Source: Candidatus Poribacteria bacterium
GTDB lineage: Bacteria; Poribacteria; WGA-4E; WGA-3G
DNA length: 64,000 nucleotides
Direction of reading: 5' to 3'
Assembly (NCBI GenBank): GCA_963663765.2
Contig: CAXXUA010000015.1
Coordinates: 352,001-416,000, forward strand
Numbering within the stretch: position 1 is the stretch's first letter; each line of letters begins with the position of its first letter. The notes beneath the pieces were generated by a model. The model worked only from the letters and a program-made list of their open reading frames with translations, did no database searches and had not been told where the DNA came from. The position numbers were made by a program, and so were the translations under genes. Positions 1 to 64,000 of this stretch are shown one piece after another.

Positions 1-356
1 TACTTCCACTCTATGCTGCGCTGGAACAATTGGATTTTTCATTAGTTGATGCTGCTAAGGATTTAGGTGCAACTTCCCGTAGAGCGTTTTGGCATGTAAC
101 ATTTCCGTTGAGTATACCCGGAGTACTTGCAGGTTCAATGTTGGTTTTTATCCCGACAGTAGGTGCATTTCTAACACCTGATATTCTCGGTGGAGGAAAA
201 GTAATTTTTGTTGGAAATGTCATTGAACTTCAATTCAAAAGTTTCCGAAATTTTCCATTTGGTGCTGCACTATCTTTTGTACTTATGGGGATCGTGTTTA
301 TGGGAACTGTGGTTTATTTTAAGACTTTGCAGAGAACTGAGTCTATTGAAACATAG
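1..356 (+). CDS. potB: Spermidine/putrescine ABC transporter permease (5' end outside window)
   Basis: Frame is open from the window start (LPLYAALEQLDFSLVDAAKDLGA). It has an EAA-like loop, the PotB-type VFIPTVGAFLTPDILGG segment, and lies upstream of a potC-like gene. Confidence 0.8.
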   Translation, partial: LPLYAALEQLDFSLVDAAKDLGATSRRAFWHVTFPLSIPGVLAGSMLVFIPTVGAFLTPDILGGGKVIFVGNVIELQFKSFRNFPFGAALSFVLMGIVFMGTVVYFKTLQRTESIET

Positions 357-376
357 AGTAAGGACATATTACTGTT

Positions 377-1168
377 ATGTCTACAATATCATCAAAAAGA
401 TTATTTGAAACTAATGTTGTCATAGTATTTCTATTTCTTTATATTCCTATCATCGTTGTAGTTGTATTCTCATTCAATAGTGGTGATCAGATTTCGGTAT
501 GGGAAGGTTTTTCATTTGACTGGTATGCAAAATTGTTTAATAATCCTGATGTTTGGAGAGCATGCAAAAACAGTTTGATTATTGCATGTGCTGCGACAAT
601 CATATCCACAATCATAGGTACAGCGGCTGCAGTAGCATTGAATACATATCGTTTTAGATTACGAAACACAATAATTCACACGTTATATCTACCCATGATA
701 ATTCCAGATATAGTTTTGGCAATTGCGTTATTAACTTTCTATTCGCAACTCAAACTACCTATTGGATTAACTTCTGTAATTGTCGCCCATATAGTATTTA
801 ATGTAAGTTATGTAACCATAGTTGTAAGTGCGCGTTTACAGGGATATGACAGTACGGTAGAGGAAGCAGCGCTTGATCTTGGTGCAAACGAATGGCAGAC
901 ATTTTGGAGAATTACATTTCCAATGATAGCACCTGGAATTATTGGCGGAGCATTACTTGCGTTTACTTTATCAATAGACGACTTTGTCATAACTTTCTTC
1001 ACTGCGGGTGTTGGTAAGACGACACTGTCTGTGCATATTTATAATAGTCTAAAATTTGGTATTACACCAGAACTTAACGCAATTTCAACGATGATGTTAG
1101 TAAACTCAATTGTATTGATTCTTCTATTTGTATGGTTACGCGGTAAGAACACACGTCGTACAATCTGA
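377..1168 (+). CDS. potC: Spermidine/putrescine ABC transporter permease
   Basis: FLYIPIIVVVVFSFN, EEAALDLGA (EAA motif), AFTLSIDDFVITFF, GITPELNA. Confidence 0.85.
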   Translation: MSTISSKRLFETNVVIVFLFLYIPIIVVVVFSFNSGDQISVWEGFSFDWYAKLFNNPDVWRACKNSLIIACAATIISTIIGTAAAVALNTYRFRLRNTIIHTLYLPMIIPDIVLAIALLTFYSQLKLPIGLTSVIVAHIVFNVSYVTIVVSARLQGYDSTVEEAALDLGANEWQTFWRITFPMIAPGIIGGALLAFTLSIDDFVITFFTAGVGKTTLSVHIYNSLKFGITPELNAISTMMLVNSIVLILLFVWLRGKNTRRTI

Positions 1169-1312
1169 CTATATGATTCAACTAATCTGTCAAACATTTT
1201 AACCCTCTATGACAAAATTTAGATGAAATTATTGACTAAATGTGATAATATATTCTGAGAACACACGTGAATTCAAAATTTGGATGATAATTAGATATTT
1301 GGAGGAAGATAA

Positions 1313-1519
1313 ATGTTTGGTCATTGGGAGATACTAGCTTTAGTCTTAGTTGCCTTACTTCTTTTTGGAGGTAAACGCATACCTGAATTGGCACGTGGAC
1401 TTGGTAAAAGTGTTACGAACTTCAAAGCTGGACTAAAAGAGGATCAGGTTGACGAAAATGAAACAGAACAGGATGGAAAACCACCACAGAAGGAAAATAC
1501 AAGCAATATTCTGGAATAG
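1313..1519 (+). CDS. tatA: Twin-arginine translocase TatA/TatE subunit
   Basis: TM helix followed by LLFGGKRIPELARGLGKSVTNFK; GGAGG RBS upstream. Confidence 0.92.
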   Translation: MFGHWEILALVLVALLLFGGKRIPELARGLGKSVTNFKAGLKEDQVDENETEQDGKPPQKENTSNILE

Positions 1520-1521
1520 AG

Positions 1522-1845
1522 ATGAAAGACAAATTACCTGATTTTCTGCAAGAAGTAATTGAGGAGTATCCTGAAGTTTGGCAGGCATATCAAGGGTTAG
1601 GTGAGGCATGTGGAACTGCAGGACCTCTTGATGCGAAGACTGTTCGGTTGACCAAACTTGCCTTGGCTATCGGTGCAAAGTCTGAAGGTGCAGTGCATTC
1701 ACATACTCGGCGTGCATTACGGGAAGGTATCACGCGTGAAGAGTTACAACAAGTTGCATTACTTGCAATAACATCCATCGGTTGGTCATCAAGTATGGCT
1801 GCACTTTCTTGGATACAAGATGTTGTGGACAAACAGTCAGTATGA
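1522..1845 (+). CDS. Carboxymuconolactone decarboxylase (CMD/AhpD-like) family protein
   Basis: GPLDAKTVRLTKLALAIG...GAVHSHTRRALREGITREE pattern. Confidence 0.8.
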   Translation: MKDKLPDFLQEVIEEYPEVWQAYQGLGEACGTAGPLDAKTVRLTKLALAIGAKSEGAVHSHTRRALREGITREELQQVALLAITSIGWSSSMAALSWIQDVVDKQSV

Positions 1846-1855
1846 GAAAATCAAC

Positions 1856-3106
1856 ATGGAAAATAGACAAAAACGTCATAGTTTTATACACAATAGACTT
1901 ACGTTTGGAGTTTTTGTTCTTATAATTATCTTTTTGTACAATCCATCTGTTAGTAAGTGTGAGACGCATAAAAGAGAAGTACAAAAAGGCATTGAATACA
2001 TAAAGTTGGGACTTTATGAAAAAGCAATTGATACCTTTAAATCGGTTTTATCACAAAATCCTAATGATGTGAATGTACTTTATCAGCTTGCTAATGTGTA
2101 TAAATTACAAGATGATATGGAATTAGCGATAGATACATCAATAAGATTATTAACAATAAATAAGACAAAAAAGAATCCTGCAAATAGTCAGTTGTACGGG
2201 TTTACACATCTATTACTCTCAGAAATTTATTGTAAACAAAGTAAATTAGAAATTGCAGAACAGCATGCAATTGCTGCAGTTCAAAGTTGCCCGAAGGTAG
2301 CTGACACACATTACCGTCTTGGCTATATTTACACACATCAAGCGAAGTTTAACATTGCACTGAAGGCATTTCAGAAGACGTTGGAAATAAAACCTGATTT
2401 TCCTGAAGTCTATGAGTGGCGTGGTTTGATAGCGATAATGCAAAATAAGCCAGAGGAAGCAATATCATACTATAAAACATCAATCCAAAAAAAGCCTTAT
2501 GTCCAAAGTGCGTACTATAATCTTGCCAAAGCTTACCGACTTCTCGGTGACATGAAATCTGCATCTGAACAATTGAAACTGTTTCAACAGATGAAGTCTT
2601 ACTATGATAAGACTTATGCTATTGAAGGTCTATTAAAAGAAAACCCATTAGATGCTACACTTCGATTAAAATTAGCAGAACTACATTTAACACATAAACA
2701 TATCATTGCTGCAATTGATACTTACAAAGCACTGATTGTGTTGAATCCTGAATTCGTTCAAGGGTATGATAAGTTGGGTAGGTTGTATATGGACATCAAC
2801 AGACCGCAACTTGCAATTCCACTATTAAATAAGGTGCTTGAGTTGAATCCAAACGCGGTTGAAGCACATGTTCGATTAGGATGGATCCATTCATTGCAAG
2901 AGATGTATGACAAAGCGGAATCACATTTGCAAAAAGCAATAAAGAAGATGCCGAAACTGACTCTGGCATACCACGGGTTAGCTGAAATTTATATAAAACA
3001 GGGTTTTATTAATAAAGCAAAAAAAGTCTATCAAGATATTACGAAGATTGATCCTAACGACAAAGAGGCATGGGCAGCATTACGTAAATTAGAACGTAAG
3101 AAGTAA
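1856..3106 (+). CDS. Exported tetratricopeptide repeat protein
   Basis: N-terminal hydrophobic segment and many TPR units (e.g. HYRLGYIY, AYYNLAKAY, AHVRLGWI). Start moved to ATG 1856 to avoid overlapping the CMD gene. Confidence 0.8.
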   Translation: MENRQKRHSFIHNRLTFGVFVLIIIFLYNPSVSKCETHKREVQKGIEYIKLGLYEKAIDTFKSVLSQNPNDVNVLYQLANVYKLQDDMELAIDTSIRLLTINKTKKNPANSQLYGFTHLLLSEIYCKQSKLEIAEQHAIAAVQSCPKVADTHYRLGYIYTHQAKFNIALKAFQKTLEIKPDFPEVYEWRGLIAIMQNKPEEAISYYKTSIQKKPYVQSAYYNLAKAYRLLGDMKSASEQLKLFQQMKSYYDKTYAIEGLLKENPLDATLRLKLAELHLTHKHIIAAIDTYKALIVLNPEFVQGYDKLGRLYMDINRPQLAIPLLNKVLELNPNAVEAHVRLGWIHSLQEMYDKAESHLQKAIKKMPKLTLAYHGLAEIYIKQGFINKAKKVYQDITKIDPNDKEAWAALRKLERKK

Positions 3107-3145
3107 GCCTTTTATATAGAAAATAGGTTTTAAAATAATCAATCT

Positions 3146-4858
3146 ATGTCAAAGTTATACTATATCCATAAGATTATTCTCTTCAATTTTTTCACCCCAA
3201 AGGTATTAATTTTTTCTATTTTATTCCAATATTCGGTAATAAGTTTTGCTGAATCCATTTTTCTTGATGTAACCGAGTCTGCTGGTATACATTTTGAGCA
3301 TTCAGATGGCAGGAGTGGTTTAAGATTATTCAATGAATTTCTCGGTTCTGGTTGTGGTTTTTTTGACTATGACAATGATGGACACCTTGATATCTATTTC
3401 GTCAATGGAGCAAATCAGATAGGACATTCACAAGACGAGAAGTTACGGAATGTGCTTTATAGAAACAACGGTGATGGCACATTCTCTGATACTACCAAAA
3501 TTGCAGGTGTGGGTAGTACTTCTTATGGAGTTGGTGCTACCGTTGGAGATTATGATAATGATGGAGACCTTGATCTATATGTCACAAATTTTGGTGTAGA
3601 TCAACTCTATCGTAATAATGGTGATGGTAGTTTTACAGAAATTACAAAGCAAGCACGAGTAATAAATGAAAAATGGGGAACAAGTTGTGCATTTGCGGAT
3701 GTTGATAATGATGGGGATATAGACCTATATATAACGAATTACGCTGATTATAATCCGAAGGAAGAAATACGATGTGAGGAAAAAGGAGTTCATATTTATT
3801 GTGGACCGCATGCATACCCTGCAGTTCATGATACTTTCTATAAGAACAACGGTGATGGCACATTTACTGATATGTCAACTCTGTTTCAGCCTAAAAGTCT
3901 TGAACCGATGCATGGTTTAGGCGTGACGTTCGGTGATTATGATGTAGATGGGGATATAGACTTATATGTAGCAAACGATCAAGACCCGAATTTTCTATTT
4001 CGGAACATAGAAAAAAATCAGATATTAGAGGTTGCATTAATTTCTGGTGTTTGTTACAATGATATGGGTAAAGAAGAAGCTGGAATGGGAACTGATTTCG
4101 GCGACTATAACAACGATGGTAAACTTGACCTTACCGTCAGCAACTATCAGACAGAGACTAATACACTGTATCATAATTACGATGGTAGTTTCTTTATTGA
4201 CAATACCATACCTTCAGGAATTGCTGAAGTGACCCATGGGTACCTTGGTTGGGGAATTAAGTTTATTGATTATGATAACGATGGGTATCAAGACATCTTT
4301 GTAGCGAATGGACATTTGATGGATAATATTACAATGCTTGAAAAGCATGTTTCTTATCCTCAAAAGAATCTGTTGTTTAGAAATTTAGGAGATGGTAAGT
4401 TTACTAATGTAAGAACACAGAATGATGGTTTGACGTTGAAAAAGGTTAGTCGTGGTGTTGCTGTTGGTGATTACGATAATGATGGCGATCTTGATATATT
4501 AGTGTCTAATATCAATCAACGTCCTGATCTACTGCAAAATGTAGTTGGCAACCAAAACAATTGGATTCAGATTAAGGTAGTTGGTAGGATAAGCAACCGT
4601 TCAGGAATTGGTACAAGAATCAAGGTAGTGACTGGAAATCATGTTCAGAATCGTGAAGTGCAGAGTAGCGGGAGTTATCTATCATTTCATGATTTGCGTG
4701 CTCATATTGGTGTTGGAACAGCGAAACAGATTGATTTTATTGAAATTTGCTGGACATCTGGACAAACTGACAGCGGTACAAATCTATCTGTTAATCATAG
4801 GTATTTAGCCGTTGAAGGAGAAAAAATTGTCCCTTTAGAAAAAACAATTAGTAATTAA
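3146..4858 (+). CDS. CRTAC1-family FG-GAP/ASPIC-UnbV protein
   Basis: Repeated DYDNDGDLD-type FG-GAP motifs; C-terminal NRSGIGTRIKV...SGSYLS..DLRAHIGVG ASPIC/UnbV domain. Confidence 0.88.
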   Translation: MSKLYYIHKIILFNFFTPKVLIFSILFQYSVISFAESIFLDVTESAGIHFEHSDGRSGLRLFNEFLGSGCGFFDYDNDGHLDIYFVNGANQIGHSQDEKLRNVLYRNNGDGTFSDTTKIAGVGSTSYGVGATVGDYDNDGDLDLYVTNFGVDQLYRNNGDGSFTEITKQARVINEKWGTSCAFADVDNDGDIDLYITNYADYNPKEEIRCEEKGVHIYCGPHAYPAVHDTFYKNNGDGTFTDMSTLFQPKSLEPMHGLGVTFGDYDVDGDIDLYVANDQDPNFLFRNIEKNQILEVALISGVCYNDMGKEEAGMGTDFGDYNNDGKLDLTVSNYQTETNTLYHNYDGSFFIDNTIPSGIAEVTHGYLGWGIKFIDYDNDGYQDIFVANGHLMDNITMLEKHVSYPQKNLLFRNLGDGKFTNVRTQNDGLTLKKVSRGVAVGDYDNDGDLDILVSNINQRPDLLQNVVGNQNNWIQIKVVGRISNRSGIGTRIKVVTGNHVQNREVQSSGSYLSFHDLRAHIGVGTAKQIDFIEICWTSGQTDSGTNLSVNHRYLAVEGEKIVPLEKTISN

Positions 4859-4866
4859 GTTCATAT

Positions 4867-5649
4867 TTGAGGTGCATTTTGAAACATTCTTTTATATTGT
4901 TAACACTTATGTTTGTTAGCATATCAATATCTTTTGCAGTTGAAGATTCCCTATTCTTGTATATGTCTTTTGATACAATAGATGGAGATGAAGTTATAGA
5001 CCATTCAATATATGGAAATCATGGTCAAATTATGGGTGATACAAAGCACGTTACAGGAAGATTTGATAAAGCCCTGGAATTTGATGGTGATATGGATTTT
5101 GTAGAAATCGCACATCATGAATCCTTAACCGTGGATGAGGCTTTGACTGCTATGGCTTGGATCAAACCTGAGAGACATTCAGGACCTGGTAACGCACAAT
5201 GGCAAGGAATCTTTGCAAAAGGTAGTAACCCACGTTCTTACAGTCTCTGGACTCATAGAGATAGCAAATGTCTACATTTAAGTATAGGCCCGTCCAGCAC
5301 AGGCGGGAGTAATTGTAATACTGAGCTTAAGTTAAATGTGTGGCAACATGTCGCTGTGCATTTTGTTGATGGTACTCACCGTTATTGGATCAATGGAGAA
5401 AAAATTGGAGAATTCAGTGACAAACCGAATCCTCCTGGATTAGAAGATACAAACCCTGTGGTTATTGGAACAGCAGGGGGTAACAATATACGATGGTTTC
5501 TCGGCATGATTGATGAAGTGCGTATCTGGAACCGAGCTCTATCAGAAAATGAAATTAAGGATCAGATGAACAAAGGCCATTTTGATATCTTTCCAGTAGA
5601 CCCGAGACAAAAACTTACAACGACATGGGGATACCTCAAAGAAGAATAA
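4867..5649 (+). CDS. Secreted LamG/concanavalin A-like jelly-roll protein
   Basis: Signal peptide, GRFDKALEFDG, WQHVA, IDEVRIWNRALS, C-terminal VDPRQKLTTTWG. Confidence 0.85.
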   Translation: MRCILKHSFILLTLMFVSISISFAVEDSLFLYMSFDTIDGDEVIDHSIYGNHGQIMGDTKHVTGRFDKALEFDGDMDFVEIAHHESLTVDEALTAMAWIKPERHSGPGNAQWQGIFAKGSNPRSYSLWTHRDSKCLHLSIGPSSTGGSNCNTELKLNVWQHVAVHFVDGTHRYWINGEKIGEFSDKPNPPGLEDTNPVVIGTAGGNNIRWFLGMIDEVRIWNRALSENEIKDQMNKGHFDIFPVDPRQKLTTTWGYLKEE

Positions 5650-5707
5650 TTCATCTTACATTCATTAATTGTTATGTTGCATCATATAATACAAATAAAG
5701 GAGTAAA

Positions 5708-6490
5708 ATGAAAACTATAAGTATAATGTTAGTTTTTATTTCATTAATTGTAACAGTCTCATTTGCGCAGGATGAACTTGATGATTCTCTTATCCTTTCC
5801 ATGTCTTTTGATACAATTGAAGGTGAGAAAGTAACTGACCATTCAATATATGGAAACCATGGCGATGTAAAGGGGGATCCTGAACTTGTTGAGGGGAAAT
5901 TTGGGAAAGCATTGCAGCTAAACGGTCAAAGTGATTGGGTTGAAATCCCACATCATGAAAGCCTCACGGTTGATAAAAACGTTACCGTCATGGTTTGGAT
6001 TAATGCTGAAAGACATACCGGACCGAATGAAGCGCAATGGCAAGGAATTTTAGCGAAAGGCAACGACCCACGATCCTATAGTTTCTATACAGATTCAAAT
6101 TGCAAATGTCTACATTTCAGTGTCGGTCCACCGAATGGAGGAGGCTCACTCAGCCAAGGTGAAGTTGCGTTAAATGCATGGCAACATGTTGTCGCTCAGA
6201 TAGATAATGGAACACACCGTTATTGGATTAATGGTGAGAATGTTGGTGAATCTGCAAACAGACCGGATCCTCCAGGTTTAACAGACACATCCAATGTTTT
6301 TATTGGAAGAAATAGTGGAGGAGTTGCCCAAGTGTTCCTCGGTTTGATGGATGAAGTTCGTATCTGGAACCGTGCTCTCACTGAAGAAGAAATTAACGAT
6401 CAGATGAATAAAGGTCACTTTGAGATCTTTCCAGTAGATCCACGGCAAAAACTAACAACAACATGGGGATATCTCAAAGTAAAACAGTAA
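5708..6490 (+). CDS. Secreted LamG-domain protein, tandem paralog
   Basis: Same architecture and same C-terminal motif as 4867-5649; AAGGAG RBS. Confidence 0.87.
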   Translation: MKTISIMLVFISLIVTVSFAQDELDDSLILSMSFDTIEGEKVTDHSIYGNHGDVKGDPELVEGKFGKALQLNGQSDWVEIPHHESLTVDKNVTVMVWINAERHTGPNEAQWQGILAKGNDPRSYSFYTDSNCKCLHFSVGPPNGGGSLSQGEVALNAWQHVVAQIDNGTHRYWINGENVGESANRPDPPGLTDTSNVFIGRNSGGVAQVFLGLMDEVRIWNRALTEEEINDQMNKGHFEIFPVDPRQKLTTTWGYLKVKQ

Positions 6491-6557
6491 ATGTCATGCA
6501 GACTATTAAGGTTCGCCTTAACAAGTGTTCAATTGTGTTTAAAAAAACACTGTTGAA

Positions 6558-6636
6558 ATGGTAGTTGGGTTTCAAACTGGTACTGCAGTCGACCCAAGAG
6601 ATTAATTTGGCAACGACATGGAGTGCTATTAAGTAG
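6558..6636 (+). pseudogene. Frameshifted relic of a VDPxxKLxTTW C-terminal motif
   Basis: Reads MVVGFQTGTAVDPRD, then after one extra T (6603) NLATTWSAIK-stop. Confidence 0.6.
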
Positions 6637-6674
6637 AAGAAATAACTGATTTCTATCTTACACCATTTGGTTCT

Positions 6675-6704
6675 TAAAGGTGAACTCATTTGGGTTCACC
6701 TTTA
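6675..6704 (+). terminator. Hairpin after the LamG cluster, probable terminator
   Basis: TAAAGGTGAAC / GTTCACCTTTA inverted repeat. Confidence 0.5.
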
Positions 6705-6733
6705 CACTTTCAACAAAAACAAACATTCTGGTA

Positions 6734-6905
6734 CAGGACTTACGCACCCAACGGTAGGCGGGGAATGCCTAAACGGCATTCATCCCCGGGGAATACCATA
6801 AGGTATTCATATCGTTGATTTGGCGCTGGAAACCGAAAAAATGCTGAAAATTACACCATTTTCGTCATAATACTTCATCAAATCATGAAATCTGCGTAAG
6901 TCCTG
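6734..6905. mobile_element. MITE family A, copy 1 (172 bp)
   Basis: TIRs CAGGACTTACGCA / TGCGTAAGTCCTG; flanks TGGTA / TGTTA (5-bp TSD, 1 mismatch); three further copies in the window. Confidence 0.85.
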
Positions 6906-6930
6906 TGTTAAAACAAAGGGGAAACAAAAA

Positions 6931-7329
6931 GTGAAAGGAAAATTCATTGCATCTGCAGAAGTTGAGCGAGACCAATTAGATTGGGGTACAGTCGGTTGGT
7001 TGAGCCGACCAGAGTCTACTAGTGCAAAAGATATTGTTGCTATGGAAGTCAGTTTATCACCTGGCTTTGGACATGATTTCCATAAACATCCTGAACAGGA
7101 AGAGGTGATATATGTCATAGAAGGCAGCGTGGAACAGTGGCTTGAGGATGAGAAGCAAACATTAAATGCTGGGGATTCTGTCTTTATTGCTGCGGATGTC
7201 GTCCATGCATCCTTCAATGTTTCGTCTAAACCAGCAAAGTTATTTGTTACCCTCAGTCCAAGTAAAGGTGAAGAAGGGTACCAACTCATTGATGTATATA
7301 ATGATGCTCCATGGAATACTCTTCGCTGA
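6931..7329 (+). CDS. Cupin domain protein
   Basis: HDFHKHPEQEEVIYVIEG and GDSVFIAADVVH cupin motifs. Confidence 0.85.
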   Translation: MKGKFIASAEVERDQLDWGTVGWLSRPESTSAKDIVAMEVSLSPGFGHDFHKHPEQEEVIYVIEGSVEQWLEDEKQTLNAGDSVFIAADVVHASFNVSSKPAKLFVTLSPSKGEEGYQLIDVYNDAPWNTLR

Positions 7330-7403
7330 AATACTTATATTGTTAGATTGGCAAAAAAAACTAAATTACTTTAAGATATTAAACACCATGTTGTTGAAAA
7401 TAT

Positions 7404-8234
7404 ATGCTTGAAGCACAAGTAACAGAGTCATCTTCGCAAATCCGACAGCAGATGCGGGAATTCTACGAAACATCAGAATCCTACAAGAATCTCTTGTCTG
7501 CACATGACGAAGAATATCTACAAGCCTATGTTAACTTGGTCATCCGTTTTGCGCCATCAGGTTCCAAGATTTTAGATCTCGGTTGTGGAAATGGGATTTC
7601 ATCCCGCATGTTAAACCAAGCATGCTATGATGTAGTAGGGACCGATATTTCAAAACTCTTTCTTGAAGAAGCTCAAGAATGGTGTAATGAAAAACTACGA
7701 TACCAAGTATGTGATGTTTTGGAACTACCTTTTGATAATGATTCCTTTGATGTTATTTGTTCAAACGAACTGATTGAACACCTTCCAGATGTGGAAACTG
7801 CATTGAAGGAGATGATTCGAGTAGTTCGAAAAGGTGGAAGGATTGTACTTTCAGGTCCAAATCTCAGTTCTCCCTTAACACCATTTCTCGACTGGTTTCG
7901 TTTGATGTGTGGTAAAGAGGGTAGATCTATTTGGGGAGAAACAAAAAAGCAAGCATTTCAACAATTAATATACAACTTTAGACTTTATATACGAAAACGA
8001 TTATTAACAAAACATCCAAAATTCATTTATCGTGAACCAGAACTCCAGAACGTTGCTATTGGTGGTGATGCTGATAGTGCTTATTATGCAAATCCTATTG
8101 ATATTGCGCAGTTTTTTAAGTTACATGGTGTAATTATAGAAAAAAAAGCTGTAGGTTTTGGTTTTAAAGGGAGGATTGTTGCTAATATGTTCCCATATTT
8201 GAGTCCTTACATTACTATGGTTTTACAAAAATGA
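7404..8234 (+). CDS. Class I SAM-dependent methyltransferase
   Basis: [26 protein letters not shown]. Confidence 0.85.
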
Positions 8235-9070
8235 ACATCCGTTCAAATGATTTTGTATTAGAAATAGGAAGTGGTCATAATCCAAATATACGTTCAGATG
8301 TATTATGTGATAAATTCATTGATGATGATGAACAACGCGGAGGAAAGATCGTCACTGATAGACCGATTGTAGAAGCAGATGGACAGTTTTTACCTTTTGC
8401 AGATAATTCATTTGATTATGTAATTTGTTTACATGTATTAGAACATGTTGAAGATCCAGAGTACCTACTTTCTGAAATGATGCGAGTATCCACCAGAGGA
8501 TATATTGAAACTCCATCTGAAGTAGGTGAGTTGATCTATGGTTGGCCTTATCATAACTGGATTGTTAACGCTGTTGATGGTAAGCTTGTAATTAGAGAAA
8601 ACGAAAAGAAAGCTGCATTCGGTCAACTTTTTCATACTTTGGCTGCACAGGATAAGTATTGGAGAAAGTTTCATATCATGCACCATCGTCTGTTTCTTGT
8701 GCAATATGAATGGGAGAGTAAAATTGAATATGAAATTATGGAGCAAACGGAATCACCATTGAATTTGAAATGTCCCCAAACCATTGAAGATTTATTGTCA
8801 TCTCCTCACTTAAATGAAAATAATGATCAATTATTAGTAACTATAAAAAGTTTGGTGCCTCGAGATCTTGTTTCACCTATAAAATCACTTATATCTAAAA
8901 GTAGGAGACGAAATAGGAAAACACTAAAAGAGATTCTCGTTTGTCCAAAGTGTAAGGACGAAATTGTTTGGCAAGAAAACAAAATTCATTGTAAGAATTG
9001 TGAACAGGACTACCCAATTATTGATGGAATCCCGAGATTAGCAATTACACCAGAATTTAGACATAAGTAG
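8231..9070 (+). CDS. Methyltransferase-domain protein with C-terminal Trm112-like zinc-finger domain
   Basis: [26 protein letters not shown]; C-terminus ILVCPKCK...[17 protein letters not shown]; ATGA overlap with the upstream gene. Confidence 0.8.
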
Positions 9071-9100
9071 TACATTTAACCTAAATTTTCATAATAATTC

Positions 9101-10066
9101 ATGGATACTATGAAATCAAATAACATTGAAAACAGAGATATTGTGATAATAGGAGGAGGAACTGCGGGTTTTGCAGCGGGTGTATATACATCACGTGCAA
9201 TGTTGCAACCAGTTCTATTAACTGGAGACGCACTTGGTGGTCAGCTCTCCTTAACACTTGACCTTGAGAACTATCCTGGCTTTTTTGGTACTGAAGCATC
9301 TGCGTTTATTCAAGGAATGCAGGAACAGGCTGAACGATTTGGAACTGAAGTTAAATTTGATACTGTTACTGATGTTGATTTCGCGACGCATCCGTTTGTA
9401 GTTAAGTCTTATGAAAAAGAGTACCATGCAAAATCTGTGATTATTTGTACTGGTGCTTCTCCACGCACTTTAGACATTCCTGGGGAAGAAGGGTATGGTG
9501 GACGTGGTGTATCTTATTGTGCGACTTGTGATGGGTTTTTCTTTCAAGACCAACGGCTTATCGTTGTTGGTGGAGGAGACGCAGCATTGGAGGAAGGAAT
9601 TTTTCTCACCAAATATGCATCTGAGGTATTTGTAGTTCATCGTCGAGATCAACTCCGTGCTAGCCAAATTATGCAAGAACGAGCATTCAAAAACGATAAG
9701 ATCAAATTTATTTGGGATACCGTTGTTGAAGAAATTTGCGGGGATGACGATAAGGTAACTGGCGCGAAACTCAAGAATATCAAGACAGACGAAACTGAAC
9801 TATTCCCAATTGATGGTGTTTTTATCTTTATAGGTCATATTCCAAATACCGAACTATTTACCGATGTTATAGACATGGATGATCAGGGGTATATCATTGT
9901 TGACAGTATGCAACGGACTAATATAGACGGTGTTTTCGCAGCGGGGGATGTGCATGACCATGTGTTCCGCCAAGCAATTACTGCTGCTGGTGCAGGAGCG
10001 GCAGCTGCAATTGCATCTGAAAAATTTGTTGCCGAATTGGAAAACCGAACATATCCTGGGAATTAA
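9101..10066 (+). CDS. trxB: Thioredoxin-disulfide reductase
   Basis: GRGVSYCATCDG active site, GGGDAALEEG, VHRRD, FAAGDV. Start could also be ATG 9110. Confidence 0.93.
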   Translation: MDTMKSNNIENRDIVIIGGGTAGFAAGVYTSRAMLQPVLLTGDALGGQLSLTLDLENYPGFFGTEASAFIQGMQEQAERFGTEVKFDTVTDVDFATHPFVVKSYEKEYHAKSVIICTGASPRTLDIPGEEGYGGRGVSYCATCDGFFFQDQRLIVVGGGDAALEEGIFLTKYASEVFVVHRRDQLRASQIMQERAFKNDKIKFIWDTVVEEICGDDDKVTGAKLKNIKTDETELFPIDGVFIFIGHIPNTELFTDVIDMDDQGYIIVDSMQRTNIDGVFAAGDVHDHVFRQAITAAGAGAAAAIASEKFVAELENRTYPGN

Positions 10067-10084
10067 TTTTGTAGGTCTTATTCT

Positions 10085-11722
10085 ATGGTTAATAACAAGA
10101 ATCAACGTCTGTCCCTCGGATTAGATTCAAGTACGCAGAGTCTATCTGCAATCGTAATTGACATTGACACTGCAGAGAAGTGCTTTGAACTCTCTATTGA
10201 TTATCGCGCAGATGAGCGAACGAACTGCTTCGGTGTAGGAGAAGACTATATCTTACATTCCAAATCTGAGGGTGAAGCTGAACAACCACCATTAATGTAC
10301 CTTGCATCACTTGACGCAATTTTCTCAGATATGCAAATGGCTGGGATTGAATTAGAGAATATCGCTGTAATCAACACTTCAGGACAACAACATGGACATG
10401 TTTACCTGAATAAGAATGTATCCATCATTTTCTCTAACTTACAAAGACAAGAAAGTAGTACATTAGAATTAAAGACACTCTTAGCTGGAGTATTTTCGTA
10501 CTCTACTGCACCTATATGGATGACTGCTAATACTGTTTCGCAAGCAAATCATGTTCGTGAAGCAGTTGGTGGTAAGACAACGATGATTGAACTATCGGGA
10601 TCGGATGCACCGTTGAGATTCACTGGTGCAGTTATCCGTCGCGTTGCAGAGCAATATCCAGAAAAATATGATGCGACGGAAAGAATCCAACTCATCAGTA
10701 GTTTTATCCCGGCAGTGTTGTCAGCAAATCCTAATGTCCCAATAGATATTGGCAATGGTTGTGGCATGTCTCTGATGAATTATTCTGATAAGATTTGGGA
10801 TAAGGAATTGATTGGTGCAACAGCAGACGGTTTGCCTAATGGTTCTGAGGATTTACTAAAGAAATTACCGGAACTAAGTACACCCGACACAGTTGTTGGA
10901 AATATTGCTACATATTTTATAGAAAAATATGGGTTTTCTGAAGAATGTGCAATCATAGCAGGATCAGGGGATAATCCACAAGCAAAGGTGCCAATTGCAG
11001 GAGACCTTCTTAGTCTTGGAACAAGTTTTGTCAATATGGTTTCTACAGATGGAAAAACCCTTGACCCAGAAGGTTATGCGAATGCAATGTATGATGGTAT
11101 TGGTCGTCCGTTTATGTTTGGATGTCGTACGAATGGCGCGATGGTTTGGGATTCTGTCAGGAATATGTATGGACTATCTAAAGAGGAATATGAACCTGCT
11201 GAAGCAGTTTTAAGTGATGTTCCGCTTGGAAAGTATATGACATTTTGGCAGCCGAAAACAGAATCCTTCCCTGTCTCAGGAGTTTTTGATCTAACAAGAA
11301 CAACAGAACTACATACAGCGAATTTAGCGAACGATTATACTGGTGTGATTGAGACAAGTCTTGCTGCAGTCTATGTCTATTCCCAAGTATTCACACAACA
11401 GACACAAGAACCACTTTATGTAACTGGAGGTGCAACAGATAGTCTGCAAATTATGCGCCGTGTGGCAGGAATTTGGAATAGACCTGTTGTATCCGTAGAA
11501 AAAGGTGGTGCTGCACTTGGTGCTGCAGTGGCTGGTGCGAAAACGTATAGTAACCATATAGATGTACCATTTAATGTTGAAGAATTCAGTGCATCTGTTT
11601 TGAAACGTGGCGAACACATTCAACCTAAAGACCCTGATGTAGCAGCCTATCATGGAGATGGTAAGTATCTAATGAGATTTCGTCAAGAATATGAGCGCAT
11701 CATCAGTGATAACCCAGTGTAG
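10085..11722 (+). CDS. FGGY carbohydrate kinase, xylulokinase-like
   Basis: LGLDSSTQSL, SGQQHG, GSGDNP, LSLGTS, TGGA. Confidence 0.8.
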   Translation: MVNNKNQRLSLGLDSSTQSLSAIVIDIDTAEKCFELSIDYRADERTNCFGVGEDYILHSKSEGEAEQPPLMYLASLDAIFSDMQMAGIELENIAVINTSGQQHGHVYLNKNVSIIFSNLQRQESSTLELKTLLAGVFSYSTAPIWMTANTVSQANHVREAVGGKTTMIELSGSDAPLRFTGAVIRRVAEQYPEKYDATERIQLISSFIPAVLSANPNVPIDIGNGCGMSLMNYSDKIWDKELIGATADGLPNGSEDLLKKLPELSTPDTVVGNIATYFIEKYGFSEECAIIAGSGDNPQAKVPIAGDLLSLGTSFVNMVSTDGKTLDPEGYANAMYDGIGRPFMFGCRTNGAMVWDSVRNMYGLSKEEYEPAEAVLSDVPLGKYMTFWQPKTESFPVSGVFDLTRTTELHTANLANDYTGVIETSLAAVYVYSQVFTQQTQEPLYVTGGATDSLQIMRRVAGIWNRPVVSVEKGGAALGAAVAGAKTYSNHIDVPFNVEEFSASVLKRGEHIQPKDPDVAAYHGDGKYLMRFRQEYERIISDNPV

Positions 11723-11757
11723 CAGTGATGTAAATAAAAAATACTGTTTGAAACATT

Positions 11758-12252
11758 ATGAATAAAATTACACAAATTCTTGGTAAAGATAAGTTAACTC
11801 ACATTGATGATAAGGGTGACACTAAGATGGTTGACGTTGGTGGTAAACCACAGTCCTTACGTACAGCTATAGCTAAAGGACATGTGACTGCTCAACCTGA
11901 AACATTAGATCTCATCGCAGAACAACAGATGAAAAAAGGCAATGTATTAGAAGTTGCGCGTCTTGCAGGATTTATGGCAGCAAAGAGAACAAGTGACCTT
12001 ATTCCTTTGTGCCATCCACTAAATCTTACATCAATTCGGGTAGATGTATCCATAGACAATGAGAGAATAGAAATTGAAGCAGAGGTACAGACTATTGGAC
12101 GTACTGGTGTGGAGATGGAAGCTCTCACTGCTGTATCTGTTGCAGGTTTAACTGTATATGACATGTGTAAAGCTGTTGACAGAGAGATGTCAATATCTGA
12201 TATAAGATTGGTAAAGAAAACGGGTGGAACAAGCGGCGATTTCAGTTTGTAA
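11758..12252 (+). CDS. moaC: Cyclic pyranopterin monophosphate synthase
   Basis: MVDVGGK, LIPLCHPL, TGVEMEALTAVS, YDMCKAVD. Confidence 0.95.
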   Translation: MNKITQILGKDKLTHIDDKGDTKMVDVGGKPQSLRTAIAKGHVTAQPETLDLIAEQQMKKGNVLEVARLAGFMAAKRTSDLIPLCHPLNLTSIRVDVSIDNERIEIEAEVQTIGRTGVEMEALTAVSVAGLTVYDMCKAVDREMSISDIRLVKKTGGTSGDFSL

Positions 12253-12283
12253 TACTAATCTGAATCATACCACTAAAAGAGTT

Positions 12284-12312
12284 TTGTTAGTACCCAGAAA
12301 AAGTGTTATAAT
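12284..12312 (+). promoter_or_regulatory. Putative sigma-70 promoter
   Basis: TTGTTA-17 bp-TATAAT with an extended TGn, upstream of the 12367 ORF. Confidence 0.5.
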
Positions 12313-12366
12313 AGACTTATAGGTATATATTTAAAAGAAGAATACTGCATAAGTGGAGAAAGAAAA

Positions 12367-15273
12367 ATGCGTCGAATTATTATAGCGAGTATGGTTGTTT
12401 TTCTATTCGTCTGTACAACGACTTTCGCAACAGATTATGTTTTAATTATCGGAGGCGTGGCTGGTGAGAAATCCTATTATGACAAGTTTTGGAGTGCAAC
12501 TTCACGATTTCACGAATTACTTACACATCAGTACGGTTTTTCTGACGAACAAATTACATTTTTATTTGAAGATGAGGGGTCAACTCCTGGACTTGTCACG
12601 GGTCAAGCTAAACGCGAACCAATATTAGAATCCTTCGCGCAACTTGTAGAAAAGGTACAACCGACTGATAGATTCATTCTATTGATGATTGGGCATGCTA
12701 CAAGTTCATCAGAAGGTGTGAAGTTTAATTTGCCCGGTCGCGATATTACACAACAAGAATACACAGACAGTATCAATAAAATTTCAGCTAAGCAACAACT
12801 ACTGGTATTTGGTTTTCAATACAGTGCCAGGATTGTCAAAAGTATCAGTTCTGAGGGGCGTGTTATCATTACATCAAGTTCTGTTAAGGAAGGTCATGCA
12901 TCCCAAGCAAGTTTTGGTGACCTTTTTGTTGATGTATTCTCAGAACCAACCGCAGATGCAAACACCGACGGAGCAATTTCTCTCTTAGAGGCATATCTTT
13001 GGCTTCAATCACGTGTTGATCAATGGTATGAAGAAGATGGTTCAGTACAAGTGGAACATCCACATCTTGATGATAATGGAGACGGTCGAGCGTCGCGTAA
13101 GGACGTTGTAGAAACTGGTGAAGGGACACTTTCAGACAAAACTTTTTTGGGTAAACGTCTTACACCGCTGCCGCCATTAGAAGCAACTACTTCAGATAAC
13201 CAGCAAGAAGGATTGGAACAGACACCGGAGAACGGTAATGAGTTAGACGAAGTGTTACCTCCAAATTTGCATGAACAAGGTAAGATGAAAGGTAATACCT
13301 CTTTACCATATAATTTCATCAGTGAAGAAGACGAAGAAAACATAAATAAACGAATAGAAAACGCACCTTCATCTGCTGATTATCCAAAAAACGGCGCAGT
13401 TATATTATGGGAAGCGGAAGTATATAATGTAAATGAAGAGGGTAGACACATCTATTCCACGCGTCGTATTGTCAAAATCTTTAATGAAGATGGATATCAC
13501 TACGGTGAGATAAAAATCCCTTATGCTCAAGGAGGTGATGATGTTACTATTCATCACGCCTACACGCTGCAACCTGATGGCAAAAAAATTGAATTAGATA
13601 AGAATGAAATTGTACGCGGTATTACCCCAGCAGGTGCTGAAGCAGCGGGTCTTCTTGTCAATACACGTTTGATGTATTTTGAACTACCAGAAGTCTCAGA
13701 TGGGTGTATAATAGACTATGCTTATTCCGCAAAGAACTTCAGGGATGCCATGAAAGGTGAGTTTTTTCAACAGGTGTTTTTCCAAGTTGATGAACCTGTG
13801 AATTATTACCGACTTTCTACACATATACCTAAGAAAAAAGAACTTCTTTATCACGTTGATGGTCCAAAAATCAAACCGGCGATCACTGAAAACAGTTATA
13901 CGCGCACTTATTCTTTTGAGACGAAAGATGTGCCAGCATTACGTAGAGAACCATTGATGCCAGATGTATCGGACCTTGCTTATAGCATTAGTGTTTCTTC
14001 ACTAAAGTCTTGGGATCAATTGGTCACCTGGTATGCAACACTCATTCGTGAACAAGATAGAGTTACTGATGAAATAGAGCATAAAACAAAAGAAATATTA
14101 GTTGGTGCACTGACACGTGAAGAAAAGATTAAGCGATTATATGAATATGTTGCGACAAACATAAATTATGCTGGGGATGAACGAGGAATTTGGGGTATCA
14201 AACCGTATCCAGCTGCAAAAGTTTTGGAATTGGAATGGGGAGACTGTAAAGGAAAATCCACTCTACTTTCAACTATGCTTCGTGTTGCAGAGATTGATTC
14301 TTATCCAGTGCTTATCTCCGCAGGGAAGGCAAGTCAAATAGTTACTGACGTACCATCACTGTCCTATTTTAATCACATGATTCTCGCAGTAGATGGTGGA
14401 AAAAATAAAGATCTGATTTGGCTTGATCCAACTGCAAGTACTTATGCCTATGGTGATTTTCCTTCCGCGGACCAAAACAGATGGACGCTTATTGTCAATA
14501 CAGATGCAGACACAACTGAGGGTATAGTTGTTGATGCACAGAGTAGAAATAGTGAGGATAATCAGATACTGGATGGAGATACGGTCAAGAAACATCTCTA
14601 TGCATTACAAAAGAGTCCGTTACTTCCCGCTAATGCAAACATACGTAATACCTCAACAAAAGTCATAGTTAAAGAGGATTTGAGTGTTGAAGTAACACAT
14701 CAGTTGAAAGTTTCTGGCGATTTCAATGCCAGGTTACGTGCGCGATTAAACAATACCAGTCAACGTGAAGAACGAATTCATTTGTTACGCAATACATTGG
14801 AATTGGATGATCGCGCCAAAATAAAGCATGTTGAAATCTCTGATACACAGCAATTAGGTCCTGAATTAGAAATTAAAATTACATGGTCATGTAAGGATTA
14901 CTTGTATAGGATGGGCGACCAATATATTCTGGAGTTACCTGTTGCGAAACATCCGTATGCTGAATTATTGCAGGAAGAAGACCGTATCCATCCTGCAGTT
15001 ATAGGCAAGACACTCACTCTTGAGGATAATATCATTGTTGAAACAGAAGCACCATTTATCGTTATAATGGTTCCAGAAGAAAAGAAACTTCAAACTGATA
15101 TAGCGGACCTTCTCCTGCAATTTAAGAAATCTGGTCAGAATGCTGAAATGAAACAGATGGTTCGTTTCCATTCTCCCACTGTTAAACCCGAAAATGTTTC
15201 ACAACTCATAGATGTCGTCAGAATCGCTTCTAATCCGAGTACAAAACGTTTTATTCTAACAAAAAAGAATTAG
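12367..15273 (+). CDS. Secreted fusion of a caspase/C13-like N-terminal domain, DUF3857 and a transglutaminase-like domain
   Basis: Signal peptide; LIIGGVAGE...LLMIGH N-terminal domain; transglutaminase triad GDCKGK / FNHMIL / WLDPT. Confidence 0.7.
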   Translation: MRRIIIASMVVFLFVCTTTFATDYVLIIGGVAGEKSYYDKFWSATSRFHELLTHQYGFSDEQITFLFEDEGSTPGLVTGQAKREPILESFAQLVEKVQPTDRFILLMIGHATSSSEGVKFNLPGRDITQQEYTDSINKISAKQQLLVFGFQYSARIVKSISSEGRVIITSSSVKEGHASQASFGDLFVDVFSEPTADANTDGAISLLEAYLWLQSRVDQWYEEDGSVQVEHPHLDDNGDGRASRKDVVETGEGTLSDKTFLGKRLTPLPPLEATTSDNQQEGLEQTPENGNELDEVLPPNLHEQGKMKGNTSLPYNFISEEDEENINKRIENAPSSADYPKNGAVILWEAEVYNVNEEGRHIYSTRRIVKIFNEDGYHYGEIKIPYAQGGDDVTIHHAYTLQPDGKKIELDKNEIVRGITPAGAEAAGLLVNTRLMYFELPEVSDGCIIDYAYSAKNFRDAMKGEFFQQVFFQVDEPVNYYRLSTHIPKKKELLYHVDGPKIKPAITENSYTRTYSFETKDVPALRREPLMPDVSDLAYSISVSSLKSWDQLVTWYATLIREQDRVTDEIEHKTKEILVGALTREEKIKRLYEYVATNINYAGDERGIWGIKPYPAAKVLELEWGDCKGKSTLLSTMLRVAEIDSYPVLISAGKASQIVTDVPSLSYFNHMILAVDGGKNKDLIWLDPTASTYAYGDFPSADQNRWTLIVNTDADTTEGIVVDAQSRNSEDNQILDGDTVKKHLYALQKSPLLPANANIRNTSTKVIVKEDLSVEVTHQLKVSGDFNARLRARLNNTSQREERIHLLRNTLELDDRAKIKHVEISDTQQLGPELEIKITWSCKDYLYRMGDQYILELPVAKHPYAELLQEEDRIHPAVIGKTLTLEDNIIVETEAPFIVIMVPEEKKLQTDIADLLLQFKKSGQNAEMKQMVRFHSPTVKPENVSQLIDVVRIASNPSTKRFILTKKN

Positions 15274-15328
15274 TACAATTAGTCTATAATATTTACATTT
15301 CACTTATCAAGTAAAAAGGAGAGAGTAT

Positions 15329-16336
15329 ATGCCAGCCACCGAAGAAGTTAAAGCCATTGAAGAATTGATGGAAAGTCAAGAATTAATTGTTGCACAGTTG
15401 AGAAAAGTCATTATCGGTCAAGAAGAGGTGATCAATCAGATGTTGATGGCTCTCTTTGCTGGTGGTCATTGTCTGGTAGAAGGTGTTCCCGGTTTAGCAA
15501 AGACACTAATGATTAAAACACTTTCAGATATACTCAATCTTAAATTTAAACGAATCCAGTTTACACCAGATCTCATGCCTGCTGATATTATCGGTACTGA
15601 TGTGCTTGAGGAGGATCGCACTACGGGACATCGTACGATACGATTCATTCAGGGACCAATTTTCGCGAATATCCTACTTGCTGATGAAATTAATCGTACT
15701 CCGCCAAAAACACAAGCAGCCCTTTTGGAAGCAATGCAGGAACACCATGTTACAGCTGGTGGTACTCAGTATAAATTGACAGAACCATTCTTTGTACTAG
15801 CAACGCAAAATCCAATTGAACAAGAAGGTACATATCCTTTACCTGAAGCACAACTTGATCGCTTTATGTTTAAGATAGTAATTAATTATCCGACTGAAGC
15901 GGAAGAGGTAGATATTGTAGCTGCAACCACAGGTGCTGAAGAACCAGAATTAGAAACAGCTCTTTCTGGTGATGCTATTGTCGCACTGCATCGGATCGTA
16001 CGAAGAGTACCTGCTGCGGATAATGTTGTTCAATATGCAGTAAAACTTGCACGTGCAACACGTCCAAAGGATAAGGATTCCCCCGAATTTATTCAACAAT
16101 GGGTGCGTTGGGGGGCAGGTCCCCGTGCAGGTCAATATCTCATTTTAGGTGCAAAAGCAAGGGCTATTCTCAAAGGTCGTTATAACGCCTCAATTGAGGA
16201 TGTAAAAACCGTTGCACCAGCAGTACTAAGGCACCGTTTATTAACGAATTTCCACGCTGAAGCTGAGGGTGTTGATGCTGATGCGGTTGTTCAACAACTT
16301 ATAGAGACTGTTCAAGAACCTTCTGTCAGAATGTAA
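15329..16336 (+). CDS. MoxR-family AAA+ ATPase
   Basis: [56 protein letters not shown]. Confidence 0.93.
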
Positions 16337-16422
16337 AGTGTCATATATAGTTGCCAACAAAATTGTATACTGATTGAGGTATTAATAGAGTTTTTAGTTC
16401 TTTTATATTGGTATGCAAAACT

Positions 16423-17097
16423 ATGAAAGTATCAGTCATAATTCCAGTCTTGAATGAAGAAGGTGCTATTGCAAAGGTTATTGACGACATACCTAAGACA
16501 TTAGTTCATGAAATAATTGTAGTTGATAACGGGTGTACTGACCAAACTGTTAAAATTGCACGAGAACATGGAGCGAAAATAGTAAAGGAACCACAAAAAG
16601 GCTACGGTAGTGCATGTTTAATGGGTATCAAGACAGTGGAATCATCCGACATCATTGTTTTCTTAGATGGTGATTATAGCGATGACCCAACACAGATGAA
16701 TAAGCTTATTGAGCCTATCAATGAAGGTTTCGCAGATTTTGTCATCGGTAAACGTGTTCCGTGTGAAAAAGGAGCGTTGTTACCACAAGCAGCTTTCGGA
16801 AACAGACTTGCAACCTACTTAATGAATATCTTATTCGGCACTCAATATTCTGATTTAGGTCCATTTCGTGCTATTCGATATGAAAAACTCTTTGCATTGA
16901 ATATGCAGGATAAAAACTACGGTTGGACGATTGAGATGCAAATCAAAGCTGCTAAAATGGGTTTAACTATACTTGAAGTGCCTGTCAGTTACCGGAAGCG
17001 AATTGGAACATCAAAGATTAGCGGTACTTTCATCGGAAGTATTCGTGCTGGAGTCAAAATATTGACTTCACTATTTAGGTATGGTATCTCAATCTAA
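16423..17097 (+). CDS. Glycosyltransferase family 2 (DPM synthase-like)
   Basis: VSVIIPVLNEE, VVDNGCTD, FLDGDYSD, DLGPFRAI. Confidence 0.88.
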   Translation: MKVSVIIPVLNEEGAIAKVIDDIPKTLVHEIIVVDNGCTDQTVKIAREHGAKIVKEPQKGYGSACLMGIKTVESSDIIVFLDGDYSDDPTQMNKLIEPINEGFADFVIGKRVPCEKGALLPQAAFGNRLATYLMNILFGTQYSDLGPFRAIRYEKLFALNMQDKNYGWTIEMQIKAAKMGLTILEVPVSYRKRIGTSKISGTFIGSIRAGVKILTSLFRYGISI

Positions 17098-17157
17098 TCC
17101 AATCAGTAAACTGGAGTTTAATTTGGAATGTTATGTAAACAACCAATTAGATAATAC

Positions 17158-18123
17158 ATGAAGGACTTTAGACACGAACGATATTGGTACATTAAAAGAC
17201 ATAATTTCTTGCATGCTCTCACTAAGGCAGATACTGATGCCTTAATAACAATTACAAAATTCAAAATACTAAAGCATGCTGAACATATTATTGAACAGGG
17301 TGTTTATCTGATTAAAGAAGGTAGGATAAAAATATCTGAACACATGTCAGATGTTAAAACTGTTAAGATAGAAGAACTATCTGAAAAGCCAGACAAAGAA
17401 GATAATGTACAGACCACAGAGGTACTGGCTAAAGGTGAGATTTTTGGCGTTATAGACGACGAAGATGTACACTCAGATAACAACTTAAAACCATACTTTT
17501 TAGCAGAGACTTTGACTGAAGTTTGCATAGGTATTATTTCTATTCGTGATTTTAAGTTTTTCCTTAAACGAAAACCACATTTGGTCTTACCACTTCAGAA
17601 TGGAATGAAATATTATAAAGAGTTCAGGAACTTTAATTTACATTTCATGGGAAAAAATAACTTCATCAATTGGAGTAATTCCATAGCTAAAAACACTTCA
17701 TTCAGTTTATTTAATGGAGAAAGTAGACATACCAACGCATTGAGTAATATTACCTTTAGAAGTGTATCCTCCCGACTGGCTCTGTTATTGCAGAATCTTG
17801 CACTTACACCCAATTCAAAAGGGAAAGTATTAACACATAGAGTAACAAAAAACCAGATAGCAAAACTTATTGGATGTTCAAACGAAACTGTTGAGAATTA
17901 TTTAAAAACTTTGAGAAATCATACAGTAATTGATTATCGAATGGGAAAGATACAAATTATAAATCAATGGATGTTAAAGAAGATTGCTGATGCAAGAATG
18001 AAGACTTTATTGCCACCTAAAGATTCTAATACTATTCAAGATTACGAATATGACTTGCAGGCAATGACAAATCTTCAAGAGGAAGTTAAGATTGAATCAA
18101 TCTCCGCTCATACATCACTATAA
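17158..18123 (+). CDS. Crp/Fnr-family transcriptional regulator (divergent)
   Basis: cNMP-like region (VYLIKEGRIKI...GEIFG) and C-terminal HTH (VSSRLALLL...TKNQIAKLIGCSNETV). Confidence 0.7.
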   Translation: MKDFRHERYWYIKRHNFLHALTKADTDALITITKFKILKHAEHIIEQGVYLIKEGRIKISEHMSDVKTVKIEELSEKPDKEDNVQTTEVLAKGEIFGVIDDEDVHSDNNLKPYFLAETLTEVCIGIISIRDFKFFLKRKPHLVLPLQNGMKYYKEFRNFNLHFMGKNNFINWSNSIAKNTSFSLFNGESRHTNALSNITFRSVSSRLALLLQNLALTPNSKGKVLTHRVTKNQIAKLIGCSNETVENYLKTLRNHTVIDYRMGKIQIINQWMLKKIADARMKTLLPPKDSNTIQDYEYDLQAMTNLQEEVKIESISAHTSL

Positions 18124-18167
18124 TATTGAATTTACATTAAAAATTAACGGAATATAGGTTTTTTAAT

Positions 18168-19544
18168 ATGAAGATTACCAATCCCTATCTTAAATATGAC
18201 CAACAGATGGTTGGTCATATTTACACAAGCAGCGAAGTCATGGATAATTTGACTGTATTGTGCGATGATTTTGGATCACGTTTTGCTGGTACACCTGAAG
18301 AATACAAGGCAGCAACTTTTATCGCTGAAACATTCAATAGGTATGGACTAAAGAATGTTAGATTAGAAGATTACCCCTATGCGGGATGGACACGTGGTAC
18401 TGCCTTGCTAAGAATAATTGAACCTATCCAACGAGATTTACATTGCATTTCACTACCATACTGTCCTTCTCAAAAAATCACTGCTGAACTCGTATCTGTA
18501 GGATTTGGAAGTCCAAATGAGTATAGTGAACTCGGTGAATACGCACATGGAAAACTGGTGATGGCAAAAAGTGCATCACTTCAGAATCTTGGTAGATGGG
18601 TACATCGAAAAGAAAAATATGAAAGAGCAGTACTCAGTGGTGCATTAGCTTTTATTTTTGTTAGTGAACACCCTGGAGTTGGACCAGAAACCGGAAGTTT
18701 ACAAAACAACAGACCTGCACCTATACCCGGAATATCTGTCTGCAAGGAAGATGGTGATTTTTTAAGTCGATGTGTAGATCGTTTTGGAAAAGTAAAAATG
18801 CAACTACATACTACGGACATTAACGAACCGCGTACTTCATGGAATGTAATAGCTGATTTACCCGGTAAGGAGAGTTCTGAAGAGATGATTATTTTGGGTT
18901 GTCATTACGATGGACATGACATCTCACAAGGTGCACACGATCCGGCTTCAGGTATGGTATCAGTAATAGAGGCAGCACGCGTCTTGTCAAAATATACAAA
19001 AGATATATTAAAGCGGTCCGTAAGATTTATTGCTTTTGGTACAGAAGAAATTGGACTTACAGGTTCCTTTCAGTATGTAGACAAATATGCAGACGAATTG
19101 GACAATATTCGGTTGATGTTGAATATGGATGCTGCAGGTGGCAAAAGCAGAAAAGGGATAGTTTTACATCATTGGAAGGGATTGGAATCCATGTTTTTGG
19201 ATTTCCAAAAACAGATGAACGCAGATATGCCTGTTGGTCAGAAGGTGCATTCCTATTCTGATCACTTTCCATTTTTCCTGAAAGGAGTACCCTCATGTCA
19301 CATGGGTGATCCTACATCTACTCCATCCGGACGTGGCTTTGGTCATACTGCCTATGATACGATAGAAAAGGTTGAGTTAGACAACCTTAGAAGAGCCAGT
19401 TCAATCGGAGCAAGGATTGCACTGCGATGTGCAAACTTAGATGGATTTAACGCGAAACGCCGTACTCAAGAAGAAATACAACACATAGTAGATACTGACG
19501 TGGGTTTAGAAGGATACCGAATCTCGTTGAAATTGAAAGCATAA
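18168..19544 (+). CDS. M28-family aminopeptidase with PA domain
   Basis: GCHYDGHD, GAHDPASG, GTEEIGL, NMD, SDHFPF. Confidence 0.85.
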   Translation: MKITNPYLKYDQQMVGHIYTSSEVMDNLTVLCDDFGSRFAGTPEEYKAATFIAETFNRYGLKNVRLEDYPYAGWTRGTALLRIIEPIQRDLHCISLPYCPSQKITAELVSVGFGSPNEYSELGEYAHGKLVMAKSASLQNLGRWVHRKEKYERAVLSGALAFIFVSEHPGVGPETGSLQNNRPAPIPGISVCKEDGDFLSRCVDRFGKVKMQLHTTDINEPRTSWNVIADLPGKESSEEMIILGCHYDGHDISQGAHDPASGMVSVIEAARVLSKYTKDILKRSVRFIAFGTEEIGLTGSFQYVDKYADELDNIRLMLNMDAAGGKSRKGIVLHHWKGLESMFLDFQKQMNADMPVGQKVHSYSDHFPFFLKGVPSCHMGDPTSTPSGRGFGHTAYDTIEKVELDNLRRASSIGARIALRCANLDGFNAKRRTQEEIQHIVDTDVGLEGYRISLKLKA

Positions 19545-19575
19545 ATGTCAATTTTAATTCAACGGTAAGAAGAAA

Positions 19576-21072
19576 ATGCAATTTTCAATAGAATCACTGT
19601 CAAAAAAAATAATATTATCTATACAAAATATGTCAGGTTCTTGTCGTACTTGTCTGAGTTTAATTCTACTTCTGCTTTCTATAGGTTTATCATATTTCAA
19701 TTTTGTGCCTTTGTCAAACGCACAGACAACGCAAAATATTCAACACGCTGTAACTCAATCAAGACGTACTGCGATTGTAACGGCAGTTGAACGTGCGAGT
19801 CCTTCTGTTGTCAACATAAGTGCAATTCGAAGTGTATCACAACAAACATCTTTTGACGAATGGTTTTGGAGAGAATTTTGGGGGGACGTGCCTTCATTTC
19901 CAAAACGTTCACTACGTGAAGTCGGTTCAGGAGTAATCATCAATAAGGATGGATATATCCTTACGAACCACCATGTAATTGAAAACGCGGAAAAGATAAA
20001 AGTTGCAGTCTCAGATGGAAGGGAATTCAATGCAAATATTGAAGGTTATGATTTCCTTTCTGATTTGGCATTGTTAAAGGTTGACACGAAGGAGGATTTA
20101 CCTGGAATAAAATGGGGTGATTCTGACGATTTGCTTATAGGAGAATGGGCACTTGCAATTGGAAATCCATTTGGTTTATCAATCGGAACTGCACAACCTA
20201 CTGTTACAATTGGTATTGTCAGTGCAACCCAGAGATCCCTCATTGTAGAACCACGTTTTTATGATGCACTTATTCAAACGGATGCGTCTGTTAATCCCGG
20301 AAATAGTGGCGGAGCTTTAGTTAATGCACTCGGTGAACTAATTGGAATCAATACTGTGATCCGTTCAACGAGTGGAGGATCACAAGGTGTTGGTTTTGCT
20401 ATCCCTGTTAACAAAGCAAAAAGAGTTCTTGAAAAAATTATACAACACGGTTGTATTGTCCCCCCTTTTCTTGGAGTTGAAATACAACCGATAACCAAAG
20501 AAATGTCAGAAAAACTCTTGGGAAAAGAGGAATCGCAAAAAACTATTCTTACACGAGGAGTTTTAGTATCAGAATTGGATAGAAACAGTCCTTTGAGTAA
20601 GGCAGGTATTAAAAGAGGAGATATAATACAAGCGATTTCGGGGCGTTTAATTAAAGATGTTACTGATTTTAAAGCGGTAGTTCGTTTGCTTCCAACAGAT
20701 ATAGCTATCAAATTTGATATTATACGACGTGGTCAGAAAAGAAGTACTTCTGTCAGACTCAGTAGATTGGAATGGGATTATATACCGCAAAGATGGGGAA
20801 TAACGTTAAGTCAACTGAAACATGATAATGACAACGCATATCGTCCAGGAGTTTCTATAACAAAAATCGATAAGGAAAGTGGGTTAGCCGATATACTCAA
20901 AAAAGGGGACATCATATATCAGATCAACGATATTACTATTCATACACTTGAGGTCTTTAAAATAGTTGACAGTAGGATTCATGCTCCCAGTAGAATTCGA
21001 CTATATTTTGAGAGAAATGGTGAAAAGAAATCTATACCTGTGACATTTAATAGAAACAATAGCAGAAGATAG
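19576..21072 (+). CDS. HtrA/DegP-like serine protease with PDZ domains
   Basis: GSGVII, LTNHHVI, DLALLK, IQTDASVNPGNSGGAL; two PDZ-like regions. Confidence 0.92.
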   Translation: MQFSIESLSKKIILSIQNMSGSCRTCLSLILLLLSIGLSYFNFVPLSNAQTTQNIQHAVTQSRRTAIVTAVERASPSVVNISAIRSVSQQTSFDEWFWREFWGDVPSFPKRSLREVGSGVIINKDGYILTNHHVIENAEKIKVAVSDGREFNANIEGYDFLSDLALLKVDTKEDLPGIKWGDSDDLLIGEWALAIGNPFGLSIGTAQPTVTIGIVSATQRSLIVEPRFYDALIQTDASVNPGNSGGALVNALGELIGINTVIRSTSGGSQGVGFAIPVNKAKRVLEKIIQHGCIVPPFLGVEIQPITKEMSEKLLGKEESQKTILTRGVLVSELDRNSPLSKAGIKRGDIIQAISGRLIKDVTDFKAVVRLLPTDIAIKFDIIRRGQKRSTSVRLSRLEWDYIPQRWGITLSQLKHDNDNAYRPGVSITKIDKESGLADILKKGDIIYQINDITIHTLEVFKIVDSRIHAPSRIRLYFERNGEKKSIPVTFNRNNSRR

Positions 21073-21189
21073 GTGTTTTTTTGATAATAAGCATATTTGT
21101 TTGTCTATAGACAAGAAAATTATGCTAAGATCAATTTTGTGAAATGTCACATAGATTTTACAAGTTTATTCTAAAAAACTGGAGAATGA

Positions 21190-21915
21190 ATGATGAAATT
21201 ACAGTTACCCACAATCATAATCGTCTGCTTTTCTGTTGTTCTTATACTCACGATACATTTTTGGGGTGGAAGGGATTTTCAAACCATTGAAGAAGGAAAT
21301 GATGAGAGCATTGAGTTTAGGTTAATCAGGATAGATGCTAAAAACGCATATATTGCAAAGGACTATCACAATGCAATTGAATTATATGACCAGGCTTTTG
21401 ATATGCGTCCAGATAATGCAGAAGTCTGTAATGATCTCGGTTCTGCTCATTACGACCTTGCGATTAAGAATGCCGGTCCTCTCTGGCCAGCTTGGAAGGA
21501 TATAACTGTTAGTGGATCGGTTGAGGAAGCAATTACAGAACTTGATTTAGCAATAGAAAAAGTAGAATCTGGTTATTTTCGTATAAAAACAAACTCTACT
21601 TCCATTGCAAGAGATTTACAGGCAATAGCAGTTGACAAAGGTGCATCAGTATTTCCATATTACGGAAGCACACAGACAACCCTTAATATTCTGATTGGCC
21701 CTACAAAAGAACACTTACTACAAGCGAAGTTGTTATATCAAAGATCAATTGAACTGAAGTCTACATATCCAGCACCTTATCGCAATCTTGGATCGTTGTA
21801 TATGAAGATCGGAATTACTGATAAGGCGATTAATTTATATCGGGAAGCGCATAAACGCCAACCAAGTGACGAAGAACTTGCAGAATATCTACACCAATTT
21901 AAAAGCGGTTTCTAA
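21190..21915 (+). CDS. Membrane-anchored TPR protein
   Basis: N-terminal TM; TPR units (CNDLGSAHY, YRNLGSLY) separated by an inserted domain. Confidence 0.7.
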   Translation: MMKLQLPTIIIVCFSVVLILTIHFWGGRDFQTIEEGNDESIEFRLIRIDAKNAYIAKDYHNAIELYDQAFDMRPDNAEVCNDLGSAHYDLAIKNAGPLWPAWKDITVSGSVEEAITELDLAIEKVESGYFRIKTNSTSIARDLQAIAVDKGASVFPYYGSTQTTLNILIGPTKEHLLQAKLLYQRSIELKSTYPAPYRNLGSLYMKIGITDKAINLYREAHKRQPSDEELAEYLHQFKSGF

Positions 21916-21943
21916 CTACATCATTATTTAGGGCAATATTTTA

Positions 21944-22155
21944 CAGGACTTACGCAAAAACGGTAGGTGGTGAATGTCTAAAGAAGCATGCGCGTATGGC
22001 ATGCTCCATGATTCATACCCAGGGAATGCCAAAAGGCATTCATACCGTTGATTTTTTGATTTTTTGATTTGGCGCTGGAAACCTTTTAAAAAGCTGATAA
22101 TTACATCATTTTCATCATAATTCTTGATTAAAACAAGAAAACTGCATAAGTCCTA
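21944..22155. mobile_element. MITE family A, copy 2 (212 bp, more degenerate)
   Basis: CAGGACTTACGCA ... TGCATAAGTCCTA; perfect 7-bp flanking repeat TATTTTA (21937-21943 / 22156-22162). Confidence 0.8.
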
Positions 22156-22296
22156 TATTTTAATGAAACTGGCTTCACACCACTTAGCATTGACACAGAG
22201 TGCTCAAGACAAACGGAATTCTGTTGATTTCAATTTTCACAAGAAATGAGAGTTTTTTGCTGAGTATGGTGTTTGTGTATTGAAAAGCAGCTGATT

Positions 22297-25200
22297 ATGA
22301 ATAATCATAAGCAACTACGTTGTTCCGAATGCGGATTCATGAATCTGCCTGTCAATTTTTGCGGTCAATGCGGCAATAATATTGACAATACTGTTACACC
22401 AATCATTTCTTCATCTATCAACAAAGCAGAAAGACGACAACTTACCGTTCTATTCTGTGATGTAATAGATTCAACAGCGTTGACAGAACAACTAGACCCA
22501 GAGGATTTAAGACAAGTATTAGACGCATATCGAGAATCTGTCGCGAAAGTTGTGTTAGAATTTGATGGACATATCGCAAGATATTTTGGTGATGGTATTC
22601 TTGTATACTTCGGCTATCCGATTGCTCATGAAAACGCAACCCATCGAGCAGTTCAATCAGCATTGAAAATTGTAGCAGGTTTAGACGATTTGAATTCTCG
22701 TTTGATAGAAACATTTGGTATTCAGATACAAACACGACTTAGTATTGATACAGGTTTGGTAGTAGTGTGGGAAGTTGGGATGCCTATGGGTATGACAGAT
22801 GGATATATCCCCGCTTTGGAAAGATACCACGGCGATGCAATTGACATTGTCGGAAAAACACCTAACATTGCAGCGCGCATGCAGCAGATTGCACCACCTA
22901 ACGGGATCGTCGTTGGTGAAACGACTCTCAAATTGATAGAAGGACATTTCACATACAAAGACTTTGGCACGATATCAATTAAAGGGATTTCTCTACCAAT
23001 TCCAATATTTCAAATACTTGATGAATACCCAGATAGTAACCTACTAGCATTTAGACGTGAACAGAATATATTACCGCAGCAGACAAATCTAACACGGTTA
23101 ATTGGAAGAACACGTCAAGTTGCAACTTTATTGGAACGGTGGGAACTCGTTGGTACCGCTTCTGGTCAAGTCGTACTGATAGATGGAGAGGCTGGTATCG
23201 GTAAGTCACGAATTGTCGCAGTGATTGCAGAACAGGCAGCACAAGAGAACGCATTAATCCTTGAATGTCGTGGTTCTCCAGATTCCCAAAATAGTCCGCT
23301 CTACCCAATTCTTTCGCTTTTAAGACATCAATTATTAAAATTTAGTGGAACAGATACAGAAATCATACGTTTGCAGAAACTTGAACAGTTTCTAACAAAA
23401 CAAAAACTTTCAATAAATCTCTTACCTCACTTGGCAGAACTCTTAGAAATACAGGGTGATTTCAACAACAGTAGTATAAAACCTGAACAAAGACGTATAA
23501 CTACTTTACAGACACTTGTTCAGATATTCCTTAAAGCAGCACAGCGAAAAACGCTATTACTGATTTTTGAAGACTTACATTGGGTGGATCCTTCAACATT
23601 GGAGTTTCTTCAACTCCTAACAACTCGTTTGGAAAACGCTGCAATTCTTGCTATTCTAACATCACGTGCAGAAATGGCTGTCAATCAGGACAGCATGCAA
23701 GCAATAGGTAGAGCAAAACTAAAAACACTTATTGAATTGGATTGGGTTACGCAGATTACTTTAAATCAACTAAACAGAAGACAGGTTTCACAAATGATCG
23801 CAGAAGTAGCAGGAGATCAAAAAATACCTGAGGACGTTTCTAAACAAATAGCTGAAAAAACAGAAGGCGTTCCCTTATTTGTAGAAGAAATGACACGTAT
23901 GGCAATTGAATCCGATCTTCAAAGTATAGACGTTACTTCAGAAATACCCGCAACATTACATGAGTCTTTGACAGCAAGACTTGACCGGCTTGGGACTCGT
24001 AAAGAAATTGTACAACTTGGTGCAGCACTCGGAAGAGAATGGACTGCAGAACTCTTACACAAAGTCATTGTAAGTATGACTGAAGAACCTGATAAGAGTG
24101 AGTTTTTAACACACCCCGATCTGATAACGGAATTTCGTCCTACTACAGAACAGAACGTTGACCTTACTTGGCTTGAGAATGAATTACAGCAACTTGTTGA
24201 AGCAGAGATTCTACGTTGTAGACGATCTCATGAGAATAAACTAATTTACACTTTCAAACATCCTATGCTTCGTGAAACAGCTTATCAAACTTTATTAATA
24301 AGCACCCGTCAGGCGTATCACCGTCGTATCGCAGCAGTGTTACGTAAGTCATTTAAGGAAGTTGTTAGAGCACAACCAGAATTAGTTGCATATCATTATA
24401 CTGAGGGAGAAATGCACGCACGAGCTATTGAGTATTGGCAACAAGCAGGACAAAGAGCAGTAGAAAGGTCTGCGAATGTTGAAGGAGTCCAGCACTTATC
24501 ACAGGGTTTGGCATTGTTAAAAGAAATGCCAGACTCCCCAGCACGAGCAGCACGTGAGTTGGTCATTCAAACTACCTTAGGTCCAGCACTTATTGCAACT
24601 ATGGGGTATGCTGCTGTTGAAGTTGAAGAAACTTATACACGGGCAAAGACTCTATTAGAAACAATGCCAAATTACGAACGGATGCTACTCAGATTCCCTA
24701 TCCTGTTTGGTCTGTGGCTTTCTTATCTCGTGCAGGGAAAGTTACAAATCGCGAGAGAAATCGGGGAGCAGTGTCTTGCAATGGCACAGCACCAGGACAA
24801 TAGTGTGTTGGAAGTGGAAGCACATCGCGCATTAGGTGCAACTTTATTTTATCTGGGTGAGTTAAATATGGCACGTAAACACATTGAAGCTGGAATTAAA
24901 AGATACAACCCAAATCAGCATCCTGTACATGCATTCTTCCATTATCTTGCTGACCCCGGTATGACCCTGCATTCTTATGCTGCCCCCTTGTTATGGTATT
25001 TAGGTTATCCTGAACAAGCTGAAGCACAGTTGCAAGCAGCTCAAAAAATGGGTGAGCAACGACCTCATCCTTTTAGCCAAGTAGTTTTTCTACACTTTAG
25101 TGCAATGCTATACTTACAATGTCGTAATTTAGAAAAAGTTAATTCCTATGCAACTGATCTGCTTGTAACGTGTAGAGAGCACGGCTTCTCTGTTTGGGAA

Positions 25201-25794
25201 CCGACAGGTAAGATCATGAAAGGTTGGGTAATTCAGCAGATGGCTGACGACACACAACAAGAGGGAATTGCATTAATTCAAGAAGGGATTGCTGAATGGG
25301 AAGCAAACCGTTCTCGGATTTTACAACCTGTCAATCTTAGTATTCTTGCTGAAGCATATAGTTATTGTGATAGAATACAAGAAGGTCTCCAGGTAATTGA
25401 AAAAGCACTTGACGCTGTTGTTGAAATTGGTGAACACACAAATGAAGCAGAATTGTATCGCTTAAAGGGTGAGTTAATGTTGAAAACGGAAGAAAATAAC
25501 ATCTCAGTGACATACGATAATAGTAAGAAAAAACAATTTTCATTAGATATTCAACAAAAAGCGGAAGATTGTTTTGAAAAGGCATTGTATATTGCAAGAT
25601 ACCAAGAAGCAAAATCGTGGGAACTCCGAGCTGCAATCAGTCTTAGCAAACTCATGATTACACAGAACAGACATGATGCAGCATATAATCTGTTGAAACC
25701 TATTTACGAATGGTTCACAGAGGGATTTGCAACAGCAGACTTAGTAGAAGCAAAGAACTTAATAGAAAAATTAAATGGAGAAGTAACTGAATGA
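22297..25794 (+). CDS. Zinc ribbon + class III adenylate/guanylate cyclase + STAND-type AAA ATPase + TPR protein
   Basis: CSECG..CGQCG; RRQLTVLFCD, YFGDG, PNIAARMQ; Walker A GEAGIGKSR; Walker B FEDLHWVD; C-terminal AKSWELRAA..WFTEGF. Confidence 0.88.
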   Translation: MNNHKQLRCSECGFMNLPVNFCGQCGNNIDNTVTPIISSSINKAERRQLTVLFCDVIDSTALTEQLDPEDLRQVLDAYRESVAKVVLEFDGHIARYFGDGILVYFGYPIAHENATHRAVQSALKIVAGLDDLNSRLIETFGIQIQTRLSIDTGLVVVWEVGMPMGMTDGYIPALERYHGDAIDIVGKTPNIAARMQQIAPPNGIVVGETTLKLIEGHFTYKDFGTISIKGISLPIPIFQILDEYPDSNLLAFRREQNILPQQTNLTRLIGRTRQVATLLERWELVGTASGQVVLIDGEAGIGKSRIVAVIAEQAAQENALILECRGSPDSQNSPLYPILSLLRHQLLKFSGTDTEIIRLQKLEQFLTKQKLSINLLPHLAELLEIQGDFNNSSIKPEQRRITTLQTLVQIFLKAAQRKTLLLIFEDLHWVDPSTLEFLQLLTTRLENAAILAILTSRAEMAVNQDSMQAIGRAKLKTLIELDWVTQITLNQLNRRQVSQMIAEVAGDQKIPEDVSKQIAEKTEGVPLFVEEMTRMAIESDLQSIDVTSEIPATLHESLTARLDRLGTRKEIVQLGAALGREWTAELLHKVIVSMTEEPDKSEFLTHPDLITEFRPTTEQNVDLTWLENELQQLVEAEILRCRRSHENKLIYTFKHPMLRETAYQTLLISTRQAYHRRIAAVLRKSFKEVVRAQPELVAYHYTEGEMHARAIEYWQQAGQRAVERSANVEGVQHLSQGLALLKEMPDSPARAARELVIQTTLGPALIATMGYAAVEVEETYTRAKTLLETMPNYERMLLRFPILFGLWLSYLVQGKLQIAREIGEQCLAMAQHQDNSVLEVEAHRALGATLFYLGELNMARKHIEAGIKRYNPNQHPVHAFFHYLADPGMTLHSYAAPLLWYLGYPEQAEAQLQAAQKMGEQRPHPFSQVVFLHFSAMLYLQCRNLEKVNSYATDLLVTCREHGFSVWEPTGKIMKGWVIQQMADDTQQEGIALIQEGIAEWEANRSRILQPVNLSILAEAYSYCDRIQEGLQVIEKALDAVVEIGEHTNEAELYRLKGELMLKTEENNISVTYDNSKKKQFSLDIQQKAEDCFEKALYIARYQEAKSWELRAAISLSKLMITQNRHDAAYNLLKPIYEWFTEGFATADLVEAKNLIEKLNGEVTE

Positions 25795-26651
25795 GACTTG
25801 GTGTAGTTGGGATGTGTGGAGATTTTCGCACAATAAACCAAAATGAAATAGACTCAATTAAAGAACTTCAATTTACAGGTGTGAGTTTTCATTTCGCAAG
25901 TGAAAAAATATCTGATGTTACTCCTGACGAGATCAAAAATTGTCGATTTCTCCTTGAAAACGCACATCTTGATCTGGTACAATTTGGAATAACATATCAG
26001 GAGTGTCTCTTTGATCCACATTCCTCAATTCGCAAGGCAGCTATTGAAGCAGTAAATTGTGGTATGACTGTAGCAAGAGAACTTGGTACGTTCTTTTATC
26101 TATTCAGACCCGGTAGTCTAAATCCACAGGGGGCATGGACATCACACAAAGACAACCATCTACCAGAATCTTTCGAGAGATTAGTTGAAACGTTGAAACC
26201 CATCGCGGAAAATGCAGAACGCGAAGAATTAACTCTTGTGATGGAAACACATGCAATCTCTATTATGGATTCTCCAGAAACATGTAAAGAGGTCGTGGAA
26301 AGAGTCGGTTCAGATCGATTACGGATTGTTATGGATTTTGTTAATCATTTCCAATCCCTACGACAGGTTTATGAGAGTGAAGCGCGACTCAATCATATTT
26401 TTGATGTTATGGGACCTTTTGCTCCGATGGCACACATAAAAGACATCCAAGTTGAAAATGGTTTAGTATTACATCTAAACGAGGAAGTTCCAGGTGAGGG
26501 AGAATTGGAATTAGAAATTGCATTGAAACGGTTTGACACACTATATCCAGATGGATATGGATTGATAGAACATTTACCGAAGGAAAAAATTCCAATCGCA
26601 AATGCAAATATACGTAATATTGCATCTGAAAATGGTGTAACCATATATTAA
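25791..26651 (+). CDS. Sugar phosphate isomerase/epimerase (xylose isomerase-like TIM barrel)
   Basis: VMETH, VMDFVNH, AHIKD, PGEG, LIEH metal-binding pattern. Confidence 0.8.
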   Translation: MRLGVVGMCGDFRTINQNEIDSIKELQFTGVSFHFASEKISDVTPDEIKNCRFLLENAHLDLVQFGITYQECLFDPHSSIRKAAIEAVNCGMTVARELGTFFYLFRPGSLNPQGAWTSHKDNHLPESFERLVETLKPIAENAEREELTLVMETHAISIMDSPETCKEVVERVGSDRLRIVMDFVNHFQSLRQVYESEARLNHIFDVMGPFAPMAHIKDIQVENGLVLHLNEEVPGEGELELEIALKRFDTLYPDGYGLIEHLPKEKIPIANANIRNIASENGVTIY

Positions 26652-26667
26652 TAGGAGTACCTTCAAC

Positions 26668-29064
26668 ATGTTGACGAAAAGACAATTCTTGCTGTTGATC
26701 CTAATACTCGGTATGGTGTTTTCTGCTTATTCTGTGATCGGTCAAGAAGAAGGATCTACAGATGATGCTGAGGATAGTCCCGGGAGTTTTTGGAATAGAC
26801 TACTTTTTCCTGTTATTGTCGCTGTTGCAATGTTTGTAATTCATGGAATAGCCTACTTAGTACGACTGTTTAAAAAAGACAGATTGCAAAAGACATTGAT
26901 GAATAAATATGTAGTCTTTCACTTGAAAGACGGTCAACGATATCATGGCACAATGCGTTTAGATTTGAAGGGTGCAGAAATTATATCTGAAGAATCCAGA
27001 CAACGTGGACAAGCACCAAGTTATATCTTTAAACAGGGACAATTAGAAAAGAGTATCGGTGCATATATTCGTTACCATGATACAATGAATGAACGTGAAA
27101 AACGCGAACGTCTTTGGGAACATGAACGTTTGCTCAATCCTCCATTGACACAACGAATAGTCAGAAAAGTCAGAAATATGTTCCTTGAACTTGGTCAAGC
27201 TGTAAAAAATGCTATGAATATGGTTGTTACCGGTCTTAAAGGTGCAGCAAAACCGATAACACAGCAGTTGGAACGTATTGATACGGCTGCATCGGAATTT
27301 GGTGGACAAGGATCTGCCGTGAAGGAACTTAATACCATCTTGGATGAACCCAAAGGTTTTATGGCAGAGGAAAGTTATGAAAGAATTATTGAACGACTCG
27401 TTGGAACGCGAGTCAAATTCCAAATTAGCGGTGTGAAACATGCAGATGGCGTATACATGGGAATATTAAAGGATTATAATGAAAAACACATGTCCTTCAT
27501 GAACATAAAAGATAAAGACGGTAAAGGTTTCAGGGATCAATGGGCTATAGAAAAAGAATATAAAGGCAATATCAACAACTTCAATATACGCGATGACCGT
27601 GGACTCAGATCTCGCCTGGTAGAAAATAATAATAATTATTTTGTAATATTTGAAAATAATACTGCTTATGCAATCCAAGTTGGTAAGATACGATTGCATG
27701 ACGGTTCACCAGATTGGGAGAGAAATCTTGAGTTTAAATGGCACATTGAACCACTCAGTGTTAGAAGGATTCGTCTGAATCCTGTTTCAAATCATAAAAT
27801 TAGTCCTTTTGATAAAGTCAGTATCCGAGAAAACAGAACACCAAGGAATTTTAAGAAATTACGTATAGAATTCAGATCTTTTCGTGATGCGGATGTTATT
27901 TTCCCGCGTGGTGGTGATGTATGTAAGATTATTGAAAGTGGAGAGAAACGTCAAGTTGAATCTTTTAGTCTTGCTTCGTTAACAGATACAATGCTTGATA
28001 GAAGTGAAATTGAGGAAATTGCAATACAAGATGCAGCAGGACGACCGATACACGGAATGAACCTTGTTCATGGCTACGTTACAAACGTCAATGAGGAACG
28101 GATAGATCTAAAGTCCGTAGATTCAAGTTACAGCCGCCGATGGGAAGTGGAAAGCGCGTATACGCACTTTGATAAAAAGCTGCGTTACAAGATTCCTTTC
28201 CGTCGTAAGTTGAATCCAATATTTGCCTACCGTCTTGTGGCACAACATGAACTTATTGAACAGATACGCGAAAACCCGCTGCAGAAAGAAGCCGTTGCAC
28301 AGTTAGCATATCCGAAAAAAGTGAAAAGAAGTCTAAGAGTTCCATTATTGAAAATGTTACCAACAAATTTAGATATTCCACTACCGCTCAAGTTGATGAC
28401 ATTCACGAGCAATGGAAAAAATGTGGAATTACCCATCCTTGAAAAGTTTGAGTATATAAATGAACATCGTATGCTCTATGAAACTGTTAATACCCTGCGG
28501 AATGAACGATTAGCAAAAATGGACATTTTATGGATTGGAAGTGGTGAAGTCTATAAGGGGGGGTATCGTCTAAACATTGATTCAGAACACCGTATCAAGA
28601 ACTTTGTCAGTCAAGGTGGTGTCGTTATTGTATCTGGACAGGATGTAAAAGCAAACTACAGACAGAGACGTGGTGCAGGATGGATACCGGAGCCGCTTAC
28701 AGGTCTTGAATATGATGAAACAGATGAACTCCTACCTACATCACAAGGTAGACGTAGTCGTATCTTCCATACACCTAACGTTCTTAACACAACACCAGAT
28801 ACTAAAGAAATACCATTGGTGCGACTTGACGATATGTGGGTAGATCCGCTTGGTAAGTGGAACTCCTTTGCGAAATCTACCGCACAAGATGCCTCAGCCT
28901 TGCTTACGCTTCCTTTCCAAGAAGGATTGTATATCGTCACAAGTCTAAAGAATGATACGGAAAGGGATGTTCAAATAAATGCTAAGATTATGGAAAATCT
29001 ATTACATTATTCAGTGAAGTGGTTGGATAACCAAAGGTGGAGACAAAGATTTAAGCTGCAATAG
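26668..29064 (+). CDS. Membrane-anchored hypothetical protein with a C-terminal glutamine-amidotransferase-like domain
   Basis: 798-aa ORF, GGAG RBS, signal/TM segments, DILWIGSGE...IKNFVSQGGVVIVSGQD. Confidence 0.6.
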   Translation: MLTKRQFLLLILILGMVFSAYSVIGQEEGSTDDAEDSPGSFWNRLLFPVIVAVAMFVIHGIAYLVRLFKKDRLQKTLMNKYVVFHLKDGQRYHGTMRLDLKGAEIISEESRQRGQAPSYIFKQGQLEKSIGAYIRYHDTMNEREKRERLWEHERLLNPPLTQRIVRKVRNMFLELGQAVKNAMNMVVTGLKGAAKPITQQLERIDTAASEFGGQGSAVKELNTILDEPKGFMAEESYERIIERLVGTRVKFQISGVKHADGVYMGILKDYNEKHMSFMNIKDKDGKGFRDQWAIEKEYKGNINNFNIRDDRGLRSRLVENNNNYFVIFENNTAYAIQVGKIRLHDGSPDWERNLEFKWHIEPLSVRRIRLNPVSNHKISPFDKVSIRENRTPRNFKKLRIEFRSFRDADVIFPRGGDVCKIIESGEKRQVESFSLASLTDTMLDRSEIEEIAIQDAAGRPIHGMNLVHGYVTNVNEERIDLKSVDSSYSRRWEVESAYTHFDKKLRYKIPFRRKLNPIFAYRLVAQHELIEQIRENPLQKEAVAQLAYPKKVKRSLRVPLLKMLPTNLDIPLPLKLMTFTSNGKNVELPILEKFEYINEHRMLYETVNTLRNERLAKMDILWIGSGEVYKGGYRLNIDSEHRIKNFVSQGGVVIVSGQDVKANYRQRRGAGWIPEPLTGLEYDETDELLPTSQGRRSRIFHTPNVLNTTPDTKEIPLVRLDDMWVDPLGKWNSFAKSTAQDASALLTLPFQEGLYIVTSLKNDTERDVQINAKIMENLLHYSVKWLDNQRWRQRFKLQ

Positions 29065-29105
29065 TGCAATTATTTTAATGCTTTTGTTGGATTGTTTTAA
29101 ATCCA

Positions 29106-32100
29106 TCAGTTTGATTGATTATTTTTCTTTTTCTTATTTCCCGCCTTTTTAGGGGCTGCTTGTCCATTACCGTTTTCTATAGCCGATGCAGCTTTCTTCA
29201 GTTCCTCTAATCCCTCTACAAGTATTGCAATTCGTTCTGAGAGTGTTGGCTCTTGCTCTTCGTCTTCTACAACTTCGGTATCATTTAAATCAGTAGATGG
29301 ATTGCTTAAAAACATTTTTTCTAAAGCTAAATCAAAGGACAAATCAGCTGCCAGTTCGTGATCAGCTGCTTTAACAACAATAGTTTGAAGTGTAGGTAGA
29401 TGTAAAATAGGATCAGTTTCGTCTGTGCTTCCATTTTTCTTTTTGTCGGTACGTTCAAAGTAGATTGGTTCAACATAAAAAATACCTTCCTCAATCGGAA
29501 TTACATGTAAATTGCCTCGGATGATTTTGTTTGGTTTCCAATTTCGGAATAATTCAGCTAATTCAGAATTCTTTGGGATATCATCTTCAACGTGTTTCGG
29601 ACCTTTTACATTCAAATCATCTGGAAGTGTATAGACAATACGTTGTCCATAATTTGGAGGGTCACAACGGGCAATTAACCATCCTTTCATAAAGTTTTCT
29701 TTACGAGGTGGTGTGAAGGGTATCATGTTAACAAATTCTATTTTTTCCTCTCCGGGTAACTTTAGCATGATATAATACGGCATCATTTCTTGATCAGGTG
29801 AATCAGAATAATATGCTTCCTTTGGAATTCTCCATTGTTTGTTTCTATGGAAAAAGGTTTCAGCATTTTCAACATGATAATTGCCATACATTTTAGCTTG
29901 AATTCGAGTCAGGTAATCCGGGAACCGACGGTGCTCTTTCAACCCATCAGGCATTTCATCAATATTTTTAAATAGATTTGGAAATGCTCTTTTATAGATT
30001 TCTGTTATTGTTTCATCAACAATGTCAGTATAATAGTTTACATCACCATTATATGCATTCACAACTGCCACTCCAGAATTTCTAATATAGTTAAATCTCT
30101 TGAATCTTTTATAGCGAGGTTCAGCATATAGTTCTACACCATTTTCTTCAATTGGAGCTGTATCGTCGGTATAGAATTGAGCATTTGGAAATTTATCACT
30201 AGTAACGTAAAAGTCAACTAACCACCACAATTTTCCATCATGTATAACTATATATGGATCTGGGTCATAATCAAGAAATGGAGCAATATGTGATAAACGG
30301 TCTTTTACAAGTTTTCTGTTACTTCGCGTTCCAATTTTGCGAGCAAACATAATTCTACTTTCTGGCTTCAAGGCAGAATTACGCAATATATAAACTGAAG
30401 TGAAACGAACAGCAAAACATAACCTTCTGAAAAACCCACCTAACTCAATTCCACCCGTACCAGTATAGTGATAGCCTTTTTCTGTATATTTCGATTTTTC
30501 GTCCTGTTTTGATTCATTCTTTTTATTCTTCTTATTGGTCTGACTAGTATCAGAGGTCTTTCCTTCTTCCAATTCCACGTTGTATTCAGGTTTTTTTGTA
30601 TTGACTATAACATATTCATCTGTCATTTCACCATAGTATATCCGTGGTTGCTCTACTTCTAATTCTTGATATGACATACCTTCTTTTTGAGTAATTGGTA
30701 CACCTTTAACCCATAAGTCTGGAGAACTGCCTCCACTTACAACTTCATTTACAGGTGCAACACAAACACCGTAACCGTGTGTAAATTTTAGCTTAAGTTC
30801 TCCCCATTCTTTTGGTCCTTTGTCAGGAGAAATTTCACGAGCAGCAATCATCACTTGTCTATATTGTTCTGAAGATACTGAAAGTATATCACCTTGATCT
30901 TGACCGATACTAGTGGATTCATTTGAATCAGTATCTTGTGTATTTTCTTCAGATCCAAGTGTTCTACCAAGGTGGTATCTATCAACATCAGTGTAGGGAT
31001 GAAATTCATGGTGTAATTTTATTTCTTCATTCCGAAAAATATTGTATAGTACTCTACGGTCCCAAAATTGGATGTTGTTTTTTACATCCGGATTCCGTTC
31101 AATTATATCAAGTGTAGCTAGTCCTTTTTCATAAGGTTTTTTTACAATTTTATCTAAATCGTAAGCTATGCGTGTATCTTTCATGTGATCAGTTAAATAG
31201 ACCTGTTCAACTGGATATGCTTCACCTGCAGTCCTAACTGCCCAAAAATTTACTCCTATAGGATATAAGTGAATTAATGTAATATAACTTGTAATCCAAA
31301 GAGTTATTAATGCATACCATATTATTCGTCTCCTCCAGAACAAATTTATTAGTAAGAATAGACCGATAGCAAGAAGAATAGCAGCATAAATATATGTAGA
31401 AAAAGCAAGTTTGTCATCTGCAAAGAAAATACCAGTAAGATGTGATATTCGTCTTGATAAAGAATGTGTATAAACCTTGCCCCAAAGATTTACTTGGCTT
31501 CTCCAGATTTCAACTGCTAACAACAGTATCCAGAGAAAGCTGCCATGCAAGACGATGTGCCTTTTCACGCGTCCCATAGAACGTGCATCCCGGCGATAGT
31601 AAAAGTTGTAGAGTAAACCAACAACTGCGCAAGTTACCAATACCATAATTTGCATCCAAAGACTGACTGCTTGATGAATTGGGAAGGAAAATAGAAAGAA
31701 ATTTCGGTCTTTGCCATATAAGAATGGTTCTATTTTCTCGGTTGGACGTTCTAAAAAGCGGATGAAGGTATCATGTAAAGACATCATTGGGACAGCAAGA
31801 ATGATAGCAAGTAGAATTGTACCTACAACAAGAGTCTTGTGAAAGGACTTAGTTCGATCATGTGTCCAACGTGAAAACTCTCGTGGTTCAGGACATAGAC
31901 GATTTGCTATGAAAGCATTTACGTTCATTAATGCTACAGCAACGAAGAAAAATCCAGCGAAAAGACCCCACTTTATTTTTCTTATAGTCCAGAAAACATC
32001 GGCATAACCAACATCCTCAAAATGCAATAGGTGTTCTGTATAGAGATATGCAAATGGATAGAAACTGATAACCAAGGAAATAACACCTATTCCCCACAGC

Positions 32101-32249
32101 AAGTATGCTTGAAATTTAAGGACTAATTTTCTATACCAGATTCCACGACGATACCTTAAGATACCCCATACGAACGTAATACAGATTAGGATTAGATTAA
32201 TTATTAACCAAGCAATCGCTATATCCGGTGTCATAATTGATGTCTCCAC
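29106..32249 (-). CDS. UPF0182-family membrane protein
   Basis: N-terminal TMs, DVDRY, FTHGYG, QPRIYYGE, APFLDYDPDPY, FNYIRNS, IRGNLHVIPI..YVEPIY. Confidence 0.9.
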   Translation of the reverse strand: METSIMTPDIAIAWLIINLILICITFVWGILRYRRGIWYRKLVLKFQAYLLWGIGVISLVISFYPFAYLYTEHLLHFEDVGYADVFWTIRKIKWGLFAGFFFVAVALMNVNAFIANRLCPEPREFSRWTHDRTKSFHKTLVVGTILLAIILAVPMMSLHDTFIRFLERPTEKIEPFLYGKDRNFFLFSFPIHQAVSLWMQIMVLVTCAVVGLLYNFYYRRDARSMGRVKRHIVLHGSFLWILLLAVEIWRSQVNLWGKVYTHSLSRRISHLTGIFFADDKLAFSTYIYAAILLAIGLFLLINLFWRRRIIWYALITLWITSYITLIHLYPIGVNFWAVRTAGEAYPVEQVYLTDHMKDTRIAYDLDKIVKKPYEKGLATLDIIERNPDVKNNIQFWDRRVLYNIFRNEEIKLHHEFHPYTDVDRYHLGRTLGSEENTQDTDSNESTSIGQDQGDILSVSSEQYRQVMIAAREISPDKGPKEWGELKLKFTHGYGVCVAPVNEVVSGGSSPDLWVKGVPITQKEGMSYQELEVEQPRIYYGEMTDEYVIVNTKKPEYNVELEEGKTSDTSQTNKKNKKNESKQDEKSKYTEKGYHYTGTGGIELGGFFRRLCFAVRFTSVYILRNSALKPESRIMFARKIGTRSNRKLVKDRLSHIAPFLDYDPDPYIVIHDGKLWWLVDFYVTSDKFPNAQFYTDDTAPIEENGVELYAEPRYKRFKRFNYIRNSGVAVVNAYNGDVNYYTDIVDETITEIYKRAFPNLFKNIDEMPDGLKEHRRFPDYLTRIQAKMYGNYHVENAETFFHRNKQWRIPKEAYYSDSPDQEMMPYYIMLKLPGEEKIEFVNMIPFTPPRKENFMKGWLIARCDPPNYGQRIVYTLPDDLNVKGPKHVEDDIPKNSELAELFRNWKPNKIIRGNLHVIPIEEGIFYVEPIYFERTDKKKNGSTDETDPILHLPTLQTIVVKAADHELAADLSFDLALEKMFLSNPSTDLNDTEVVEDEEQEPTLSERIAILVEGLEELKKAASAIENGNGQAAPKKAGNKKKKNNQSN

Positions 32250-32472
32250 AGTTTAGAATTAAGGACATGCTTTTACAATAACAAACATATTGTAATGGTA
32301 TGCTTTCCATATAAATAGAATACTATATTATTCTTGTCGTTGTCAAGGCAATCAGCAGAGGTAATCAATTGTCAAAGTGTACTCTTGTAGTTAGTGTTTT
32401 CAACCCCGATTTGCCATTTTTTGTAGTTGAGGTATGCTTCCTGTTGCTAGATCAGTCCTAATCGCGGAATAT

Positions 32473-32587
32473 TTTAGTTGTTTTTTTCGCATTTTTTGTA
32501 TTTTTTTATTAAGTGTTCTCGATCGTGTAGTGGTATGGGTTTATGTCGGTTTATTGAATTTGCGAAATTTTGAAAAAAACAACTAAA
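32473..32587. repeat. 16-bp perfect inverted repeat with an 83-bp spacer
   Basis: TTTAGTTGTTTTTTTC (32473-32488) / GAAAAAAACAACTAAA (32572-32587). Confidence 0.5.
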
Positions 32588-32991
32588 TGGATATTTTAAC
32601 TTTTTTTGTTGTGTATTTTTAGCATAAAGTTGGAATTTAAGTAAAGTGAGTTGGGGTATCCGAAATTACTTGAATTTAGGTAAAGATAGGAAGATGATTC
32701 CTGTTTTTACCATCAAAGTTGATCATAATGGGTAATCAACTGTAACACAAAAAGACAGTTTGCTTCACAAAGACATTACCCGATCTCATTCTACTATACA
32801 TTATGTTAGGGTGAGGATAGTTTTGTTTTTTGAGTTGTTTATTGGGATTTCTAATAGATTTAATGTGTATTTGGATTTATTGAAAACATCTCTGTTGAAT
32901 AACTTTACACACCTTACATCACAGATTCAATTGATTTTCATTAGAAAATGTGATACCTTGAATAAGTGAATACAACAATATAGGAAGACTT

Positions 32992-33930
32992 ATGAACAAC
33001 TCTGAAACCTTTCAAATACTTGCATTAGATGGTGGCGGTACTAGAGGTATTTACACAGCACAACTGCTTTCTAAAATTGAGCAAGAATTTGATGTGCGAA
33101 TCAAGGACTGCTTCAACCTCATTTCAGGAACAAGCACTGGTTCAATCATTGCAGGTGCAGCAGTTTCAGATATAAATATGGATGAAATCGTCGATCTATT
33201 TGACTCTGAAACACAAGAGATATTTCAAAAAAAATGGTATCGTAATCCGCTATTATTTAGCAAATATTCAAACGCAAAACTGCTGCAAATAATCGCGAAA
33301 CATATCCCTAAAACACCTCTGTCAGAAATATCTACACCTTTGTTAATAACAAGCTCAGAAATTACTAAAAGTGAGTTGCATGTCTTTAGATCAAGCTATG
33401 CTAAAAAGTTAAATGAATCCAATTATTCAGATGGAAATGTGTGTTTACTTGATGCAATCGTTGCATCATGCGCTGCACCAACATTCTTTGCACCTAAAAT
33501 GATGAATGATAAGTTATTAGCTGATGGAGGGTTATGGGCAAATAATCCTTCAATTGCAGCTTATGTAGAAGCCCTTACAGTTTTTGGGAAAAATGCATCA
33601 CAGGTCAGAATACTATCAATTGGTACGGGACATTCCACATCAATGTATGGAAATAAACGCGGTTGGGGGTTTCTATCTGGTTGGGGTGGTGTGAAATTAG
33701 TTTCGTATGTGATGACTTTACAATCTCATTCATCTGCTAATATGATGACACGTCTATTGCAAAACAATTATTTGCGGGTAGATCCAAAAATAGATTTTTG
33801 GGATATAGATACTGTTAAGCAGTTAGATAAGTTGAAAGCACTCGCTGAAAGAGATTTCACCGAACATGTTACAAAATTCGAAGCATTTATTTCTCAGTCA
33901 AGAAATTCTTTAACAGCTGCAGCAAACTGA
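32992..33930 (+). CDS. Patatin-like phospholipase
   Basis: LALDGGGTRG, GTSTG nucleophile motif, ASCAAPTFF, DGGLWANNP. Confidence 0.9.
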   Translation: MNNSETFQILALDGGGTRGIYTAQLLSKIEQEFDVRIKDCFNLISGTSTGSIIAGAAVSDINMDEIVDLFDSETQEIFQKKWYRNPLLFSKYSNAKLLQIIAKHIPKTPLSEISTPLLITSSEITKSELHVFRSSYAKKLNESNYSDGNVCLLDAIVASCAAPTFFAPKMMNDKLLADGGLWANNPSIAAYVEALTVFGKNASQVRILSIGTGHSTSMYGNKRGWGFLSGWGGVKLVSYVMTLQSHSSANMMTRLLQNNYLRVDPKIDFWDIDTVKQLDKLKALAERDFTEHVTKFEAFISQSRNSLTAAAN

Positions 33931-34988
33931 TCTGGACAATCGTCAAATATAAAATGTCCAGAAATAGAAGTTGCATCGGAGCAACCAATAGATACAAACT
34001 TCGCATTTGGAATAAATTCCTTGTACTCCTTGCTACCATTCAGCGTAATATCATCGTCATCTCCGTGCAAAATTAGGGTTGGTGCTGTGATATTTACAAC
34101 AGCATCACGGTAATCTGGTGATTTACCAGTGCTAAAGTAAACCGCAAATGAACTCCACCCACCCGGAGTAGGCGTCGCATCCATAAGAGAAATATCATAT
34201 CCCATCCCTTTCAGGAGATAGTGCCCTACTTGCGTTTGTAAATCTACAAGATCACTATCCGATTTAGAAAAAATGTCTCTGAAATTTAAGTATTCTTTAA
34301 TAAGCGTATCATACTCAGCTTGTTCTTTTATAGGGATTCTGTCCCGGACAGCATTAAATATGTTGGTTTCCTTCTGCAGTGGTGTTAGCACACCTGCGGG
34401 TGCAATAAGAATCATCTTCTCTACCTGCTCAGGAAATTCTGCTGCGTAAAGTGCGGCGATAAAGCCGCCGAAGGAATGTCCGATTAACAATAATTTCTCT
34501 TCATTGAGGATACGGCGGATGCGTTCTATATCTGCAATCTGTGCTCCAATGCCAAGTGTTTGTTCAAGTTCTGTCATATTCTTCGGATAATTTTTTGATT
34601 CGAACCGGTTAATCGGTCTTGTTGAGTCCCCTGCACCTCGTTGATGGTAGTAATAGAATGAATATTGTTCCTCCAACGATTCTAACCCTTTCCATGCCTT
34701 TGCATAAGGAATCCCTGGGCCACCGTGAACAATGACGACAGGTCTGCCTTCACCATACGTGTTGAAGTGAAGCGATATATCGGATTCCACGCGCCACACT
34801 GACGAATCAGTTTGCTTGGGTGGCTCCAACGGAGCTCGTAAGTTCTCACCTGCACTGACAGAACTATATTTATAGAGAGGTTGTCCCATTTGCCAAAACA
34901 TATATACTACAGCGATGGCTATTACTACCACAATTGTCACGCCACCAATAAGCGCAAATTTTACAAATTTTTTCATATTTATACTCAT
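33894..34988 (-). CDS. Alpha/beta hydrolase (proline iminopeptidase-like) with N-terminal anchor
   Basis: HGGPG, QRGAG, GHSFGG, C-terminal SGH. Confidence 0.82.
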   Translation of the reverse strand: MSINMKKFVKFALIGGVTIVVVIAIAVVYMFWQMGQPLYKYSSVSAGENLRAPLEPPKQTDSSVWRVESDISLHFNTYGEGRPVVIVHGGPGIPYAKAWKGLESLEEQYSFYYYHQRGAGDSTRPINRFESKNYPKNMTELEQTLGIGAQIADIERIRRILNEEKLLLIGHSFGGFIAALYAAEFPEQVEKMILIAPAGVLTPLQKETNIFNAVRDRIPIKEQAEYDTLIKEYLNFRDIFSKSDSDLVDLQTQVGHYLLKGMGYDISLMDATPTPGGWSSFAVYFSTGKSPDYRDAVVNITAPTLILHGDDDDITLNGSKEYKEFIPNAKFVSIGCSDATSISGHFIFDDCPDQFAAAVKEFLD

Positions 34989-35094
34989 TAATTTCCCTTG
35001 ATCTTACTGAACAGTAAATTCACAGCCAAAGTCCAAACATGTGTTGACATCTATGAGATTCCTCATGTGTTCACATTTTGAAATTACATTTACA

Positions 35095-35970
35095 TCAAAT
35101 CAATCCTGTTTCCGTAAGCGTTCTTCGGAGGGATTCAAGATTCGCAGGAACCATCGGGGCGAGTGGAAGTCGGACTTCTCCATTGAGTTTACCCATCAAC
35201 ATCAACGCTGTTTTGGCAGGGATTGGATTTGTTTCAATAAAGAGATTAACTGCCAACGGTAAGGTCTTATAGTGGATTTTTCTTGCACGGTCAAAATTAC
35301 CAGCATGAAAAGCATTGCACATTTCCGCTACATCTGAGGGAGCAATGTTAGCAACAACGGAGATTACACCTTTACCACCTACAGCCAAGATTGGAAGTGT
35401 GTTAACATCGTCTCCAGATAGTACAACAAAGTCATCAGGACACATGTTTACGACTTCACTTGCACGTTTGAGTTCACCCGTTGCTTCTTTTAATGCGACA
35501 ATATTTGGATGTTCTGCGAGTCGTGCGATCGTTGGTGATAAAATGTCAGTACCGCACCGTCCAGGAACGTTGTATACCACAATTGGGATGTCAACTGAAT
35601 CTGCTATTTTCATGTAATGTGCATAGAGTCCATCCTGTGTAGGTTTATTGTAATAAGGGGTGACAATGAGTGCTGCATTTGCGCCTGCTGCTTTTGCGTG
35701 TTTTGTAGCGCGCAGGGTTCGCGTCGTAGAATTTGAACCAGTACCGGCGATGACAGGTAGTTTTCCATTTACTGTTTCAACGGTAATTTCAATAACTCTG
35801 TCGTGTTCAGTATCGGAAAGTGCGGGGGATTCTCCGGTTGTGCCACACGGGACGATGCCGTGTGTTCCACCTTCAATCTGAAACTGTATCAGTTCTCTTA
35901 GTTTTGCTTCATCTAACGATTCATCGTCTTTGAATGGTGTAACGAGTGCGACATAAGACCCCTCAAACAT
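35095..35970 (-). CDS. dapA: 4-hydroxy-tetrahydrodipicolinate synthase
   Basis: CGTTGES, TPYYNKP, YNVPGR, LKEA, ETNPIP. Confidence 0.96.
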   Translation of the reverse strand: MFEGSYVALVTPFKDDESLDEAKLRELIQFQIEGGTHGIVPCGTTGESPALSDTEHDRVIEITVETVNGKLPVIAGTGSNSTTRTLRATKHAKAAGANAALIVTPYYNKPTQDGLYAHYMKIADSVDIPIVVYNVPGRCGTDILSPTIARLAEHPNIVALKEATGELKRASEVVNMCPDDFVVLSGDDVNTLPILAVGGKGVISVVANIAPSDVAEMCNAFHAGNFDRARKIHYKTLPLAVNLFIETNPIPAKTALMLMGKLNGEVRLPLAPMVPANLESLRRTLTETGLI

Positions 35971-36016
35971 GTATTCCTCCTTGATGTTTATTTTATGAAT
36001 ATGTATATTTTCCTGC

Positions 36017-36850
36017 TTAATAATTCCATGCGGTTGATGTAAGTTCTCCAGCGAAAATTACGCGTGCATCACCTTCAAGGTACACATTTTTTGCTTCATT
36101 TTCTTTTAAATCAAAATGAATTTTTAACACAACTCCACTTGCAGTTTTCACAGAAACGGGTGAATCCACCTTACCCAAAGTAGCAGAGACAATTGCTGAT
36201 GCAATAGAACCCGTACCGCAAGCCAGTGTTTCATTTTCTACACCGCGTTCATAAGTGCGTATTTCAATTAGTTCTTCTGAGTGAATCGTAATAAAATTTG
36301 CGTTTGTACCTGCGGGTTTGAAGTCGTTGTGATATCGTGTTTGTTGTCCGAGATCAAAAACATCAGTCGCATCTAAATCTTCTACATAGAATACAACGTG
36401 GGGTACACCACTATTTACATAACCGACACTGTGAACACCATCATCAAGTTGGAGTTGAACATTTATACGTATATCAGTTGGATCACTCATAAGTACTTTA
36501 ACGTTGTCTCCAACAATTTCCGCTTCATATATCCCTGCATTTGTCAAAAACTGCATCTTTTCTGGGACGATTCCATTCAAATATGCAAATTTAGAGATAC
36601 AACGCGCCCCGTTACCACAAGTTTCAACTTCTCCACCATCAGCATTATAATAACGCATACGAAAATCAGCATCCTCTGTCGGTTCTAATAGTAGGATTCC
36701 ATCTGCGCCAACTGACATTCGCCGTTGGCATATCTTCGTAACAAAAGTCATGAATTCTGAATCGGTACTATCAATGGTGTGATTTAAATTATTGATAATT
36801 ACGAAGTCATTTCCTGCACCGCTAAGTTTCATAAAAGGTATCTTATCCAT
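36017..36850 (-). CDS. dapF: Diaminopimelate epimerase
   Basis: GAGNDF, GADG, TCGNGARC, GVPH, YERGVENETLACGTG. Confidence 0.96.
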   Translation of the reverse strand: MDKIPFMKLSGAGNDFVIINNLNHTIDSTDSEFMTFVTKICQRRMSVGADGILLLEPTEDADFRMRYYNADGGEVETCGNGARCISKFAYLNGIVPEKMQFLTNAGIYEAEIVGDNVKVLMSDPTDIRINVQLQLDDGVHSVGYVNSGVPHVVFYVEDLDATDVFDLGQQTRYHNDFKPAGTNANFITIHSEELIEIRTYERGVENETLACGTGSIASAIVSATLGKVDSPVSVKTASGVVLKIHFDLKENEAKNVYLEGDARVIFAGELTSTAWNY

Positions 36851-36895
36851 GTCAAATCCTTACATTTTGTCTTGTAAATTTGGAATAGTTTTTTA

Positions 36896-37939
36896 TCATA
36901 ACATCAAGGCATTTTCATATTGTAACTGTTTTATCATATACTGATTAGATGTATCTTGAAAACGATATGCATGTGCGCGGAGTTCTTCAACAATATCTAA
37001 TACTCCATCATAACAATCACAGGTGACCAAACGTGTTCTAAAGGATTTTACGTGAGGTATACCTTTAAAATAGTTGGTATAGTGACGTCTCATCTCAAGG
37101 AGGCCGAGTGTCAAACCTTTCCATTTAATAGAAAAATCCAGGTGTTTTCTAAAAACAGAAATACGTTGATCAATTGATGGGGGTTGAAGCATTTTACCTG
37201 TTGTGAAGTAGTGTTTTATCTCATTGAATATCCAAGGGTATCCAATAGCAGCCCTCCCAATCATGATACCATCAACACCATATTTCTGTCGCATTTTATG
37301 TGCTTTTTTGGGACTGTCTACGTCGCCGTTGCCAAAAACTGGAATCATCATTTTAGGATTATCTTTAATTTTACCAATAAGTGTCCAATCTGCTTCACCT
37401 TTATACATCTGTTTTCGTGTTCTGCCATGTATTGCAATCGCCTGAATACCGACATCCTGAAGTCTCTCAGCAACTTCAACGATATACTTCGTATTGTCAT
37501 CCCATCCTAAACGTGTTTTTACGGTCACAGGTAAAGTCGTAGCTTTGACTATTTCTGCAGTCATTTTAACCATCTTTGGAATATCTTGTAAGATACCTGC
37601 CCCAGCACCTTTACAAGTGACTTTTTTTACGGGACATCCGTAGTTTATATCAATGATGTCAGGTTGGACACGTTCAGTGATTTCTACCGATTCACGCATC
37701 ACTTGTATATTGTGTCCAAAAATCTGAATACCTATGGGTCTTTCGTACTCAAAGATATCTAACTTTGCTACACTTTGTGCAGCGTCTCTTATGAGTGCTT
37801 CAGAAGAGATAAATTCGGTATACATGAGATCCGCGCCATTCTCTTTGCACACGGCGCGAAAAGGTGGATCACTGACATCTTCCATCGGTGCCAGCAGCAG
37901 AGGGAAATCTGGTATTTCTAAGTTTCCTATTTTCAACAT
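36896..37939 (-). CDS. dusB: tRNA-dihydrouridine synthase B
   Basis: LAPMEDVSD, DINYGCP, VTVKTRLGW, IHGRT, GNGDV, MIGRA. Confidence 0.92.
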   Translation of the reverse strand: MLKIGNLEIPDFPLLLAPMEDVSDPPFRAVCKENGADLMYTEFISSEALIRDAAQSVAKLDIFEYERPIGIQIFGHNIQVMRESVEITERVQPDIIDINYGCPVKKVTCKGAGAGILQDIPKMVKMTAEIVKATTLPVTVKTRLGWDDNTKYIVEVAERLQDVGIQAIAIHGRTRKQMYKGEADWTLIGKIKDNPKMMIPVFGNGDVDSPKKAHKMRQKYGVDGIMIGRAAIGYPWIFNEIKHYFTTGKMLQPPSIDQRISVFRKHLDFSIKWKGLTLGLLEMRRHYTNYFKGIPHVKSFRTRLVTCDCYDGVLDIVEELRAHAYRFQDTSNQYMIKQLQYENALML

Positions 37940-37959
37940 AGCTTAGTCTTGCATTATGT

Positions 37960-39666
37960 TTAGTCTGTTTCGAGTGAAACTCTACGTAAATACTTCCAAC
38001 CTGAAGGAGCAAGTTTAATATTCTTGACATTCTTATCAATTACCAATAGCCGTTGTGCATGTGCCAATGGTACCCAGGGAACATCTCTATGAAAAATTGC
38101 TTGTGCTTGCTGATATAGCTGAACACGTTCATCTTGGTCAGTGCTAATCCTTGCCCGGTCAAGAACATCTTGCATCTCATCACTTCGGTAAAATGCGATA
38201 TTCAGTGCGGGTATCTGAGCAGTAACTTTACTCAATAGATAATATAGGAAGTTATCTGGGTCAGCACTTGCACTCCAACCGAGCATCGCCATATCATGTT
38301 CACCGTTTTCTGTTTTTTCAAGATATGTTTCCCAATCATAAGTTACAATTGTTGTTTCAATACCGACAGTCCTTAGATTAGACTGAATTTCGTTTGCCAT
38401 TGCCATTCCATTAGGAATATAAGGACGTGGAATAGGGAGTGCCCATAAGGTTGTCTCAAATCCATCTGGATATCCTGCTTCTGTAAGAAGTTGTTTAGCA
38501 AGTTCAGGATCATACGCATATTCCTCAATTGAATCATCATAACTCCATAATATCGGTGGAATTGGATTCTTTGCTGGGATTCCTGTACCTTGGTAAAGAC
38601 GTTCAATTATATCTGCTTTATTGATTGCATGGTTAATAGCAAGACGGACTTTCAAATTGTCAAACGGGGGTTTATCCATATTCATAGCAAGATATCCAAT
38701 ATTCAGACTTGGTTGCATTAGAAGCTCAAGTCTTTCATCACTGCGAATTATTAGTAGATCATCGGGATTAGGAAATTCCATTACATGTATGTTACCTTGC
38801 TGAAGTTCCATGAACCTTATATTGTTATCAAGGATTGACCGGAATATAAGATTGTCAATTAATGGTTTTCCTGCCCAATGTGCATCATTTGCTATAAGTT
38901 CAATTTTGTCGTTTCTAAGCCACTCAACAAACTTAAACGGACCTGTTCCTACTGGATTATTTGCAAAATCATCGCCAAAATTTTCAACAGCTTCAGGACT
39001 CACAATGGAATTATCAGTAGATGCAATAAATGTCAGAAAAGGAGCATAGGGTTTATTAAGATTGACTTGTAATGTATTCTCGTCTAATGCAACAATTTGG
39101 TTGATAAACTCATCAAAGAAATTTCTTGACTGAGCATTAGGACGATTCAGAGAAAAAGCAGCTGCATAGGCATTACAAGGTGTACCATCATGGAATTGAA
39201 CACCTTGGCGCATGTAGAAGGTCCACGTCAACCCATTTGCTGAATTATCCCACATTTCTGCTAATGCAGGTTCTATTTCTGTTGTATCTTCTCTATATTG
39301 AACAAGCGTATCAAATATCATATCACATACTTTAGCTGACTCTCCATCAAGGACAAGAGCTGGATCAAGTGTTATAGAATCTCCACCTCGTCCAAAAATC
39401 AGAGTGTTTTTATCTGTATCTACATCACCAATCATACTAGCAGCGAGAACTAAGTCTAATATGTTGACGGTGCCATCACCGTTAATATCTGGGTTCGGTG
39501 TTTGTGTTACCTCAATACTCTCGCCAAAATGTGATGCGATGTAGGTGAGATCAGGTATGTTTACAACTCCATCTTCATTAACATCCCCTTTAATCTGTGC
39601 GTAAATGACTGTAATTAGGACGATTGACAATACAAATGCTGCTGTTGTGAATAATCTTTTCTTCAT
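37960..39666 (-). CDS. DppA-like family 5 solute-binding protein with N-terminal dockerin-like repeat
   Basis: Signal peptide, GDVNEDGVVNIPDL / DINGDGTVNILDL, then NPVGTGPF, VRLAINHAIN, PRPYIP. Confidence 0.85.
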   Translation of the reverse strand: MKKRLFTTAAFVLSIVLITVIYAQIKGDVNEDGVVNIPDLTYIASHFGESIEVTQTPNPDINGDGTVNILDLVLAASMIGDVDTDKNTLIFGRGGDSITLDPALVLDGESAKVCDMIFDTLVQYREDTTEIEPALAEMWDNSANGLTWTFYMRQGVQFHDGTPCNAYAAAFSLNRPNAQSRNFFDEFINQIVALDENTLQVNLNKPYAPFLTFIASTDNSIVSPEAVENFGDDFANNPVGTGPFKFVEWLRNDKIELIANDAHWAGKPLIDNLIFRSILDNNIRFMELQQGNIHVMEFPNPDDLLIIRSDERLELLMQPSLNIGYLAMNMDKPPFDNLKVRLAINHAINKADIIERLYQGTGIPAKNPIPPILWSYDDSIEEYAYDPELAKQLLTEAGYPDGFETTLWALPIPRPYIPNGMAMANEIQSNLRTVGIETTIVTYDWETYLEKTENGEHDMAMLGWSASADPDNFLYYLLSKVTAQIPALNIAFYRSDEMQDVLDRARISTDQDERVQLYQQAQAIFHRDVPWVPLAHAQRLLVIDKNVKNIKLAPSGWKYLRRVSLETD

Positions 39667-39667
39667 A

Positions 39668-41335
39668 TTACCTTTCAAGTGTTACATTTCGTAAGTATTT
39701 CCAATTTAATGGATGAAGATTAAGGTTTTCCACCTTCTTATTAATTACCAAGACTTGTTTTGCGTGTGCTAATGGCACCCAAGGAACGTCTTTGTGAAAT
39801 ATGCGTTGTGCTTCCATATAGAGTGAAATGCGTTTTTCTTTATCTGTAGTTTCTCTTGCCTTTTCTAATAAATCCTGCATAGCCTCACTTCGATAAAAAG
39901 CGATGTTGGCAGCAGGTTTCTCTGCTGAAGTTTTACTTAAAAGTACATATAAGAAGTTATCTGGGTCTCCAAGGTCAGCACTCCAACCTAACATTGCCAT
40001 GTCATGTTCACCATATTTTGTTTTCTCAAGATATGTGCCCCAATCATAAGTTTGTATTTTTGCATCAATTCCAATTTTTCGGAGATCAGATTGAATAACT
40101 TCTGCCATAGCGCGTCCATCCGGAATGTATGGACGTGGAACAGGTAGTGACCATAGTGTGGTACTAAATCCATCGGGATAACCCGCTTCAGTTAGCAGTT
40201 TTTTTGCAAGTTTAGGATCATAGGTGTAGTCCTGAATAGAATCATCATAACTCCAAAGAGTCGGTGGTATTGGATTCTTTGCTGGTGTTCCCAACCCTTG
40301 GTAGAGATGTTCAATAATAGTCTTTTTATCAATAGCATGGTTTATTGCTAATCTAACCTTTTGATTATTCAAAGGCGGTTTATCTAAGTTCATTGCTAAA
40401 TAACCGATGTTCATCCCGGGTTGAGTAAGTAATGAAAGTTCGTCGTCATCACGTATCTGCTGTAAATCATCTGGATTTGGGAATTCCATCACGTGTATAC
40501 TACCACGTTGGATTTCAATCAATCTCACAGCATTGTCTGGAATAGAACGGAAGATAACTCTATCTAACTTTGGTCTACCACCCCAATAGTTCTTGTTTGC
40601 TTCTAGTACAATTTTATCACTTCTATCCCATCGGACGAACTTAAAGGGACCTGTTCCAACTGGGTTGTTTGAGAATGTATCATCTTGATTCTTGTATTTT
40701 TTTACTGCAGTTGGACTGACGATGGCGAAAGGCGTGATAGCGATTGTATAGATAAAAGGTGCGTAAGCAGTTTTTAGGGTAATCTGTATGGTAAACTCAT
40801 CAATTGCAGTGATATTATCTACGATATTTGCTAAGCCGGTAGCTACCCAATAAATATAGGATCCACCAACATCATGAAACTCATGTGTTTTCTCATGCTG
40901 TCTATTGAGTGAAAACAAGACTGCTTCTGCATTGAATGGTGTGCCATCATGAAATTTGACACCTTTTCGTAGGTAAAATGTCCAAGTTAATCCGTCCTTA
41001 GAACTTTCCCAACGTGTTGCCAGACCCGGTTCAATTTCAGTACTTCTATCTTTATACTGAACAAGTGTATCGTAAATATTATCACATACTTTGAAGGATT
41101 CACCATCTTCTTCAAATGCTGGATCTAATCCAACAGAGTCACCTCCCCGACCAAAAATCAATGTTCCTCCAACACCATGGGAATCCGCATAAGCATAGGT
41201 GGGTAATACTGTCATAGTGAATGTTATTATGGCTACAATAGAAAAAAACAAAAATGATTGTCTCAGATGAATATAAAAACAGTCCAATCTTACAAAATAC
41301 ATTTTGTACAAATCAGCAAATAGGTTTCTTAGCAT
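39668..41335 (-). CDS. dppA: Dipeptide ABC transporter substrate-binding protein (DppA-like)
   Basis: LRKGVKFHDG, NPVGTGPF, PRPYIPD, GDPDNF. Start placed at ATG 41335 (GGAG RBS) because a promoter overlaps ATG 41371. Confidence 0.75.
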   Translation of the reverse strand: MLRNLFADLYKMYFVRLDCFYIHLRQSFLFFSIVAIITFTMTVLPTYAYADSHGVGGTLIFGRGGDSVGLDPAFEEDGESFKVCDNIYDTLVQYKDRSTEIEPGLATRWESSKDGLTWTFYLRKGVKFHDGTPFNAEAVLFSLNRQHEKTHEFHDVGGSYIYWVATGLANIVDNITAIDEFTIQITLKTAYAPFIYTIAITPFAIVSPTAVKKYKNQDDTFSNNPVGTGPFKFVRWDRSDKIVLEANKNYWGGRPKLDRVIFRSIPDNAVRLIEIQRGSIHVMEFPNPDDLQQIRDDDELSLLTQPGMNIGYLAMNLDKPPLNNQKVRLAINHAIDKKTIIEHLYQGLGTPAKNPIPPTLWSYDDSIQDYTYDPKLAKKLLTEAGYPDGFSTTLWSLPVPRPYIPDGRAMAEVIQSDLRKIGIDAKIQTYDWGTYLEKTKYGEHDMAMLGWSADLGDPDNFLYVLLSKTSAEKPAANIAFYRSEAMQDLLEKARETTDKEKRISLYMEAQRIFHKDVPWVPLAHAKQVLVINKKVENLNLHPLNWKYLRNVTLER

Positions 41336-41369
41336 AGTATGACTCCATTGACAAAAATATATATGTTTC

Positions 41370-41398
41370 ATTATATAGATATTTTATACAAAAGTCAA
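41370..41398 (-). promoter_or_regulatory. Sigma-70 promoter of the dppA-dusB-dapF-dapA run
   Basis: TTGACT-17 bp-TATAAT on the minus strand. Confidence 0.7.
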
Positions 41399-41459
41399 GT
41401 CAATTTAGGGTGAGTAAAAGTTATTGCAGACAGAATTGTCAAATCAAGTAATCAATGGA

Positions 41460-41510
41460 ATGAATGTCTTATGACATTCCCGTTTATGAATGCGTATATA
41501 GCATTCCCCG
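41460..41510 (-). repeat. Two GGAATG..CATTCAT hairpin modules related to MITE A cargo
   Basis: Minus strand CGGGGAATGCTATATACGCATTCAT and CGGGAATGTCATAAGACATTCAT resemble CGGGGAATGCCTAAACGGCATTCAT in MITE A copy 1. Confidence 0.55.
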
Positions 41511-41597
41511 GTCTGCGTGGATTTCTCGGAGAAGACTGCAGCATTAGAGATTGCATTGCATAAGATAAGCGTGAGTTAAGCAATATGCACTAATGTA

Positions 41598-42743
41598 ACC
41601 TAAGTTGCTTCCTACAAAACTTAAACTTGGAAACACCATCTAATATCAAAAAAATGCTGATAAATAACCTATATTTTGTAACACAAACTTTATGAAGATT
41701 AATAAATATTGGTGCTTTGTAAGCGCGCCCCTGATTGTAGGCGTGCTTTGTAAGCGCGCCCCTTCCCCCAATGGTAGGCGTGCTTTGTAAGCGCGCCCCT
41801 TCCCCCGATGGTAGTCGTGCTTTGTAAGCGCGCCCCCGATGGTAGGCGTGCTTTGTAAGCGCGCCCCTGATGGTAGGTGTGCTTTGTAAGCGCGCCCCTG
41901 ATGGTAGGCGTGCTTTGTAAGTGCGCCCCCGATGGTAGGCGTGCTTTGTAAGCGCCTCCCGATGGTAGGCGTGCTTTGTAAGCGCGCCCCCGATTGTAGG
42001 CGTGCTTTGTAAGCGCGCCCCTGATTGTAGTCGTGCTTTGTAAGCGCGCCCCTGATTGTAGTCGTGCTTTGTAAGCGCGCCCCTGTGATTGTAGTCGTGC
42101 TTTGTAAGCGCGCCCCTGATTGTAGTCGTGCTTTGTAAGCGCGCCCCTGATTGTAGTCGTGCTTTGTAAGCGCGCCCCTGTGATGGTAGTCGTGCTTTGT
42201 AAGCGCGCCCCTGATTGTAGTCGTGCTTTGTAAGCGCGCCCCTGATTGTAGTCGTGCTTTGTAAGCGCCCCCCTGATTGTAGGCGTGCTTTGTAAGCGCG
42301 CCCCCGATTGTAGTCGTGCTTTGTAAGCGCGCCCCTGATTGTAGGCGTGCTTTGTAAGCGCGCCCCTGATTGTAGGCGTGCTTTGTAAGCGCACCCCCGA
42401 TTGTAGTCGTGCTTTGTAAGCGCGCCCCTGATTGTAGTCGTGCTTTGTAAGCGCGCCCCTGATTGTAGGCGTGCTTTGTAAGCGCGCCCCTGATTGTAGG
42501 CGTGCTTTGTAAGCGCGCTGGCACATCAAGTCCCAACAGCGCGCTTACAAAGCACACCTACCGGGTGAGAAATATTTATCACCGAATTAATAAATTAATC
42601 TTCATCTGCAGCAAAGAAAGTTTCTGTTTTGGGCGTTGTGTCTTGATTTGGCAACTAACATAAGCGATGAACCAATTTCTTATCAACACATGTTTGAAAA
42701 AAACTGTCCAAACTATAGTATAGTACTATGCAGCAACTTAGGT
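41598..42743. mobile_element. Non-autonomous element B (1146 bp) carrying a tandem REP-like array
   Basis: TIRs ACCTAAGTTGCT / AGCAACTTAGGT; perfect 7-bp TSD TAATGTA at 41591-41597 and 42744-42750; no transposase. Confidence 0.8.
41711..42561 (+). repeat. Tandem array of 26 palindromic units (31 bp, GTAG-type REP-like) plus one inverted terminal copy
   Basis: Unit GATTGTAGGCGTGCTTTGTAAGCGCGCCCCT; stem GGCGTGCTT-TGT-AAGCGCGCC; inverted copy at 42537-42561 after a 16-bp spacer. Confidence 0.95.
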
Positions 42744-42930
42744 TAATGTAAGTGTCTTCTCCATGAAATCCGTTGATTATTTTATTGTATCTAAGTACAG
42801 ATTGAAAGCGTTTTATTATTGGTAAGGTTTACACTCGCTACATTGATCTGTAATTACAGTAATTAGAACTTCATCCCATTATCTGTTAAATTCAACTAAT
42901 ACATCATTGAACCTACATAAAAGATAAAAA

Positions 42931-44799
42931 ATGCCTTCAATTGAAAGATTGACACAGAAACTAATAGATACATCACAACCTGTTGCAACCCGTAGAGCTG
43001 CAATCATAGAAATTGCTGAAATTGGGGGAGAACAAGTCCTTCCTTTTCTATTGAATGCATTGCGGGATAATGCACCTGGTGTAAGACGTGAAGCTGCGCA
43101 CGCATTGCAGCAATTCACACTGCATGAAGTATCCTCAGCATTAATGGAGGCTATAAATACTGAAGAAAACGATTTAACACTCTGGACTCTGATTGAGGTA
43201 ATTGGTAACATTGGAACTTCAGAAGTTCTTCTACCACTAAATGAACTTTTAGACAGAACACTTTCACCTTTGACCCGACGTGAAATACAAAAGAGCATTG
43301 ACCAGATAAATGTTAGACTCACAGAATCCGATGAGGACGTTGAACATGATCAGAATTTTACAAATGATAGTGATGTTGATCAAGTCAAAAAGCGAGTATC
43401 CGAATCGGAACAACAGCAATCTGAAATAAACCAAGAGAACAATGATGTCATTGTTGAAGATGATGATAATTCTGAAGACTTGGAACAAATAACTGAAATT
43501 TCAGTTGAGGATGCTGATGACAAAAATGTTGAGAATGAAAGTAACACCGATGAAATTGAAGTGTCAGTTCTTGAAGCAAGTGATGAGCAAGAACAGGTAT
43601 CTGTAACGTCAAATACAGAAGAATCTAAAGACACTGCAGTTCATATTAATAAATCTGATAAATCAAATGATAAAACAGACACCACAGATAACTTAGCATC
43701 TAATATTGGTGCAATTCAGATTGTTGGTACATCCCCTGCGTTGCCAGTACTCGTACCTAATACTTCAGTTGTAATATATGAACAGGAAGATAGGCATTAT
43801 AAGCCGAGTATTTTTGCATTGGTGTTGCGTCCTAATGCATATTTATCAAGAAGATGGGTTTCACGTACTCGACTATTTCTTGTATTGTTATGTCTATTGC
43901 TAGGTGCAACAGTTACCTTAGTTTATTCTCAAGTACAACGCATGCCCCGTTCTCCCTATTTTCAAGCGTTTGATAGCGATTTTATCAGCGATCCTCAATT
44001 ATATCTTGCTGAGGCGAGTTTCTCATTACAACAAACAGATTTTCGTAGTGCTATTGAAAAGTTTGAGCTTGTAAGGAGTAATAATACGATTGAATCTAAA
44101 TTTTTCAGGGAATTAGGGTATGCCTATTTTCAGGAAAAACAATATGCTTCAGCAGTTGAAGCGTATGAGTATTATTTACAGACTCGAACAATTAACGCAT
44201 ATCAGCCATTTGTAGCAGAAGCATCAATTCCAAATGTTGGCAGTGCGTCTGAATTTAGTCGTTCTTCGGATTATACGACATATAACATCATTGGAACAAT
44301 ATATAAGAAGTTGGGACAGTACCATAAAGCGCGAAATACCTTTGAAACTGCAATCACTATTGAACCCAAGGAAGCGGAAGCATATAATAATCTCGCTCAA
44401 CTCTATATTGAAAACTATCAACAAAAGAATCTATTAGCAGAAGCACTTACATATACATCAGTTGGACTTCGACCTCAATCAGCAACATATCATGATACCA
44501 TGGGTTGGATCGCAAGTAAACGTGGACGTATAAACAAAGCTACTAACGCTTTAGAGCATGCAATCCGATTGCAAAGTGATTTTGTGCCGGCACATTATCA
44601 CTTATCAGAGATAGATAATAAAACAAGAAATCCACAAGAATCTGTAGAATCTTTTCAATACAAACACATTAATAAGTTGATACAAAGAAATAGTCCAAAA
44701 CCGGGGATATTGGGTCTACTGTCATATATGTATGATAAAGATGTACAAAAACTTCCAAGATTATTCACTTCAATGCTGGAGCATAGGGGATTAAAATAG
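42931..44799 (+). CDS. HEAT-repeat / acidic linker / TM / TPR protein
   Basis: PBS-lyase-like HEAT repeats (LRDNAPGVRREAAHAL), D/E-rich linker, TM LFLVLLCLLLGATVTLVY, TPRs (AYNNLAQ, YHDTMGW). Confidence 0.75.
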   Translation: MPSIERLTQKLIDTSQPVATRRAAIIEIAEIGGEQVLPFLLNALRDNAPGVRREAAHALQQFTLHEVSSALMEAINTEENDLTLWTLIEVIGNIGTSEVLLPLNELLDRTLSPLTRREIQKSIDQINVRLTESDEDVEHDQNFTNDSDVDQVKKRVSESEQQQSEINQENNDVIVEDDDNSEDLEQITEISVEDADDKNVENESNTDEIEVSVLEASDEQEQVSVTSNTEESKDTAVHINKSDKSNDKTDTTDNLASNIGAIQIVGTSPALPVLVPNTSVVIYEQEDRHYKPSIFALVLRPNAYLSRRWVSRTRLFLVLLCLLLGATVTLVYSQVQRMPRSPYFQAFDSDFISDPQLYLAEASFSLQQTDFRSAIEKFELVRSNNTIESKFFRELGYAYFQEKQYASAVEAYEYYLQTRTINAYQPFVAEASIPNVGSASEFSRSSDYTTYNIIGTIYKKLGQYHKARNTFETAITIEPKEAEAYNNLAQLYIENYQQKNLLAEALTYTSVGLRPQSATYHDTMGWIASKRGRINKATNALEHAIRLQSDFVPAHYHLSEIDNKTRNPQESVESFQYKHINKLIQRNSPKPGILGLLSYMYDKDVQKLPRLFTSMLEHRGLK

Positions 44800-44819
44800 A
44801 TAGTATTATCTACTATATG

Positions 44820-44909
44820 TCTTACAAAAGGTAAGAGGGTTTTTTATCCCCGATTTACCAGACACGCGAACCGGTGAATTTGGGAAAATTCGAATCTGTA
44901 AGATACGCT
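44820..44909 (+). repeat. Dispersed 90-bp repeat family C, copy 1
   Basis: Ungapped match (71/90 by hand count) to the reverse complement of 48081-48170. Confidence 0.75.
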
Positions 44910-44937
44910 GTAAAATGTTGTAGAATTCAAAGTGCCT

Positions 44938-45138
44938 CAGGACTTACGCACCCAACGGTAGGCGGGGAATGCCTAAATGGCATTCATACCGTTGATTTGG
45001 CGCTTTGTAGGCGGGGAATGCCAAAAGGCATTCATACCGTTGATTTCTTGATTTGGCGCTGGAAACCGAAAAAATGCTGAAAATCACACCATTTTCGTCA
45101 TAATTCTTCATCAAATCATGAAAACTGCGTAAGTCCTG
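44938..45138. mobile_element. MITE family A, copy 3 (201 bp)
   Basis: Perfect 13-bp TIRs; flanks GTGCCT / GTACCT; internal duplication of the GTAGGCGGGGAATGCC-hairpin module. Confidence 0.85.
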
Positions 45139-45229
45139 GTACCTATAATAATCTTTTGCTACAATTTTTGCTACAATTTAGGTATTTAGATATACTACAA
45201 GAAAATTGGAAATATGGAGGATTGCAATT

Positions 45230-45458
45230 ATGACAAACATTAAAGTGTATCCAATATTTATATTTGCAGCTATGATGTTGATTGTATCAGTGAATCAAGT
45301 ATTAGCATTAGATGAATTCGTGCCTATCGACTTGGAACCCTACTCAAATACAAAGTTGGTTGGTCACGTGTGTGGACATTAGATGCTGGTGACAATACCT
45401 ACTCTCTGTTTTTATAGACGAATTCGCTGAATTCGAGGGTCCTGACAGATTTGAATAA
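45230..45458 (+). pseudogene. Truncated/frameshifted secreted-protein gene
   Basis: GGAGG RBS and signal peptide (MTNIKVYPIFIFAAMMLIVSVNQVLA-LDEFVPIDLEPY). Stops at 45382; protein-like text continues in other frames (WTLDAGDNTY, IDEFAEFEGPD). Confidence 0.5.
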
Positions 45459-45491
45459 CGTCAAATATAACCTATATTTGACGTTATTTTT
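45454..45491 (+). terminator. Rho-independent terminator-like hairpin
   Basis: Perfect 16-bp stem AATAACGTCAAATATA-ACC-TATATTTGACGTTATT followed by a T-run. Confidence 0.65.
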
Positions 45492-45538
45492 GTGTACATG
45501 TTATGAATGTATTTGATACCAGAAAACATTGAAAAAAG

Positions 45539-45567
45539 TTGACTTCCTCACCTATGTATGCTATAAT
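45539..45567 (+). promoter_or_regulatory. Sigma-70 promoter of groEL
   Basis: TTGACT-17 bp-TATAAT with an extended TGn; no CIRCE seen. Confidence 0.7.
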
Positions 45568-45624
45568 TTTATATAAGATTTTTTTTTATTAAAGTCTCTA
45601 ATAGATATTTTTAGGAGGAATTTA

Positions 45625-47253
45625 ATGCCCGCAAAGCAATTAATTTTTAATGAAGAAGCAAGGGTTGCACTCAAACGTGGTGCTGACGTTCTTGCAAATG
45701 CTGTTAAGGTAACTCTCGGTCCACGTGGACGTAATGTGGTTATACAAAAATCTTTTGGTGCGCCGATCGTTACATGTGATGGTGTCACCGTTGCGAAAGA
45801 GATTGAACTTGAAGACCCTTACGAGAATATGGGAGCACAATTGCTGGAGTCCATTGCAACAAAAACAAATGATGTCGCAGGAGACGGGACCACCACTGCC
45901 ACTTTGTTAGGTCAAGAAATCTTACATGAAGGTCTAAAAAATGTAACTGCTGGTGCAGACCCCATGCAGTTGAAAATTGGAATAGATAAGGCTGTTGTCG
46001 CTGCTGTAGATGCAATTACTGCACAAAGCCGTGATGTTAACACCTATGAAGAGATTGTCCAAGTTGCATCAATCGCTGCCAACGATCCTGCAAATAACAG
46101 CAATATTGGTACACTCATCGCAGATGCAATCGAAAAAGTTGGGAATGACGGTGCTATTACTATAGAAGAGGGTAAAACATCGGAGACGACTGTTGACATT
46201 GTGAAAGGAATGCAGTTTGACAGAGGTTTTTTGTCGCCTAACTTTGTTACTAACTTAAAAGACCAGACCGTAGAACTTGAGAATCCATACATTCTAATCA
46301 ATACTGGTAAAATATCTACGGTTGTTGACTTAGTGCCAATATTGGAAAAGGTGATGCAGCTGAGTCGTCCCTTACTGATTATTGCTGAAGATGTTGAAGG
46401 TGAAGCTTTGTCAACTTTAGTAGTTAACAAGTTGAGAGGGAACATGCAAGTTGCAGCCATTAAAGCACCTGGATTTGGTGATAGACGAAAAGAAATGTTA
46501 GAAGATTTAGCAATATTGACTGCAGGACAAGTAATTTCTGAAGATACTGGTATTCGTTTAGAAAACATTGTTGTAGGTATGTTAGGTACTGCGCGTAGTG
46601 TACTTATTGATAAAGATACTACAACCATTGTGGGTGGTTTTGGTGCAAAAGAAAGTATTGAAGGGAGAGTCGTACAGATACGTAGACAGATTGAAGAAAC
46701 TACATCGGAATATGATAGAGAAAAACTTGAAGAACGTCTTGCGAAACTTGCAGGTGGTGTTGCTGTTGTCAATGTAGGTGCTGCAACCGAAATCGAAATG
46801 AAAGAAAAAAAAGCAAGATGTGAAGATGCGCTTGCTGCAACGCGTGCTGCCGTAGAAGAAGGGATAGTTCCTGGTGGAGGTATAGCGATGCTGCGTGCTA
46901 TCTCAATAATTGCGGAACTTGAATTAAAAGGAGACCAAAATACAGGTCGCAATATTGTTCAGGAAGCATTACGTTCTCCAGTTCGCGCTATTGCACAGAA
47001 TGCTGGTTTAGAAGGTGCAGTAGTACTTGCAAAAGTTGAAAATGCCGAAGCCAATTATGGATTCAACGCTGCATTAGAAGAATATGGTGATATGCTTGAA
47101 TTTGGAGTGATTGATCCAACTAAGGTTGTTCGGTCTGCGTTACAGAACGCTTCCAGCATTGCTGGCTTACTATTGACAACCGAAACATTAATCACAGAAG
47201 TTGAGGAACAGGTAGATTTTCCTGATGCTGACATGCATGATGACTATATGTAG
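45625..47253 (+). CDS. groL: Chaperonin GroEL (orphan paralog, no adjacent groES)
   Basis: [43 protein letters not shown]; AGGAGG RBS. Confidence 0.96.
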
Positions 47254-47268
47254 TTGTAATGTTACCAA

Positions 47269-47390
47269 CAGGACTTACGCACCCAAGGGTCGGCGTGTTT
47301 TGTAAGCGCGCCGGAAACCGAAAAAATGCTGAAAATTACACCATTTTCGTCATAATTCTTCATCAAATCATGAAAACTGCGTAAGTCCTG
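47269..47390. mobile_element. MITE family A, copy 4 (122 bp) carrying one unit of the 41.7-kb array
   Basis: Perfect TIRs; perfect 5-bp TSD ACCAA; internal GTCGGCGTGTTTTGTAAGCGCGCC (47289-47312). Confidence 0.88.
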
Positions 47391-47418
47391 ACCAATACAA
47401 AAAAAGGTCTAATTATAA

Positions 47419-47462
47419 AGAACTTAGGTGTTGTTTCTCGCTTATTAACTCACCTAAGTTCT
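47419..47462. terminator. Hairpin between convergent genes
   Basis: AGAACTTAGGTG / CACCTAAGTTCT with a 20-nt loop, overlapping the stop codon of the 47454-47921 ORF. Confidence 0.4.
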
Positions 47463-47921
47463 GTAACGTGCTACCATCCCGCTATCCCAATCACAATCTA
47501 AGCAGAACATATCGGAAGCACTCAAGTACTGAATCTTTTTACTGCCACATGTAGGACATTCTGAAACATTATTATTTATATTTTTTTCTTCAGACTGTTG
47601 AAAAATGTTGAGATGGTATATCTTCATGGTACCTGAGTAGCGATGACCAAGTGGACACCGAATTAAATTTGAATTTTCCTTCTCAAAGCGATCAATTAAT
47701 TCGCGGAGAAACTTTAGCGGATGTCTACAGATCGGACATGGGTTTGGTATCAGTTCTTTCACAACGATTATATCTGTATCCTCAGAACGTACAGAGATAG
47801 GCAATGAAAGATGGTGCTCAAGTCTTTGTGAATCAGAAAGTTGGGTTTCAATGTTTTCAAGGTGTTCTGATGTTACAATAGCAAAATTATCTGGACTTAA
47901 TACCACCGCTGTTGGAACCAT
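47454..47921 (-). CDS. Hypothetical protein with two zinc-ribbon-like motifs
   Basis: CPIC...CPLGH and CPTC...CLDC. Confidence 0.6.
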   Translation of the reverse strand: MVPTAVVLSPDNFAIVTSEHLENIETQLSDSQRLEHHLSLPISVRSEDTDIIVVKELIPNPCPICRHPLKFLRELIDRFEKENSNLIRCPLGHRYSGTMKIYHLNIFQQSEEKNINNNVSECPTCGSKKIQYLSASDMFCLDCDWDSGMVARYRT

Positions 47922-48080
47922 TGTTCCACCCTTTAAACTGGAGATAAGTCTATATATACGTTCTATAATGATTCATTCCTCCGTTATCAAAAGAGTCTAA
48001 GGAAGTTCCAAATTAATAGAGAAAACTTATCTATGTTTGTAGAAGAGTCTACATTTGGCTATTTTCATTGATGCTTGTAT

Positions 48081-48170
48081 AGCGTATCGCATAAATGCGA
48101 TTCTGTTCAAATTCACAGGATCGCTTGTCTGGTAAATCGGGGTTAGAAACCCCTCCTACCTTTTATGAGA
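48081..48170 (-). repeat. Dispersed 90-bp repeat family C, copy 2
   Basis: Contains GTAGGAGGGGTTTCTAACCCCGAT (GTAG plus GGGGTT/AACCCC hairpin); homologous to 44820-44909. Confidence 0.75.
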
Positions 48171-48187
48171 TAGGTTGAAGTAGTTAC

Positions 48188-48553
48188 TCAATTTACATTC
48201 GGTTCAGCAGACAATAGGTCTTCACGAGTTATTGCTAATTGTGAACTACTACGTTTTGTACGATAAACATCATCTGGTTGATTTCGTAAGATAATTATAT
48301 CATCGCCATCACGTTCAATAGCATCACCTGACATCAACATGCTTTCAATTTTTCTCATGCTTGTAATGAAATTAATTGTAACTTTACCGGTATCAAGAAT
48401 ATTTATTCGCCACCCATTGCTTGTTTTCACTCGGTTGAATCGCTGTGTAATATCAATAGATTGTAACTGATTGATGTTAAAGATGACACCACTTTCAGGT
48501 GTTTCAGTGCTTGAATCTTCGACCTCTTGGTTCATTCCATTTTCCTCTGCCAT
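48188..48553 (-). CDS. Hypothetical protein
   Basis: 121-aa ORF with AGGAG RBS and an upstream TTGACA-18-TAGAAT (48592-48621). Confidence 0.65.
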   Translation of the reverse strand: MAEENGMNQEVEDSSTETPESGVIFNINQLQSIDITQRFNRVKTSNGWRINILDTGKVTINFITSMRKIESMLMSGDAIERDGDDIIILRNQPDDVYRTKRSSSQLAITREDLLSAEPNVN

Positions 48554-48676
48554 TGAATGTCTCCTAAAAATAAATTTATAATGCTGATATAATTCTACCT
48601 AATAGTCTATATGTTTGTCAACCAATTTTTGATTATACAACAGTACCTTTTCACCAAAGTAAAAATTCCTTAATGG

Positions 48677-49330
48677 TTAAATGCTGCGTTCTATTGACCA
48701 GTGTCTATCTGTACTTTGAACAACCACCGCTCCATTCATATCTGTTTGATTTAACATCTCCTTCACCTCTTCAATTGTAAAGGATGCAAGAAAAGAATCA
48801 TAATAGAGTTTCTGTTGGTAAGGTGTATCTTCTGCGGCATAGATGTCAACAAATCTTTGCGCATCATCAGTAGTTTCTGGTCGGATCAGATCGCGAATTA
48901 ATATGACACCTTTTGGTTTCAAAACTCTTCCCATTTCTTTAAGTGCAGTTAATGCATCGTGTATATGATGTACAATACTGTTTGAAATAATTCCATCAAA
49001 ACAGTTGTCAACATAAGGCAGTTCTTTCGCATCAATACATTCAAGACTTATCTGTTTGGAAAGATCAGAATCTATTACATGTTGTTCGGCAATTTTTAAC
49101 ATCTCTTCAGAAAGGTCAATTGCTGTAATATTAAGATTTGGACACCGCTTAGCAAGTAGGATAGGGATTTGCGCAGGTCCTGTACCAACATCAATAAAAT
49201 GGCCACTTCTTGCACCGAGATCTATTACTCGATTTACAAATGCGTCATCAACTTCTCCATGTTCCATTGCATCATAAGCCTCGGCGGCTTCTGCAGTATC
49301 CATGACTTCAGGTTCTACAATTCTATACAT
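48677..49330 (-). CDS. Class I SAM-dependent methyltransferase
   Basis: EPEVMD, IDVGTGPA, IDLSEEML, SNSIVHH, IRDLIRP. Confidence 0.87.
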   Translation of the reverse strand: MYRIVEPEVMDTAEAAEAYDAMEHGEVDDAFVNRVIDLGARSGHFIDVGTGPAQIPILLAKRCPNLNITAIDLSEEMLKIAEQHVIDSDLSKQISLECIDAKELPYVDNCFDGIISNSIVHHIHDALTALKEMGRVLKPKGVILIRDLIRPETTDDAQRFVDIYAAEDTPYQQKLYYDSFLASFTIEEVKEMLNQTDMNGAVVVQSTDRHWSIERSI

Positions 49331-49556
49331 CTATATTTCCTGTGTGTCAACTTCGGTTGTTTTCTTTCGTTCCATTCACCAAAATACATTAGATTTTTGT
49401 TAGTGATTTCAGACAATAAAATAATACTTTTGTATAACTGATAACTGAATATGGCAAATGATTATATATACCAATATTCAATTTGTCAATTGAAAAATTA
49501 GTTGTTGTCTTATTTACATTATTCAGATATACTGAAGCATAAAACGGAGTAAAAAG

Positions 49557-50135
49557 ATGAAAAAAAAGAAAATCATCCAAAAGATTTCATGCGACTTTTT
49601 GATCATTTCACTATGTATATTCATTTCAGCAATTTTCACTTCTTGTGTTGAAGAAAAACAGATTTCAGATGCAGTGCAGCAAACTGAAAAAGATGACACC
49701 GAACAAAACACTGATGAACCAATTGTCAAGCTCCCAGGTTTACCTGATGACGTTGCAGGATATGAACAGTGGTTGAAATTAAATACAGACCCCATTCCAC
49801 CAGTTGTTGGTACAGATCCACATAACGGAACGAAAAACGTCTATGTCAACAAAAAGCGTGATGATATAGCACCTGACGGTGAACAACAATTCCCATACCC
49901 AGATGGGAGCATAGTTGTTAAGGACGCAACACGTCCCGATAAGGATTATATCGGTCTAATTGCAATAATGAGAAAAAAGGCTGGTAGTGATCCTGATCAC
50001 AATGATTGGGAATTCATAGAGTACACCAGAAACGATCCAGAAGACGATTTTGCAGTTATTGCTTCCGGACGTATATGTTGGGGATGTCATGTCCGTGCTG
50101 AAGATACAGACTATGTTTTTACGGAATTGGAATAA
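49557..50135 (+). CDS. Cytochrome P460-family lipoprotein
   Basis: Lipobox-like IFTSC; YPDGSIVVKD, IMRK, DWEF, C-terminal CWGCH..AEDTDYVF. Confidence 0.78.
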   Translation: MKKKKIIQKISCDFLIISLCIFISAIFTSCVEEKQISDAVQQTEKDDTEQNTDEPIVKLPGLPDDVAGYEQWLKLNTDPIPPVVGTDPHNGTKNVYVNKKRDDIAPDGEQQFPYPDGSIVVKDATRPDKDYIGLIAIMRKKAGSDPDHNDWEFIEYTRNDPEDDFAVIASGRICWGCHVRAEDTDYVFTELE

Positions 50136-50206
50136 TGCTGACGAAATCATATTGATAAATCTGGTAACATCAACTCATCCTATTTTCATCAGAAAGGAGA
50201 ATCCTA

Positions 50207-51412
50207 TTGAATATAAATCAAATGATTAGACCAAAGATACTTCATAAACAGACTTTCTTACGTAAGTACATACCAGTTTTTTTTATTTTTATTTTCGTAT
50301 GCGTGAATTTATGCTTAAATTCTGTTGAATCACTTCCCGAATTCGCGGCTGAATTAGAAAAAGATTGTAACTTCTGCCATATTGACCCAGCAGGGGGCGG
50401 TCCACGCAATCGAATAGGTGAAATATTTGAGGAGAATTATTTTGAGTTCCCTAAAGATTTTGATATGAATGCAGTTTCTGAAGAAACTCAAGAAATGATA
50501 AAACAACTTTCTACATCTCTTGATTTGCAAACCGCGTTTATCAAAAATATACATTCAGATAGTGAAGAAGGAGCAGTAGCAGGATGCAACTCATGTCATT
50601 CCTCTGTTGACAGTTTTCTCTTAATGCAAGCTGAGGTAACATTCAATGCACAAGCTTCAGATCATGTGCGTTTAACCCTGTCTAACAACTTAGGTACTAC
50701 TCTTAATGCGTTTGCGACAGTAGATGTCATTCCAAATAAGCTATATTCAAAGGTAGGAAAATTCCGTTTACCATTTGGTATAAAACAGAAGGATCATAAT
50801 ATTCTTTTACGAGAAGGTTTTGGACTTGGATCTAATAAAAGACACGTCGGAGTAGAGTTTGGTGGCAGTTCTGGAAAATTATTTTATAATGCAGTCTATT
50901 TCAATTCCCAAAATGCTACAGCTAACGGGTTGCTTGGGACTCTTGGAGGACAACTTGGACCTATACGTGCTGGTATTTCATGTAAATACGAAAAACCCAG
51001 TGATGAATGGGACCGTCTTTTTGCTACTTTTGCTACTCTGTCATACGCTGGATTGACTTTAGAAGGTGAATTCAATTTTGGAAACAATGGGAATGTAGGT
51101 TCCTTTAATGTAGATGATGTAGATTCAAAAGGTTACTACTTCGGAGCAAAGTATAGAATCCTACCACAACTAACTGTCGCTGGTCGATATGGTTTATTTG
51201 ATCCTGATAGAAATGTCTTGGGGGATGCGGGAAGAAGATTAACTTTTATAGCAAAATATAATTTTATGGAGAACGGGGCAATTTCGCTGTTTTATTGGGC
51301 AAATATTCCAAACGATAACCGTAAACCTGATGAAGAAATCAGTAATAACGGGTTGTTAAGACAACTCAAAGGTATAAATCAAGTAATCCTAATGTCGCAT
51401 TTCTGGTTTTAG
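50207..51412 (+). CDS. Cytochrome c-porin fusion (Cyc2-like architecture, two CxxCH)
   Basis: Signal peptide, then LPEFAAELEKDCNFCH..GGGPRN..G..F; second motif CNSCH; amphipathic beta-strands ending in SHFWF. Confidence 0.65.
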   Translation: MNINQMIRPKILHKQTFLRKYIPVFFIFIFVCVNLCLNSVESLPEFAAELEKDCNFCHIDPAGGGPRNRIGEIFEENYFEFPKDFDMNAVSEETQEMIKQLSTSLDLQTAFIKNIHSDSEEGAVAGCNSCHSSVDSFLLMQAEVTFNAQASDHVRLTLSNNLGTTLNAFATVDVIPNKLYSKVGKFRLPFGIKQKDHNILLREGFGLGSNKRHVGVEFGGSSGKLFYNAVYFNSQNATANGLLGTLGGQLGPIRAGISCKYEKPSDEWDRLFATFATLSYAGLTLEGEFNFGNNGNVGSFNVDDVDSKGYYFGAKYRILPQLTVAGRYGLFDPDRNVLGDAGRRLTFIAKYNFMENGAISLFYWANIPNDNRKPDEEISNNGLLRQLKGINQVILMSHFWF

Positions 51413-51631
51413 ATTGTATAAGAAATTGACAATGAAGACAAATTGTGTGTTTATTTTAACACATGCTTACCTAATTTCACAATATCTTCATAATCTTGAT
51501 TATCATGTATTAACCTATGTATGTGATATAAAACACTAAAAAACTGTTTGAGTAAAAGTAAATCCATTTTATCAAGTCGAATGCTATATGCTGGTATTCG
51601 ACTTTTTTCATAAGTATACGTATTTATAGAG

Positions 51632-51662
51632 TGTCTCAATATGAAATGAATGTCTCAATATG
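51632..51662 (+). promoter_or_regulatory. Putative enhancer (UAS) for a sigma-54 activator
   Basis: Direct repeat TGTCTCAATATG at 51632 and 51651, about 105-135 bp upstream of the -24 element. Confidence 0.5.
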
Positions 51663-51766
51663 GCATTCTTATTGAATGAGTTTCAATGTTATTAGACATA
51701 AATAATATTCTAAGAAAAGTTTCTTTTAGATTAAAAATGATAAATATCCTAAACCCAATGATAAAT

Positions 51767-51782
51767 TGGCACGAAAATTGCT
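51767..51782 (+). promoter_or_regulatory. Sigma-54 (-24/-12) promoter
   Basis: TGGCACG-AAAA-TTGCT, a perfect TGGCACGN4TTGCW consensus about 60 bp before the alpha-2-macroglobulin start. Confidence 0.82.
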
Positions 51783-51841
51783 TCATACTTAAAAACAAAC
51801 ATTAATGAAGATTTGATACAAAAACGGTAGGAGGATTGAAA

Positions 51842-54800
51842 ATGGGTAATAAAAAGTTTTTGATAAGTGTTATAGCTATACTTTCTTTGCTAATTTTGAC
51901 AATCGGTACACTATATATTCATAGCTTAGTATCAGGAGCAAAGACACGAGTAACTGTAGTATCAGTTGACCCCAAAGCAAAAAAGACACCACAACGGTCT
52001 GATTTTACGTTTACATTATCTGAACCTGTTATAGATAATTCTCTTTTGAACACAGAATTACCAAGCGGTGCAATTCAATTCTCACCTACTGTAAAGGGTG
52101 TTGCACGTTGGGTTGAACGGGACACGATTCGTTATTTTTCAGAGAGTCGCTTAGCTCCATCCGCTCGTTACAACGTTGAACTTTCTCCAATGTTAAAGCA
52201 AAGCACTTTGGGTTTTGTCATAACAGGTGAGCGAAAATACTCGTTTGAAACGGATCTTTTCCAAATACAAGAGAGGCAGCTTGAATTCAAATATACAAAA
52301 ACCCATGCTAAGGTTGTTGGTAAGTATAGATTCAATTATCCGGTAAATATTGCTGACCTTCGTGCAAACCTATCTGTTAAGTTAGAGGAAGATGTTGATA
52401 TTCAGTATACACTTCAACCACAAACCGGTATTGCATCAGAAGTTAATATAGAAACAGAAGAGATCCCGCGACTAATCGGAGACCAAGAACTACATGTCCG
52501 TGTTAAGAAAGGTTTCAAATGTACCGGTGGACTCATCGGCTTAAAAGAAGATAACGTCAGATCTATGACGTTGACTGGTCGTGACACACTCAGTGTGACT
52601 TATGCAAATGTTAGAGAAGGATCTGGAAGACCTAAAATATCTATACGATTTAGTTCAAACATACCTATTTATACCGTAGAACCATTTATTCAAATAAAAC
52701 CGGAATTAGAAACTCAGATAATTGCTCGTTATAGTAGCATAGAAATTCATGGTGATTTCAAGAGACGTACAAAATACCAAGTTACCATACAAGATGGACT
52801 AACCGCTCCAGATGGATCCATTTTAAAGAAGAAATTTACACGACAATTTACCATACCAGATGTACCTCCGCAAGTGCGTTTTGCTGGGAATGGTTTCTTC
52901 CTGACACGCAACCAGAATATGAACATTGCTTTAGCAACAATAAATGTGAATAAGGTCAATATTGAAATAGAAAGAGTTTTTGCTAACAATCTTATTTATG
53001 TTTCACGAGTAGGAAACTGGAGCACTTGGGCAGAAGATTTAGGGAAACCAATTCATACCGAAACTCTTGATATTCCATCAAAATTAAACGAAGAAGTACG
53101 TACCCACATCAATATAGGTCAATATGTAGACGAAAAGCGTACTGGTATATTTAAAATAACTGCAAGAAATAGTAATCAAAGATGGGTGCTTTCTACACAA
53201 TGGGTAATGTTAACAGACATAGGAATCATTGCGAAAAGAGCTGGCGATGAGTTATGGGTTTGGGTCAATTCACTCTCTAACTTAAAACCAATTCCTCTTG
53301 CTACAGTCAAACTCATCAGCGATAATAATCAAACGCTTTTCACCGGTAAAACAAACTGGGAGGGTTTTGTTAAATTTACATCAGTCAGTCAAAACATCGA
53401 AGGGTTTAACCCATTCCTGTTGACAGTAGAAAAAAGTGATGATCTCTCATTTGTTCAGTTAAACAGACACCAACTCTCCACAGGAGATTTCAACGTTGGT
53501 GGTTCCCCGTACTTAGACAAAGGATATGATGCATTTCTTTATACAAGTCGGGGTGTATATCGTCCTGGAGAAAAAGTTTCACTTGCTGGAATAGTTCGTG
53601 GAAATCTTAACATCACCCCACCATCTTTACCAACTCGTATACAGATATTAGCACCAGACGGTCGAATCGTCGGAGAATATCGTCAGAATACTGACAGTCG
53701 TGGCGGTTGTGAGGTTACAATTCCACTCGCTGCCTATGCTCAGACCGGTAATTACATTGCTAAGCTAAGTATAGCAGACAAAGAAGTCGGTCGTACTCAG
53801 TTTCAAGTAGAAGAATTCATGCCTGATCGAATGAAGGTTGGAATTACGACCAATTCTACTGAGTATGACTTAGGTGGAGAGGTATCAATGGATGTTTCAG
53901 CTGTCAGTTTGTATGGACCACCAGCTGCAAATCGAAAAGTAACAGCATCATATACGCTTGAAGCCGCCCCGTATATTCCAATTGAAAAGTGGCGTTCCTT
54001 CCATTTTTCAAGTTCTATATCATTTGAGAAACAGCGAATCGCGTTAGAAGATAGCCTAACTGGCGAAAATGGTAAAGCAAATTATAAATTCAAACTTCCT
54101 GAATCAGTACGTGCCCCTTCTCAATTAAATGGTGTTCTTACTGCTACTGTTAGTGAACCAGGAGGTAGAGCTGTATCTGCATCATACCGAGTAGCCATAC
54201 ATCCATATTCACATTATGTAGGACTGAAAAGATCTAATACTGGAACGGTACAACGTAATCAAGCTGTATCCTATAATTTTATCTCAGTGGACAAAGATGG
54301 TAATGCTATTGCCGATAGAGAATTAGTTCTTACAGTGAAAAAAGTTCACTGGAACACAATTCTACGGAGAAACAGTCAAGGTCGGTATGAATATGTTTCT
54401 GATAGACAAACCACAACTTTAGAAACGAATCAGCTTATCTCAACCACAGATATGGGAACATTTTCATTCACACCAGCAGAATATGGTGAATATCGCGTGC
54501 AGCTTGAGGATACTGCATCTGGTGCTATAACTGAACTTTCTGTGGAAACCTCAGGTTGGGGATATGTACCAATCTCAATGGAAAAGCCAAGTTTGCTGGA
54601 ATTAAGTTTAGATAAAGAAACATACAAAACTGGTGAAACTGCAAAACTTCAAGTAAAATCTCCATTTGCAGGAAAACTACTATTAACCATTGAACGTGAA
54701 AAAATACTGAGTTACCGAACCGTCAATTTAAGCGAAAATACTGCGACCATTAATATTCCCATAAAAAGTAGTTATAAACCGAACATATACCTATCGGGAA

Positions 54801-57283
54801 CTATAATCCAACCTACAAAATCTTTAAAGGAACATACACCCGCTCGTGCATTTGGAGTGATTCCCTTAAGAATCGATGCAAAAGCAAATCAGTTTGCTAT
54901 AGAACTTGATGCACCCGACGAAATTCGACCAAATACAGAGTTAATTGTTCAGTTTCGTGTCCGTGGAAATCGTAGTGCAAATTCTCATGTTACAATTGCT
55001 GCTGTTGATGAAGGTATACTGCAATTGACAGATTTTAATTCACCTGATCCACATAACTATTTTTTTCGACAACGTGGTCTGAAGACTCTTTCTTATGACC
55101 TATACTCAGCGATATTACCGGAGATTGATGCTGTTCTTGGTGATTCAAGTCCGGGTGGGGACGCCTCAGGAAACAGAAATGGTCGTGCGAAAAGACTAAA
55201 CGCTGCAAGTGTGATGCGAGTGAAACCTGTTTCTCTCTGGTCTGGTATATTAAAAACTGATCGTACTGGTCGAGGTTCTGTAAAATTCCAAGTGCCACAG
55301 TTTAATGGTTCACTCCGAATTATGGCAGTCGCATTTTCTGGGGAGTACTTCGGTTCTAGTGAGAAGTTCATTACAGTTCGTCAACCCATTGTCATTACAC
55401 CAACATTTCCACGTTTCCTGTCTGGTGGTGACAGAATTACATTCCCAATCAACGTCCATAACGGAACAGGTGAAGATGCTGAATTTCAAGTAGAAGTTAA
55501 AGCTACTGGTGATGTTCAGTTTGTTTCAAACACAAATGAAAAAGAAGGACTGATTGAGAAAGACAAAGCACAAAAACTTGCACAGATTGCTGTGAATAGC
55601 GAAGAACAATTCGTCTTTGAACTTCTTGCTCATGACTCCATTGGAAAAGCAACCTTCATAGTATCTGCTTCGGGTAACGAAGAAACCGCACAAATGACTG
55701 TCCAACTCCCATTAAGGTCAGCTGCACCTCCTGTAACTGATACAGGTCACGGTGTGGTCACTGAAGAAAATCCTGTGGAATTTGTTTTTCCATCCAATTT
55801 TATTGGAGAATCGTCGGATTTTGACATGTCTATCTCTCCATTTCCAGCAGTAGAATTTGCTGGAGGTATAAATTATCTTTTGAGATATCCGTATGGTTGT
55901 CTTGAACAAACTACAAGCCGTGTGTTTCCACTACTTTACTTTAGTGATATTGCTGGTACGGTGGATGATGAGTTTGCTGCTGATGGTCGTGCGGATTACT
56001 ATATTTCAGAAGGTATCAGCAAACTTGAGAGTATGTTAACTGCACAAGATCACTTTTCATATTGGCCAGGAGGAAATTATATTAACCACTGGAGTAGCAT
56101 TTATGCATCTCACTTCTTAGTTGAAGCACGTAAAGCTGGATATGAGGTGACTGACAGAGTTTATTCAAGTTTACTCAACGGTCTAAGAACCCAAGCAAAA
56201 CAAATATCAACTACTCAAAGAAAAGTGGAAAATTCCAAGAGGAACCAAATTGAACGTGCAGTATATGCATGCTATGTGTTAGCAGCAGCGGGTGAACCGG
56301 AAAAAGGCGTAATGAACTATTTTAAGAATAATTTGTTTAGCGGTCTTACAGATTATAGCCAGTTTCACTTAGCAGGTTCGTTTGCGCTGAGTGGAGATTT
56401 GGAAACTGCACTTTCAATGCTACCAGTTTCAGTTTCACCATTGAATGGTGGGAAACGTCAGTCTGGTCAAAACTTCAATTCACCAATTCGCTCACAAGCA
56501 ATTATCCTTGATGTACTTGCTGAAGTTAACGAAAACCACCCATCAATTCCAAATCTTGTCACCAATTTGAGCAAGGCCGCATCACAAAAAAATCGTTGGG
56601 GAACGACACAAGAAAATGCTTTTGCGTTTCTTGCATTAGGTAAGATGTTGAGGAAGAATATGGAAGGTGAATACGTAGGTACTATTACAGTCAACGATAC
56701 TCAACTTGCCGAATTTAACTCTACTTCTTCATCAGTCCGATTTACAAATAAAGATTGGGACGGTGCCCAAGTTAAAATCTCAATTGAAGGTAGTGGTAAC
56801 TGTTATTTCTATTGGACTGCATTCGGAATTCGTAGAGATTCCTATATTGAAGAATATGATCGTGATTTGCAAGTTCGTAGACGCTATCTAAATCAGGACG
56901 GAATTCCTTATGAAAACGGATTTAAACACGGGGATTTGGTTATTGCAGAAATCACTGTAAAAGCCTTAAATCAAAATTTGGAAAATGTTGTCGTAGTAGA
57001 TATGTTACCAGCAGGGTTGGAAATAGAAAACGCCAGATTAGCCTCACGTGCAGGAATTCCTTGGTTGAAAAAAGAAGATTTTAAACCTGATTACGTTGAT
57101 ATTCGCGATGACCGTATGATCTTTTTTGGTGCATTTCAGAGACAGCGGGAAAGAAAGTTCCATTATGCACTACGTGCTGTCACACGCGGAGAATTTACAT
57201 TGCCACCAGTAACAGCAGAAGCAATGTATGATCCAGCAAATTCATCAGTAGCAGGTACAGGAAAAATCAAGATTGTTGAATAG
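51842..57283 (+). CDS. Bacterial alpha-2-macroglobulin
   Basis: YRPGE, VEEFMPDR, AAVDEGIL, thioester motif YPYGCLEQ, WGTTQENAF, AEAMY; start ATG 51842 fits the AGGAGG spacing. Confidence 0.95.
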   Translation: MGNKKFLISVIAILSLLILTIGTLYIHSLVSGAKTRVTVVSVDPKAKKTPQRSDFTFTLSEPVIDNSLLNTELPSGAIQFSPTVKGVARWVERDTIRYFSESRLAPSARYNVELSPMLKQSTLGFVITGERKYSFETDLFQIQERQLEFKYTKTHAKVVGKYRFNYPVNIADLRANLSVKLEEDVDIQYTLQPQTGIASEVNIETEEIPRLIGDQELHVRVKKGFKCTGGLIGLKEDNVRSMTLTGRDTLSVTYANVREGSGRPKISIRFSSNIPIYTVEPFIQIKPELETQIIARYSSIEIHGDFKRRTKYQVTIQDGLTAPDGSILKKKFTRQFTIPDVPPQVRFAGNGFFLTRNQNMNIALATINVNKVNIEIERVFANNLIYVSRVGNWSTWAEDLGKPIHTETLDIPSKLNEEVRTHINIGQYVDEKRTGIFKITARNSNQRWVLSTQWVMLTDIGIIAKRAGDELWVWVNSLSNLKPIPLATVKLISDNNQTLFTGKTNWEGFVKFTSVSQNIEGFNPFLLTVEKSDDLSFVQLNRHQLSTGDFNVGGSPYLDKGYDAFLYTSRGVYRPGEKVSLAGIVRGNLNITPPSLPTRIQILAPDGRIVGEYRQNTDSRGGCEVTIPLAAYAQTGNYIAKLSIADKEVGRTQFQVEEFMPDRMKVGITTNSTEYDLGGEVSMDVSAVSLYGPPAANRKVTASYTLEAAPYIPIEKWRSFHFSSSISFEKQRIALEDSLTGENGKANYKFKLPESVRAPSQLNGVLTATVSEPGGRAVSASYRVAIHPYSHYVGLKRSNTGTVQRNQAVSYNFISVDKDGNAIADRELVLTVKKVHWNTILRRNSQGRYEYVSDRQTTTLETNQLISTTDMGTFSFTPAEYGEYRVQLEDTASGAITELSVETSGWGYVPISMEKPSLLELSLDKETYKTGETAKLQVKSPFAGKLLLTIEREKILSYRTVNLSENTATINIPIKSSYKPNIYLSGTIIQPTKSLKEHTPARAFGVIPLRIDAKANQFAIELDAPDEIRPNTELIVQFRVRGNRSANSHVTIAAVDEGILQLTDFNSPDPHNYFFRQRGLKTLSYDLYSAILPEIDAVLGDSSPGGDASGNRNGRAKRLNAASVMRVKPVSLWSGILKTDRTGRGSVKFQVPQFNGSLRIMAVAFSGEYFGSSEKFITVRQPIVITPTFPRFLSGGDRITFPINVHNGTGEDAEFQVEVKATGDVQFVSNTNEKEGLIEKDKAQKLAQIAVNSEEQFVFELLAHDSIGKATFIVSASGNEETAQMTVQLPLRSAAPPVTDTGHGVVTEENPVEFVFPSNFIGESSDFDMSISPFPAVEFAGGINYLLRYPYGCLEQTTSRVFPLLYFSDIAGTVDDEFAADGRADYYISEGISKLESMLTAQDHFSYWPGGNYINHWSSIYASHFLVEARKAGYEVTDRVYSSLLNGLRTQAKQISTTQRKVENSKRNQIERAVYACYVLAAAGEPEKGVMNYFKNNLFSGLTDYSQFHLAGSFALSGDLETALSMLPVSVSPLNGGKRQSGQNFNSPIRSQAIILDVLAEVNENHPSIPNLVTNLSKAASQKNRWGTTQENAFAFLALGKMLRKNMEGEYVGTITVNDTQLAEFNSTSSSVRFTNKDWDGAQVKISIEGSGNCYFYWTAFGIRRDSYIEEYDRDLQVRRRYLNQDGIPYENGFKHGDLVIAEITVKALNQNLENVVVVDMLPAGLEIENARLASRAGIPWLKKEDFKPDYVDIRDDRMIFFGAFQRQRERKFHYALRAVTRGEFTLPPVTAEAMYDPANSSVAGTGKIKIVE

Positions 57284-57388
57284 TTGACTTTCAATATGAC
57301 CTATTATTCTATGCCCAATCCTTAGGGCAAATTTCAGAAGTAAGGGAGGGTTTTACCTCTTCCCTCCCAACTTCTAATATGAAAAAAC

Positions 57389-59842
57389 ATGAAATATTTA
57401 CAACTCAAATTACAAAGTTCCCAGAATTCACTCATTGCCAAATTGGGAAATTTCTTGCGTAAGAGATGGTTTTTTGTTTGCATCCCTTTAATACCAGTCC
57501 TTCTTTTTGCAATTGCGAATTGGATATTCCCTTTACCTAAAGAAAAACTTAATCCTACACCATCAACTGTGGTTGTAGATAGAAATGGTGAGTGGCTTCG
57601 TGCATTTACATCAACAGATGAAATGTGGAGATTTCCCGAAACATCTCTTGAAAATGTGTCACCCTTAATCCAAAAAGCAATGTTGACGTATGAAGACAAG
57701 TATTTCTATCAACATTGGGGAATCAATCCAGTTTCTCTTGTGTATGCTACTATTGATAATATCAAAGCAAGAAGAGTAGTGCGAGGCGGTTCAACAATCA
57801 CGATGCAACTCGCACGGTTAATGGAACCAAAAGAACGTACAATCCCAAACAAACTGATAGAAATGTTTCGCGCACTACAATTGGAACTCACATATACAAA
57901 GTCTGAAATATTAACATATTACTTTAATATGTTACCCTATGGAGGAAATATCATCGGATCCGGAGCTGCTGCCCGACTTTATTTCAACAAACCACAGAGC
58001 GCACTGAGTCTCGGTGAAGCAGCACTCTTAGCAGCAATTCCGAATTCACCTGAATATCTTCGTCCTGATCGACATCCAGAAAACGCAAAAAAGGCAAGAA
58101 GGAAGGTTCTACTTCGAATGAAGACAGCAGGTGTAGTATCTGAGCAGCGGATACAAGAGGCGCTACAAGAACGAATACCTACAAAACGATATTCATTACC
58201 ATTTGAAGCACCTCATATATCACGATTACTTGCAAAAAACTCCATACCTTCAAATCAACAAAAACTTCATAAGTATGTCATAAACACGACAATTAATCAA
58301 AGATACCAAAAAATCTCAAAACGTATATTAACTGAACACTTATTACCTTTACAGAAACAAGGTGTCTCAACTGGAGCTGTTGTGGTACTTGATACAAATA
58401 GCCATGAAATACTTGCTTTGGTCGGTTCACATGATTTTTTTGATAAAGTAGCCGCAGGACAAGTAAACGGTGCACTTGCACTGCGGTCTCCGGGGTCAAC
58501 GCTCAAGCCCTTTATATATGCACTCGCAATAAATAAAGGACTTATCACCCCACAAACTTTAGTTTTTGATGTACCTGTGGATTATGCAGGTTACACACCT
58601 ATAAATTACGATTCTAAGTTTAATGGGTATTTAACTGCCCGTGATGCGTTATCAAGATCACTCAATGTTCCTGCTGTCAATCTATATGCAAAATTAGAAC
58701 GTAATCAACTTTATGATTTACTTCAACAAGGTGGTATCACATCCCTTACGAATCAGAGTGAGTACGGTCTTTCATTGGTACTTGGTGCTTGTGGCGTTAA
58801 TTTGCTTGAATTGACAAACCTATATGCTGGTTTAGCGAATATGGGAGAGTTTGCTCCATATCAGTTACTCTTAGCAAATGATATCGCGAGAGAAGACAAT
58901 ACTGTGCAAACTTCAATAAATTCAAAACCTACGAATAAACACAATTTCAATACGACACGTTTATTGCGAACTGATACCAGTTGGATTATCACTGAAATGT
59001 TGACGACTCTGAAACGTCCTGATTTTCCAGAATCTTTTGAAAAAACTGGAACCATGCCAAAAGTTGCTTGGAAGACAGGTACATCTTACGGTCATAGAGA
59101 TGCGTGGAGTATTGGATATTCACCCGAATTAACTATCGGTGTGTGGGTAGGAAATTTCAATGGAACTGGTGCGCCAATACTCACTGGTGCGGAAGCTGCT
59201 GCCCCCATTCTCTTTGCATTATTTACTGCACTTTCCGGTGAAAAATCTGAGCAGTGGTTTAGCGAGCCAGATAGTTTAAAAACACGTTTAGTATGTTCAC
59301 TCAACGGTCTTCCAATATCACAACACTGTCTGACATCTATAGAAGATGTATTTATTCCTGGGGTCTCTTCAGTACGTGTATGCAACATTCACAAGACCAT
59401 AAAGGTAGATAGTGTAACAGGTGAACGTCTATGTTCATCTTGTAGACAAGGTAGACATTTCCACGAAGAGAAAATAGCTGTGTTTCCAGCATCTGTAGCA
59501 ACTTGGTTAAATGCTAACGGATTTGCAATTCCTGTAATTCCGATACACAATCCCAACTGCAAACGTCCAATTGCAGGTAGTCATCCAATCATTCTTTCTC
59601 CAACCCGAAACACAGTCTATCAAATTCGTTCAAGCATCCCGGTTGAATATCAGAAAATTAAATTATCCGCATCTGTTTTTGGTGACACGCAAGATTTATT
59701 CTGGTTCTTAAATGGAGAACTCATATACAAGGGTGAAGCAATAGATACGACTTTTCTTACACCTACTGTAGGAAAACATAAACTAACTTGTGTTGATGGA
59801 GCAGGTAGGTCAACAAACCTTCTACTTACTATCGTTAAGTAG
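57389..59842 (+). CDS. pbpC: Penicillin-binding protein 1C
   Basis: YEDKYF, RGGSTITMQLAR, GSTLKPF, SLN, KTGTS, C-terminal Ig-like domain; directly downstream of alpha-2-macroglobulin. Confidence 0.93.
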   Translation: MKYLQLKLQSSQNSLIAKLGNFLRKRWFFVCIPLIPVLLFAIANWIFPLPKEKLNPTPSTVVVDRNGEWLRAFTSTDEMWRFPETSLENVSPLIQKAMLTYEDKYFYQHWGINPVSLVYATIDNIKARRVVRGGSTITMQLARLMEPKERTIPNKLIEMFRALQLELTYTKSEILTYYFNMLPYGGNIIGSGAAARLYFNKPQSALSLGEAALLAAIPNSPEYLRPDRHPENAKKARRKVLLRMKTAGVVSEQRIQEALQERIPTKRYSLPFEAPHISRLLAKNSIPSNQQKLHKYVINTTINQRYQKISKRILTEHLLPLQKQGVSTGAVVVLDTNSHEILALVGSHDFFDKVAAGQVNGALALRSPGSTLKPFIYALAINKGLITPQTLVFDVPVDYAGYTPINYDSKFNGYLTARDALSRSLNVPAVNLYAKLERNQLYDLLQQGGITSLTNQSEYGLSLVLGACGVNLLELTNLYAGLANMGEFAPYQLLLANDIAREDNTVQTSINSKPTNKHNFNTTRLLRTDTSWIITEMLTTLKRPDFPESFEKTGTMPKVAWKTGTSYGHRDAWSIGYSPELTIGVWVGNFNGTGAPILTGAEAAAPILFALFTALSGEKSEQWFSEPDSLKTRLVCSLNGLPISQHCLTSIEDVFIPGVSSVRVCNIHKTIKVDSVTGERLCSSCRQGRHFHEEKIAVFPASVATWLNANGFAIPVIPIHNPNCKRPIAGSHPIILSPTRNTVYQIRSSIPVEYQKIKLSASVFGDTQDLFWFLNGELIYKGEAIDTTFLTPTVGKHKLTCVDGAGRSTNLLLTIVK

Positions 59843-59850
59843 TTAGGTAT

Positions 59851-60219
59851 TTACTTTTGGAAGGCTGCTATAATCAAACAACACCATCCAGCAATAAATG
59901 CTAAACCTCCAATAGGTGTTATTGCACCTAACCAACGCATTCCTGTCAAACTGAGAATGTAAAGACTACCAGAAAAGATGAGGATACCTGCCAAAAAACA
60001 CCATCCCGCTGCATTTGTCAATGCGTTTTGCCATTGAGACATTGCCCACGCAACAACAATTAATCCTATAGCATGATACATTTGATAACGCACGCCGACT
60101 TCAAAATAATCTAACATCTCTTTAGATAGACTATCTTTTAATGTATGCGCACCAAAAGCTCCGAACAACACACTCAATAAGCTAAATCCAGAGCCGAGTA
60201 CGAAGAAAAGGGTTTTCAT
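59851..60219 (-). CDS. DUF423 (YgdD/TMEM256) membrane protein
   Basis: GAFGAH, YQMYHA, FSGSLY, GAITPIGG. Confidence 0.92.
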   Translation of the reverse strand: MKTLFFVLGSGFSLLSVLFGAFGAHTLKDSLSKEMLDYFEVGVRYQMYHAIGLIVVAWAMSQWQNALTNAAGWCFLAGILIFSGSLYILSLTGMRWLGAITPIGGLAFIAGWCCLIIAAFQK

Positions 60220-60333
60220 GTTTTCTCCTATTTCAAAAGAATAAAATGATTGTATTTATTACACAATCTGATGTATAATTGACCAAAAGTTAAAAAATTC
60301 AGTAAAACACGATAAGTTAAAATTGAGGTGATA

Positions 60334-61413
60334 ATGCGGCATCTGATTACTCTTGATGATTTTTCAAATTTTGAAATTGAATCAATTTTCCGACTCGCTA
60401 TCGGTATGCAATCACAGTTGGATACTTGGGCAGGAATATGTAGAAGCAAATTACTTGCAACCCTTTTTTATGAACCGAGTACTCGGACACGACTTTCATT
60501 TGAAAGCGCGATGGAACGACTCAATGGAGGTACACTCGGTTTTTCTGACCCACAGGCAACATCTGCTACAAAAGGTGAAACGCTTGCTGACACAGCAAGA
60601 ATGGTTACAAACTATGCAGACATAATCGTTGTTCGACACAGTTGGGCAGGTTCAGCAAAGGTGATGGCTAAGTACGCAAACATTCCTGTGATTAATGGTG
60701 GAGATGGAAGCCATGCACATCCAACACAAGCTCTTACAGATCTCTTTACAATTATTCGTAGAAAATCAAAGGTACAAGGATTAACTGTTGGTGTTTGTGG
60801 TGATTTACGATATGGACGAGCTGCACATTCATTTGCTTTAGCAGTCGCAAGGTTCGGTGGAAAACTTGTTCACATCAATCCTAAAGGTTTACAAATGCCA
60901 ACATGGGTGCTTGCTCGATTAGCAGATGTACACGGACAGAAACCTATTGAAGTAGAAAATGTCAAAGAAGTTATAGAAACACTTGATGTCATTTATGTGA
61001 ATAGACTTCAAGAAGAACGCCTCCCAGCAAATGTTGATCCTAAGACTGTGAGAGGTAGTTATCTGCTGAATGCTACTGTGATGAACAACGCAAAATCTGA
61101 TGCAATCATCATGCACCCTCTGCCACGTGTAAATGAACTTGCTTATGAATTAGATGATGACCCTCGTGCTGCTTACTTTGAACAATCTGCAAATGCAGTA
61201 CCTATACGGATGGCACTCATAGCAAGTCTAATGGGTTTGGAAAAACTAATTTTGACACAACCTCCTAAAAGAAATATCAGTGAGACAACTCACAAATGTG
61301 AAAACTCTAACTGTATAACCAATCACGAGTCTTATCTTATATCTGAAAAGGAAACATTTAATGATAGTGAAGTAATACAGACTTGTGCATACTGTGGTAA
61401 CTTGTTTACCTGA
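60334..61413 (+). CDS. pyrB: Aspartate carbamoyltransferase with a fused PyrI-like zinc-binding domain
   Basis: FYEPSTRTRLSFE, KGETLAD, HPTQAL, MHPLPR; C-terminal CENSNCITNHE...CAYC. Confidence 0.92.
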   Translation: MRHLITLDDFSNFEIESIFRLAIGMQSQLDTWAGICRSKLLATLFYEPSTRTRLSFESAMERLNGGTLGFSDPQATSATKGETLADTARMVTNYADIIVVRHSWAGSAKVMAKYANIPVINGGDGSHAHPTQALTDLFTIIRRKSKVQGLTVGVCGDLRYGRAAHSFALAVARFGGKLVHINPKGLQMPTWVLARLADVHGQKPIEVENVKEVIETLDVIYVNRLQEERLPANVDPKTVRGSYLLNATVMNNAKSDAIIMHPLPRVNELAYELDDDPRAAYFEQSANAVPIRMALIASLMGLEKLILTQPPKRNISETTHKCENSNCITNHESYLISEKETFNDSEVIQTCAYCGNLFT

Positions 61414-61449
61414 ATTATTACATTGTTCCAAAAAAATACTAACAATTGT

Positions 61450-62940
61450 CTATTCTTGAGTTGAATCCTTTGATTTTGGAATCTTGGAAACTAACCCATC
61501 CTTTTCAATTATAGCGAATTGGATCCAGCGCCAATTAAGTACTTGAGGTCCAACAGCTTCCCAACTACTATGGTAAGATAACATTGCAACATAATCCTTT
61601 TCTGAATCAGGAGAATTGTCTGTTAAAAATCTATTTTTTGTCAAGTTTGTATATGTAACTGGTTCACCACTATCCCATCTCCATACACCCTCTTCTTCAA
61701 CATCATTTAGACCTATCCAATAGTAATGATCCTGAAAGATAGTTTGAACCCAGAAAAGTTCTTCTTGGTCATTGATTGAAACCAAATGTGCATTTTCGTC
61801 AATAGCTTTACGTTGTGCATCCTTCCAATCTTGACAATTGATTTTAGCATAAGCATGTCCATTTGCAGGATTAATGATCCAAACTAATCTTTCTGATTTA
61901 ATATTTGCAATTTTATTAGGTCTATTATTATTATTAAGTAGGTTTCTAACAAATATTCTTGATTTATCCTGATTTAACTTTGTTGTCGTTTTCTTAGGTG
62001 ATTTATCATCAACAGGATTTCCATTTAACCTGATAACAAGTTCACTTGGATGAATTCCATGATCGAGTAAAAAAGGACCTACAGTTCCAGTAAAACCTTC
62101 ATAATTCACCTTTAAAGAATATAATCCTGGTTCTCCTCTTGATTGAGTAAAAAAACCATTGGGATCGGTTTTACATGCTTTTTGGTCAGTTTCACTTCCA
62201 CCTACAAAATGTGCAGTATGATAGTATATGACGAGATTAAGATGTGAATTTGCCACCGGAGTACCATCTTTATAAACAATTTGTGAACGAATCTTAAGGC
62301 TTCGTTTGACAGTGATTGTTACATCTTTAAGGTCAACCCCTGGCTTTACTCCAAACATAAGCCCTGGGAAATGGCTTATGTTCTCAGGATTGTAAAATGT
62401 TATCTTATTCAAACGAATGCTAACAATCTTCATACCTAACTCTTCATTTACATTATGGACATCAAAAACTACATGCTGATGAGGTATTGGTGGAATAATC
62501 TCAATCTTCTTTTCATCAGCTTTCTTCTTATTATCAACCTTTTTCCTCTCATCAAACTGTTCCTTAGATATAGCATCAATACTAACATATCCCGGTCTGA
62601 TTCCTGAAACACTGAAAGTCCCTTCTGAGTCTGTCTTCCATTTTGTAATATTTATTTGCGTTACATCTTTATTATTATCAATGATAGGTCTAATGGTTGA
62701 TAGTTCTGGCATCCTAACCATAGTATGATTGATATGAATGTTTGGCGTAGTTGATGATTGAATAGAAAATGTAAATCCTGGTATGGGTTGTCCTTCTGTA
62801 TCAACAACTTTGCCTGAAAGACTAATAGAAGAATTATCATTTGTATCTGTCTTATTTTCTTCAGCTACAATCCCTGTCGTAGTAGACATTATTATGAGTA
62901 ACAGTGATGCAAACTTTACTGAGTATAGTATATATTTCAT
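61450..62940 (-). CDS. Secreted carboxypeptidase-regulatory-like + C-type lectin domain protein
   Basis: Signal peptide, SGKVVDTEGQPI, NPANGHAY..W.DAQ..HLVSIND, YWIGLND..EGVWRWDSGEP. Confidence 0.8.
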   Translation of the reverse strand: MKYILYSVKFASLLLIIMSTTTGIVAEENKTDTNDNSSISLSGKVVDTEGQPIPGFTFSIQSSTTPNIHINHTMVRMPELSTIRPIIDNNKDVTQINITKWKTDSEGTFSVSGIRPGYVSIDAISKEQFDERKKVDNKKKADEKKIEIIPPIPHQHVVFDVHNVNEELGMKIVSIRLNKITFYNPENISHFPGLMFGVKPGVDLKDVTITVKRSLKIRSQIVYKDGTPVANSHLNLVIYYHTAHFVGGSETDQKACKTDPNGFFTQSRGEPGLYSLKVNYEGFTGTVGPFLLDHGIHPSELVIRLNGNPVDDKSPKKTTTKLNQDKSRIFVRNLLNNNNRPNKIANIKSERLVWIINPANGHAYAKINCQDWKDAQRKAIDENAHLVSINDQEELFWVQTIFQDHYYWIGLNDVEEEGVWRWDSGEPVTYTNLTKNRFLTDNSPDSEKDYVAMLSYHSSWEAVGPQVLNWRWIQFAIIEKDGLVSKIPKSKDSTQE

Positions 62941-62960
62941 TAGAATTACTCCTTATAGGG

Positions 62961-64000
62961 TTATTCTTCAGATTTCATTAAACCGATGAGTAGATCTTCT
63001 TTTTCCAAAATTGCGCTTTTGGTTATTGAGATAATTGCATTACCATCACGAACTTGTTGCCACTTGCCAGTTACACCAATAAGCACTGTAAAAAGTTTTT
63101 CAGTTGAGTTGTTCTTTGATTCGGGTGCTTCAGATTTTGCTATGAGCGGATTTGCGTCCCAATTTGTAAATGTCATTGGTTCGCCATTGTCCCACAGTTT
63201 ATCACCATCTTTATCAATTTCAATGCAACCGATCCAATAGTTTTTTACACCAAAGACATCAAATATCCACTGTTGTTCCTCTTTATCGTTGATAGTTAGA
63301 AGGTGTGCATCGTGCTCCTTAGCAATATTAAGAGCTTCCTGAGGGGTCTGGCAATTAATCCTCTTATACGCATGCCTATTTGAAGGATTGATAGCCCACA
63401 TTCCTTCTATCTTTTTTTGTCGTGCCAATTGAACTATTTCCTGGTTAACATCTGGTACGCGCTTCTCTACAACTGGTACTTTTGGTATGATAAATTCTTC
63501 TTTGAACTTCAATGTAAGATCATCAATACTTTGTCCTTTTTTAAGCAGTATTTCTTTACTCTTTACAGTTTGATTTTGATATTGTATTGTTAATGTATAA
63601 TAAGCTTCATTGTTGACATAATATGTAAATTTTCCTTCAGCATCAAGTCTCCTACCTAAACTTGATCTACCTTTGCCCGTTCCTTTAACATTTCGTTGAT
63701 TCACTTGTAGCGTAATACTTGCATTGCTTAGTGGATTACCATCTGATGTGAGTACTTGACCACTTATACGCATCTTACGTCGAACAGATATTCTAACATT
63801 CTTTATATCATTATCTTCTTCAATACCAAAAGGAAATCCCATATTACTATGAAACATATATGGAACAAATTGAAATGATATCCCTTGAAAATCAATAAAA
63901 AGAACATCGTACCTATGTCCATGCTGCGGTAAGAGTTTTATCCAATTCACTGAACTTTTAGTTATGTTTTCAATTGCAAATGCACCTTTCGCATTAGTAG
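62961..64000 (-). CDS. C-type lectin domain paralog (5' end outside window)
   Basis: Frame is open to the window end; ISGQVLTSDGNPL, NPSNRHAY, HLLTIND, YWIG, WDNGEP. Confidence 0.78.
   Translation of the reverse strand, partial: TNAKGAFAIENITKSSVNWIKLLPQHGHRYDVLFIDFQGISFQFVPYMFHSNMGFPFGIEEDNDIKNVRISVRRKMRISGQVLTSDGNPLSNASITLQVNQRNVKGTGKGRSSLGRRLDAEGKFTYYVNNEAYYTLTIQYQNQTVKSKEILLKKGQSIDDLTLKFKEEFIIPKVPVVEKRVPDVNQEIVQLARQKKIEGMWAINPSNRHAYKRINCQTPQEALNIAKEHDAHLLTINDKEEQQWIFDVFGVKNYWIGCIEIDKDGDKLWDNGEPMTFTNWDANPLIAKSEAPESKNNSTEKLFTVLIGVTGKWQQVRDGNAIISITKSAILEKEDLLIGLMKSEE

Follow-up and report, generated by a model that had tools for sequence, protein, structure and literature searches.

A tandem REP array nested in a probable IS982-type MITE of a Candidatus Poribacteria genome

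Introduction

In the MAG of a sponge symbiont, Candidatus Poribacteria, an element of 1146 bp (41598-42743) lies between two divergently oriented genes, with ends of the kind that DDE transposases leave and an interior made for the most part of short, GC-rich hairpin units. How did such a locus come about? A first-pass annotation of the 64,000-nucleotide window (the whole stretch of DNA analysed here) had offered two answers, that REPs inserted into a MITE and were amplified there or that the MITE moves whole REP arrays, and had suggested a MITE-REP hitch-hiking system. We consider it probable that the element is a non-autonomous IS982-type MITE inserted in TAATGTA, that it is the outermost of several stacked selfish repeats, and that the array expanded in place. 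The parts of the locus are, from left to right:

41591..41597, no strand: left TSD copy TAATGTA, of the AT-rich 7-bp TAnnnTA type seen in 12 of 18 family copies
41598..41691, plus strand: left arm of the outer, probably IS982-type MITE, with the 12-nt TIR ACCTAAGTTGCT at 41598-41609
41692..41711, plus strand: truncated left arm of carrier I, ATGAAGATTAATAAATATTG, delimited by a step in BLAST coverage
41712..42520, plus strand: REP1 tandem array, 26 direct copies of the core GTGCTTTGTAAGCGCGC, from repeat search and unit fold
42496..42561, no strand: REPIN-like hairpin formed by the last direct unit and a single inverted copy, the terminal REP doublet
42563..42606, plus strand: full right arm of carrier I, ending in ...AATTAATAAATTAATCTTCAT, with 126-160 other copies by BLAST coverage
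42607..42720, plus strand: right-end fragment (114 bp) of an IS701-type MITE, ending in ...TGTCCAAACTATAGTA
42721..42743, plus strand: right end of the outer MITE, with the 12-nt TIR AGCAACTTAGGT at 42732-42743
42744..42750, no strand: right TSD copy TAATGTA, from the border sequence and a shuffle-tested count

The outer shell

The element is bracketed on the left by TAATGTA followed by ACCTAAGTTGCT (41591-41609) and on the right by AGCAACTTAGGT followed by TAATGTA (42732-42750). A script searched the window for perfect inverted repeats of 12 nt, no more than 3 kb apart and flanked by a 7-nt direct repeat; these borders (41598-42743) were the one site it found, against none in 30 block-shuffled windows. 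The nested element with a TIR- and TSD-bounded, transposase-less shell, as it had first been described, is upheld.

The shell belongs to a family with 18 TIR pairs in this genome (G000), 12 of which are flanked by a perfect 7-bp duplication. Copies devoid of an array exist, as the first-pass annotation had anticipated, and are 152-289 bp long; only 2 of the 18 TIR pairs hold an array. A mini-copy of the same shell subfamily (G000:C15:522724 and following) has TATAATA on both sides. The left shell arm (41598..41691) recurs in about 12 further copies, at 78-93% identity; when it is aligned to canonical copies of 214-215 bp, its last part is seen to be one half, the left, of an internal hairpin (ACACAAACTTT). 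Other repeats have taken the place of most of the shell interior. We found no transposase gene in the element, the frames present being repeat-derived only, and no credible ORF: two frames that cross the array, of 303 aa and 276 aa, are translated repeat, and neither has a Pfam match with an independently passing stretch. A coding reading of the 303-aa frame was rejected, its Pfam matches (Herpes_UL14, E2-E1mid) reflecting the repeat. With no transposase and multiple dispersed copies, the outer shell has the character of a MITE.

The shell is also a composite, whose right side includes 114 bp of an IS701-type MITE. This fragment has 33 other BLAST matches, and in the aligned copies the similarity stops at the TGTCCAAACTATAGTA end. 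Its family comprises 20 TIR pairs, including two copies of 1537 bp, one of which encodes a 429-aa IS701-like transposase (NF049999, 168.8 bits, just under the cut-off of 170).

Relation to IS982 elements

IS982 ends start with AC, and the family makes target duplications of 3-9 bp (ISfinder). The ACC ends of the shell had been said to recall this family, and the resemblance proved to be a real one: the 12-nt TIR is shared with IS982-family elements of about 925 bp in four congeners. These loci (L079-L082, 4 of 30 IS982 loci, all in congeners) contain elements of 925-927 bp with ACC[CT]AAGTTGC[TC]ACCTAT ends. The shell TIR ACCTAAGTTGCT is identical to the first 12 end bases in L080 and L081 and one base off in L079 and L082. 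The four transposases score 156-171 bits on NF033520 (cut-off 130), and the L079 element is flanked by a perfect 7-bp TSD, TATCATA. The shell agrees with the autonomous element both in its TIR and in the length of its TSD (7 bp). IS982 loci of the ACGTGAG type show a perfect 7-bp duplication in 5 of 14 cases under a strict check, and the copies resident in this genome, with 7-bp duplications TACTATA and TATGTTA, have ends ACGTGAGTTTGATAA, which are related to the shell ends but different from them. What the shell has in common with known IS982 elements and their MITEs is the AC-starting ends, an autonomous form of about 0.9-1.0 kb with one transposase gene, the 7-bp duplication, and agreement between shell and autonomous copies at 12 of 12 terminal bases. 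It is unlike them in being without a matching autonomous copy in its own genome and in having an interior made mostly of other repeats.

Indeed, a tblastn search of G000 (97.8% complete) with the L079 transposase returned only IS982 relatives of other types, at 25-31% identity, and a search for TIR pairs up to 3.5 kb apart in G000 returned only MITEs and one MITE with a nested unrelated IS. The latter (C3:495107-496505) was discarded as an autonomous partner, the IS nested in it having its own ends CAGGACTTACGCA. The cognate transposase sought since the first-pass annotation was thus matched at the level of the family, in four congeners, but not as an autonomous copy in G000. As the genome yielded no autonomous IS982 with matching ends, the shell has probably lost the means to move, unless it can be mobilised by the more distant resident IS982 copies.

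An empty site would consist of ...CACTAATGTA joined directly to AGTGTCTTC... In the closest congener, G016, both flanking genes are present with a short spacer between them and no element, but this genome is too diverged (76-83% identity) for a base-by-base alignment of the spacer. Near-identical contigs, from organism A, organism B and a sponge metagenome, all carry the element ends at the site. The relatives' empty site with a single TAATGTA, which had been proposed as a check, was found in exact form neither in G016 nor in these contigs, and we infer the insertion from the TIR, the TSD and the family alone.

The REP array and its terminal doublet

Tandem Repeats Finder delimits the array at 41712-42518, with a period of 31, 25.5 copies and 93% matches, and the count of direct repeats is 26. 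The units are 30-37 nt long, mostly 31 nt, and consist of the core followed by a spacer rich in C and by GTAG(G/T)C, with which every unit ends directly before the next hairpin. The GC content is 0.555-0.605 within the array versus 0.26-0.41 in the flanks. The unit hairpin, GTA-GGCGTGCTT-TGT-AAGCGCGCC, has a GTAG head and a stem of 9 bp, one of them a G-T pair, that closes a loop of 3 nt; its predicted fold is of -9.2 kcal/mol (z -4.9). This bears out the initial description of the units as GTAG followed by a hairpin. The term "palindromic array" holds for the small palindrome within each unit but not for the array as a whole, which is made of 26 head-to-tail units and one inverted copy. The inverted copy, at 42539-42562, can pair with the last direct unit through 25-nt arms that are 96% complementary, around a 16-nt loop, and the predicted DNA fold of this doublet is of -28.5 kcal/mol (z -8.7). 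Among the solitary '+-' clusters, 30 of which were listed, this doublet is found again and its loop is conserved.

Several other identities were considered for the array and rejected. It is not a BIME, as the regular alternation of orientation is absent from its 26 direct copies and one inverted copy. It is not a CRISPR array, as the 13-20 nt between the cores are themselves repeated and the 15 distinct units among 25 differ by point changes. No match in 41000-43200 attained the gathering score of an Rfam family, and known RNA families were set aside, the hairpin having given only sub-threshold chance matches to eukaryotic miRNA and snoRNA models.

The palindromic carrier

The REP reached the shell not by itself but within another palindromic element, the carrier. 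At full length this element, carrier I, measures about 165 bp, with ends ATGAAGATTAA...TTAATCTTCAT, and in the shell it occupies the tip of an internal hairpin. Its end motifs occur 203 and 234 times genome-wide, its right arm is also seen in aligned solitary carriers, and carrier arms surround the REP doublet in many of the 30 listed solitary '+-' clusters. The 12-nt outer flanks of the carrier are complementary at 9 or more positions in 11 of 64 end pairs, versus none of 64 out-of-register controls. No transposase-bearing carrier I was found in the genome, the long end pairs enclosing arrays or ordinary genes. A TA duplication for carrier I, judged by eye, is no more than possible: the flanks fit it in a few copies and not in others.

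A second array-bearing shell (G000:C4:873452-874827) has the TSD TATTATA and 31 cores. The internal hairpin whose tip its carrier occupies is not the one used in 41598-42743, so that this carrier represents a separate insertion. In type II carriers, whose arms are asymmetric, the expansion of the array is always on the same side.

Growth of the array in place

The composition of the array argues for its local growth. A unit variant, the 18-mer GCGCGCCCCTGATTGTAG, occurs 12 times genome-wide, and all 12 copies are within the array (41712-42520); about half of the array units are variants private to it. As private variants are confined to the array, it therefore grew in place. The spacers fall into blocks, of the GATGG type in units 2-8 and of the GATTG type in units 9-25 except unit 15, and a 31+31+33 pattern is repeated by units 10-12 and 13-15, which gives a higher-order period of 95 nt. 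Identical neighbouring units number 5, against 2.46 expected, a marginal excess (p = 0.058). Private variants, blocks and a higher-order period are the marks of a minisatellite grown in place, to which this adjacency test adds only marginally. Other arrays have their own spacers, made of short iterated C-rich modules. The proposal that REPs inserted into the MITE and were amplified there is thus retained for the amplification, which the private variants place within the array, but not for the insertion, as the REP arrived within the carrier.

The second of the original proposals holds that carrier and already amplified array were inside the shell when it transposed, so that a DDE transposase spreads whole arrays. 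We regard it as unlikely. A partial sister copy (G000:C5:1496438) is 93% identical in both shell segments and keeps the shell-carrier and carrier-IS701-fragment junctions. From these common junctions it follows that the composite was copied at least once after the arrival of the carrier, and therefore that some hitch-hiking of the carrier is possible. However, in place of the 26-unit array the sister copy has four units that belong to another REP, together with a REP1 hairpin that has collapsed, and at its right end no TIR-like or TSD-like match was found within 2.5 kb. The shell at C4:873452-874827, with its perfect 7-bp duplication and 31-core array, would also fit the transport of arrays, but the different position of its carrier points to an independent event. 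The constant side of expansion in type II carriers is compatible with inheritance of the array together with its carrier. Against transport by the MITE stand the private 18-mer, found 12 times out of 12 in one array, the scarcity of arrays in the shell family (2 of 18 TIR pairs), and the search of this genome for a matching autonomous IS982, which found none.

A dedicated MITE-REP hitch-hiking system is, for similar reasons, not what we see. Only two of the 91 REP arrays were seen in the shell family, the same two as among its 18 TIR pairs, and those of the others that were classified sit in other palindromic carriers; about half of the units being private to the array speaks for in-place growth, and the REP came by way of a separate carrier.

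The REP family and its RAYT

REP1 is represented in the genome by 1768 cores (at most 2 mismatches) in 466 clusters, and by 91 arrays in an assembly of 15 contigs. A degenerate pattern gave 1621 matches here versus 0-188 in 39 congeners, a copy number at least 8-fold above that of any of them. The REP is 23 nt long, a form found in other genomes too. It is a GTAG-headed imperfect palindrome present in high copy number with hairpin-forming inverted doublets, as GTAG REPs and REPINs are. The layout of n direct copies and one inverted copy recurs in 48 of the 91 arrays. Many loci have a second REP family inserted at the precise boundary of GTAGGC and the REP1 core. GCAG, not GTAG, heads the unit in most of the other arrays, which weakens a simple reading of the array units as products of RAYT cleavage.

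About 30 bp beyond one of the REP1 arrays, which has 10 cores, begins a RAYT open frame (G000:C10:24997-25277). The contig end truncates this RAYT, which also changes frame near 25152-25158 and may be either a pseudogene or the result of an assembly error; for its 54-aa N-terminal piece the NF047646 score is 24.6 bits, below the cut-off of 80 that applies to the whole protein. The best relative, in genome G008, shares 64% identity with it over 53 aa and has REP1-like sequence on both sides, a single copy of GTAGGCGCGTTTTGTAAACGCGCC on one and a doublet of it on the other. A second RAYT of the genome is intact (NF047646, 122.5 bits, cut-off 80); the REPs that flank it are of another family, as one would expect were every RAYT to have a REP of its own. 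The adjacency in two genomes points to an association of the C10-type RAYT, of which we have an incomplete piece, with REP1. The search for a RAYT suggested at the outset was in this respect partly successful: the fragment adjoins another array of the same REP and its G008 relative is likewise flanked, but the fragment is cut and frame-shifted.

IS200/IS605 elements insert next to their target tetranucleotide. A RAYT could have built the array unit by unit, each 31-nt unit (hairpin, spacer, GTAGGC) being inserted 3' of an existing GTAG. The GTAG(G/T)C at the end of every unit directly before the next hairpin, the exact position of the second REP family, and the RAYT fragment beside an array of the same REP are all consistent with such a process. 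However, imported units should bear common spacers, whereas about half of the units are array-private; the variants lie in blocks along the array with a 95-nt higher-order period; and most other arrays are GCAG-headed, with spacers of iterated C-rich modules that point to slippage. Construction of the array by a RAYT is, in our opinion, very unlikely.

Assembly support

Both junctions (40900-41740 and 42674-43400) are found with 0 differences in the short-read contigs of two 'organism A' studies, and one of these runs may be the assembly's own source. Among the contigs compared, none spans the array interior (41740-42526), so the copy number of 26 comes from a single assembly. Joints that skip the array (41701>42581 in X7; 41708>42556 in X1) were not counted, as their sides of 24-27 letters belong to a repeat common to many loci. 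That the array or its size is false, and the true locus a single REP doublet in the carrier, is hardly credible: the unspanned interior and the presence of the same units at about 90 other loci would invite mis-joins, but contigs of the two studies run without a difference from the unique flank through TSD, TIR and shell into the first unit, others run likewise from the right arm of the hairpin out to the unique flank, the private unit variants are found nowhere else in the assembly, and 91 such arrays lie in only 15 contigs.

Proposed history of the locus

Our preferred reading, a MITE in which a carrier-borne REP multiplied on the spot, would comprise the following steps. An IS982-family DDE transposase, the family to which its ends link the shell, would have placed the shell and made the 7-bp duplication. 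Carrier I, found at the tip of the shell hairpin, would have brought an inverted GTAG-REP doublet at its centre. The IS701-type MITE fragment, now present on the right side, would have replaced the right interior of the shell. One doublet arm, with about 14 nt of 5' flank, would have been copied head to tail and would then have multiplied to 26 units, likely by replication slippage or unequal exchange, in the manner of a minisatellite; that this growth was local is shown by the array-private variants and the 95-nt period. As for the REP family itself (1768 cores, 91 arrays), it would most likely have been seeded by a RAYT-type HUH transposase, directly or via carriers, as the association between RAYT and REP suggests.

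Comparison with known systems

Bacterial minisatellites are tandem repeats whose growth is due to slippage or unequal exchange. The array is like them in its head-to-tail units of about 31 nt, its private variants, its blocks of like units and its higher-order period, but its unit belongs to a dispersed mobile repeat family and an inverted copy caps it.

GTAG REPs have been described as GTAG-headed, GC-rich stem-loops that form 24 families and are found singly, as inverted dimers or in clusters (Di Nocera, De Gregorio and Rocco 2013, PMC3733652). REP1 resembles them in description, as a short GC-rich GTAG stem-loop in high copy number. In Anabaena variabilis, REP dimers are regularly embedded in longer conserved palindromes (PMC3733652), an arrangement that parallels the carrier. 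In contrast, Poribacteria are not among the phyla named for GTAG repeats in the part of that paper on which we draw, and here one arm of the doublet has been amplified to 26 units. REPINs and their RAYTs, in the parts of the published accounts used here (Bertels and Rainey 2011, PMC3116915; Bertels, Gallie and Rainey 2017, PMC5581495), are similar in that an inverted REP doublet hairpin is the basic unit, that a RAYT-type gene adjoins the repeat, and that different RAYTs go with different REP families in one genome. The doublets studied here differ from them in being wrapped in AT-rich palindromic arms of about 45 nt and nested in other palindromes, in lying mostly in direct tandem arrays and not as dispersed doublets, and in the RAYT beside REP1 being incomplete in the assembly. 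The BIMEs of enterobacteria, with regularly spaced REPs in alternating orientation (as outlined in Nunvar et al. 2010, PMC2817692), are also composite REP clusters in extragenic DNA, but here the 26 units run in the same direction and only the last pair is inverted. Full-text literature searches returned no paper on REPs or RAYTs in Poribacteria.

Conclusions

In conclusion, each layer of the locus is a known kind of selfish DNA, and the phenomenon is not new in kind but an ordinary case of nesting. The locus is a clean example of selfish repeats stacked in a sponge-symbiont genome: between two divergent promoters, a DDE-type MITE encloses a palindromic carrier, and the REP doublet of the carrier has undergone a minisatellite-like expansion. 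To this our study adds the name of the family that would mobilise the shell, IS982, of which autonomous copies with matching ends were found in congeners but not in this genome; a REP family at least 8-fold commoner in this genome than in any of 39 congeners; and a polar layout with one inverted cap common to most arrays (48 of 91).

We can also imagine, although we hold it to be quite unlikely, that the REP-cored carriers are a distinct class of tiny mobile elements that home to hairpin tips, with no visible transposase of their own. If this were true, a repeat that depends on a RAYT would gain, through nesting in DDE-type MITEs (IS982, IS701 and others), a second way to spread that needs no transposase, and this carrier route would have led to the burst of at least 8-fold in this lineage and to the roughly 90 polar arrays of n direct copies and one inverted copy. 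If, moreover, the growth of the arrays also needed RAYT nicking at GTAG, the arrays would be a record of HUH-nuclease activity and not of passive slippage.

For the annotation of such genomes, arrays of this type yield long false ORFs and break short-read assemblies. For the uncultured symbiont itself, they are candidate hot spots of copy-number change beside promoters.

An IS982-type shell with three inner layers

The 1146-bp element at 41598-42743, whose outer layer we call the shell, is bracketed by TAATGTA, followed by ACCTAAGTTGCT at the left boundary (41591-41609) and preceded by AGCAACTTAGGT at the right (42732-42750). A search for perfect 12-nt inverted repeats no more than 3 kb apart and directly flanked by a 7-nt direct repeat found a single place in the window (41591-42750) and none in 30 block-shuffled windows. 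The borders of the layers within it were placed at sharp steps in the BLAST coverage of 41201-43000 against the source genome (G000; 6.35 Mb in 15 contigs, about 41% GC). The nested element bounded by TIRs and a TSD that the first-pass annotation had proposed is thus borne out, and shell, carrier and array could be resolved. The divergent flanking genes and the layers are as follows:

39668-41371, minus strand: family-5 solute-binding protein gene, left flank
41598-41691: left arm of the shell, a MITE found about 12 more times in G000
41692-41711: left arm of carrier I, the palindromic inner element, truncated here
41712-42518: tandem array (period 31, 25.5 copies, 93% matches)
42539-42562: one inverted copy of the unit
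42563-42606: right arm of carrier I
42607-42720: fragment of a third family, its last 114 bp
42721-42743: remnant of the right end of the shell
42931-44799, plus strand: HEAT/TPR protein gene, right flank

Canonical copies of the shell MITE measure 214-215 bp, and the shell therefore exists, as the first-pass annotation had suggested looking for, both with and without an array. In G000 we found 18 TIR pairs of the form AC[CGT][CT]AAGTTGCT, 12 of them flanked by a perfect 7-bp AT-rich duplication; a mini-copy of the subfamily, starting at C15:522724, has TATAATA on both sides. Another MITE with TIRs of the shell family (G000:C3:495107-496505) is broken by an IS that is about 1 kb long and unrelated to it. 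The IS has its own ends (CAGGACTTACGCA, a motif also recurring beside many REP arrays), and its open frame of 401 aa from stop to stop resembles a DDE transposase.

Which transposase moves the shell

Five IS982-family transposases of G000 exceed the NF033520 cut-off. The ends of its own IS982 copies (ACGTGAGTTTGATAA, with 7-bp duplications TACTATA and TATGTTA) are similar, not identical, to those of the shell. When end pairs were sought at 30 IS982 loci (one from G000, 29 from congeners), ACGTGAG-type ends were found at 14 and no end pair at 12. Four other loci (L079-L082, in the congeners G002, G005, G008 and G012) are 925-927-bp elements ending in ACC[CT]AAGTTGC[TC]ACCTAT; two of the four are identical to the shell over its 12 terminal bases, and TATCATA flanks one of the four as a perfect 7-bp duplication. 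The first-pass remark that the ACC ends recall IS982 was therefore right. This IS982 type reaches up to 8 copies in several congeners. A matching autonomous element was not found in G000, where tblastn with the congener transposase returned only relatives of 25-31% identity. The search for a cognate transposase thus gave candidates in the congeners and none as close in the source genome.

Carrier I and the IS701-type fragment

Solitary carrier I copies are palindromes of about 165 bp, starting with ATGAAGATTAA, ending with TTAATCTTCAT, and holding a REP doublet with a conserved loop. Here, the carrier lies directly after the ACACAAACTTT of the shell; canonical shell copies have this sequence as the left side of an internal hairpin, GCGCAAACT-TTT-AGTTTGCG. 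Flanks of carrier I end pairs are complementary at 9 or more of 12 bases in 11 of 64 cases, against 0 of 64 in the control, so carriers tend to sit at the tips of other palindromes. We looked for a transposase-bearing copy of carrier I in G000 and found none.

In the third family, the similarity of aligned copies stops at TGTCCAAACTATAGTA. Two 1537-bp copies (G000:C15:456581-458117 and G000:C6:107579-109115) have TACTATAGTTTGGACA ends and duplications of about 5 bp, and one encodes a 429-aa IS701-like transposase (168.8 bits, against a cut-off of 170). They are likely the autonomous partners of the MITE to which the fragment at 42607-42720 belongs.

A second carrier type, TAGGTGTCAACTTAGCG...AAGTTGACACCTA, holds about 15 REP1 arrays in G000 (e.g., C2:50456-51472 and C15:195705-196081). 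In every case listed, the expanded arm lies on the same side of the asymmetric arms, which suggests either a single array-bearing ancestor or growth with a fixed polarity.

Structure and growth of the array

The array stands out by its GC content (0.555-0.605, against 0.26-0.41 around it). The repeat search counts 26 direct copies, a number known from this assembly alone. In each unit, GTA-GGCGTGCTT-TGT-AAGCGCGCC plus a spacer, GTAG heads a stem of 9 bp, one pair of which is G-T (-9.2 kcal/mol, z -4.9). The first-pass annotation had described a palindromic array; this holds for the single units, which form hairpins, and not for the array as a whole, in which the 26 units share one orientation, with a single inverted copy as a cap at the right end. 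Together with the last unit, this cap forms a hairpin with 25-nt arms and a 16-nt loop (-28.5 kcal/mol as DNA, z -8.7). Lacking unique spacers, the array is not a CRISPR, and it is not a BIME either, because the orientation of its units does not alternate. Two minus-strand open frames, of 303 aa (41646-42557) and 276 aa (41699-42529), are translated repeat, and their Pfam matches (Herpes_UL14, E2-E1mid) contain no stretch passing on its own; an ORF finder would call both frames genes.

All 12 copies that the genome has of the 18-mer GCGCGCCCCTGATTGTAG, which spans the core end, the spacer and GTAG, lie within this array. Spacers come in blocks, GATGG in units 2-8 and GATTG in units 9-25 except unit 15, and a 31+31+33 pattern is repeated in units 10-12 and 13-15. 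Identical neighbouring units number 5, against 2.46 expected, a marginal excess (p = 0.058). The other arrays of this REP, here named REP1, have spacers of their own, often built by iterating C-rich modules, and GCAG mostly takes the place of GTAG at the head of their units. Repeated import of units does not fit such private variants, blocked spacers and array-specific spacers elsewhere. Together with the repeated 31+31+33 pattern, they fit a local tandem duplication that took in a REP and a little of its 5' flank, with slippage or unequal exchange afterwards.

REP1 in the genome and its putative RAYT

With up to 2 mismatches, the 17-nt REP1 core has 1768 copies in G000, in 466 clusters. Among these are 307 solitary copies, 46 pairs, including 30 inverted doublets, and 91 clusters of five or more. 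The layout seen here, direct copies with one inverted copy at one end, recurs in 48 of the 91 arrays; at this stringency 38 are all direct, several with a degenerate inverted end, and 5 are otherwise arranged. Palindromic carriers of several kinds have such arrays at their centres. When up to 1 mismatch is allowed, the core is found 1581 times in G000, 0-53 times in 24 congeners and never in 16 genomes of the order's other families; a degenerate pattern admitting the relatives' variants gives 1621 copies here, where 39 congeners have 0-188. The excess is not only an assembly effect, since several of the congeners with few copies are assembled as single contigs. An exact scan of species genomes with the 23-nt REP gave 21 loci, 20 in Candidatus or uncultured Poribacteria and one in an 'uncultured bacterium' MAG.

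Just left of the shell, a block at 41435-41515 belongs to a second hairpin family of the GTAG type (GGAATGAATG...CATTCC and GAATGC...GCATTC), for which BLAST coverage indicates about 145 further copies. Where this family occurs elsewhere, its position is precisely at the border of GTAGGC and the REP1 core, and CTTGATT heptamer runs follow it.

The search for a cognate RAYT returned six Y1-transposase matches in G000. Four are IS605-type TnpA genes, three with a TnpB-like frame alongside. A fifth is an intact 159-aa RAYT (within G000:C4:621000-622500; NF047646, 122.5 bits), which has tandem arrays of a GTAG repeat other than REP1 (GTAGGAGGGAACTCCGATTCCCG and GTAGGAGCGATCTCCGAATCGCGACC types) on either side. 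The last lies within G000:C10:24558-25277, at the very end of C10, a 25-kb contig with 39 REP1 cores. This RAYT frame begins about 30 bp past a 10-core REP1 array, changes reading frame near 25152-25158 and is truncated where the contig stops. Its closest relative, found with a 54-aa N-terminal piece as query (64% identity), lies in G008 between GTAGGCGCGTTTTGTAAACGCGCC and an inverted doublet of GTAGGCGCGTTTTGTAAACGCGCC. At all 10 other RAYT loci from relatives, the REP1 core is absent nearby. We read the C10 frame and its G008 relative, by association only, as a putative cognate RAYT clade of REP1.

Insertion, assembly and the sister copy

In G016, the closest species genome (its versions of the flanking genes are 83% and 76% identical), these genes are adjacent, separated by a short spacer with neither the element nor the second-family repeats of 41435-41515. 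The element is thus absent between the same genes, and the exact empty site sought after the first-pass annotation was not obtained, because this spacer is too diverged to align base for base. We also compared the locus with contigs of four public runs. Organism A contigs from two studies, one run of which may be the source of the G000 assembly, reproduce 40900-41740 and 42674-43400 with 0 differences, and contigs of organism B and of a sponge metagenome carry the ends of the element at this site; none among the four runs spans the array interior. The shell junctions are therefore sound, and the insertion would predate all these strains.

A sister copy at C5:1496438, preceded by TAAAATA, has the same shell arm (93% identity), the same shell-carrier junction and the same junction of carrier and IS701-type fragment (93%); no right TIR was found within 2.5 kb. 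The space between these two junctions is taken up by four second-family REP units along with a heptamer run and a collapsed REP1 hairpin. Given the common junctions, the composite was copied at least once after the arrival of the carrier, and its repeat content diverged later.

By TIR pairs, only one other IS982-type shell in G000 contains a REP1 array (C4:873452-874827; 1376 bp, TSD TATTATA, 31 cores), and there the carrier occupies another hairpin tip within the shell. With only two such arrays, and a sister copy without this one, the dedicated MITE-REP hitch-hiking system proposed in the first pass is unsupported. Some transport of the carrier by the shell is compatible with these data, and transport of this array is not.

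The outer shell has the family traits of IS982-type MITEs, its counterpart. Our search, which did not reach REP consensus tables in figures or supplements, found no publication on REPs or RAYTs in Poribacteria. GTAG REPs, tandemly reiterated REP clusters and REP dimers in longer palindromes are described in Di Nocera et al. (2013, PMC3733652), and correspond to the array and to the REP doublet in its palindromic carrier. Likewise, the REPINs and their RAYTs treated in Bertels & Rainey (2011, PMC3116915) and Bertels et al. (2017, PMC5581495) are the counterpart of the doublet and the RAYT link. In conclusion, the stacked element is real and explained, and each of its layers has a published counterpart.
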